From the human T2T-CHM13v2.0 reference genome, Homo sapiens, in contig CP068257.2 in the NCBI GenBank assembly GCA_009914755.4, positions 33,664,001 through 33,728,000 of the forward strand: a stretch of DNA of 64,000 nucleotides, given 5' to 3'. This document shows positions 1 to 64,000 of the stretch, piece after piece (positions within the stretch are counted from its first letter, which is position 1; each line of letters begins with the position of its first letter). The translations under genes were made by a program, and so were the position numbers. The notes under the pieces are model-generated. The model was not told where the DNA came from and ran no database searches. It was given only the letters and a program-made list of their open reading frames with translations.

Positions 1-13200: not shown

Positions 13201-14549
13201 TGTGCCGAGTTGATTTAATGGGTTCTGTGCAGATAAAGGCGGGGATTTGCAATGTTAAAAGTGTCTTCACAGGTGAGAAGACAAAGATCTCTGACATGCT
13301 TATTTCTCACAGTTCAGGTCCCCGACCCAGGCCTGGAAACACATCAAAGGCCACACCTTTCCTTCTTTTCATGCTCTCAGTCGGCCTTCTCTCACTTTCA
13401 GATTGCACCCCTGCACGACTCACCAGTCAAACAATGCAGTTATTATGCTCCTGGGAGAAGAAGGATAATTACCTCCACGGCCAGGTGCCAGTAGCAAGTT
13501 TCCCTGTGGCCAATTACTGTGTGGTGGTAAAACAGCTGAAGCTCTGTTTTTAAAATCTGTGTTGTGTTTTTTTTAAGCCTTTACTGTCATGTTGCCAGAC
13601 ACTGGCCCTGAGCCCTGCTATCGACACAGGGCGTCTAGCTTTGTTTTGAACGTGGGTTCCATTGTCTTTCACTCTCTCCCAACCTGGCATCTCATTATGT
13701 TTATATCTCCTTATCAGAGCCAATGAGCAAGGGGAAAACAGCTTCAGAAAGGAGGGAGCTGCTGCCCCACAGTTTCCATTTATCCAACCAAACCCAAACT
13801 GTTTTCATCCCTCATCAGCTGAGATGGAGTGACAGTGACTATAAAGAGAACTGATTGGCTTGGAGAAGGTGAGCATGATTTTAATAAGAAGAAAGTGAGG
13901 ACAGTAATGGAGCTTTTTGTCTTTTGAGTGACACATCTGGAAACTCCCCACTGGCCTTCTCCATTAGTTCGGTGAAAACCTATCAAGGAAACAAACAAAC
14001 AAGCAAAACACAAGTGAATGGCATTAAGTCCTGGCTGCAGAATAGTACTTCTTGTCTGGGGACAGATGTGTGCTGTGAAATGTTTATCCACCACCCCCCA
14101 TGCTTTTATTTGCAGCTGATGCTAATAATTATAACCAACATTTCAGAAATACCTTTAATATGCCAGACATCATCTTAAGCACACATGCTTTCTCCTCGGT
14201 CACCTCAACAACCCTAACAAGGTAGTATTTTACTTTCCATTTTACAGAAGGTGATCTTGAAGCTTGGAAAGATTAGCATTACAGTGTTACAAAGCTAAGA
14301 AGTGACAGAAGATAGGTCTATTTCATACCAAAGCTCAAATCTCAACTACACTGCTCTAAGGGGAACCTCTCACCTCCACTGGGCTACTTAAGGGGAACCA
14401 GCGACCCGACAGCCACAAGGCACTTCAGAAAAAAACGCACATTGCTGAGGGTCTAGGAACTCCCACCACATCCTCACTGCAGGTCCTTTATTGCTTTACT
14501 TGCCTAGTTGAGCATCAAACAACCTTAGTTTTTTGAGAGTGCCACTATT

Positions 14550-15130
14550 TTATCAGGTGTGTTAGTTTTGTGTGTCAACTAGATGAGCCACAGGAAGCTC
14601 AAATGAAACGTGATTTCAGGGTGTGTCTGTGCGGACGTTTCAGGGTAAGATTCGTATTTGAACCAATGGACTCAGTAAATTAGAATTCCCTCCCCAGGAT
14701 GGGTGGGCATCACCCAACCCACTGAGAGACTGAATGAAACAAAAGGCAGAGGGAGGAGGAATTCATTCTTCTACTTCCTGCCTGCTTGAGCTGGTACATC
14801 TCACCTCATCTTCTCCAGCTCTTGGACTGAAATTTATACCATCAGCATCCCTGCCTCTCAAGTCCTGAGACTTGGACTAAATTAAACCAACAGCCTTCCT
14901 TGGTCCCCAGCTTCTTGACAGCAGATCGTGGGTCTTCTCAGCCTCCATAATCACATGAACCAATTCCTCAAATCTCCTTTCATATATGTATTTTACACAT
15001 ATATACACACACACAAACACACACACCAACACACACACACACCTATAGATACACTCACACATCTAGGTATCTGTACATATGTCCTATTGGTTCTGCTTCT
15101 TTGGGAGAACTCTAATACACCAGGTGTTTC
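14550..15130 (+). mobile_element. Solo ERVL LTR (MLT2-like) with an internal (CA)n-rich microsatellite at about 15000-15060
   Basis: Starts gtgtgtcaactagatgagccacagg...gatgggtgggcatcacccaacccactgagagactgaatgaaacaaaaggcagagggagg...cttgagctggtacatc...cagcagatcgtgggtcttctcagcctccataatcacatgaaccaattcctcaaatctcctttcatatatg...cctattggttctgcttctttgggagaactctaatacaccagg. These are the diagnostic MLT2 blocks (tgtgtcaa.., gtgggcctcatccaatc.., cagatcttgggacttctcagcctccataatcgtgtgagccaattcc.., cctattggttctgtttctctggagaaccctgactaatacag). Confidence 0.7.
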
Positions 15131-15518
15131 AAGCAAAGAACTTTGCTAGCCTGTAGTGTTAACCTGCAGACTGCTAGAAATTGTCATGAGTACACCCATT
15201 TCTTTTAGCTAGTCTCTGGGATCTAGTAGATAGGATCGCATAAACTTCATGGTTGACAAACCCCAACCATATGGACGTGTCAGGAGGCCTGTTCCCATAT
15301 TTGAACACGGCTTCTGCAGCTTCTGCAGGTGCAGATGGTCATTTTATTTTGCTGAAAACTAAGTGTATACATTCATTTTTTTTGTGTTCAACTCTGGTGC
15401 CAACTGGAGTCCCCCAGTCACTGAAGATCCAGAGATGAGCTCCAGTGCCTTTTCTGTGACTTGTGTAAAGTAGAACAGACCAGTCCCCAAGAGGTTTTCA
15501 GACTCTTTTGGTTTGGAG

Positions 15519-15878
15519 GTGATACGGTCTGGCTGTGTTCCCACCCAAATCTCATCTTGAATTGTAGCTCCCACAATCCCCATGTGTCATGGAAGAACCC
15601 CGTGGGAGGTAATTGAATCATGGGGGCAGGTTGTTCCTGCGCTGTTCTCGTGATAGTGAATAAGTCTCATGAGATCTGATGGTTTTATAAAAGGCAGTTC
15701 CCCTGCACACGCTCTCTTGCCTGCCACCATGTAAGACATGGCTTTGCTCCTCCTTTGCCTTCCGCCATGATTGTGAGGCCTCTCCAGCCATGTGGAACTG
15801 TGAGTCCATTAAACATTTTTCCTTCATTAACCAGTCTTGGGTATATCCTTATAGCGGCATGAGAACGAACTAATACAG
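15519..15878 (+). mobile_element. Solo ERVL-MaLR LTR, MST/THE1-type
   Basis: tgatacggtctggctgtgttcccacccaaatctcatcttgaattgtagctcccacaatccccatgtgtcatggaagaaccccgtgggaggtaattgaatcatgggggcagg...gcctgccaccatgtaagacatggctttgctcctcctttgccttccgccatgattgtgaggcctctccagccatgtggaactgtgagtccattaaac...gagaacgaactaatacagg. Near full length and close to the THE1/MST consensus. Confidence 0.9.
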
Positions 15879-16059
15879 GAAGGATAGGGATAGGGTGGGA
15901 TGGGGGCCCTGGAGCAGACGGTCAAGGTACCAGGTCTTCTCTGGTTCCCTCCATCTCCCGCTTCTGCTGCAACAGTTGTGGGTCACATGTTTTCCTGCAC
16001 CCCATCCATGTTGTCCCTTTCATGCTCCTTGGGTCCAGACAGAGGACTTTAGCTCTTAT

Positions 16060-16115
16060 TAGCCCCACCCCACCCCACCCCCTCCGCCACACACACACAC
16101 ACACACACGAATTAT
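16060..16115. repeat. C-rich tract plus (CA)n microsatellite
   Basis: ccccaccccaccccaccccctccgccacacacacacacacacacac. Confidence 0.9.
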
Positions 16116-16439
16116 GGACTGAATGCTTGTGCCTCCCTCAAATTCATATGTTAAAAACCCCACCCACTAATGTGACAGTATTAGGAGGTGGGGTCTTTGA
16201 GAGGTAATTAGGAATAGATGAGCTCATGAAGGTGGAGCCCTCATGAATGGGATTCACATCCTTATGAGTCCTGAGAGAGCTTGCTTCCCCTCCTTACCAG
16301 GTGAGGACACAGCAAAAAGACAGCAATGAACCAGGAATTGGGCCTTCACCAGGCACCAGAACTGGGAAAAATGAGTGTCTGCTGTGTGAGCCACCCAGTT
16401 TACAGTATTTTGTTGTGACAGCCAGAGCTCACTCAGACA

Positions 16440-16700
16440 GGGACACACATGCTCATCCCTCACCACACACACACACACGATCGTCCCCCTCACACACATG
16501 CACACACACAGACACACACATAGGTTCACCTCTCTGTCCTCTCTTTCTTTTTCTTGGATACACATTCACTTTCATTCTCATACACATTCACAGACACACA
16601 TGTTCACACAGACACACATGCTCACACATGCATTCTCACTCTTACACACACACACCCTTCCTCTTTCTCTTTCACATACGCATCTGAGAAACCTACACAC
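16440..16700. repeat. Degenerate CA/CACA-rich low-complexity tract
   Basis: Long run of acacacaca / cacatgc / cacagacacaca variants. It generates the His/Thr-rich pseudo-ORFs 16301..16687, 16498..16722 and 16554..17123 (189 aa), which are compositional artefacts. Confidence 0.9.
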
Positions 16701-17444
16701 ACAAAAAACCCTTTATATATAATATTCTTATACACAACAGGTATGGCTTTGGGGAAGTTGAAGAGTGTCTTATGTCACACCCTTAACTACTTAAATTTAA
16801 ACGTTAGATTCTCATTTATAAAAGTCTTTTGCACTTTCTGTGATTCTTCTGTGCTCTCCCTCTTTTCCTTCCTTTCTCTTCGTTTCTCCCTCACCTCCCT
16901 TAATACCCGCTTCGTATCCAGCAGAGAGCAGCTAGTTGGCTTTTTGTTCCTCTGTCTTCTGCTTCCAGGGTCTTCCCTTTTATTCCTGGCAGCTTTAGGA
17001 AGTACAAAGTTTCATTTATATTCACATTTTCAAAAAATAAAAAGAACTTGCACAATTATAAAACATAGTACAATGATATCAAACAAATCTGCAATCTTGA
17101 TAATGAGAATTAATCAATTATAAATGCAAATGCAAATGTGTAGATTATTCTAGAAAAATAAATAAGTGGTCTTTATCCTATTAAGGAATCTTTAGTAAGC
17201 TTGCAGCTTGATCCAATCTGATCAGGTGAAACTGTATTATGGTTTCATTGAAAACATTAGCCTAAATAGATAAAAGATAAGATAATCAGCTTGTTAGCAA
17301 CTTTTAAAAACTGGTAACTTTTTTGATAATACTTTTCAGTCCCTTTCCATCACTTGGCAGTTAATTCAAGTGATATTTTCTCTCAATTTCAGCTAAGATG
17401 CTTACCAAAGAGGACATGTCAAAATCATAACTCATACCCTGGCT

Positions 17445-17555
17445 GTCTTAGGCTAGCTAGGGCAATGTAGCATGGTGGTTAGCACATAGGCTGGGCTGGT
17501 AAGTCCAGCAAACGTGGGTGTGGATCCTAGCCTGGTCACTTACTACCTGTGCAAC
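17445..17555 (+). mobile_element. MIR (SINE) 5' fragment
   Basis: tagcatggtggttagcacataggctgggctggtaagtccagcaaacgtgggtgtggatcctagcctggtcacttactacctgtgcaactgt resembles the MIR head (..agcatggtggttaagagcacgggctctggagtcaga..ctgggttcaaatcccggctctgccacttactagctgtgtgacc). Confidence 0.5.
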
Positions 17556-17559
17556 TGTT

Positions 17560-18005
17560 ATGGGTTGAACTGTGTCCTCCCAAAAAAAGATATACTGAAG
17601 TCCAAACCCCTGTGACAGCCCCTGTGACTGTGACTTTATTTGGAAATAAAATATTTGCAGACACCATGAAATTAAGATGAGGTCATTTGGGTGGGCCCTC
17701 ATTCAAGATGACAAATGTCCTTATAAGAAGAGGGAAGTTTGAACAGAGATGTGCACACGGAGAAGAAGTCTCAGTGACCACAGAGGCAGAGCCTGGAGTG
17801 ATGCAGCACAAACCAAGGAAGGCCACGCATTGCTGGCCACACCAGGAGCTAGGAAGAGGCAAGGGAAGATTCCTCCCAAATTCTCAGCGGGAGCATGGCC
17901 TTGCTGACACCTCACCTTAGGGTATCTAGTTTCTAGAACTATAACAGAATACATTTATGTTGTTTTCAGTCCCCCAGTTTCACCCAGTTTGTGGTACTCT
18001 GGGAT
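17560..18005 (+). mobile_element. Solo LTR, ERVL-MaLR (MLT1-like), near full length
   Basis: tatgggttgaactgtgtcctcccaaaaaaagatatactgaagtccaaacccctgtgacagcccctgtgactgtgactttatttggaaata...gatgaggtcatttgggtgggccctcattcaagatgacaaatgtccttataagaagaggg...ccaaggaaggccacgcattgctggccacaccaggagctaggaagaggcaaggg...agaactataacagaatacatttatgttgttttcagtcccccagtttcacccagtttgtggtactctgggatatca. The ORFs 17687..17920 and 17721..17954 lie inside it. Confidence 0.75.
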
Positions 18006-20202
18006 ATCATTGCACCCCGTTTGTGCTGTGGTATGGCAGTTCCAGGGAACTAATACTGTAAATCTCATAATCTCCATCTGTGTAAAATGCAAATCACAAT
18101 GCTGATAGTAGTGCTTCCCTAACGAGTGTATTATGAGGATTCCTCAGGCAGACATATGTCACATTCTTTGCACAGTATCCGGCACTTATTAGATGCTCAG
18201 TACATGTTGCTTTTATTAACAAATGTTAGTTATTATCAGACATAAACAGCTGAGGTCCCTGCACTCCAGGTAGTTATAATGTTAGGGGTCTCATCCATCC
18301 ACCCAAGATGCCAACCATTTCTAGAACATGTCTACTTTAATATCTCTAGCTATACAACTGATTGTAATTTTGTACTTATTAATTTAGGGCTACAAACATT
18401 TCCTAAGAAACGTTCCATAAATAGTTATAAAAACCATTGAATTGTAAGGAATGAGCTATTAATCTGAGCCATTGGGCATTACCTTGATATCCTCTTCACT
18501 ACCCAGAAAATTGTTAAAGGGAACCTTCCTTGATCAGTAAGACCTGAGCCTCCTGTAAGATCTGCTGCCTTCCCGTTTCTCTGGATTCTGTAACCATGAA
18601 AGTTGACTTTTGCCTTGATGCTATGGACCAAGCCCGGCTCTGACAACCCCACAGCTAAGATGTTTAATGGATAGAATATAATGTTTCCTTCCCTATACTT
18701 CTTACTCTATGATTTTTAAATTTTCTAAAATAAACATGCATTATTGTAATAATTTAAACACATAAGATATGTTTTTTCATATTCAATGCTACTTTCAAGT
18801 AGAATAGAGTCTGATAGAAAAATATAAAGGAAAAATCATATTTCTGATGTACATTTGTAGGAATGTAGTATTAAGCTACAAAATGCTGTGCCCACAATCT
18901 GTTTCTAGATGAGCCTCGGTTTCCTTATTTGAAAATGATGCTAACAAGGGTGTACCTCTCCGGACTACTGTGGAGACTGGATATCCTATGAGGGACTATC
19001 ACAGGGTCTTTAATGCAGTAAGTGCCTAGCTTCCTGCTTCTCCTCCCTTTATATTTCTCGTAACTTTTGAATAAATTTCCATGAATTCAAGAAAAAACAC
19101 AGTCTTTGCTTGTTGGTAATGTTATCTGTTTTGTTTTGTTTTTCCTGAATCATGTGGAAGGTAGCTTCTGAAATGTCTCCCAGTGACCCCTGCCTTCTGG
19201 CAGTCACAGTCTTATGCAATTGTCTTCCCTTGGGTGTGCACTGGCCCTGGTGACTTGCTCCGAAGGAACACAATTCAGCAAAAGGGATGGGAGTTCACTC
19301 TGAGGTTGGGTTACAAAAAGACTATGGCTTTCATTTTGCACAGCCTCTCTTTCTCTCTCACTTGTTCAGCCACCACACTGTGAGCTGCCCCATGGGAAGG
19401 CCCATGTGGCAGGGAACGGAGCGTGGCCTCTTGTCGACAACCATGTAAACGAGCTTGAAGTGGATCCCTCCCTAGCTGAGCCTTCAGAGAACTGAAGCTT
19501 CAGCTTATACCTTGATTGCATCTTTGTGGAAGACCCTGAGCCAGAGGCACCCCACTAAGGCATCTGGATTCCTGACCTGCAGAAACTCAGAGATAGTGAA
19601 CATTGTTGTATGAAGACACTCAGTTTTAGCATAATTTGTTGAGTAGCAATAGTTAACTAATGCAGATCAATACATTTCATGCAGTCATTCTCTACTATTT
19701 TTATTCTAACCCTTCTAGGTGGCAACAATCTCCATTTTGTCACACACATACTCTCAGACAACAGTTTGTTATTCTCACTCTCATTGCCCCCTAGTCCTGT
19801 GTTCTGCAGAGGCCTAGCTAGATGCTACCTATTGATAAAACAGATGATGCTTCTTTCCTACAAATGCCCCACTCTGGTCCTTGACTCATGCCCTAATAGA
19901 ACCCATGTCCCTGTGAAAGCTCTCTCAAAAACTACCTTTTCCCTCAACACAATGAGTGTGTAGCGCCCAAATATGGAGGCTTGTGCAGGTGCGGGATGCC
20001 ACAACCTCAGGATGGAGTGGCTTCCAGGAGAGTCCATATAAGTGAAGAAGGGCTGTGCTGCTGAACTACTAAACCTAAGGATGATGTCAAGATATGCCTG
20101 GGAAATGACAGCAAACTGTTGCACAGGAATGACTGAGAATCACTTCGCCAACCAACACATGTGTGACGCAGTCCACTGATTTTTTAAAAACTGCTGTACT
20201 GA

Positions 20203-20551
<349 letters not shown>

Positions 20552-21100
20552 TCATGTACACAAAGCTGTATCACTGATATTTTAAAATTTGAATCTCTCC
20601 TGTGTTTACAAACGGAAGGGAAACAGAACAATGATTGTAAAAAAGCTTTTGCCCCAACAGTCAAATATTTTACCTCTATGCAAATAATAATAATTATAAA
20701 TAATTTTGAAAAAAGTGGCCAAACTACAAAAAATTCTAATGAGTATTTTTGGCTTAACTGAATTAAAAGCAATAAAAATAGAAGTTCACTCAAGTCATTG
20801 TCATATTTAAATCATATAGTCACAGTATCTATGTGTTAACGTCCTAAGAGGCAAAATTGCCAGCAATTTATTCATCAGGTAATATAGGTAAGTAAAGAGC
20901 AGCTTTTTAGGCTAAATATTTTAGTTAACTATTTTAAAGTCCCCGCACAGTAATACACAGAACCCCAAATCATGCTGATTTTGTTGTTGCTGTCACTTTG
21001 GAATCCAATATCAAATGTCCTCTGGCCATTTCCTCCTTGGTAACAGCCAGGGCAGTTCTGAAAGTACATCCTTCCCCAATTTTCTTAGAACTTGTAGTGT

Positions 21101-21470
21101 TTGTGATATGGTTTGGCTGTGTCCCCATCCAAGTCTCATCTTGAATTGTAATCCCCATAAACCCTAGGTGTCAAGGGAGGGACCCAGTGGGAGGTGACTG
21201 GATCATGGGTGAGGTTCCCCCCATGCTGTTCTCTTGCTAGTGGGTGAGTTCTCAGAGCTGATGGTTCTACAAGGCAGTTTTCCCTGCTCTTGAATGCTCT
21301 CTCTCACCTGCCACCATGTAAGACGTGCCTGCTTCCCCTTCTGCCATGATTGTAAGTTTCCTGAGGCCTCCCCAGCCATGCAGAACTGTGAGTCAATTAA
21401 ACCTCCTTTCTTTATAAATTACCCAGTCTCAGGTTTTTCTTTATAGCAGTGTGAGAATGAACTAATACAG
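21101..21470 (+). mobile_element. Solo ERVL-MaLR LTR (MST/THE1-type)
   Basis: tgtgatatggtttggctgtgtccccatccaagtctcatcttgaattgtaatccccataaaccctaggtgtcaagggagggacccagtgggaggtgactggatcatgggtg...cctgccaccatgtaagacgtgcctgcttcc...ccccagccatgcagaactgtgagtcaattaaacctcctttctttataaattacccagtctcaggtttttctttatagcagtgtgagaatgaactaatacag. Confidence 0.9.
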
Positions 21471-22109
21471 TTTGTTTTCTTAATTTTCATGTCTGAGCAC
21501 AGAACAGAATTGAGAAGTAAGAAAAATTATATGTAGGAAAATTTTCCCATAATTATTCCTTCAATGTCATTGTATTCCAATGGCCAGCAAAAATAAGGCG
21601 TGAATAATATCACAACCTCATTGTTGACCTTGAGAAACAGAACTTGACTGCAAAAGTCAAGACATGCCCGACTGATGGAGCTTAAGGCCAATGAAAAAAA
21701 GAATGATAGAGTCAATGACTGGGTGGTTAAGGAGACATAAAGAAACCAGCCATTTGAATGCGCTCAATGGAATAAATAACCTGCAAAAATTAACCCATGA
21801 GCCACAGTGTGCCCCCTTTTTGATCAGCTCCTGATGCTGTTTGGGGTGTTGAGATAGCCCCTAGAAGGGATCTGGGCACATGCTGCATTGCTCATGAACT
21901 GTCTGTTTTATGAACCTTGGACTTTGAGATCTTGGCCACTGCTGCCTGGATGATGTTCCCAAATCATATCTGGTCAGTGTAGAGAGAGATGGGAATCTCC
22001 ACATTCCACGATGTTGCCAGCTCATTGAGCAGGTACTCCACAGATGAGTTCAGTCCTCTTCATATAATTCCTTGTGAGTCATTTCCCAGAATAAGCCCAG
22101 GCACTTTGC

Positions 22110-22495
22110 CAGTGTATTAGTCCATTTTCATACTGCCATAAAGAACTGACCCAGACAGGGTAATTTATAAAGGAAAGAGGTTTAATTGACTCACAGTTCA
22201 GCACAGCTGGGGAGGCCTCAGGAAACTTACAATCATGGTGGAAGGCAAAGGGGAAACAAGGCATCTCCTTCACATGGTGGAAGGAAGGAGAAGTGCAGAG
22301 CAAAGGGGGAAGAGCCCCTTATAAAACCATCAGATCTCGTGAGAACTCACTCACTATCAGGAGAACAGCATGGGGGAAACCTCCCCCATGATTCAATTAC
22401 CTCCCCATGGTGTCTTCCTTGACATGTGGGGATTATGGGGATTATAATTCAATATGAGATTTGGGTGGGGACACAAAGCCTAGCCATATCATCCT
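22110..22495 (-). mobile_element. Solo ERVL-MaLR LTR (THE1/MST-type), minus orientation
   Basis: agtgtattagtccattttcatactgccataaagaactgacccagacagggtaatttataaaggaaagaggtttaattgactcacagttcagcacagctggggaggcctcaggaaacttacaatcatggtggaaggcaaagggg...tcatgggggaaacctcccccatgattcaattacctcccc...attataattcaatatgagatttgggtggggacacaaagcctagccatatca is the reverse complement of the THE1/MST consensus. ORFs 22079..22303(-), 22186..22422(+) and 22426..22620(+) lie inside it. Confidence 0.9.
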
Positions 22496-22596
22496 GGTAC
22501 ATGGGACAAGTCTTGCCATTTCTCTTCCATAATTCCTTTTTAACAATTGTTCCTTGCCCAGACTTAACTTCTTTCTGGGTTGCCTGTTTTTATATT

Positions 22597-22785
22597 TCTA
22601 TACCTTTTTGCCCACTTTAATTATCCTGCACATCTAAAAAGGTACGCACAGCCACCAAAATATGTGTGTGTGTTTTCTGCTAACTTACAATTTCACAAGC
22701 TGGAGAGGCACTTAGGAACTTCAGTTACAATATGTTTTCAGTCTTTGACATAATAAAACATACGCCACATACAAATGAAGTTTAG
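22597..22785 (+). repeat. Copy 1 of a local low-copy duplication (paired with 23828-24075)
   Basis: gcccactttaattatcctgcacatctaaaaaggtacgcacagccaccaaaatatgtgtgtgtgttttctgctaacttacaatttcacaagctggagaggcacttaggaacttcagttacaatatgttttcagtctttgacataataaaacatacgccacatac is roughly 90% identical to 23828-24075, apart from a roughly 55-bp indel next to the GT run. Confidence 0.85.
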
Positions 22786-23827
22786 CACTCAAATCAGTTA
22801 AAAATCTTCCTACATGTTATTAGAAGGGGTGATTTCATCAGGCATGTTTCTTAAATCAATATGCAATAAAGTCTAAAGTGAGGTCAACCCATTTAACAAT
22901 CGACACCCCCACAAAAATAATAGGGATGAGGTGGGAAGGGCCTAGGTCTTAGTATTTATTATGTTTCCATTAATATTCTGCAGCTCTGTGTAGCTCTCCT
23001 GGGTCATGGTTCTCAACTCCTCCAGGGAGTGAAGTTTGAAGCTGGAGATGTGGAGAAGGAACACAGAATTTGTTCTCAAGTCTCTAAGTCTCAAGTCTCT
23101 AAGGTGATTACTTCTCCCTGCTTCTTGACAAATCCATCAGCTCTTTCCAAATCTAAAAAAGAATCAGGGATATGCCATGTTTTGGGAATAAGGTGTATAG
23201 TTTTTTTTTTTTTAGAGGTAATACGTTTGTGTGTCATTTATCAGAAAATGTAGGTATTGAGTCAAGAAATAATTAAAAATCACATATTTTGCTTCCTTGT
23301 TACTAAACATTAGCTATTATGTTACAATGTAATAATTTTAAAAGTAAGCAGGGGATGACTATTTTATTAAATTTAAATAATAATATGTAATATCAAAGAG
23401 ATGGTTTTTAGGGGAGTCTTGAAATATCTTTATAAACAGTCACATACTTGAATGTATGTGTATATAATATAAATATAAAATATATACATGTATCATTGTT
23501 TTATATTAAATGGGTACTGTATATATTTATAACTATATCTAGATCTATATATCCACCAACTCCCTCTTCTGGGGTCCCATAGCATCTTCTGTATACCATT
23601 ACATTAGTTCTGACTTATTGTACTACCACTTTCTTTTTAAATATTTGTCTTTCTCTCTTGACTGCTCATTCCATGAAAACAGAACCTGTGATTTATTTGA
23701 CTGCTGAATCCCCAGTTATTGATACAGTGCCTCAGATCCAATAAGTGTGGACGAAGTGTTTGGAAAAGAAGCAAGGAGTGATTCCAGATTGATCAATAAT
23801 CATACACTGATTCAAAACCCTGAATCA

Positions 23828-24075
23828 CATAGGATTTTGCCCACTTTAATTATCCTGCACATCTAAAAAAGTGTGCACAGCCTCCAAAATTTGTGTGTGT
23901 GTGTGTATGTGTGTGTGTGCCTGTAGCCATTCACAGGAATATTGCCTGGGGCAAGCACTGGAAGGAGGTTCTGCTAACTTACAATTTCACAAGCTGGAAA
24001 GGCACTTAGGAACTTCAGTTTCAACATGTTTTCAGTCTTTGACATAATAAAACATATGCCATATACACTCACATA
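23828..24075 (+). repeat. Copy 2 of the local duplication (with an expanded (GT)n and a roughly 55-bp extra segment), flanked by short direct and inverted repeats
   Basis: gcccactttaattatcctgcacatctaaaaaagtgtgcacagcctccaaaatttgtgtgtgtgtgtgtatgtgtgtgtgtgcctgtagcc...ttctgctaacttacaatttcacaagctggaaaggcacttaggaacttcagtttcaacatgttttcagtctttgacataataaaacatatgccatatacactcacatagg. Flanks: left ctgattcaaaaccctgaatcACATAGGAT, right cACATAGGATacagtcacagGATTCAGGGTTTTGAA. That is a 9-10-bp direct repeat with inverted ttcaaaaccctgaatc arms outside it. Confidence 0.8.
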
Positions 24076-24243
24076 GGATACAGTCACAGGATTCAGGGTT
24101 TTGAAGGATGTCTTCATGGTACAAAACTTTAAACTGTTTGCATTCAGAAGATAAAAATACTAAAGCTCTTCCTGGTTTTCTTGACATTCCCAAGGAAAAT
24201 GCTTTTTTTTTTTTCTACTAGCAAGTCTTTATTCCTTTAATAA

Positions 24244-24460
24244 CGTCATATGATTGCATCGTTTCTGTTATCTACTGCTGTGTAACAAAGTACCCCAGAG
24301 CTTAGTAACTTAAATCAACCATTTTATTTTTCTCATAATTTTGGGGAGTCAAGAATTTGAGAAGGTCTTGGCTAGATGATCCACCTCTTTTCCACGTAGC
24401 TTTAGCCACAGGGACGCTGGGGCTGGAGGGGTCACTTCTGAGATGGTCTCTTTACTCACA
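24244..24460 (-). mobile_element. ERVL-MaLR LTR fragment (MLT1-like, 3' part in minus orientation)
   Basis: ctactgctgtgtaacaaagtaccccagagcttagtaacttaaatcaaccattttatttttctcataattttggggagtcaagaatttgagaaggtcttggctagatgatccacc is the reverse-complement view of the MLT1 3' end (tgctgtaacaaagtaccacaaactgggtggcttaaaacaacag..tctcacagttctggaggccagaagtc..). Confidence 0.6.
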
Positions 24461-24464
24461 TGCC

Positions 24465-24556
24465 TACTCCTTGTGCTCTTGGCTCTCCTCTCTTCTCCTC
24501 CCCTTTCTTCCTCCCCTCCCCTCTCCTTTCCTTTTTCTCCCTCTCCTTGTGACATT
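24465..24556. repeat. Roughly 90-bp polypyrimidine (CT-rich) mirror-like tract
   Basis: ctcttggctctcctctcttctcctcccctttcttcctcccctcccctctcctttcctttttctccctctcc. It drives the overlapping pseudo-ORFs 24357..24656, 24443..24808 and 24349..24555(-). Confidence 0.9.
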
Positions 24557-25888
24557 TCACTCTATAGAGTCTCTCCTTCTGACTTGGGCTTCTCACAGCA
24601 TGGAAGCCTCAGTCTGTGCATTCCTGAACTTCTCAGACAGCAATTTAGGACTCTAAGAGCAAGTTTTCCAAGACACTCAGGGAGAAGCTGCAAGGCTGTT
24701 GTAACCTTGCATGAGAACTACACTGTGTCACTTTTGACACCTTCTATTGGTCAAGCAAGTCACAGAGCCCACCCATACTTAAGGGTTGGGAACATAACAC
24801 TCTCATAGAAGACAGATTAGAAAATTTCTGGGCATCTTTAATCTGCCACAAGACTCATAAAGAAGACATAGGAATAAGTTCTCTCTTTTAAAACACATGG
24901 GTGTATTTTGTGAACCAGGGTTGCTTCATATATTTTTGTAGATTCATTCAATTAATTAATTAACAAAGAAAGAAATTAGGAGAAATATTTTTGGTGATGT
25001 AGTATGCCTGCTATTAACAGTTTACAGAGTTTATTTTTGTTTAAACATCCATCCTATAATATAGTTTTTATAAGTTTGAAATTGGGTGATATTATTAATT
25101 TGAAGACCAAACCAGCCAAAATTTGATTATGATCAAAATGAAATTAAAGGATGGATAAATAGTTATTCCCATCAAACTAGACTCCAAATATTTAATTAAA
25201 CTCCAAGGCTTTTAACCAAACATTTATTCCCTTAGACTCTTTTCATTTATTCTTACAAAAATCCTTGCATTTATAATTCATTTTCACTTTACTCAGCAAA
25301 TGTTCTTTTGTAATGAGTTGCTTGATATTCAAAAGACTTCTGAGTCTCTCAATTCTATTTCTGTCAAAATCAGGAAGTTGACTTTTGCCAAGAATAAATG
25401 AACTTGAATACAGAGTTTTAAATGTGGTTCAAAGGATGAAATCCTCAAATCTCAGGCCCATTCTGATGCTGGCAAGACCCTTTCTCCTGCTCAGACTATG
25501 AAATAATAATGATGCTTTTTAACAATTAAAGCTTTGGGTTCCCAAAAACCTGAATCTGTTGCTAAATTTCACTTAACAACAGGATCTTATTTTTATCTTT
25601 AGCAAATATCCTGGGACATGTATAAATACCAGGGACAAACTGCATTACAGATTTAAATTTGGGATGAAAAAATCAATATTTCAAAGTATGACAGGAACAG
25701 ATTCTATAAAATGAACACAAATCAGATACTGCATTGGCTAACTTCCAACAAAGAAAGGACACAAAAAATTGAGAAAGTGAAGTGAAATATTAAATCATAT
25801 AATAAAACTTTTCAGATATGATTTTGAAATCTTGGAGTCTTAATTTAAAACATAAGAGAAAAAAATCTAATTTAAAAATGTTAGTGTT

Positions 25889-26183
25889 GGCCGGGTGTGG
25901 TGGCTCACACCTGTAATCCCAGCACTTTAGGAGGCAGAGGCAGGCAGATCACCTGAAGTCAGGAGTTTGAGACCAGCCTGGCCAAAATGGTGAAACCCTG
26001 TCCCTACCAAAAGTACAAAAATTAGTCGGGCGTGGTGGTGTACACCTGTAGTCCCACGGGAGGCTGAGGCATAAGAATCACTTGAACCCAGGAGGTGAAG
26101 GTTGCAGTGAGCCATGATCACACCATTGCACTCCAGGCTGGGCAACAGAGTGAGACTCTGTCTCAAAAAAAAAAAAAAAAAAA
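25889..26183 (+). mobile_element. Alu element (AluS-like) with poly-A tail
   Basis: ggccgggtgtggtggctcacacctgtaatcccagcactttaggaggcagaggcaggcagatcacctgaagtcaggagtttgagaccagcctggccaaaatggtgaaaccctgtccctaccaaaagtacaaaaattagtcgggcgtggtggtg...ccattgcactccaggctgggcaacagagtgagactctgtctc + A19. Confidence 0.93.
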
Positions 26184-26756
26184 TAGTGCTCTTTTGTCAT
26201 TCAATTTTTTGAAATGAGTGACGTTAAATACCAAGTTGTAATTGTTTGGATGAACATATCTAGAACCTGTAATTGTAGCAGACCAAAAAATATATGAGTT
26301 ATTTGTGAGCATTAACCAAGCACCTCCTAGATGCCGGAAGATATTTTTCCAAAGTGGATTCTTATATCTTCCTCAGAAACTTTCAAATGGACTTCTTCAA
26401 TCTGATCCATTAATGCAATTACATTTTCATTTTCCCATTTTACTTAGTGCAAAGTCAAGTTCAAGGAAATTCAATTGTATAGCCAATTGTTAGATCTCCT
26501 TCAAATCAGGTCCAAACTAGCAACATATACATACACACATGCTTCAAATAATCACATTCTAGAATCATCATTTATCTAAATTACAGTGTGTGAATAATGA
26601 ATAGTTTAATTTGGCTTCAGAGGGTAGAAAATATTAGGGGCCAGAAACAGTAGGTTTGAGAAATATGTACATGGCTGTAAACCCAGTCATGCATTCTTCT
26701 CTTAGTTACTCCAGGCCTAGGACTGAAGACAAGCAAACAGAAAGAGAAGCAGTACT

Positions 26757-26815
26757 CATACGTGTGTGTTTGTGTGTGTGTGTGTGTCTGTGTGCGCGTG
26801 TGTGTGTGCACACGC
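26757..26815. repeat. (GT)n/(GTGC)n compound microsatellite
   Basis: tcatacgtgtgtgtttgtgtgtgtgtgtgtgtctgtgtgcgcgtgtgtgtgtgcacacgcac. ORF 26617..26859(-) is an artefact of this tract. Confidence 0.95.
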
Positions 26816-27149
26816 ACTATTCGTAATCCAGATAAGATCTTCCAGGTAAGCACAAGCAATTGAGATTCAGTTCATTTTATCATTGTTTATTCTTTTATTC
26901 AATATTAATGTCCGCCAAGTGCCAAAAATGGCATTAGAAATGTTTTTGGCAGAGACCACTGGTGCCCACTGAATATCCATAGCTCCTCCATATTTCCCAG
27001 TAGTTCCACCATTCCTTGAAGTGTCTGAGTTCTTCAAGGTCTGGCAAAAGAAAATGTGAGCACTTTTGTTCTGGGGCACTCAGTAGTCACTGTGCCTCCT
27101 CTGTCCTTAATTTCCCTGCCAGGGAGACTTGGAAATTCTCTATCTTTTC

Positions 27150-27745
27150 TATTGCTGTTATAACAAATTATCACCAGCTTACTGTCTTAAACAATGCAAA
27201 CGTATTATGTTACAGTTCTGGAGGTCAGAAGGTCAACATGGGACTCCCCCAGCTAAAATCAAAGTGGCAGCAGGGTTGTGCTCCTTCTGAAGGCCCTAAA
27301 GGAGAATCTATTTCCTCCATTGTTTTCAGCCTCTAGAGGACATCTGCTTTCCTTTGCTTGTGGCCCCTTCCTCCATCCTCAAAGCCGGTAATGGCAGATC
27401 AGGTACTTCTCACATTTCTTCTGTAGTCACTGTTCTCTCTGATGCATCTGGGAGAGGTTCTCTGTTTTCAAGGATTTATATAATAGGATTGGGCTCACCT
27501 GGATAATCCAGGCTGATTACCATCTCAATGTTTGTAAACGTAATCACATCTGCAATGTCCATTTTGCCATGTAAGGTAATATATGCACAGGCTCTGGGAA
27601 GGAAGTGTGGCCATCTTTCAGGACCCTTATTCTGCCTCCATAGAAGCCATATGGGAAGATGCTGGGATGCAAGATAAAGGGGGCCTGGATCTCTGAATCA
27701 CCACATGGAGAACAGCCATTATGCACCCATGTTCAACTCTGAACA
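27150..27745 (-). mobile_element. Solo ERVL-MaLR LTR (MLT1-like), near full length, minus orientation
   Basis: ctattgctgttataacaaattatcaccagcttactgtcttaaacaatgcaaacgtattatgttacagttctggaggtcagaaggtcaacatgggactcccccagctaaaatcaaagtggcagcagggttgtgctccttctgaaggccctaaaggagaatctatttcc...tttatataataggattgggctcacctggataatccaggctgattaccatctcaatgtttgtaaacgtaatcacatctgcaatgtccattttgccatgtaaggtaatatatgcacagg... This is the textbook MLT1 in reverse-complement view. ORFs 27016..27336 and 27544..27726 lie inside it. Confidence 0.8.
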
Positions 27746-28394
27746 ACAAGACGTAAACTTTTTTATAAATGTCCATGCTGTGAGATTTGGGGGTTATTCT
27801 GTGTGACAGCTACCATCAATCATTCTAACTACCATGGTGATGGTTAATAATTTGTTCAGGTTTGTTTTAGCTTTGTAGCAAAACTACAAGGCTAGACTAG
27901 CTGGACTTTCCATTCCAATAGATATAATTAATATGCATTTGCAGAAATAATGTCTCCCTTGCCTTTAAATCTCCAGCCATTAATAGAGAGCCTAAAACAA
28001 TACATTTTTGAATGGAATTGAATGAATGAATGGAAGCAAAAACAAGAAAACACATAACAATAACAATGAAAAATGTGGACAACTGAGACAGGTAGACCTA
28101 TTTTAAACAATTCTTTAAGTGAAGAGGATCATTTTGGTCAAAGGCTATTGTTCTTTCCTGGGCTGATACGAGGCCAGGATTTCTCTGGGAATCTTCCACT
28201 CCTACTCATCTCACGCTCAAGCTGGCCAGTCCACAGAAGGAGCTCCAGGGGAGCAGGATTTTGTGGTCCAGGCCTGTGGCCAAAGGTTGAGCCCTAAGAA
28301 AAATGGACCACTAAGGAGCACAGTGAGAGCAGTTTTTGTCATCCATCAGAAAACAGCATAGACTTTGGAAACAGTTCTGAGTACAAATCAGAGC

Positions 28395-28575
28395 TCAACA
28401 AATACTTAGCAGTGTGGTTATGGGCGAGTAACTCTGAGCCTCTGTTTACTCATCTATGAAACAAGATAATAAGCCTACCTTGCGATGGTGATGTGAGAAT
28501 TTCATGGAACATAACTAATATAGCACAGTTCCAGGCACAAAATGGGCTTTATTTGTATTATTCTGAGTCAATAGG
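28395..28575 (+). mobile_element. MIR (SINE) fragment
   Basis: cttagcagtgtggttatgggcgagtaactctgagcctctgtttactcatctatgaaacaagataataagcctaccttgcgatggtgatgtgagaatttcatggaacataactaatatagcacagttccaggcacaaaatgggctttatttgtattat matches the MIR core (..ctgtgtgaccttgggcaagttacttaacctctctgagcctcagtttcctcatctgtaaaatggggataataatagtacctacctcatagggttgttgtgaggattaaatgagataatgcatgtaaagcgcttagcacagtgcctggcacatagtaagcgctcaataaatg). Confidence 0.8.
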
Positions 28576-29384
28576 GAAATCCTGAGAGAAAAGCAAGAAT
28601 GGGTTTAGTTTATCCTTCTATCCTGATAAATTCACCTAAAGCTTTCTCTAGATCTGAAAGTTTGGAAGATGATTTTATTCAGGCAATATGTATTCTGATT
28701 ATGTTATTTTGTATCCTAGCAACCTAGCCAGACCTAGAAGAACTTCAAGATCGACACTTAATTGTAAAACTTTAGATGGAATAATCATGTAGATTTTTGT
28801 TTGTTTTAAAGCCGTGTATTAAAAAGAAAACCATTACCATCATGTATAAGGTGATGCAAGTACTTAATTAGCAGAATTTAGTAAAACATTATTTCTAAAG
28901 CTGAGATTAATGAGCTCTCAATGTATGGAAATAAGTTTTAAAAAATAATCAATGAGAATTGTTAGGTTTTATTTATCTTCTAATAGTTTACTGCACATAT
29001 TCTCAGGTCCTGTTAGGAGAAACTAAAATATTCACTGTCTCATTTGGAAAGAAATAAACCATGTAAAAAGAAGCCAGCAAAATCCTTTTATATGTAACAT
29101 GAAGATTCGAAGAGGCTATAAATATTAATTTCAAACCAAGATCACTCAAATAGGAGGGCCCTCAAAGTGATATTGCAAATAATTTCAAGTTATGCAATAG
29201 CTCAAATGGACAAAGAACAGGAATAATTTACTATTTGCCATATGCAATGGACAGGCTGAGCGAAACAGCATTAGGCAGACAAAACCCATTCAACTATGTC
29301 AACTTAGATTTATCCGAAGGAGTCCAATGACCTGCTCAGATTGTTAATGACCATGAGAGCATACTTTCTAAAAAAAAACTTTGT

Positions 29385-29545
29385 ATTTTAGAATAATTTT
29401 GATTTATAGAAAAGTTGCAAAGATAATACATAGTTTCCTATACCCTTACCCACTTTCTTCTATTGTTAATATCTTACATAACTGTGGTACGTTTGTTACA
29501 ACTAAGTATGCAGCATTGGTAATTTCTATGAACTGAGTCCTACCT
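29385..29545 (+). mobile_element. Ancient interspersed repeat fragment (family ttttagaatagttttagatttacagaaaagttgcaaagatagtacagag.., probably an old L1M-type 3' end)
   Basis: ttgtattttagaataattttgatttatagaaaagttgcaaagataatacatagtttcctatacccttacccactttcttctattgttaatatcttacataactgtggtacgtttgttacaactaag. A related copy lies at 33195-33480 (..gttcacagcaaaattgaggggaggggacagagattttccatatactccctaccc..). The family name is not recalled with confidence. Confidence 0.45.
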
Positions 29546-30884
29546 TTTATTTGGATTTAATTAGTTTTCTTCCTGACATCCTCTTTCTGTTCCAGGATGC
29601 CATCCCACATTCCATTTGGTCATCATTGCTCCTTAGTCTCCTCTGGTCTGTTACTTTTCTAAGACATTCCTTGCTGTTCATGACCTTGACAGTTTTGAGA
29701 AGTACCACACTAAAGTGTTTTGTAAAAACCCCTCCATTTGCGTTGCCTCGTGCTTTTCTCATGACTAGCTGGGGGTTATGGGTCTTGGGAAAGAATGTCA
29801 CAGAGAGGAAGTGCCCTTCTCATCACACCATATCTGGGGCACATGGTATCAACACGGCTTATCACTGATGTTGTCAATCTTGATCACCTGGCCAAGGTAA
29901 GTTTTTCCAGGTTTCTCCACTTTAAAGGTAGAGCAGCAGTGACTTTTCTCCATCTTTCCATATTGACTTTTTAGAAGCAAGTCACTAAGCCCAGCCCACA
30001 CTCAAAGGGGCAGGGAGAAGATCTGACTCCACCTCCTGGAAATAGAGACATCTATTCACAACTCTTCTGTAAGGGAGATTCCCCGTTTCCCATTTGTGTA
30101 TTTATTTATTCAATTATTTGTTTATATCAACATAGACTCATAATTTATATCAGTATGGATCATGGAAATGTATGCTTTGGGTTACAGTCCAATTCTATGT
30201 TATTTATTTTCTTGCTGAAATTGCTCCAGCTTTGGCCACGGAGAGTTTGTTCAGGTTGGCTCCTATGCCCTTTTCTGTGTCCTCAACCTTTTGTTTTTCT
30301 AGCACTTCCTTACTTTCTGTAATTAGAAATTACTCCAGGAGCATCTTGAATTTTTCCTGTCCCAGTCCTAGAATCTATCATGTTTTCATCTATTTTTAAG
30401 AATGAAAGAAAATTATTCCCTTTAACCTAAAAATGGGCAAATTCACAGATATCTCAAAATATCACTTGTGTTTAGATTTGTTAGAGATCAATGAAGTGGC
30501 TATTTTGAGGAGCACTTTTCTGAAGAGGCATTATCTCTCCTAATGGAGCTAATGATATCAGGTATTATAAGAGTCATTAAAATTTAGAATCTGGTTGGAT
30601 GATTGATCCGTTTTTGCAACTCCGAATATTTTAGTGACAAACTTCTAGCCAAAACATCTGCATTTATATGTAGGTGAAATTAGGTATTCTCCTGCCAAAC
30701 TGAAGAATAGGTCTCAGCTGGGATAGCTCCTACCAGAGAGAAATTTGCATTGTCTTGAATGAAAGGGGTTTCAGTTGAAATATTAGTTGGGTTATGCCTG
30801 TAAGGGTGTTTCAGGATGAGATTAGCATTTGACTCAGTGGACTCAGTAAAGTCAATTGCCCTCCTCAATACAAGTGAGCATCAT

Positions 30885-31310
30885 TCAATCTGTTTAGGAA
30901 CTGAAAACAACAATCACTTATTGAGTCACAGTTCTGTATGTTGGCAATCTGGGCGGGCCTCCCCTGGGAGGTTCTTCTGCTGGTCTCTCCTGGGCTCAGC
31001 CATGTGATCATCCAATGCCAGGGAGACGGAAGGAGTAACTTGTGTTGATAGCTTTACAGTTTGTGTTTCCAGTCTGTTATAAGAACTGACCATACCTTGT
31101 TCCTAGGATTCTCGAAATGCATCTGTATACTTCCAACTATATTGCCTGAATCTTTGATAATTCAAGTGAGTTTCTGTTCCTTTAGACAAAACAATGACCA
31201 AGAAAAGTTTCTTTAAGATTCTATTTTAATGTCTGTATTAATTAGAATATGTATTATCTGTCCTTCTAATAACAAAATTCGACATCCCGGTGATTTAAAA
31301 TAATAAAAAC
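30885..31310 (+). repeat. Segment A+B of a complex local duplication (A = 30885-31003, B = 31017-31310)
   Basis: A: ..tgtttaggaactgaaaacaacaatcacttattgagtcacagttctgtatgttggcaatctgggcgggcctcccctgggaggttcttctgctggtctctcctgggctcagc. B: gccagggagacggaaggagtaacttgtgttgatagctttacagtttgtg...ttcgacatcccggtgatttaaaataataaaaa. A is repeated directly at 31366-31480. B is repeated inverted at 32188-32482. Confidence 0.85.
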
Positions 31311-31335
31311 ACAATTGCTGCTCATCCAGCAGAGG

Positions 31336-31490
31336 TGGCATTGGACGCTGTCTCCCTGGCATTACCCAATCTGTTAATGGAATGAAAACAGCAATCAGTT
31401 ATTGATTCACAGTTCTGTCTGTTGGCAATCTGAGCGGGCCTCCACTGGAAGGTTCTTCTGCTGGTCTCTCCTGGGCTCAGCGGCGTGACA
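31336..31490 (+). repeat. Direct copy A' of segment A, preceded by a roughly 20-bp inverted scrap of the start of B
   Basis: ggcattggacgctgtctccctggcatt (an inverted copy of ..aatgccagggagacgg..) followed by ..ctgttaatggaatgaaaacagcaatcagttattgattcacagttctgtctgttggcaatctgagcgggcctccactggaaggttcttctgctggtctctcctgggctcagc. Confidence 0.8.
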
Positions 31491-31689
31491 GCAGTCAGCT
31501 GGTAGGTGAGTGGAGTGCAGCAGCCTGGTCTTGCCTCACGCACATGTCTGCTGCTGTGTTCCGACTGTCAGTGAGGCCCTCCCTCCACATGGTCTCTCAT
31601 ACTCAAGGAGGCCAGCCTGGGCTTCTTGCCCCCAGTATATATTTAACTTTTGAGTTTTGTGCTTTCAGGGTCAATGTTTTTCATCTCTG

Positions 31690-31870
31690 GATTCAGACCA
31701 CAAGTCACATACAGGCTTGTGCTTTCGGACAAGTAACTTAACTGCTCTAAACCTTTGCTATGATAATAAAAGGAGAACAGATACAAACCGCATAATGCGA
31801 TACCTGGCAAGTGGAAAGTCTCAAAAACCATCAGCTACTACAATGAGTATTGTTGTTGTTGTTATTTTTA
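31690..31870 (+). mobile_element. Possible diverged MIR fragment inside the spacer of the inverted duplication
   Basis: ..ggcttgtgctttcggacaagtaacttaactgctctaaacctttgctatgataataaaaggagaacagatacaaaccgcataatgcgatacctggcaagtggaaag.. is loosely like MIR (..gggcaagttacttaacctctctgagcctcagtttcctcatctgtaaaatggggataataatagtacc..). Confidence 0.3.
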
Positions 31871-32187
31871 GTATTATTATTAAATCTAACACATCCCTTC
31901 CCTGCCACGAGGTTAGGTGTGATCATGTGACTGACTTCTGGCTGAAGGAATGTGAGAAGAAATGACACAAACCATTTGTAGGCCTGACCCAGGAAAACTT
32001 CTCTGTGATCCTCTCCACACTTTTTCTCCTTCTTGGTCTGCCAGCTGGATGACACAAAAAATCTAAAGAGAACTTGGGGACCCTAAGGAATCAGGAGCCA
32101 CAAATTGGAAAGGTCCCGAGTCTTTGTGCGTACCTGTGAAAGGCCAGTCACTGAGCATCCACATCTAGTGCATGAGCTGGAATTATA

Positions 32188-32482
32188 TTTTTATTATTTT
32201 AAATCACTGAGATGTCGAGAGTTTTGTTATTTGAGGGACAAATAGTATGTATCCTAATTAATACAGACATTAAAATGGAATCTTAAAGAAATTTTCTTGG
32301 TCATTTTTTTTTTCTAAAGAAACAAACTCACTTGAATTATCAAAGATTTGGGCAATATAGTTGGAAGTATACAGATGTATCTCAAGAATCCTAGGAACAA
32401 GGTACAGTCAGTTTTCATGACAGACAGGAACCACAAACTGTAAAGCTATCAACATAAGTTACTCCTTCCGTCTCCCTGGCAG
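32188..32482 (-). repeat. Inverted copy B' of segment B (the right arm of a roughly 295-bp inverted repeat with a roughly 880-bp spacer)
   Basis: The reverse complement of 32188-32482 reads ccatatactgccagggagacggaaggagtaacttatgttgatagctttacagtttgtggttcctgtctgtcatgaaaactgactgtaccttgttcctaggattcttgagatacatctgtatacttccaactatattgcc...ctcgacatctcagtgatttaaaataataaaaat. This is about 88-90% identical to 31017-31310. Confidence 0.85.
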
Positions 32483-32701
32483 TATATGGAGGCTTATTTC
32501 TGGTTTTCTGCGTGCTCTTTATTTCTTTCTTTCTGCCTACAGATTGGCTTTCTTTGCTTCTCAGGTTGCCCTAGAGACCCTCTCAGAGATGATTGGCTCA
32601 AGCTGAGCCAAAATGTACTCCCTGGTCGAACCAGCTGTGACTAAAGGGCAGAGCCACCTTGCACAACAGTCAGTTCCCACAGAAAGAAGGGGACCCCCCT
32701 T

Positions 32702-33071
<370 letters not shown>

Positions 33072-33194
33072 TCAGTGAGACCAACACTTCCCATTTTACT
33101 TTGTAAGTAGTCCTTGGTTTTTACAACTTGCCCATCAATTGATTAAAAAAAAAATTTAGTGGAAGAGTCTTCCCTTTACTTGTCTATTATAATT

Positions 33195-33480
33195 AAAACT
33201 ATATTGTATTTTTTAAAATAGATTTTATGTTTTTAAGAATAGTATTAGGTTCACAGCAAAATTGAGGGGAGGGGACAGAGATTTTCCATATACTCCCTAC
33301 CCTGCAATGTGCATAACATTCCACTTTATCAATATCCCCTACCGAAGTGGTGCATTTGTTACAACTGATGAATCTAACTTGACATATTATTATCACCCAA
33401 AGTTCATAGTTTACACAACGGTGCACCCTTGATATCCCTTGGAATTGTATCTAAATTATTAAGATGTTATATTCTAGGCT
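33195..33480 (+). mobile_element. Ancient interspersed repeat (same family as 29385-29545, probably an old L1M-type 3' region)
   Basis: ..tttatgtttttaagaatagtattaggttcacagcaaaattgaggggaggggacagagattttccatatactccctaccctgcaatgtgcataacattccactttatcaatatcccctaccgaagtggtgcatttgttacaactgatgaatctaacttgacatattattatcacccaaagttcatagtttacacaacggtgcaccc... Confidence 0.45.
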
Positions 33481-34029
33481 GTTGAAGCAACATGTATCAC
33501 TATATCATCCATCAACAAATTTTAGTTTTGTGATGTTGAACTTCACTCGGATACAAGGTGGAATGTTTTGTTAAAATACTTGAAATCTCCTACTGGCCTT
33601 GACGTTTAGATAAGAACAATTTGTCAGAAACCTATCTCATTATTTCCAGGTAGCAGGATTCATGCAGAGTGTTTGCAACACACTGATGCTGTCTTAATGC
33701 TGAACAATGCTATGTTTTAAGCTTTGGAAAGTGGATATCTCCTGGGTTTACTCTCGAGCTCCCTGTTGGAATGATTTTATACTTCAGCTCTCAGTGGGAA
33801 TCTGCCTCCAACTCCCCAGCTGGATTGCTTTGCTACATTAGGGGCCAATCAGCAGAAGCTGTTTATCTCTCAGAAGAGTATGAGCTGTTGTTTCCCAACA
33901 CACTTAGTGCTCCCTTTTCAGAGACATAAACTGTCATTTTCAGTAAGTAATTTCTATTGAATCACTGGTGCCAGATAACTGAGGATGATAACAAGAGTGA
34001 GATGGTTGCCATGAAAAATTGCTAATATA

Positions 34030-34345
34030 AAATGTGACGGCCCTTCTCAGCAAACTAACACGGGGACAGAAAACCAAACACCACATGTTCTCACTCATAA
34101 GTGTGAGTTGAACAATGAGAACACATGGACATAGGGAGGGGAACATCACACACTGGAGCCTGTCAGAGGGCGGGTGGCAAGGGGAGGGAGACCATTAGGA
34201 CAAATACCTAATGCACGCGGGGCTTAAAACCCAGAAGATGGGTTGATCGGTGCAGCAAACCACCATGGCACACGTATACCTGTGTAACAAAGCTGCACGT
34301 TCTGCACATGTATCCCAGAACTTAAAGTACAATTTTTAAAAAATG
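34030..34345 (+). mobile_element. L1 3' UTR and terminus (L1PA/L1PB-like), roughly 310-bp fragment
   Basis: ..aaccaaacaccacatgttctcactcataagtgtgagttgaacaatgagaacacatggacatagggaggggaacatcacacactggagcctgtcagagggcgggtggcaaggggagggagaccattaggacaaatacctaatgcacgcggggcttaaaacccagaagatgggttgatcggtgcagcaaaccaccatggcacacgtatacctgtgtaacaaagctgcacgttctgcacatgtatcccagaacttaaagtacaatttttaaaaaatg is the canonical L1 3' end. Confidence 0.92.
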
Positions 34346-35049
34346 TGATGGTCCGTCCTTAGCTTGCACAAGCAAGGATGACAGAAATGACACCAGAGAG
34401 AGGGAAGCACCACAAACTGATTAGGTAGAGTAATTCCAGGGGTCTTTTTCCAGAGATACCTCCCTGTTACTGAGCAAGGGACAAGGATTGGGGAAGGAAA
34501 GGTGACATTGTTGAAAAAATACACAAAGATGGCATCTCTTAAAAAGGACTGAGGTTTCTGCCTTCCCTTAGATTGGAGCTGTGAATATGTGAGGCAGATT
34601 TGAAATGGAATCAGGTAATTAAGACATATCCAGGGCGGGGAGAGCTTTCAGAAAGTCTGAAGTGCTGGCCAAGACTGAGGCTCAGGGAAAGTCAGAGCCA
34701 TAGAAACCGGCCACAAGCTGCAGAGACTCATAAGATATCTGGACCCAAATGGCTCAACCAACCATGGAGCAGATGGAGGACAGTCAGAAGAGCAGGAGGT
34801 TCAGGAAATCTCAGCTACCGTATTTCCATTTATCAGTTGTCTATTGTGTGTTATTTGCCATTTTTGACTTCTTTTCTGATTACTTTGTGGTAGAGAGTTC
34901 TGAAGAGTGAGAGGCCCAGGCCATGCCTTTCACATTCTTCAGAGGGTCTCAGGGTGCCCATAAGTGCAAGCTTGCCAGAAAACTAGCAAGAGCACCCATT
35001 TGCAGCACTTACCAAGGAGAGGCACTTTAGTAAGGGCTACACATCTCCA

Positions 35050-35200
35050 CCAGAGTCCAGGAATAAACTATTATCATCATTACATTACAAATAAGGAAAC
35101 CAAGGCTCACAGAAGCTATGGTACTTGGGAAAACTGGGACATGAATCTTGTTCTCTATAACTTCAGAGCCCACCTCTAACCACAGAAATCTGCTTCTCTC
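35050..35200 (-). mobile_element. MIR fragment (minus orientation)
   Basis: ctattatcatcattacattacaaataaggaaaccaaggctcacagaagctatggtacttgggaaaactgggacatgaatcttgttctctataacttcagagcccacctct resembles the reverse-complement MIR (tattatccccattttacagatgaggaaactgaggcacagagaggttaagtaacttgcccaaggtcacacagctagtaagtggcagagctgggatttgaacccagg). Confidence 0.6.
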
Positions 35201-37439
35201 TAGCTGTATGGGATAATCAAGGAAGGTATACTCAACTTTTATTGCATGAAGAGTTCTGATGTGCATAAAGAGCTCTGATGTGGTCCAAGAATCAACAGCT
35301 GTGTATTTCTTGCTTCTTTGTTCTGGCTTCAGACACTTTGTGGAGGAGCTGACTTTGGTTGGAATGGTTGGGTCAGATAAATTATTTCAGGGCTAAGCAG
35401 AGTTCTCAGAGATGCACAGCCATGGGGCATTACAGCAGCAGCATCACAGCCATAGTTAGGAGAATGAGGATCAGAGCCTGGTGAAGCTCATGTATGAACT
35501 TCTGGGAGCCTCAAGTTTTGGGTGCATCTCAGAAATGAAAATGGTCAGCAGAGTGCAAATGCAGAAGCAGTAGGCAGGACTGGGGTTGTCCCAGGCTTCA
35601 CAGCAAGGACCCTCCTGCTCCCATGGTGCTGAGCTTCGGATGCGGTTAGGAGGAAGCACTTACTGCACAATGTGGGGGAAGGCATGACGGCTTGAAAGAA
35701 GCAAAGACATCAGGAAGAACTGCACTGTTCCAGTGCCTTTGGGATGCTATTTTTCAAAAGAAGCTGGTTCCTGCCACCCACCCCCGACATTTTGAAATTC
35801 AGCAGAACCATCACTGTTGGCAAACATTTGCTGCTGACTCTCTGAAAGGCTATGTTGTTATCTTATCAACCCGGCTGACTCAGAGAACCATGCGTCAAGG
35901 AGGGGCGAGAGTCTAGTAGATTAGATGCAATCTGGGGTATTCCCCAGTCTGGGGTTATGATTCTAGGATGGCATGATGCCTGTTGATGTAGCCTACTGCC
36001 TGGCCTTGTTTTGGGAGCCCCTGCTCCCCAAACTCACTTTGGCTGCCATTATCCAAGACTACAGGTGACCATTTTACCTCAGAGTCTTCCTCTTCCTGGG
36101 AGTATCCCTGTGGTCCTCTGCCTCCTTGGCCTCTCTGTGCAGTGTTCTTGGTGTCTAGTCACTTAATGCCACAGACTGTACAGAAGACCTCTGTGTGCAC
36201 CTTTGAAGTCATCTAGACCATTCCCATCCCATTCTTCCTTCAGTCACTGGAGTTTATGGACAATGCATTGTTACAGAAAACCCATTCTTGATGTCTTTGG
36301 AGTCCATGGGTTTTAAGAAGCAAATTCTAGCAGGGCTAAGAGCCTGCAAGGGTAATTAATAGATGACTAGAAGTCAGTCAATTAGCAGATCTCATTAGAA
36401 CGTGGTCTTTTTAAGTCATCAATTGTCTCACCCAGCCACCACCGATGTGGAAGTTCAGCCGACACCTGCAGACCACTCAGCACATCACAGAGCACAACTG
36501 CCAGGGGGGGCTTGTCCATTGGATTTGGGCTGCCTGGCCTTTGTGTGTCACCCAGTAGAAGTGAGGCCCACCCACGCCATAAGAGTTGCTGAGCCGAGTG
36601 AGAACTGCCTCATGGGGACACTCCTACTCTTGGCCAGACATCCCAAGCACTCCTAAAGTAGAAGTGATGATGCTATGGAAGTGAGAGCATAAGGCAACTG
36701 GGCTTCTGCAGGAATACACGGCGGTTCAAACTCACCATGTTACAGTTGGGAACTTGCTCAGGGCATAAGCCCACCTATGCCAGCTAGAGGCAGGCACCAT
36801 TACCCTATGCAGGGCTAAGCAGAAGAAGCATGGGGTTTAAGTTTAAGCCTCGAGCAGACAGGACTCCCACTGACCCTTGGTTCCTACATCATACACATTA
36901 TGTTTCCAATGGGGAACTCAGGAGGAGCAAGGTAATGGTGCCCTGTGGGCGAGGCTGTACAAGGGACATTCTAGGGCAGAGGTAGGATGGCTGCAAGCTG
37001 GGGAGCAGCAGGGCTACAGTGCCAGTGAGATCCAGCAGGGCTCCAGGAAAGGTCACTGGGTCTTGTCTATGTTGGGACACGCAGTGGCAGGCTTTGGCAG
37101 CTGTGAACATCAGCAGTTAGTGCCAACAGGGCATCCTGTGATCAATTAGGATAAGGATATGTTCAAGGAGTCAAGAGGACCCAGAGAAGAAAAGGGTACC
37201 TGTATCCAGATATGAGGACCCCATTCCACCTCTGCCCTAATGACAACATAGGCCACCCGCTGTGTCTAGATGCTATCTTGAAAAGTAGAACTTGGCTGGC
37301 CAGGGGGTATGGGGTAAAAGGGAAGGTATTAGAAAAAAAAAAAAGTTAAAAAACCTTGAAAAAAATTGACATTTTCCCAAAAGAGGTGACATTAATCCAA
37401 AGTAAGACTATGTTTTAAATGATGTACATTATTAGGCAG

Positions 37440-37645
37440 TTGCGGCCATCTAGAATGATGCTGCCCAATATAACAGCCCACAGTTGCATGTGACAATTTA
37501 GATTTCAATCAGCTAAAACTAAATAAAATAAAAGATTCAGTTCTTCAGTGGCACCAATCACATTTCAAGTGCTCATAGCCACATGTGGCTCTTGGCTACC
37601 ATGTTAGACAGAGCAGATATGGGCCATTTCCATCATCACAGAAAG
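37440..37645. mobile_element. Ancient palindromic DNA-transposon-like repeat fragment ('atagccacatgtggct..ggctaccatattggacagcacag' family)
   Basis: ..caatcacatttcaagtgctcatagccacatgtggctcttggctaccatgttagacagagcagatatgggcc.. matches a frequently seen human interspersed repeat. The exact family name is not recalled. Confidence 0.4.
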
Positions 37646-40373
37646 TACCACTGGACAATGCTGGTCTAAAACACAAGCCCAGGATAGCAGGCCTCTTCTC
37701 TGTCTTATTCACCACAGTATTTGCAGGCATCTAGAGAGAGCCCAGCACATAAGTGAAATACGGTCAAGAATTTTCCTAAAGTTCAGCTCTTTAAAATATG
37801 GTCCTCATCAACCTGTCCAGGCTTTGTTTTTCATTATTTATTCATTCATTAAACATAGATTTATATTTACTGATGTGCCGGGTGCTCTGCTAGATGCTGA
37901 GGATGAAAAATAAGACATAATCTCCATCCTCACAGAGCTCACTTCTACTGGGAAGACAGCAAATCGACTAGACAACTGGTCCACCCAATAATTACAGGTG
38001 GAGAAAAACACTATAAAGGAAAGAAACATGATGGAAAAGGCCACAAGCAGCTGCTGCCAATAGAATAGTTGGGGAAGGTGTCTTCGAGCAGGGGACACTC
38101 CAGCCAAGACCAGAAGCTCCTTGAATCCCTCTTCCCAGTCTGCCACAGTGGGTGGTACCTAAAAGCACTCAGTCAATAGTCGGTGGATGAATCACTGAGA
38201 AGGAGCCAGGTATTCAAAGGATCGGGGAAGGGCATTGTTGGCAAATTGGGTCTGAAACCTTTAATGTGAGACTGAGCTTGATCGGTGTGAATAGCAGAAA
38301 GAATACCACTAAGGCTGGAGCAGAATCAGCAGGTGGGAGAGAGAGGTGAGTTGGGATTTGAAGCAATATGGGGGCCTCTTGCTTAGGGGTGCATGACATG
38401 ATCTGATGTATGTTTAAATAAGACCACTCTGGCCACTCCACGGAGACTGCATTGGGATGGGGAACAGGTAGCAAAAGCAGAAGCAGGGAGTTCCGCAAGC
38501 AACCTTGGGCAGCGCCCAGCGAAGAGATGATGGTGATGCCAGCTTGGAGCAGGCTGAGAGCTGTCGGCATGGAGATGTGGCCACGCCCCACTATGTGTCA
38601 GTGAAATTGGAATTAGTGTCTCCAAGGCTATTCCTGCTGTCCTTCCTGTTCTGCTTCCCACCTCCCTCCCCACTTCTCCTGCCTCGGCTTGGGATGCTCT
38701 TCCCTCTCATTTTCACTTTCAAAATTCCACCTTACCCTTCAGTGCTCTCAGAAGTTATCGTCCCCCTTGGCAAAGTCTTCCCTGATTGTTGTGGCCGGAT
38801 ATAATTTGCCTATGCTTGGAAACCTTACAGCACTGACTCTACATGCCATCTGCATATGCAGCATTTAGCACACTGCCTGAAATCTGATTGAACTTGGTCT
38901 TCTGTATTCCATGGAGAACCACTAGATGACTTGGGCCTCATAAACATCTTCTTGTACCCTCTTTCAGGGTTAGCACCTAGTCCACTATCTTACATATGAG
39001 TACTCAAAACTATTTGTTGAAGGAACAAAGGACTGTCTCTGTGCTTGCTGGTGTGTATCGTTCTCTTCATTTAACATCTCATTTTTATTTGCATAACCCC
39101 ACCTCTTTGAATATCATTTGCTAACCAACTCTATGGAGGAAATACAAAACTATTCTTTTAAACATAGGATCTGTCCCTGGTGGGCTGCACTTGGCAGCAG
39201 CAATGGTCTGAAACCTCCAAAGACTTGGTAAGAGCTGTGGGGAAGTGCAAAGAGTGTTCAATTAACTCTCCTTACTCAAAGTAAATGGAGGTACTTAAGC
39301 CAACAGCCGTATATTCTCAATTGCTCTTATGACCAGACTGTGAACTCCTTAAACACGATTTATTCATCTCAGTTCGTGCAACACGGCATGTGCCTGGTGC
39401 ACAGTAGGCTCTCCAGACATGTTGGTTGAATGGATAAATCATAATATGAGCATTGAGCCTTCTGCTGGGCCCACTTGGAAGGCAATAAACCGCATAGTGG
39501 TGGCTCACCCCGGAATTACGGAGTCCTCTGAGAGGCAGGTCTCACCACCATGGAGAAGGTAGCACTACCATTTTACTGCACAGTCTTCCCAAATTTATGC
39601 GTTAAAAGTGTGCAGCAAGTAGGTAAAAATGCAAAGATAAACCTGATCAATTGTTTCTGTCTTACCCATCACCTGCCACCACGGAGAGTCATTGTTTTCT
39701 GTCTACTGCTTTCATTCATCTTTTTCCTTGCCCTGAAGCCGTTTTTCAGGGTTCCTGGCAAGGGGCCACCCTCCTTCCCTCATCCGATCAGGCCAGAAGA
39801 CAGCGTGAGTTGCTCTTTTCCCTTTTTCTTCTTTGTTTTCTTTTGTAAAGAGTTTCCATGCATGTTATTTGTAAATATCAGTACTATGTGTTTTTTGGCA
39901 TTAGCTTAGAGTATCTAATTTGTGATATCTTCCAGTTCATTACTTATAGTCTTAATTTCAGGAGCAAAAATGAGAGGATCTCTAGGCAGGAAGCTGTAAA
40001 CGAGGCTCCATGTGCAGTACATGTTTGGCCCAGGTCTTCCATGAGTATTCTACGTTTGCTACCATCCCTGAAATAAGTGCTTCCTTCCTCCTCTTTTTTT
40101 CCTCGTGGTGAGGGGAGGGGAGGGGGTTCCTCCTATTTTCTGCAACTGTTTACTTAAGCAGGCATCAATAATTCAGGACATCAGCTCCATTTCTGAAAGC
40201 CCAGGTGAGGGCAAAGGGCTTAGCACCAGGCCAGCGGCTCATTTACTCGCTCCTGCAGGACTCCACAGAGATTGCACCAGGCTCCTGCCCGGCCAGACCT
40301 CAGCCACACTTGAAGAGGGGAAGACGGTAAGCATTGACTTCAGAGTTCAGATCTCCTTTGTTTTCTTTCCTTA

Positions 40374-40519
40374 GCTACTTACCAGTTTCCCTGAACCTAT
40401 GAAGATGCCAGAGGCCGTCTCTGGAGTGAGGCCTCTCTGTTGGTTTTGAGCTGCAGCATGCCACCCAGAGCAGCCTCTGATCCCAGCCTCAGACCCAGGC
40501 TTCTGAAACCAGACCAGGT
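40374..40519 (+). other. Candidate internal exon (146 nt) with strong splice consensus, of unknown transcript
   Basis: Upstream polypyrimidine tract plus AG: tcctttgttttctttccttag|CTACTTACCAG.... Downstream donor: ..GAAACCAGACCAG|gtaaggagaatttga (a perfect CAG|gtaagga). It contains a short ORF ATGCCACCCAGAGCAGCCTCTGATCCCAGCCTCAGACCCAGGCTTCTGAAACCAGACCAG that is open into the donor. A second possible mini-exon lies at 40262-40327 (..tcgctcctgcag|GACTCC...GAAGACG|gtaagcatt). There is no repeat homology here. Confidence 0.25.
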
Positions 40520-42059
40520 AAGGAGAATTTGAATTTATTCCTTAATTTGACAAATGTTTATGAGACTCAAAGATGAAAATGTGGCTGTGACTTAAGAGAG
40601 GCAGAATTAAAGCCTGAGCTATACTTTCTTTATACCTAAGGTCAGAAGGCAACTGAGACATGGTCTCACATCTGGGATATGTGTAAGTTTCAGGACTGCA
40701 GGGACCTACGTAAACAGGTATTTATAGCCTCTTCCTCCTGAAATGATTCAAGGTGCTGGGTCTCTTTGTTCTGCAATTGAGTCTGGTTTCTCCAAGAAGT
40801 CCTCAAACATCTCTCCTTAAGTTCAAAATGTCTCCTTGAAAATAAAACCTAACTGGTCTGAGACATTATTTGGGATTTCTAGTTCAAAATGTGAGAAATG
40901 ACTCCTACTGCCAGGATAAAGGCACAAGTACATTTGTCCATCTCTGCCACCCTTTCCACCCCCAGCCCTACATGCCCCACTCCTACCTTCAGCCGGGTCA
41001 CTTGTAACCTCTGACTGGGGAGGGTCATCTCTATTTTCAAAAATATCCAGAGAAGACCAAGAACATTCCTTGATATCTCCACTCTCTCATGCAATGATCC
41101 TCAACAGCAACACAAACTTCTTATACCCCAAAACACTCAGACCACTTTTGAGAGCTCTTCCTCTCTTTCATCTCTCCCAATCAATCAACGATGGATCATT
41201 TGCCACCATTCTTCTGATAGTCACAATTTGATTAACTCAAAGGCGTTTTACAGTTGTGTTTATAGTTCTGCTTCCATGAACTCTCTCCTGCAGTTGCTTA
41301 ACTAATCTTTCCCTGCCCCAGACTTTGTCTAGTCCAGTGTATACTGCAAAGTATTGCCAGTCTAATCTCTCTATGACAGTTCTGATCAAGCCACTCCCCA
41401 ACCCATCCCACTCCAAACACCCTACCCCCATCAAAGGTATATGGCTGGTAAGTGACCTGAGCGAGATCTCTCTAGGAGACCCACTGATACTCATGCCTTA
41501 CGCCGAGCTCTCGGAATTTTCCGAGCATCTCTTTTGCTCTCTGGTGTCTCCACCATTCACCTCTTAAGACTCTCTCAACCCAGCAGGCTACCCTCCGTTC
41601 GCATTTCTACCTGTCAAGATCCTATCCATTCACCGAGCGTCACAGGAGAATTGTAGTTTATTACATAGGGTCCTTGGCCTACTTGCTCATAGTAGGTCTA
41701 GCTGGGAAGAGAGATGTAAACACAGACATTTGAATGCATACAGTGCTTTGGGGGCTGCTAAGGGGACAGAGCATAGGAGCCCTTAGCCTTTGTAGAGATG
41801 ACATTTAAACAGCTTCTTGCTGGGCAGGAAAAAGTTGGCCATATAAAGAAGTTGGTGGAAGGGTATTGCAGATAAAGGGAACCACATCAGCAAAGGAAAC
41901 TAAAAAGTGTTCATTAGAGAACATAGTATGCAGTCAAGACGGGCCCAAGCCATTATCAAGAACTTCCCACATAGCAAGAAGGCTTGGCACCACACCCTTT
42001 GCTTGGCCTACCTTGTTTCACTCACCTCATACCCTGTAAGGTGGATACTGTTAGCATCG

Positions 42060-42200
42060 AAGCTGTTTTACAGATGAAGACACTGAGACACAAAGAAATG
42101 GAGTAACAGCCAGGTTCACACAGATAGCAAGTTAAGTGTGGAGCCCAGCTTTGAACCCAGGAATCTGACTACAAAAACTGAACTCTACATAGCTATTCCT
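42060..42200 (-). mobile_element. MIR fragment (minus orientation)
   Basis: gctgttttacagatgaagacactgagacacaaagaaatggagtaacagccaggttcacacagatagcaagttaagtgtggagcccagctttgaacccaggaatctgactacaaaaactgaactcta matches the reverse-complement MIR (ttttacagatgaggaaactgaggcacagagaggttaagtaacttgcccaaggtcacacagctagtaagtggcagagctgggatttgaacccaggcagtctgactccagagcc). Confidence 0.85.
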
Positions 42201-42609
42201 CTTCAGCTGAGAATGCAGTTACAGAAAAAGGCCAAGGTGCCTTCAAAGTTCTGTAGTTAGTGGGTTCCAGGTGTGGCTTTGCATCAGTTACTTGTGCCAC
42301 GGACACTTTCTCGGTTTTAGTTTCTTCATCTATAGCCGTGTTTCCCAACAGGGAGTGATTGTACCCCGCCCCCCGCCCCGGGGCACATTTGGCAATATCA
42401 GGATACATTTTGGATGGATATAGTGGAGGTGGGGTGGGGGAGCGCTATACAACCAGTGGGCAGAAGCCAAGGATGCTGCTCAACATTGTGCAATGGATAG
42501 CAACAGGGCCCCCACCACAAAGAATGATCTGACCCCAGTATCAACAGCACTGAGGCTGAGAACATCTGCTTTATGGAGGAGGCTTAAGACCCACACATGC
42601 ACCCCACAT

Positions 42610-42790
42610 CACTGACTATTCTAAGTGTTCCAGGAGCTAACGTGCACAAAACTCCCGTGGCAGAAACTATTGGCTGAAACTGCAAAGTTCCCAGGGGGAC
42701 TCGATCCTCTTGGGTGGATCTTCTTCGAGTTTACTTCAATGACAAGATCCACGTCCTCCATGAACCCCGTGTTTTCTTCAAATAAAGTCC
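42610..42790 (+). repeat. Copy 1 of a roughly 180-bp paired segment (about 80% identical to 43745-43935)
   Basis: cactgactattctaagtgttccaggagctaacgtgcacaaaactc...gaaactattggctgaaactgcaaagttcccagggggactcgatcctcttgggtggatcttcttcgagtttacttcaatgacaagatccacgtcctccatgaaccccgtgttttcttcaaataaag versus the 43.7 kb copy. Confidence 0.7.
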
Positions 42791-43744
42791 TGCAGGCCCA
42801 CGTGGCTGCCTGGGCTGCTGGCAGCAGCCTCTTAGCTCCCGCTGCACTGGGTTTTCTCTTGGAGGTTGCACCCCTTGCCGTGACTGTGTTTCATCTCGCC
42901 TGTTCCTGGCATTGCCTCTGACAGCTGGACTTACTGAGAGACCAGGCCCCAGATGAAAATTCTCAGCACGGCCCCACCATGCTCCCTGGCCCAACCCAGG
43001 CTGGAGTAAGACAGTCAGACATTTCTTCTCTGCTTAGTATTCATCTTTCTTTCCCCAGTTATCTGTATTTACTTTGAAAATCATTTCCTCTGTTTTACTC
43101 GGTTTGCCTTTGAGCCCAATTGCCTGCTCAGTTCCCTGTCCCTTCTGTTTATTTCTACTTCTCATTTTTCCCATTGATCAGATGCCCTGGAAATATAGCA
43201 GGAACAGTGTGTTCCCTGTAATATTTGGTTACACTTAATATTTCTCAGCAAAATGTAGCCTTGGAACACCAAGCGGTAAAAATCCAGGCCTGCTCTGCTT
43301 ACACTGGACATCGGCTTCAGCACAGGCTCCGATTCATTTCGGATCTATTCCCTCCTTAAAGGGGAGTCACACCCAGCCTACAGCAGGAAGGTGCCTCAGC
43401 AGGCGAACTGCCAAGCATGTGCACAGAAAGCTGTTTCCTCAAATAAGTGCACGGCTATAACACAGTAGGTGCTTGACTGAATAAAGATACGGCACCCTGT
43501 GAAAGTGCCAGATGAATATGCTGTCGAATCCCACAACTCTTCCGTAAACACAGTTTTTCTAGATCAGCCTTTGCCATCAGGGCTACTAATCCTAATTTTC
43601 CCTGATGCCACTTTATGATTATGTGACTCAAACTGAGAACTAATGAAACTCTTTCGTGCCACAGTCGTCCTTACAGGCCCCTTTGGTGAGCGGATGAAAG
43701 CTATGCAACTTTTCTCCAGAACTGCCTTGCCTGCCTCACAGAAT

Positions 43745-43935
43745 ATTCTGAATGTTCTGGGCACTAATGTGGATGAAACTCATTACTTAGGAATGCATTT
43801 GCCAGAGACTATTGGCTTAAACCGCAGTCTCTGAGGGGACCCAGTCCTCCTGGGTGGCTCTTCTCTGTGTTTGCTTCAGTGATAGAATCCTCTTTCTACA
43901 TGAACCCTGTGTTTTCTTTAGAATACAATATTTAG
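43745..43935 (+). repeat. Copy 2 of the roughly 180-bp paired segment
   Basis: cacagaatattctgaatgttctgggcactaatgtggatgaaactc...gagactattggcttaaaccgcagtctctgaggggacccagtcctcctgggtggctcttctctgtgtttgcttcagtgatagaatcctctttctacatgaaccctgtgttttctttagaatacaat. Confidence 0.7.
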
Positions 43936-46718
43936 TTAACCCTCAGCAGGGTCCCACCCACGAAACCCATGGTTTCAAACTTAAGAACCAGTCTCTACCT
44001 TCTTGGTTTAGAAAATACCACTAGGAAATACCGTGAGTGAAGCATTGTTTAGTTACGGTAACAGAAATCAACAGCAACACAACAACACAAACTCTTACTC
44101 AAACCCATCAACAGTTCCCACCCAAAGTTTCTCTTTGGGCATAAAGATATATTTTCTTGTGTGGCTTTAAAAAGCCAGGAATATGTATATGACAAAGAAA
44201 GACACTGAAAAGCAAGAGATGAGGAAACAAATTGAAAACCAAGGTTTTTGAGGAAGCGTATCCTCACCTCTCACCTAACGGAACAGGGTTAATAAGTGGC
44301 CCATCAGCACTGAGAAAGTTATAGGGGCAGCTCTGAACTAAAGTCTCAAATATAGTATGATGTGAACGTGACCATACACGCCCCAGGTAGAGTTCTGGCA
44401 GCAACCCGCTAGACCACAGACCCCTCGCAGCAACCAGATCTTTGTCTTGGTCCTGTTCTCTTCCACTAGGTTGAAGAGTATTCAGTTCTGTGTATCTGTA
44501 TCACTACCCCTACCCCAGCCTTCTAAGGAGGTGGGACACTTCATCTGCTGAGCCAGCAACTAGACCTTCATCATGACGTGTGGGGAGGGGGCTGATGGAG
44601 CTCCCAAGTTTTGCTCAGAAAAAGGGAGTGGGTAAGGGATGAATGGGAGAGAGAACCACTCAAGGTGAAAAGAGTGGAGGATGGGAAACCTGCATACAGA
44701 GACAGGAGCGAGGGAAGCCATGGAGAGGATTTCTTAAATTAAAGCTCCCCTTTACTTGGGCTTCTAGAAGCCTCCATGTCATTTAAAGTGATTAGAACTG
44801 GAGAGAGAAAGACACAAAGTGGCCAGATAGTCAAAATGTCAAATTCTTCTGAACTATGCCGTTATCTGCAACTGAGATATTTTCACTTCTGTGCTGCTTG
44901 GAGGATGCAGATAAAATCCACCCACTTTATCTGGTAAGAGGTCCCAGTCCTCTTCATGGCTGAAAAGAATCAGCACCATACACACGTGTGGATTTCTCTT
45001 CCTTTCCTCTCCATCTGAGCAAGGCAGGAACTCATGGTTTAAGCAAGAGAAAGAAACAAAGTGAGAAATGAAGAATCATGGGCAGTGTGGGGCAGGTGTG
45101 GAGGGATGCAGTTTATACACAGAGAAGATTTGCAGACCCAGGACCCAGGGTCAAGGAAGAGCACGTCTTTCCCCAGCTCTTCTGCCTCTCCACTCACCAT
45201 GGCAGGGGAGAGATTTTCCACAGAGACGAGCCCATAATGGAGGCAATAACCCTCTCCAGCGCAGGACTCTGCACCTCCAAGGCACCCTTTCTGATCATCT
45301 CAGAGGGAGAAAAGCCAAGCCCTTTTCTTTTCACATCCTCCTGTCTTTCATCCCCTCTGTGCCTTGATTTCAAAGCCTTTCTGAAACAAATGTGAAGTTG
45401 AAAGGATAGACTTCAATTATTTTATTTTGTAAAGGTTAAAAAGGTTCTTGTAAATGACTGATGCAAATACTGGAAACCCAGTTAAAACAACTGGATACCA
45501 GATGGCAAAGGAGAGTGGTTTACTGTAAAGTGTTATGGAGTAGGAGCTCATTTACAAGAAGCAATTACACAAACAGCCCTGAGCATCCAAGATCCCATAA
45601 AAGAGTGGCTGGGGTGAAAGTGCAGGATTGGCTGAGCACGTATGATTTCCACATCCCAATGTGAACTGTGCAATTGTTATCTTACCTGTTGCCCTTCCAC
45701 TGGGCTACGATTCTAAGTCTAGGCTGGCCTGCCAAGAAGCACAGTCACAGCCCTAAACAGAGATGCTTGCACTTTCTCCATCACTTAGTGGCCTAGGGGA
45801 GTTTCCTCATAGGAGAACTTTAACAATACAAGGAGTGTAGGCAGCTGGCATCATTGTATTGAAGCCTGGGGAACTTGGTTTTTATCTCAGGTCAAGAGAA
45901 CAGGAGAAAATCCCTTTACAATCTGGATGCCTTTTTTCTCTCATTATAATAAATTGAGAATGAGCACAATACACTTTACTGTCCATGTTCAATCCTAGGT
46001 ATGCTCTTGCATGCATGTAGACACTGTATGCAAATCACAAAAGCAAATCATGAAGCTGTAGCTGAGAATTTGACATTGTAGTTTCTTGCTCTACACACCC
46101 ATCAGGTCTGGGCTGACCTGGCTGCCCTCCTCCATGTTAAACCTCCTGGTGCCCATTTCAGTGCCCTGAGGCCAAGTCTCTGCCTCCAAGTGCCATGACC
46201 TCCCCAAGGTCAGCCTTCTGGTTTATCTTACCTTGGCTAGACCGGGTAAACCTTTACATCTGGTAATCAACTTGACTGTGATCTGTGCTGGGAAGAGACC
46301 ATGCACTCACTCCAGAACACAATCACAGGGCAGGTGGTAACATGTGCTTTTGGGGAGGCTTTCTATAAACCCATACATATCCCAGGCATTACTCTTTTTT
46401 ATCAGAGCCTTTTCTGGGGGGAAATTACAGTCAAGAATGTAAGTTTCACCTTGCCAAGGCAGTGAGAAAAATACTTGTGTGCAGGTGGGACTTCCAGGGC
46501 CTGGAAATCACAGTAACCATTCTCATGGCCAGTCAAGATATTTTGATCCTGGAGAAAGCAGGATTAGAAACCAGACCACCATACTGATACACCCTAGGAT
46601 GTCCTGCAGCCCCTGGTCCAACAGAGAGGGCCTCCCTCAAGACATACTGAAATGGAGCTGGCAGATCAGAACCTAATGGAATACACCTGAAAAAAAGCAT
46701 CTGACCCTCAAATGTTTA

Positions 46719-46782
46719 TCAATTGATTAATGAATACACAAATGCAGTCTAATTGATTAATGAATACACAAATGCAGTCTAT
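46719..46782 (+). repeat. Roughly 31-bp tandem duplication (2 units)
   Basis: aattgattaatgaatacacaaatgcagtct | aattgattaatgaatacacaaatgcagtct, followed by atcaatgcag. Confidence 0.95.
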
Positions 46783-48029
46783 CAATGCAGTGGAATAGTA
46801 TTTAGCAATAAAGGAAAGTAGGACTATTTTATGCTACAACATGGATAAATCTGGAAAATGTGATGCTCGATGAAAGAAATCAGAAACAAAGGATTTGCAT
46901 ATTATATAATTCTGTGCATGTGAAATGTCTAGAATAGGCCAACCTATAGAAAAAGGAAGTAGATCAATGCTTATCAGGTGCAAGGCAGGGATGGGAATGA
47001 CCGCTCATAGTATGGGGTCTGTTTCAAAGGTGACAAAAATATTCTGGAATTAAATAATTGTGGTCATTGAACAACTTTGAAAATATACCAAAAAACACTG
47101 GATTATATAAGGATAAATTTATGGAATGTGAATTCTATCTCAATAAATCAAAAAGCATGGGATGATTCTGCATCCCAGCAGGGAATGACTCCTACTCTCA
47201 TTTTGGGGACAACCACAGTAGAATGCTGTGTCTCGTAAGTTTCACAAACACCTTCCTAAAATTTTTATGGTAGATTTAGCGCTGGAGTTAAAGCTGATTT
47301 ACATGAGTATCTTTTCTTCTTCTGAGGAGACACATCCCTGGGTAATGTAAAGCCAGATTCAAATTCCTGTTCTATGTTCTGTGGGAGTTGGGGGTTGAGG
47401 GGTATCAAGGACCCTAGTTTGAAGCCAGTCACAGTTTGCTGAAGTTCTGAGCTTCCTCAGCACAAAGACCCATAATCTAATTTCAACTAGATCTCCTCTG
47501 TTCTCAGAGCCTGTGGAGTCCCCTCTATCCTCTCCCTCCTCTCCCATCTCTCTGAGCTCCAGTTTGTGAGGATCTCAGGAGCTTGTGGAAGTCATCCCTC
47601 CTTCCTTATTTTACCCTCTTCCCTAAGGCAACAGGCTGAGTCCACGTCCTCAACAAGTGTGGTCATTCCTATGATCTGCCTCTCCTCCTGCTTTCACCAA
47701 ACCTCCCAGGCCTATTAAGTTGCCCCTGACCTCCTTGCACTGAGATCCATCCACTCATCCCCTCCTTCATTCAACTAATATGTACTGAGCGCTGGCTATG
47801 TGCTGGGCACTGTGCCAGGAGCTGGGAATACAGTGGTGGATGGGGCACTCAAGGTAAAGCTGGCAATACTCAAGGAAACCAAGCCATCAGATGGAAGTTT
47901 CCACCAATCAGCCCACAATGAGCCCTTAAGCCCAGCAGTCTGCACTCCTAGAAGGAGAATACTTAGATTACTTCCTTTTTCTCACTGTAGTTAAACTTCC
48001 AAGGGCTCTCTTGCCCTCCCAGACACGTG

Positions 48030-48300
48030 GTGAATTCCATCTTCTTGCCATTTCCAATGGGTTGGAGCCATGCGGCTAGTCCTTCCAATCCCTTGCTGCA
48101 GCAGTTATAGAAAAGGTCTTGTGTTGACATGGCCAAGCCCCAAGATCGAAGCAACCTGTATTACTAGGTTGTAACTCAGAAGAAAGTTGCCTCGAGGAGT
48201 TTCTTAAAGCTGTAACAGACTCAGCCTGAGTGAGAAATAAACCTTTGTGGTATCAAGCCACTGAGATGGTGGATGTGTTTATTTATAACAGCATGCCCAG
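48030..48300 (+). mobile_element. Ancient MaLR-like LTR fragment (same family as 9960-10262)
   Basis: ..ccatgcggctagtcc...gcctgagtgagaaataaacctttgtggtatcaagccactgagatggtggatgtgtttatttataacagcatgcccaggtttactctagc matches the family tail ..gagtgagaaataaacctttgttgttttaagccactgagattttggggttgttttgttactgcagcataacctagcc. Confidence 0.4.
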
Positions 48301-50564
48301 GTTTACTCTAGCTAGTGCATCCACTGAGAAAACAAGGTTCTAAGTTGCATATAAGCCCTCCAGAATATTTTCTGGACCGTTCTCGCAGAAGAGCAAGTCA
48401 TAGACCACAGCAATGGTCTGTAATTAAGAAGGAAAAGAGAAGAGTGCAGATTGATCGTATTTCATATCAAATTGTGCTTAAATTATATAAACAATCAGTT
48501 ACATAAATGGAATTGCAATGGCAAATGTTTTGATAATCAAAGTCTGTGCCACTGGTCATTCAAAATGTGTTTCTGTTTCTTTAAGTGCTTACTTGGGGGA
48601 TGCCAGATGAATTCGGGGGCTTCTTGGAGTGATTTCTCATCCCAGAGATGTTTTTGTAGCTATACTTTGGCCCTCCAAATGTTCACATTTGATATACGCC
48701 ACTCAAAAATAGCTACCAATGGAAGGCATGACCTTGGGCTGACAATTTATTTAGGAACCAGCAAGGCCAGGCTGTCCTATGTCTTTTTAGGTTATTCTCT
48801 GCGTTGATTCCGGTCAATAGCCTGTTTTAAGAAAAGCTTAGGCCAGATTTAAAAAAAAAGAAAATCTGCCTTCCCTTGAGTAAACACGGTAACCTGACAG
48901 CTCCAGTGGGTAAATAATGCACTTTTTAAAAGCCTTTCCAAATAGGTCTTTATCCAGCAAGCTGCTTTTATAAGCTACCACTCTTCCTAATATCTATTTA
49001 TTCAAAACTTCTTAAAAAATGATAGACATCTATTGAATCTGAATTTTCTGGATTTTCTTTTTTTTTTTTAATTTTAAAGAAGAAATGTATTTTTTCCCTT
49101 CTGGTTAGAGAAAAAGTTTTTCTTGAAATATGATCCTCTCAGATAAATAATGGCAATAAAAGTAAATGGAAAGTGGGAAAGAACATGGTTTCTTAGTGCA
49201 GTGTGCAGCACTTTCTAATTGGAAAAGGCTAAAAGGGAGTTTTCCTTGGAGGCCTCCCATCTGACTTGAGACCAAGCAAAACAGTGATTTGCTTATGAGC
49301 ATTGAGGTCTCTGTTTCCCTTGTTAAAAGGGAAGCTAAGAATGGAAGAAATGTACTAAGTTATAAACCTGTATTATGGCAATGATTTGTGTGGATATTTC
49401 ATACATTATGGTGAGATATAGAAATTATAGAATACAATGAGCAGTAAAGACCTTTGAAGTCACCACTCAACCCCAGGTGGAAACCGAGTCTCTCACTACT
49501 GAGTCTTGCTGAAGATCACAGCCACCTTCAGCCCACATTTTTTACTCTTGCTAGCATAGTACTCTGCTCATGTTGAAACACTCTATTTTTCCACTTAAAA
49601 AGAAATCTATCCAGCTTAGCTGAGTTTTTCTGGAATTTTAAGGAATTTATGCACCTGTCACAGGAAGGTTTGGGTTTGCTGATGGCTTTAAAAGCCAGAG
49701 CTTTGGTAGTTTAGGCCCTCCTGAGGTCCTGAGGTCCTGTTACCTCATCAGTCATCAAAAATGGTTATTGTTGCTCTTTTCAAGGGTCTTCTCATTTCCT
49801 TAATAAGAAATAATAATTCAGTAATGTTTTCATAATTACTATGAAAATATTGTATTGTAGATAAAAGCAAGAGCAAGACTGGCCTATAACTTAACAGTAG
49901 CAGTATTTCTGCAAGAGTATGACTGTCCTGTGATTTAACAGTCTCACCATTTCCTCTGCCTCTCTCTTTCCTTCCCTCCCACTCCCATTCTCATTTCCTT
50001 GCTACTTTTGCCTTTTCATTTTACATTTTTGTTCATGTATGATATACATGCAGATAAAGCACACAGCTCAAGAAAACAACATGAGCAGCACCCACAAAAG
50101 CCCACTGGGGCAGCCATAACACCATAGATCGCTTTTCCTGTTTTTCTTTTGATAGAAATGGAATCTTCTAATGTACAGCTTTTGTGTCTGACTTCTGTCC
50201 CTCACGCTTATGCTAGTGAGATTCATCTGTTGTAGCATGTATTGTTTTTTTTTTCCATTTTAAAATCCATTCCCTCCCCATCTGGGGTAAATTTACCTCC
50301 ATCTTTCTGACTGGTACTACTCCTCTTCTCCTTTGTGTCTTAGATTTTATTGCCCTATTCTGACTTATTTTCTTTGCCGAGTCAGACATGTCATTTGGAC
50401 TAGAGCAGTGGAGACAGCACACTGTTCCTGAAATGTGCAGGTGAATACCTCTCCTCCAGGATCCACCCAATGGATACACCTGCAGCTGGCCACATATGCA
50501 GGCGATCTATGATACTATGAAAGGCCCCGTCTAAAGTGCTTTTACAAGAGAGGATGTCGGCATC

Positions 50565-50997
50565 TGTGATGGTTAATTTTATGTGTCAACTTGGCTAGGG
50601 TATGGTGCCCAGATATTTGGTCAAACGTTATTCTAGATGTTTCTGTGAAGATTTTTTTCGATGAGATTAACATTTAAACAGGCAGACTTTGAGTAAGGCA
50701 GATTTTCCTCCATAATGGGGGTGGGCCTTATCCAGTCACTTGAAGTTCTTAATAGAAAAAAGACTGACCTCACCCAAGCAAGAAGGAATTCTGCCAGCAT
50801 ATTGCCTTTGGATTTAAACTGCAATCCTTCTTGGGTTTCCTGCCTACCACCCTATCCTGCAGATTTTGCACTTGCTAGCCTCTACTGTCCCATGGACCAA
50901 TTCCTTCAAATTAATCTCTCTTTTGTCCTCTCTCTACATATGCACATCCTGTTGGTTCTATATCTCTGCAGAACTCTGACTAATACAGCACTTCTAC
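50565..50997 (+). mobile_element. Solo ERVL LTR (MLT2-like), near full length
   Basis: gtgtcaacttggctagggtatggtgcccagatatttggtcaaacgttattctagatgtttctgtgaagatttttttcgatgagattaacatttaaacaggcagactttgagtaaggcagattttcctccataatgggggtgggccttatccagtcacttgaagttcttaatagaaaaaagactgacc...ctgttggttctatatctctgcagaactctgactaatacagc. Matches the MLT2 consensus almost block for block. The 192-aa ORF 50715..51293 starts inside this LTR and is spurious. Confidence 0.85.
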
Positions 50998-53694
50998 CCA
51001 CTCCCAAGCCCATGGAAGACCTTGTTTATTGGCCAAGACACTCTTTCCAGATGAGCCTTCAGAATCCTCCTCCACTCAGTCCTCCAGATATCCATGGCCT
51101 GTCAATAAGCAAGTTGAAACATCCTTGCTATCCTTGCACGAGAGCAATGGTTCTCAAGAGGGAGAGGGTGATTTTGCCCGCCAGGGGATGTTTGGCATTG
51201 TCCAGAGACATTTCTGTTGTCACAAATGGGGGAGAGGGAGTGCTGTTGGCTTCTAGTGGGAAGAGATCAGAGAAGCTGCTAAACATCCTATAAGGCACAG
51301 GACAGTCTCCCATTAACAAAGAATTACCCAGCCCCAAGTGTCAGTAGTACGAAGGTTGAGAAGCATTGAATTAGAGATTCACTCAGACTCAACTATTGAA
51401 AGACAAACATCTCTTGGATGAGAGGTATCTTAGTCTCTATCACAGCAATTCTATATGATTTAGAGAGAGCTGCTTCTCAGTAAATAACCTGAGAAATTAT
51501 TTTGAAATTCTGACATAATGTGGATGTAGCATAACCTTTTATTTTACCCTGTGTGTGTGGAGCTATTGCTTTTAGCCTTGTCTTCTCTTAATTCCTTTCA
51601 AAATTGAGTCTCCTTTTACTTTTCATATACTTGAGCATGGACACTTTCTTTCTAACACACCAAAATCTAGGCCACAAAATACTTACCGGAGTCAACAAAT
51701 CCCCTTGACCAAACATGCTATAGATCATGCCCAGGACATGCTACAGATCCTGGGAAAGAGGAGATTGGAGGAAATTGATAAATGGCAGTTTCCTCTGCTC
51801 TGCCATCAACAATAACAAAATGCGTCAGAAGAGCAGAATAAAGTAGTCAATACGGACTTCCCTCACTCCTGGCAAACAAAGGGCTTTCTAACAGAGGTTC
51901 TCCCAGCTCAGCATTCACCATTGGTTTGGGTAACTGCATAGGAGGTCTCCCTAAAGATGTGAAGCATTTAGCACTTGGTAGAGGAAACCCTGACCACGGG
52001 CTTGTGAGATGAGGCTTATATCTTTCAAGGATGTACTGAAATGATTGCTACGAGTTTTCATAAAAACTTTCACCTGCTATATTCTCTAAGGCACAGTACA
52101 AAAATGAAGTCTTCATAGTAGATAATTTGCTGGATTAAAAAAACAAATTTTAAGTACAATGTAAGTTAATAATTTAATGTATTCATGACATAGGACATGC
52201 AATGTATGCAGAAAAGAGGTGTAAGTTAGGGGAGAGTGTAAATTAATGTTTCATTAATATGGAATTTTACTGTATTTTAGAGCACAGTGTTAATGCCCAA
52301 TAACCAGAGTGGAAAGAAATGGGTAATTCTTTTCATAGTGAAAAATTTTCATAAGAAAACTATGTGAATTTTCTCTGGAGACACTAAAGGCAGAGAGAAA
52401 TGAAATAAGAATAAATCATCTTGGAAATTCATTAATGTTGCTGCAGAATATCAGAAAACCAACATGAGAAACTGACACATTCCAATTATTATAATTACAT
52501 TGGCTGTATTAGAGCAGTTCTTTAATCATGTTGCCAATGAGAAGAAAGTTGTTTACTTTTCAGTTTGGTAGTTTCAGAACTGTCAGTGATTAGCTAAATA
52601 AATAAATATGTAAGCAAATTAATTTTATCTCTTCCTATTATAGTTAAGCAGCTGGTCAATTATCTTCAATAAGTTTTCTTTCTAAAAGCCACACATAAGA
52701 AAGGAAGGTCAACAGATCCAGCATTTTGGCTTGAATTTCAAGACCCGGTTGGCAGTATTTCAGATGTCCTTAAGCCTTGATGACCAAGATACCTAATGAA
52801 TGAAGCATAGCATAGCAGAGCTCTTGGTTTTGAATCACAATTGCGTTGCACGTGGTTCATGGGAAAAAATTAAAATATCATTCCCTTTTTCCCAACATAT
52901 GCCTAAGAATGTCCTAAAATTGTGCAGCTGCTTCGTGCTCCAGTAATACACATGATAATAATGGTGAAATGAAGCATAGGTAGGAAGGTAAGATGAAGCT
53001 GAAGAGACAGAACAATGTGTCTGGATGTTGGATTATCTATGGACTCAGCTGATCCATGGACTAAGAAACAAACAATCAGGAAGTCACATCAGAAGATCTC
53101 AGCAGATACACATGCATGTGGTTAAGGCGAGGTCGGGATCTGGGCTGCCGCAGATGCAGTTGAGAAGGGCTGGCCGTGCTGGTTGGCTTCTGCTTTTTGT
53201 CATACAATACCACAGCTTGAATTAAACTCATCTTTTGCAGTGGGTCTGATGAACCTTGCTTATTGGCAAATTGGCATAGGCTGGCCTGCTCCTGTTGTAT
53301 TCACCATTTCCAGGAAGTCAACATGAAATTCATTAGACTGTTTTGCGTAGCCATGAAGTGTGTTCCCACACTAGCCAGTGTTATTTCCCCAAAATGACCA
53401 ACATGCTCTGGTGACCCAACTGGGAGCAGTGCCCTTTGTCGTATTAGGTGCTTCACGCTTTGGATTGGCACAGCACTCCCTTGATAGCCTAATTTCATTC
53501 AAGTGTATCCCTAAAATTCATCAAGTGAGTTAATGTTGTGGCCAAGATTTGACTTAAACTCTAGAGGAGTCAGATCTGGCTTCAGTTTTTCCTCTTCGAC
53601 CTCCAACATGTCCTTGCTCAGGTTACCTAACCCTGTGTCTAGTTCCCTCATCCATTACAGGGCATGATACTAGAATATTGATTGAGTACTTAGT

Positions 53695-53880
53695 GTGTGC
53701 TGGGTCCTATTGTTAGTAAATGCAGTACGTCATCTAATTCTTATAACAGCAACCCTGCAAGACAAGTACCATTATCACGCCATTTTATAGATAAAGAAAC
53801 AGAGGTCCAGCACCCCAGTGGAAAGTGGCAGAGCAGGCACTGGTAGCCAGGAGGTCTGGCCAAGGCCTGTGCTCTCACAA
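53695..53880 (-). mobile_element. MIR fragment (minus orientation)
   Basis: ..cagcaaccctgcaagacaagtaccattatcacgccattttatagataaagaaacagaggtccagcaccccagtggaaagtggcagagcaggcactggtagccaggaggtctggccaaggcctgtgctctcacaag matches the reverse-complement MIR (..caaccctatgaggtaggtactattattatccccattttacagatgaggaaactgaggcacagagaggttaag..cacacagctagtaagtggcagagctgggatttgaacccagg..). Confidence 0.8.
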
Positions 53881-55059
53881 GTGTCTGACACTGCCCCTCT
53901 CTAATTTCAGTACCGCTTTGCTTCTCACCAGGAAATTATTTTGACTCACACCAGCATCTGCCTCACAGTATTATTCTGAGGAGGAGATAAGCCAGTGCAC
54001 ACAGTGCACAGCTAACGAATTCACATGTGGATTCGGCAAATGTTGATGGATGGCCCCTTGTGTGTCAGGCAGCGTTCTAGGTCCTGAGTATGTAAGACGA
54101 TCAGAGTGATTGCCCTCCTGGAGCTCGTAGCCTAGAAATAAGACAGACCACAGCCAGATAAATATGTCTTTAATAACACATCAGTAGTGCCGCGAAGCAA
54201 AAGAAAGCAGGGGCAGAAAGTGACAGTGTTGGGGGAGGAGAGGGAGCCCAGATGGATAGGGGAACAGAGGATGCTTCCAGTAGAGAGAAGAACTCTGTGA
54301 AGACATTACCTTTGAGCCAGGCCCTGACTGACAGGGAACGAAGCCATGTGAAGATCTGGGGGACATTATTTTTTATTTGTATAATAAAATTAATTATGTA
54401 CTAATTTCTTAGTTTAACCACAGAGAGTTCTTGTCCTCCTCCCCAACCAAGGGCATAATTTCTTACTCTTTCTCAAAACTCTAACAACAAGAGAAGAAAA
54501 TCTGAAAATGCAGATGGAAAAGAAAAAAAAAAAGCTCTTCTGAAAGGTAAGAAGAGGCTAGTTGCCACGAACTCTGGAGCTATCGTGAATGGAAAGAGAA
54601 CATTTCCATCTCCCGTTGATCACTATAATTCACAAATTCTCCTAAAAAACAGAAACCACAGTTGACTATGGTTTTGTTGGTTTCACTTAATTCCCTGACC
54701 CCTGACTCCTTGTGTAGCTAAAAGCATGTCATAATCACGGTAAATTCTACCTCTCTTTATTCCATTAGAGGGAACCCAGGCCATTTCAAACACCATCTTC
54801 CCATCCAATCTTGATTTTACAATGCTTTTCACTGAAGATTAGAGTTAATGCTTTTCTAAGAGGTTTGTCACAAAAGGGAGCTTAATTGGGGCTCATTTTT
54901 TCCATCCGCCCAGTTGTTCCATAGGCTTACTTTTGGAAAGTGTGTCTATCATGAATGATTCATGTTCTACAGGTGAGGATTATGAGTTTAGAGAACCAAG
55001 TCACCCAGGAAAGGGAAAGCTACCTTAGCTTCTGGGAGATAGAACCATAGCACTCAGTG

Positions 55060-55565
55060 CAGTGGGTTGAAGAGTGTTCCCCTAAAAGATGTGTACATGT
55101 CCTCACCTCCGATGCCTGTGAATGTGACCTTGTTTGGAAATCAGGTCTTTGAAGATGTAATTAAGGTAAGGAGCTCAGGATAAAATCATCCTGGATTAGG
55201 ATGGGCTCTGAACCTAATCACAAGCATCCTTCGAAGAGAAAGGAGAGGGAGGTTTGAGACACAGAGACACAAATGATAAAGCCATGTGAAGACAAAGGCA
55301 GAGATGGAGTCATTCAGCATCAAGTCAAGGATTGCCAATGAATGCCAAGCGATGCCATGCAATGCCAAGGATTGCCAGCAGACACCAGAAGCTCAGAGAG
55401 ATGCACGAAACAGATTCTCCCCAGAGCCTTCAGGAGCCAACCCTGCTGACTCATTGATTTCAGATCTCTGGCCTTCACAGTTGTGACAGAGTAAGTCTCT
55501 GTTGTTTGAAGATAGCAACTTTGTAACATTTTGATACAGCAGCCCTAGGGATCTAATGCACTTGG
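55060..55565 (+). mobile_element. Solo ERVL-MaLR LTR (MLT1-like), near full length
   Basis: ..cctgtgaatgtgaccttgtttggaaatcaggtctttgaagatgtaattaaggtaaggagctcaggataaaatcatcctggattaggatgggctctgaacctaatcacaagcatccttcgaagagaaaggagagggaggtttgagacacagagacacaaatgataaagccatgtgaagacaaaggcagagatggagtcatt...ccttcaggagccaaccctgctgactcattgatttcagatctctggccttcacagttgtgacagagtaagtctctgttgtttgaagatagcaactttgtaacattttgatacagcagccctagggatctaatgca. ORFs 55186..55368(-), 55286..55486, 55320..55529(-) and 55393..55581(-) lie inside it. Confidence 0.8.
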
Positions 55566-55664
55566 TTTGAATCTTTAACATGAAATGAAAGAATAATAGT
55601 TAAGGGTCATTTAATTTCTTGGAGTAGTGAGGGATGTGACCCAGTGCCAGATAGGAATGTAAGT

Positions 55665-55950
55665 TTTTATTGTTTTGTTTTGTTTTGTTTTGAGATGGAG
55701 TCTAGCTCTGTCACCAGGGTGGGGTGCAATGGCGCGGTCTCGGCTCATTGCAACCTCTGCCTCCGCTTCAAGCAATTCTCCTGCCTCAGCCTCCCGAGTA
55801 GCTGGGACTACAGGGGCCCGCCACCGTGCCTGGCTAATTTTTTTTTTTTTGCATTTTTAGTATAGACGGGGTTTCACCAACCTGGCCACGCTGGTCTTGA
55901 ACTCCTGACTTCGTGATACACCCACCTCGGCCTCCCAAAGTGCTGGGATT
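55665..55950 (-). mobile_element. Alu element (AluS-like), minus orientation, with the (CAAAA)n tail seen as (ttttg)n
   Basis: ttttgttttgttttgttttgagatggagtctagctctgtcaccagggtggggtgcaatggcgcggtctcggctcattgcaacctctgcctccgcttcaagcaattctcctgcctcagcctcccgagtagctgggactacaggggcccgccaccgtgcctggctaatttttttttttt...ggcctcccaaagtgctgggattag. ORFs 55644..55865 and 55675..55860 are Alu read-through. Confidence 0.93.
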
Positions 55951-56703
55951 AGGAATATAAATTTTATATGGAGTTTACTGGGAGAGAAAATGGCTGCAGT
56001 GGCTACTGTTTGTGTTTACATAGTACCCCATCTGCTTTAACCTCTCTTCTAGAGACAGACCCAGGTCACAGTCACAGAGACCCACAGTCTCAGTGGGAAG
56101 CTGAGATCACAACCAAGGCTCTATGTTCTCAGTGGGAGCACAGTTGGTGCCGGATGTGGTCCCTCATGCTGTGGCCACCATTCTGTGCATTGCAGGGCCA
56201 ACAGCGCTCCTGTCCCTGCCACTAAAATATCGGTGCTTGGCCCCCAGTCATTGTGACAGATGAAAACACCAAGTATTTTCCAGTGTCCCGTAGGGGGAGC
56301 TGAATGGCCCTGGTTGAGAGCACTGGCAGATGAACCTCAGCATTAACGTCTCTGGGCTACGATGCCCTGATGGATTCGTGATCACAGTAAAAATTACTTA
56401 CTGATGGCAAAACTAGAATGTGTGGAAATCTGCTGGATATAACCCAGTTTACCTCTGGGACCCTCTATCATTATGGTTAAAATTAAGATTGACCAAATCC
56501 CTTCTGACTGACCATTGTACTCCACGTGTTGCGACATTCAATTATCTTACAAGCAAAGCTCACTCTCTGATGACCCAGTCCATCTCCTAAGGGTGACTCT
56601 GAAGATTCTGTCACAATCCCTCATGTTCCAATGTACAGCTTCGCTCTTAGAGAGTGATCTTACTTCTAACTTCCTTGAGGATCTCTAATTTTTCTGGAGT
56701 CAG

Positions 56704-56770
56704 AGAAATACTGGAGAGGCGAGAGATGAGACTTGAAATACTGGAGAGGCAAGAGATGAGACTTGAACCT
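56704..56770 (+). repeat. Roughly 33-bp tandem duplication (2 units, 1 mismatch)
   Basis: aaatactggagaggcgagagatgagacttga | aatactggagaggcaagagatgagacttga acctgg. Confidence 0.95.
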
Positions 56771-57799
56771 GGAGCCAAGAACCAGGTCCCAGAGGACTTG
56801 CTCTGCACTGTGCCATGAATTGGCCCTTCTTTCACAGCCTTGAGGATTCAGAGAAAGATGCGGATCAGGGTGCCATGAATGGGTACATGTGGCCATGAGG
56901 AGACAGGATTGGAATCTACAAAGATCTGCCGGGAGTAAGAGGTAGATGTAAAGACCGAGACAACTGGCCAAGGATGGGACCAAGATAGTAGCAATGAAAA
57001 CAAAAGGTAGAGAAAATAGTCAAAGGATAACAAAAAGGTAGTCCTGAAAGCATGCAGACCCACTGGACATAGAGAGTACAGGAGGGAAGAGATCAAGGAT
57101 GTCTCATTAAATTAAACTTTCTAGATAATTTAAATTGGAACACAGCTAAATTTCTTTGATACTTTGGAGAGGCTTCCTCTAAACATCTTGAGTGTGTTTA
57201 AAGAACACTCAAGATAACTCATGTTATCTCATGGTGAGATAACATCCCAGGCAATGATGCAGATTAAGCAATTCAGGAATTTAAGGGCTCCAACCATTAA
57301 CTACTTTAGAATATCAGCTAAGGAACACATTCTGGAAGCTTTATGTTCTATTATATTAATTATCCCCCCAAGGAGCAAAAAGCGTTTTAAAAATTAGTTA
57401 AATGAATCTCAATGTTCTTTCCTAAGGCAAAAGGTAAAAAACATATATCAACATAAGGAAAGTGCACACTTTCAGCAGCTAAGAGGCCTCAGTAGCCTAC
57501 ATTACAAGCCTGCCTCCTTGAAGCTCAAAATTAGTGAAGCCACACAAGGTACAAGGCTAATTCACTATGGATGAAATAACGGGCAGAGAAAGTGGAATGG
57601 TAGGCTCTTGAGCACCTACCATAAAGCATCCAGGTGAAATAATTGAAAGGAAGCCCTCTTTTTTACACTGCACACACTGTGAAATGCGAGGTGCGGAAAG
57701 TTGATTGTCCTTAATAGGGAAGTATCAGCTTCCTCCCTACAGAGAGTTTAGAAGAAAGAGAAGCACAGAACTGCAGAGCTTGCCTTCTACCTAAAAACT

Positions 57800-58385
57800 G
57801 GTGCTTAGAACAATGGTCTCCAGCTGCATCCATGTTGCTACAAAGGGCATTTTCTTTTTCATGGCTGCGTAGTATTCCGTGGTGTGTGTATCTATATAGA
57901 CATATATATCATTATTATATAAAGACATAGGTATCACGAATATACACATATATGTGATATGTGTGTGTGTGTGTGTGTGTGTATGTAACAATTTCTTTAT
58001 CCAATCTGCCATTGATGAGCATCTGTGTTGATTTTATGTCTGTGCTATTGTGAATAGTATTGTGATAAACATATGAGTGGAGGTGTCTTTTTGGTAGGAA
58101 GCCATTATCCTAAGTGAATCAACACAGAAACAGGAACCCAAATGTCAACTAAATACCACATGTTCTCATAAGTGGGAGCTGCACATTGAGAACAATAAAC
58201 ACTGGAGATTCCAAAAGGTAGGCGGAAGGGTGGGGGAAGTGTTGAAAACTACCTATTGGACACTGTTTGCTACCTGAGTGATAGGATCATTAGAAACCCA
58301 AACTTCAGCATTATGCAGTATACTCATGTAGCAAACCTGAGCAAGCACTCACAGAATCTAACATTAAAAATCAAATAAAATACAT
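57800..58385 (+). mobile_element. L1 3' end (ORF2 terminus plus 3' UTR), older primate subfamily, with an internal (TG)n/(TA)n simple-repeat expansion at about 57880-57995
   Basis: ccagctgcatccatgttgctacaaagggcattttctttttcatggctgcgtagtattccgtggtgtgt (L1 has ..tccatgttgctgcaaatgacatgatttcattcttttttatggctgcatagtattccatggtgtatatgt). Then ..ttctttatccaatctgccattgatgagcatctgtgttgatt.. and ..agccattatcctaagtgaatcaacacagaaacaggaacccaaatgtcaactaaataccacatgttctcataagtgggagctgcacattgagaacaataaacactggag...gaaaactacctattggacactgtttgctacctgagtgataggatcat...actcatgtagcaaacctgagcaagcactcacagaatctaacattaaaaatcaaataaaa. Confidence 0.9.
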
Positions 58386-58837
58386 TAAAATGAGAAAAAA
58401 ATTTAAAAATTGGTACTGACATGTCCAGAATCTTAGGAGAAAGTAGAAATTTAAAAAATAACACCACAAATATCAGTGTTTTTAAAGTTTCAAACATTTC
58501 TGTATTTAACAAGTATTGGTGCCTTGAAATTGAGTTTAAAGAAGACAGTTCTTGATTTATGCTCTTGTGGGCATTAGGACGGGGAAAAACCCCTTCAGAG
58601 TACCATGACGAGATTTTGAATTATGCAAAGGTAAAGAAAAGGTCCCACTAATGTAGAGATATTTGGAGACTTAGTTCTAATGAACTGAAAGAGAGGTTTG
58701 AGGGGAGATGACTTAGGAGTGAGGAGAGGGGAAGCCTAGAGAAGCAGGTGCAGAGCTTCTACCCGGATCCTGGGCTGGATTCAGCTTCCAATATGCCTTG
58801 TTTGTCCCTGTAGCATTAGGACATATTGAAAGCTTCC

Positions 58838-59170
58838 TCACTTAAGAATATGGATATTTTACATAGAGAAATTGATTTTACACTCCTTTTGCAAACCCTG
58901 AAGGTCTGGCCATGCCAGTTTCTCATTCTCACAAGTCAGCAAGAGCAGGTATGGAGGAGAGAATCAGATGACCTCTCCAGCTTTCTACTTTGTACATGAC
59001 CTTGTGAGTATTTCTGCCTAAGAGTCACTTAAGAATACAGATATTTTACATAGAGAAATTGATTGTACACTCTTTTGCAAACCCTGAAGGTCTGGCCATG
59101 CCAGGCTCTTATTCTCACAAGTTACCAAGACCAGGTATGGAGGAGAGAATCAGGTGACCTCTCCAGCTGG
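58838..59170 (+). repeat. Roughly 187-bp tandem duplication (about 1.8 units), with a third partial copy at 60742-60795
   Basis: Unit 1: cacttaagaatatggatattttacatagagaaattgattttacactccttttgcaaaccctgaaggtctggccatgccagtttctcattctcacaagtcagcaagagcaggtatggaggagagaatcagatgacctctccagctttctactttgtacatgaccttgtgagtatttctgcctaagagt. Unit 2: cacttaagaatacagatattttacatagagaaattgattgtacactcttttgcaaaccctgaaggtctggccatgccaggctcttattctcacaagttaccaagaccaggtatggaggagagaatcaggtgacctctccagctgg.... 60742-60795 reads tatgaatttctactttgtacacgacctcgtatttctgcctaagagcc, which matches the unit-1 3' end. Confidence 0.9.
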
Positions 59171-60184
59171 CCTCGGTGCCACCTCACTGCCACCTCCCTG
59201 TGGTCACACACAGCCTGCTCCACTCATTCACAGGCCTGGGCTGGTTTGCATTTACCTTGGCCCCATGGACTAGAGAGAAGATGACCAGCTGTCAACATAG
59301 CTGTTGAGGGACAATCTCTGGGCACTGGCAGAACTACGAGTGACCTCTGTGTCCAAACAGAGAATGCCTCTGGGGAGGAGACCATTTGTCCCCTACATAA
59401 TGAGCTCCAGTGTAAAATCCAGCATGGCTCAGGTATGCTGAGCGTTGGAAACTTTGGAAGCTTCTGGAAACAGTAGGCTAGAAATGAGCACTGACAACTC
59501 AAAATGCGTACCTGCAAGGGAAGCTGAGTGAGTTTCTCCAAGTGTTGTCAGGGGGATGCCTGCGGCCACATGGTAGCCAGACAGAGAAAAGAACAGGGAA
59601 GACAGCACACACGGGGACCACAGAAAATACTGTATGTGTTCTGGGGGTCCGAGTGGGAGTTTAAAACTGTCATTCAGGTGGGAGGCTTAAGTTCTTGAAA
59701 TTTAAATATTAGAATAAAGGCAATGCCTGGACATACCAGATGCATATTAAAAGTTTTCTAAACTATACATATTTTTAACCTAGAAATTCTACTTTTAGTA
59801 TTTTTATCCTAAAAAAGTTCATGGATGTGTATAGAGATTGTATTGAAATATATTATTTTAATACAATTATATAAATAATATATCATAAAATTATGCATGA
59901 TATATAATATAAATTATAAAATGATTATTATTGAATAACAATTATATAAGTATAATGTTAATTGTAACTTATAATGACAAAGAACTGGCAACTCTTAGGA
60001 TCTGCAACTGAAGAACATTGTTTCAATAAATTGTAACATCCATACAACAAATTTCAAGTAGCCACTAAAATACTACCAGGAAGTTATTTAAGGTTATTTC
60101 AAAGCATGTTACAAAAATAATATGCATGGTATAATGCCATTTTTATTTAATATATAAACACACATAGGGAAATATTTAAGTTTA

Positions 60185-60610
60185 TACATTATATTAGTTT
60201 CCTGGGGCTCCTGGAACCATTTTCTGCAAATATTGTGGCTTAAAACAACAGAGTTAATTTTCTGACAGTTATGAGGACAGGAGTTTAGCAGTTTCACTGG
60301 GCCAAAATCAAAGTATGGGCAGGGCTGCACTCTCTCTGAAGGCTCTAGGAGATAACCCTTCCTTGCCTCTTCCAGCTTCTGTGGTTCTGGCGTCCTTGGC
60401 TTGTAGCTGCATCACTCCAATCTCTGCCTCTGTCTCTTCGTGTGTCTGATCTCCCTTAGTCTCTCTCTTATAAGGACCCTTGTGCTTGGATTTAATACCC
60501 ACCAGGAAAATCCCTCATGTCAAAATCATTAACTTCATCACATCTGTAAGTCGCTTTTACATTGTAAGGTCACATTTATAGGTTTCAAGGACTCAGACCT
60601 GTTATTTTTG
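60185..60610 (-). mobile_element. Solo ERVL-MaLR LTR (MLT1-like), minus orientation
   Basis: tatattagtttcctggggctcctggaaccattttctgcaaatattgtggcttaaaacaacagagttaattttctgacagttatgaggacaggagtttagcagtttcactgggccaaaatcaaagtatgggcagggctgcactctctctgaaggctctaggagataacccttccttgcctcttccagcttctgtggttctggcgtccttggcttgtagctgcatcactccaatctctgcctctgtctcttcgtgtgtctgatctcccttagtctctctcttataaggacccttgtgcttggatttaatacccaccaggaaaatccctcatgtcaaaatcattaacttcatcacatctgtaagtcgcttttacattgtaaggtcacatttataggtttcaaggactcag is the MLT1 consensus in reverse complement. ORFs 60109..60330(-) and 60308..60502(-) lie inside it. Confidence 0.85.
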
Positions 60611-63229
60611 GAGCATCGTTATTTCATCTGCTGTTTTCCTAATCATTAAAAGATATGTTTTTCTTATGTCTTTCTGTTCTTTCTTAGAGTAAGTATTGGG
60701 TAACTTTAGTAAGGGGGATTTATTTTAAGTAGATTATACCAGACAAAGTATGAATTTCTACTTTGTACACGACCTCGTATTTCTGCCTAAGAGCCAAAAA
60801 AGAAATAAACAAAAGTACCAACATGAAAACTGTATTTTCCCTTTAGAGTATTAAAAACCTTGTTCAATATTCAAGACTTTAAACTATGTTTAAAAAATAG
60901 AGGCATACGATATGATTGATTTTTATCAAATACTAGGTTGGATATTATAGAACAAATATATAATTTAGAAAAATCCAAGAAAAAAACAGAGATGAAGATG
61001 CCCTAACAGATGACTCTACCTGCCAAAAAAAGGAGGAGAGATGTGTATAATGTGCAAGAAAAAAAGTATCTATTTGATAGGTAAGTGTGCTTTCAAATTC
61101 TGAAAGGTCTTTAATATTAGGAAAAAGATTTTTACCAAAAATGGAATTTTCCACTAAAAAACAGGAACTAAAATAAGTATCCATTTCAATTCTGAAAAGT
61201 GAATGATGAAGAAGGCAAGTCAGAAATTCATTTTAGATGACGAATATGTTACATTTCCAAAAAGAAGGTAAGACACTAGAACAGAGGAAGGTAAAAGAGG
61301 AAGTCCCCACTTGTTTCCTTATTACGTGTTAGTTTCTGAGTTAGATGTAAGGGGAGATATATGTTTTGGACAGGTTTCTTGTCCTCAAAAATGTGTAGTT
61401 CAGTAAGAAAGATATGATTAAGCCGTGTTGAGGTGAAGCGCTATGCAATCAGTGACAAGAGAGGCACAAACCAGTTCCTCCAGAACTGGGGGTGGCCAAG
61501 CTTCCCCTTGAAATGCAGGGTTTGCAGGATAGATGAAGCTGAGTGAAGAAGACAGGTGAGTAGTCCATTTCTGAAAAAACTGGAAGGAATTGAGATGGAA
61601 AAGTAATAATGTAATACCTAACATTTATCCAGTCATATGCCAGATATGGGGCTAAGATTTTTTTTTTTAATCCATTATCAGGGAGAAAAAACGTTTCCTC
61701 TATTCTCTTAAGTTTGGTAACTGAGAGCCTGTGAATTAAACTAACAAAAGATAGATTAACAGGGGGAAGGGTACACAATTTTTCTTGATATTTACATGCA
61801 CAAGAGTTCCCAGAAAAAGAGTGAAACTCAAAGAAGCAGACTCAGGGGCTTATACAGCCGTTCAACAAAGGGAAAAGAGTTTGGGTCTCAAGGTATGATA
61901 AATAGTGGGGAAGTGACTAGGAAATCCAGTGACTCAGGGAAGATAAGGGTTATTTTAGTAAGGTCGCTTGTGCAAACACATGTTGGCATCAACTCCCTTT
62001 CTTCAATGAAAAGAGTCACTCTTCCCTCCTTGTGTAGGAGGTGAGGTCCTCCTCAAAGAGAAACTAAAACTGTATGCCTTGTCTTTAGGCTGTTAATGGT
62101 GGGTTGAGGAACTCTTCCTGCACCTGCTGATTCTCAACTGCCTTTAGCCCCAAATAATCTTTATGCCAAAGTGGCATAGTTTAGAGTGGCATCTTCTGAT
62201 CCCCATCACAATAAATAGGTGTAATACTGATACGACTATGAGACAGGCATAATTGTTGCGTCTTTTCTTAGGTGGGGAAACTGAGGATCTTATGTCCTAG
62301 CCAGCATGCCTGACAAAGAGGTAGGTGCTCATGTTGTCAGAAAAGGAGGGCAAGTGGTGTTGGTGTCGCTCAGGCAATTTCAATATGACAAACTGGAAAA
62401 CTTCTAAATGCACCGTCCTCACTTGTTTCAAGTTTCAGAGGAACCAGGTGGATCCCCCATTCTTTAACTGGTTCCTTTTTCCTTTCAAGTTCAAAAACAC
62501 TCAAGGAATACTTTAATAAATCAATAAAGTGAACACAGCAAGTGAGGAATGGCAAGAAACAAGAGAAAATGTTCAAGAGGACCGTAACGATGAGAGGAAA
62601 TTAAAGTAAGTTTACTCAGATGCTTTCATGTAACCGCACTTATTAAAAAAGAAGAAAAAAAGTCTTATAAAGTTGTATAAAAATAGAGTAGCAGAATAAT
62701 AATAGCCCTAACTATAATTTCTGATACTATGTAGACTGGGGAAAAACATAACCCAATAGCCTAAGGAGAAAAGAAAGAAAATATGTTTGCTCAAAGAAAA
62801 CAAACACAGACATATAAACCTACACCCCTGATGGCTGAACTTCATAGAACTAAGAAGTCAATAGGAAGAAAGTGCAGACAAGCAGGAAGCTCATTAGATT
62901 AGAAATCAAGTTCATGTTCTAGCACTGATGGCCAGCTGACCAGGGCAATTCACAAGCAGTTCAAGTTCAGGGACCAAAGCGCCCCTGAGTGCCTCCATTG
63001 GATTCTGCACAGCCAAAAAGACGCTTGAAAACATCAAGCCCTGTCACCAGTACCTTCTATAAGCCTTGAGAGAGGTGTGATGATATAATAGGGAATCAGA
63101 GAAGCCTAAACCTGTACCTGCTTTGGGAAACCCATGTAATGCCTTCGCCTGATTCATTATTATTTGAGAACCTACAAGGCCCCTGTGTTCACAACTCTAG
63201 GAAGATGCAAGACTCTAGGTATCATGGCT

Positions 63230-63480
63230 CTTGCCTTTAGAAGCATTTTGCTAGTTTTCTATTGCTCTGTAGCACGCTTCCACACACTCAGCAGCTTTAA
63301 ACAATCCCTTTATCTGTTCACAGCTCTGTAGATTAGAAGTCTGTGACTGGGTTCTCCATAGTGTCTCAGGAGGCTGACATTAAGGTGTTAGCCAACTGGG
63401 TTTTCCTCTGGAGACTGGGGGAAAATCTGTTTTCACACTTATTCAGGGTGTTGTCAGAATTCATTTCTTTGAGGCTGTAG
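63230..63480 (-). mobile_element. ERVL-MaLR LTR fragment (MLT1-like, 3' half in minus orientation)
   Basis: gcattttgctagttttctattgctctgtagcacgcttccacacactcagcagctttaaacaatccctttatctgttcacagctctgtagattagaagtctgtgactgggttctccatagtgtctcaggaggctgacattaaggtgttagccaactgggttttcctctggagactggggg matches the MLT1 reverse-complement head (ctgtattagtttgctagggctgccataacaaa...ggtggcttaaacaacagaaatttattttctcacagttctggaggctggaagtccaagatcaaggtgtcggcagggttggtttcttctgaggcctctc). The 203-aa ORF 63366..63977(-) starts in this LTR. Confidence 0.6.
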
Positions 63481-64000
63481 GACGGACATTCCCACTGCCT
63501 TTCTTGTTGTCCGCTGTGGGCCACCCTCAGCCTGTAGAGGCCACCCACATTCCTTACTACACAGCCCCCTCCATTTCTAAAACAAGCAATCAAGAAGTCT
63601 CCCTCATGTTGAATGTCTGTCACGCTGTGAATCTCTCTCATGAGAAAGATCCCAGCAGCTGATCTGAGACCTGAATTACATCTACAGAATCCCTTGACAG
63701 GAGCGGCTAGATATGTGCTGGGCCACACACCAGCAGGCAGAAATCGTGGGAGCCGTATTGAAATTCTGCTTGCCATAAGCATCGGAAAACTATTTACTAA
63801 GTGTTGAATAAATGAGAAAAGAAATGAAAACTTCTGGCCCCTCACTGGAATTATCTCCTCAAGTGAGAGGCAGCATAGCTTTGCTGTAATCCTGTCCATC
63901 ACCTGCAAAGAGCCCGTCCTCATGTTAATCACCTGTTCGTTGCTCACGGCAACTCTGTAAGGCAAGTCCAAGGGCAAGGCTTATGATTCCTGCTCTCCAG

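What the first reader, a model, noticed from the sequence alone, without database searches (positions are those of the whole stretch)
30885..32482. Roughly 295-bp inverted duplication with a roughly 880-bp spacer, embedded in a direct/inverted rearrangement (A-B ... b'-A' ... B-inverted)
Segment B (31017-31310) reappears inverted at 32188-32482 with about 88-90% identity. That is a potential 295-bp-stem, 880-nt-loop hairpin or cruciform. Segment A (30885-31003) reappears directly at 31366-31480. Just before A' there is a roughly 20-bp inverted scrap of the start of B (ggcattggacgctgtctccctggcatt). None of A or B matches a repeat family I recognise. So this looks like a locus-specific duplication, inversion and partial deletion event. 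Alternatively it could be an unannotated element with long terminal inverted repeats. Long imperfect palindromes are known fragile or recombinogenic structures, and can also produce hairpin RNAs if transcribed.
Basis: seen in the sequence. Interest (0 to 1): 0.5.

Follow-up and report, generated by a model that had tools for sequence, protein, structure and literature searches.

The report
Ancient local inverted duplication scar
A 350-base piece of non-coding primate DNA was copied long ago, flipped, and inserted about 770 bases upstream between two copies of a 130-base target segment; this is an ordinary neutral scar of faulty DNA replication or repair, not a new mobile element or gene.

Summary
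The repeats are real. B (31016-31366) is an inverted copy of B' (32137-32481), 87% identical. A (30878-31007) is repeated directly at 31359-31488, 86-87% identical. B sits between A and A'.

B' is not a mobile unit. It starts inside a MaLR-type LTR (about 31898-32265), crosses the LTR end at 32265 and runs 215 bp into the flank. Three independent MaLR copies lose homology at that LTR end, while B keeps matching. So B is a segmental copy of arbitrary local sequence, and B' is the source.

The two repeat pairs are equally diverged. The A|B junction has an 8-bp filler. The inner end of B carries 10-nt and 14-nt inverted patches that copy that new junction. The single-copy spacer is 770 bp.

Best reading: one old event (roughly 30-65 Myr, inferred) of fold-back or serial template switching, which inserted an inverted templated copy and duplicated the target.

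The long-TIR-element and two-independent-insertions readings are rejected. If transcribed, the arms would form a ~308-bp dsRNA stem, but no Rfam family, ORF or other sign of function was found.

No whole genome, Dfam library or primate orthologue was available, so dating and single-copy status are untested. Interest is low.

The parts
30764..30877 (+). 5' part of an LTR-like dispersed repeat ('LTR-X') lying just upstream of A
   Evidence: 30764-30920 matches LTRs at 14592-14742 (E 2e-14) and 50621-50767 (E 1e-5) in the same window. Those copies start TGTGTCAAC and end CTAATACA.
30878..31007 (+). A: left copy of the duplicated target segment (130 bp)
   Evidence: Ungapped 86.9% match to 31359-31488, E 5e-36. 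Homology with A'+R ends after GTGA at 31007.
31008..31015 (+). 8-bp filler TCATCCAA at the A|B junction
   Evidence: It matches neither the continuation of A' nor B'. It resembles the start of A (TCATTCAA, 30881-8) and of A' (TTACCCAA, 31362-9).
31016..31366 (-). B: derived, inverted copy of 32137-32481
   Evidence: blastn and nhmmer. Identity is 87.1% over 341 aligned positions, K2P 0.143. It carries both the LTR tail and the non-LTR flank in the same arrangement as B'.
31336..31363 (+). Two short inverted patches (31336-45 and 31350-63) that copy the new junction 31011-27 and give B 14-nt perfect terminal inverted repeats
   Evidence: exact 10-nt and 14-nt inverted matches; 0 of 5000 shuffles reach 14 nt. 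B' has CAGTGACTGGCC at this position.
31359..31488 (+). A': right copy of the duplicated target, which runs on uninterrupted into 31489-31630
   Evidence: Positions 31359-31368 match A and the reverse complement of B' equally well (7 of 10 each), so this is an ambiguous or microhomology junction.
31367..32136 (+). Single-copy spacer between the inner ends of the arms (770 bp): A', the rest of LTR-X, a MIR-like stretch (identified from memory only) and the body of the MaLR LTR
   Evidence: The orientation is unchanged: A' is direct relative to A, and the LTR body is contiguous with its tail.
31898..32265 (+). MaLR (MLT1-like) LTR whose last ~130 bp lie inside B'
   Evidence: L092:1034-1324, an unrelated human contig, aligns to 31905-32231 in one piece, E 3e-4. 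Body alone: 31898-31973 vs L092:1025-1101, z 4.2, 1 of 500 shuffles reach the score. Tail: 32157-32265 vs L092:1247-1355, z 8.2, 0 of 500, ending exactly at the terminal ...ATACA. The tail also matches in-window MaLR LTR ends at 796-863 and 48224-48286, z 7.2 and 4.9.
32137..32481 (+). B': source segment = LTR tail (32137-32265) plus 215 bp of sequence beyond the LTR end (32266-32481)
   Evidence: The part beyond the LTR end has no match to sequence downstream of other MaLR copies, elsewhere in the window, or in 245 kb of human contigs.

Best explanation
This is the relic of one old, local, complex rearrangement in non-coding primate DNA. The ancestral order was L-A-R ... [MaLR LTR body-tail]-flank.

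A break or stalled fork occurred at the A segment of an LTR-like repeat. A 3' end folded back, or switched to the complementary strand, about 770 bp away. It copied about 345 nt (32137 to 32481, i.e. LTR tail plus adjacent flank) in inverted orientation. It then returned to the original template about 130 bp behind its point of departure, so that A was copied twice.

Short abortive switches left an 8-bp filler and 10-nt and 14-nt inverted patches at the junctions. The product is L-A-filler-B(inverted)-A'-R ... B'.

This is fold-back or serial template switching of the FoSTeS/MMBIR type. An equivalent route is fold-back synthesis at a staggered double-strand break, joined by microhomology.

Shown: B is a segmental copy, B' is the source, the two duplications are of equal age within error, and the junctions are patchworks. 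Inferred: that it was a single event, the replicative mechanism, an age of roughly 30-65 Myr, and the absence of function.
For: 1. The arm boundaries are not element boundaries. B' begins in the middle of a MaLR LTR and crosses its 3' end at 32265. Unrelated MaLR copies (L092 and two in the window) lose homology exactly there, while B continues for 215 bp more.
2. The LTR body continues upstream of B' (31898-31973 vs L092, z 4.2). On the side of B where that body would continue lies A'. So B' is in its native context and B is the copy.
3. B/B' is 87% identical, whereas B' matches the other MaLR copies in the window only weakly and only over the conserved tail.
4. The two pairs are equally diverged: A/A' 18 mismatches in 127, B/B' 44 in 341, Fisher p 0.88.
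5. B lies exactly between the two copies of A. There is an 8-bp filler at one junction and up to 10 bp of ambiguous overlap at the other.
6. The inverted patches at the inner end of B copy a junction (31011-27, filler plus B start) that exists only in the rearranged allele.
7. The spacer is single-copy and 770 bp, with short inverted homology at its edge. Sequenced human fold-back duplications have spacers of 766-70,466 bp and 2-8 bp of inverted microhomology (PMC3907307).
8. The spacer orientation is intact, which excludes a simple inversion.
Against: - No orthologous sequence or whole genome could be consulted, so the pre-event state (a single A, no B) is inferred rather than seen.
- Identity is uneven along the arms: 92% in the outer 215 bp against 79-83% in the LTR part (p 0.0007, or 0.02 without the terminal 32 bp). 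One event followed by uniform neutral decay does not predict this.
- The model needs at least three template switches, two of them landing within a few bases of the start of A.
- The 8-bp filler and the perfect 12-14-nt terminal inverted repeats of B can also be read as a target-site duplication plus TIRs.
- A copied tract of 345 nt is long for polymerase-theta-type templated insertions.
Confidence: 0.65

Rival explanations
1. Two separate local events. First a 127-bp tandem duplication (30881-31007). Later an inverted copy of B' was inserted 8 bp into the second unit at a staggered cut, producing an 8-bp target-site duplication (TCATCCAA / TTACCCAA).
For: The sequence fits this exactly. B (TGCC...GGCA, 31016-31361) is flanked by 8-bp direct repeats that agree at 6 of 8 positions. 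The uneven divergence along the structure leaves room for more than one event.
Against: The A/A' and B/B' divergences are indistinguishable. It requires the insertion to land by chance 8 bp from a fresh duplication junction. The GCA at 31359-61 matches the start of A, which this model must treat as coincidence.
Confidence: 0.2
2. B and B' are two copies of a dispersed or locally hopping non-autonomous DNA transposon (MITE or hAT-like), or the two long terminal repeats of one unannotated element.
For: B has perfect 14-nt terminal inverted repeats and an imperfect 8-bp flanking direct repeat.
Against: - B' lacks the inner terminal repeat; its ends share only GCCAG/CTGGC. No flanking direct repeat is evident by eye around B' (sequence).
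- The terminal repeats of B include filler bases outside the B/B' homology.
- The unit is made of a MaLR LTR tail plus its flank, and it starts in the middle of an LTR that continues upstream.
- No further copy exists in the window or in 245 kb of human contigs. B-specific 20- to 24-mers are absent from two collections. These searches have little power.
- The spacer contains unrelated old repeats in their normal arrangement, not the interior of an element.
Confidence: 0.04
3. An inversion formed by staggered breaks, which leaves inverted duplications at its ends.
For: Such inversions are known to leave inverted duplicates flanking the inverted segment (my own knowledge of the Drosophila staggered-break model).
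Against: The segment between the arms is not inverted. A' is direct relative to A and runs on into the rest of LTR-X, and the MaLR LTR body is contiguous with its tail. The second repeat pair, A/A', is direct rather than inverted.
Confidence: 0.03
4. The inverted repeat is maintained because it has a function, as a hairpin RNA (source of small RNAs or an editing substrate) or as a DNA structural element.
For: If transcribed as one RNA, the arms pair in the minimum-free-energy structure. The 1466-nt fold has -669.8 kcal/mol. About 308 of 351 arm positions pair with the other arm. Cofold energy is -442 kcal/mol against -147 +/- 5 with a shuffled partner. The outer 215 bp is better conserved between the arms (92%).
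Against: The arms have decayed to 87% with five indel events, as expected for neutral sequence. No Rfam family matches the arms. No ORF product from the region is on record. Any recent inverted duplication folds this way.
Confidence: 0.04

Closest known systems
Fold-back inverted duplications with a single-copy spacer (Hermetz et al. 2014, PMC3907307)
   Same: The inverted copy lies in cis. A non-duplicated spacer lies between the arms (770 bp here, against 766-70,466 bp in that study). There is short inverted homology or inserted bases at the spacer/inversion junction.
   Different: Those events duplicate kilobases to megabases and end in terminal deletions, translocations or rings. Here only ~345 nt were copied, and the strand returned to its own locus, leaving an interstitial insertion with a 130-bp target duplication.
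FoSTeS/MMBIR complex rearrangements (serial replicative template switching; named from my own knowledge, reviewed in PMC9199198)
   Same: Several junctions within a short distance, filler and templated patches, a duplication combined with an inverted segment, and microhomology-sized overlaps.
   Different: The scale is hundreds of bases rather than kilobases to megabases. The event is an old fixed one in a reference-like sequence, so junction microhomologies have been blurred by about 13% divergence.
Short template-switch mutations (Loytynoja and Goldman 2017, PMC5453318)
   Same: The 10-nt and 14-nt inverted patches at 31336-63 look like such events: a short stretch replaced by the reverse complement of nearby sequence, creating a perfect inverted repeat.
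   Different: Those events are short-range (from my own knowledge, typically tens of bases). The template here is ~330 bp away, and the main 345-nt copy is much longer.
MITE or hAT-like non-autonomous DNA transposons
   Same: B is ~350 bp with 12-14-nt perfect terminal inverted repeats and an 8-bp flanking direct repeat.
   Different: The second copy lacks these features. The 'element' consists of an LTR tail plus its flank, and no other copies were found.
Inverted pairs of dispersed repeats, such as inverted Alu pairs, or the THE1/MST-type LTR pair at 21104-21469 / 22113-22491 in this window
   Same: They give the same kind of imperfect long inverted repeat and the same potential for dsRNA if transcribed.
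   Different: Those arms are complete elements with their own ends (TGATATGG...CTAATACA) and are as diverged as the family is (80%). B/B' boundaries cut across element ends.

Membership tests
Dispersed DNA transposon / MITE with terminal inverted repeats | Terminal inverted repeats at the ends of every copy | tested here: not met
   B has a 14-nt perfect TIR. The ends of B' share only 5 nt. The TIR of B includes bases outside the B/B' homology.
Dispersed DNA transposon / MITE with terminal inverted repeats | Each copy flanked by its own target-site duplication | tested here: not met
   B is flanked by TCATCCAA / TTACCCAA (6 of 8). No flanking direct repeat is evident around B' by eye (sequence); this was not scored formally.
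Dispersed DNA transposon / MITE with terminal inverted repeats | Copy boundaries are element boundaries (the unit does not cross the ends of other elements) | tested here: not met
   B' starts inside a MaLR LTR and crosses its 3' end at 32265.
Dispersed DNA transposon / MITE with terminal inverted repeats | Many copies at unrelated loci | tested here: inconclusive
   There is none in the 64-kb window or in 245 kb of human contigs. B-specific 20- to 24-mers are absent from the metagenome and genome collections. No whole genome or Dfam library was available, so power is low.
Fold-back / template-switch inverted duplication | Inverted copy in cis, separated from its source by a single-copy spacer in the original orientation | tested here: met
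   Arms are 31016-31366 and 32137-32481; the spacer is 770 bp and collinear.
Fold-back / template-switch inverted duplication | Microhomology, filler or templated patches at the junctions | tested here: met
   There is an 8-bp filler, 10-nt and 14-nt inverted patches, and a 10-bp ambiguous overlap at the B|A' junction. The exact length of the original microhomology cannot be recovered after 13% divergence.
Fold-back / template-switch inverted duplication | All duplicated parts are of the same age (one event) | tested here: inconclusive
   A/A' and B/B' do not differ (p 0.88). Within B, however, the outer and inner parts do differ (p 0.0007, or 0.02 without the terminal 32 bp).
Fold-back / template-switch inverted duplication | Derived state absent from outgroup species, which carry L-A-R and B' only | not testable with these tools
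   No primate genomes are held. Protein-based routes to orthologous contigs found nothing.
MaLR (MLT1-like) LTR, for 31898-32265 | Collinear homology to independent LTR copies, ending at the conserved 3' terminus (...AAGCCACTGAGAT...ATACA) | tested here: met
   L092 matches with E 3e-4 over 31905-32231. The tail gives z 8.2, 7.2 and 4.9 against three copies. The alignment ends at 32265. The subfamily name rests on memory, not on a library.
Human segmental duplication in the formal sense | At least 1 kb long and at least 90% identical (standard definition, from my own knowledge) | tested here: not met
   The arms are 350 bp at 87%. It is a sub-threshold small duplication.
Known structured RNA gene (miRNA or other hairpin RNA) | Match to a curated RNA family | tested here: not met
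   There is no Rfam hit in the arms at E<=1. The only hits are sub-threshold Alu-related ones at 32701-32977 and a chance-level FTX_1 hit at 30399-30458, E 0.96.

The most novel reading that the evidence does not exclude
The perfect 14-nt terminal inverted repeats and the 8-bp flanking repeat of B are not by-products of template switching. Instead they record a transposase-like (hAT-type, 8-bp stagger) mobilisation of an ordinary, non-transposon genomic segment. Alternatively, the arms are kept as a transcribed ~308-bp dsRNA hairpin, with the better-conserved outer 215 bp under selection.
Probability: 0.04. Interest if true: 0.55.

Novelty: new member of a known kind. Interest (0 to 1): 0.15.

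Why it matters
In itself it matters little. It is one more fixed, probably neutral small structural change built from old repeats.

It is a clean, nucleotide-level example of a sub-kilobase inverted templated insertion with a long target duplication and patchwork junctions. Repeat annotation alone would misread it as two oppositely oriented LTR fragments.

Cases like this help calibrate how often replication or repair template switching, rather than transposition, creates inverted repeats and potential dsRNA hairpins in primate genomes.

Tried and rejected
- Orthologous or other human copies through proteins. The exact look-up of the 102-aa spacer ORF and a search with 14 concatenated ORFs from 30.1-33.4 kb found nothing, so random human ORFs are not in those collections.
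- B-specific exact 20- to 24-mers in the metagenome and genome collections: no hits. The locus is simply not sampled there, so this says little about copy number.
- An Alu 34-mer in the viral contigs: no human DNA is held there.
- An Alu 23-mer in the metagenome contigs: this gave 120 human contigs (245 kb), a small random genome sample. It yielded one informative MaLR LTR (L092) and no relative of A or of the flank part of B.
- LTR body 31885-32136 against the two in-window MaLR LTRs: not significant (z 1.3 and 0.9), probably because they belong to different subfamilies. Continuity of the LTR across 32137 therefore rests on L092 plus my memory of MLT1 consensus sequence.
- Polarising the B/B' differences with four other MaLR tails: 10 derived in B, 4 in B', 13 ambiguous. 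Too few to say that the copy was made by error-prone synthesis.
- L1-mediated retro-insertion was considered and rejected. Neither end of B has a poly(A) tail.
- A simple inversion was considered and rejected. The spacer is not inverted.
- Rfam, window-wide and locally at a permissive threshold: nothing in the arms.
Full report
**Setting.** The window is Alu-bearing primate DNA. There is an Alu at 32700-32997 and about ten Alu copies in all. GC content is about 40%. No Rfam family reaches its gathering score, and no ORF looks coding. The tools hold no vertebrate genome and no repeat library. The argument therefore rests on the window itself, on 245 kb of human contigs fished from metagenome assemblies, and on general knowledge, which I mark as such.

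**Observation.** Both repeats exist.
- blastn gives 31009-31338 against 32488-32159 (inverted) at 86.8% over 333 columns, E 1e-96.
- It gives 30878-31007 against 31359-31488 (direct, ungapped) at 86.9%, E 5e-36.
- nhmmer extends the inverted pair to 31017-31366 / 32480-32137, E 3e-68.
- I therefore call the arms B = 31016-31366 and B' = 32137-32481. The spacer between their inner ends is 31367-32136, 770 bp.
- Neither A nor B has another copy in the 64 kb.

**What the pieces are.** The first ~40 bp of A (30878 to ~30920) continue a 30764-30920 match to two LTRs elsewhere in the window, at 14592-14742 and 50621-50767, which begin TGTGTCAAC and end CTAATACA.

The inner third of B' is the 3' tail of a MaLR-type LTR.
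- 32164-32230 matches the 3' ends of two in-window MaLR LTRs (796-863, z 7.2; 48224-48286, z 4.9; 0 of 300 shuffles each).
- An unrelated human contig, L092, aligns to 31905-32231 in one piece (nhmmer E 3e-4 in a 245-kb search).
- Taken separately, the LTR body upstream of B' (31898-31973) matches L092:1025-1101 (z 4.2; 1 of 500 shuffles).
- The tail (32157-32265) matches L092:1247-1355 (z 8.2; 0 of 500). That alignment ends exactly at the LTR terminus...TAATACA at 32265 against ...TGATACA at 1355.
- Beyond that terminus L092 and the window are unrelated. The reverse complement of B, however, goes on matching B' for another 215 bp.
- This 215-bp part matches nothing downstream of the other MaLR copies, nothing else in the window and nothing in the human sample.
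- It does not begin with a primer-binding-site-like TGG (read directly from the sequence). It is therefore flank, not LTR-retrotransposon interior.

**Consequence.** B' runs from an arbitrary point inside an LTR, across the LTR's insertion boundary, to an arbitrary point in the flank. A second copy with the same composite arrangement cannot be an independent insertion of a repeat family. B is a segmental copy.

The LTR body continues upstream of B', whereas A' lies where that body would continue next to B. B' is therefore the source and B the derived copy. The 87% identity of B/B' also contrasts with the weak, tail-only similarity between B' and other MaLR copies.

The window provides a control. 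The THE1/MST-type LTRs at 21104-21469 and 22113-22491 also form an inverted pair with a 640-bp spacer. Their arms, however, are whole elements with their own ends and family-level divergence (80%). That is what 'two independent insertions' looks like.

**Junctions.**
- On the left, homology between A and A'+R stops after GTGA at 31007.
- Homology between B and B' starts at T31016.
- Between them lie 8 bp, TCATCCAA. These equal the majority-rule start of the A unit (A has TCATTCAA at 30881-8; A' has TTACCCAA at 31362-9).
- On the right, 31359-31368 (GCATTACCCA) matches A and the reverse complement of B' equally well (7 of 10 each). This is an overlap of microhomology size, blurred by later substitutions.
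- The last ~30 bp of B match B' poorly (17 of 27 positions, with a 6-bp gap).
- Instead they contain two exact inverted copies of the left junction: 31350-31363 is the reverse complement of 31014-31027, and 31336-31345 is the reverse complement of 31011-31020. None of 5000 shuffles reaches 14 nt.
- Both patches include filler bases (31011-15). They were therefore templated on the rearranged molecule itself.
- The ends of B' share only GCCAG/CTGGC. This 5-nt inverted match could have primed a snap-back.

**Age and number of events.** B/B' has 44 mismatches in 341 aligned positions (K2P 0.143) and five indel events. A/A' has 18 in 127 (K2P 0.158). The two do not differ (Fisher p 0.88). With commonly used neutral rates of 1.2-2.2e-9 per site per year (my own knowledge), this implies roughly 30-65 Myr. 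That figure is an inference.

Identity is uneven within the arms: 92.0% in the 215-bp flank part against 78.7% in the LTR part (p 0.0007), or 82.5% without the terminal 32 bp (p 0.02). I cannot explain this. Candidates are gene conversion of the outer part, rate heterogeneity, constraint on one copy, or error-prone synthesis. Polarising the LTR-part differences with four other MaLR tails gives 10 changes on B, 4 on B' and 13 ambiguous, which is not significant.

**Mechanism.** The product, L-A-filler-B(inverted)-A'-R...B', is an insertion of an inverted, locally templated copy flanked by a 130-bp duplication of the target, with the intervening 770 bp left untouched.
- This geometry is what fold-back priming or a switch to the complementary strand gives. 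A 3' end at the start of A pairs about 770 bp away at 32137, copies to 32481, and returns to its own template ~130 bp behind its point of departure. Short abortive switches account for the filler and patches.
- Sequenced human fold-back duplications show the same signature at a larger scale: single-copy spacers of 766-70,466 bp and 2-8 bp of inverted microhomology or insertions at the spacer/inversion junction (PMC3907307).
- Short template-switch mutations (PMC5453318) are the known small-scale counterpart of the patches.
- An equivalent DSB version is staggered nicks 130 nt apart, fold-back synthesis from one 3' overhang, then microhomology-mediated joining. It predicts the same sequence, and I cannot separate the two versions.
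- I put about 0.9 on 'locus-specific segmental copy with B' as the source' and about 0.6-0.65 on 'one template-switching event'.

**Rivals.**
- *Two steps* (a 127-bp tandem duplication, then insertion with an 8-bp target-site duplication). This fits the sequence equally well but needs a coincidence of position. About 0.2.
- *A transposon or long-TIR element.* This fails three of its four defining features (see the membership table). About 0.04.
- *A staggered-break inversion.* This is contradicted by the collinear spacer and by the direct orientation of A/A'.
- *L1-mediated insertion.* This is excluded by the lack of a poly(A) tail.
- *A maintained function as hairpin RNA.* The 1466-nt RNA would fold with the arms paired: MFE -669.8 kcal/mol, about 308 inter-arm pairs, cofold -442 kcal/mol against -147 +/- 5 for a shuffled partner. 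That holds for any inverted duplication, however. The arms have decayed like neutral DNA, and nothing in Rfam matches them.

**Fragility.** In duplex DNA, distance and divergence between inverted repeats reduce their ability to cause breakage. In long single-stranded regions, repeats up to 30 kb apart and up to 25% diverged can still interact (abstract of PMC10164571). With 770 bp and 13%, this locus is at most a weak risk under ordinary conditions. Population data would settle this.

**Verdict.** The alternative of a TIR element does not, and neither does the claim that the segments are unrelated to known repeats. This is an ordinary, old, probably neutral template-switch scar: a new instance of a known kind and of low interest. 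Its value is as a well-resolved small example that repeat annotation alone would misread.

Noticed in passing
window 21104-21469 and 22113-22491 (also 15517-15878): Three THE1/MST-type MaLR LTRs. Two of them form an inverted pair (80.5% identical, ~640-bp spacer) made of complete LTRs with their own ends (TGATATGG...CTAATACA). This is an ordinary 'two insertions' inverted repeat and a useful contrast to B/B'.
   Followed up: partly
window 22606-22773 and 23835-24067: A direct repeat pair, 93-95% identical, ~1.23-1.29 kb apart, interrupted in both copies by a (TG)n run of different length. It could be the two LTRs of a small element or another local duplication.
   Followed up: no
window 58838-58982 and 59025-59168: A tandem duplication with a 187-bp period, 92% identical. 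This is another small local duplication in the same window.
   Followed up: no
window 31016-31231 versus 31232-31366 (and the matching parts of B'): Identity between the arms falls from 92% in the outer non-LTR part to about 80% in the LTR part (p 0.0007, or 0.02 without the terminal 32 bp). This is unexplained; gene conversion, rate heterogeneity or constraint are possible.
   Followed up: partly
window 32700-32997: An Alu element 220 bp beyond the outer end of B'. It gives sub-threshold Rfam hits to Metazoa_SRP, mir-1268 and mir-3135, as Alus usually do. About ten Alu copies lie in the window.
   Followed up: no
window 14570-15127: An ERVL/MaLR-type LTR (TGTGTGTCAAC...CTCTAATACA) with a (CA)n-rich microsatellite inside it at about 14990-15050. 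CA/TG-rich simple sequence at 16300-16700 produces spurious His/Thr-rich ORFs.
   Followed up: no
window 31690-31880: A stretch in the spacer that looks like a MIR element. This is recognised from memory only and was not tested against any library.
   Followed up: no
The viral collection held none.
   Followed up: partly
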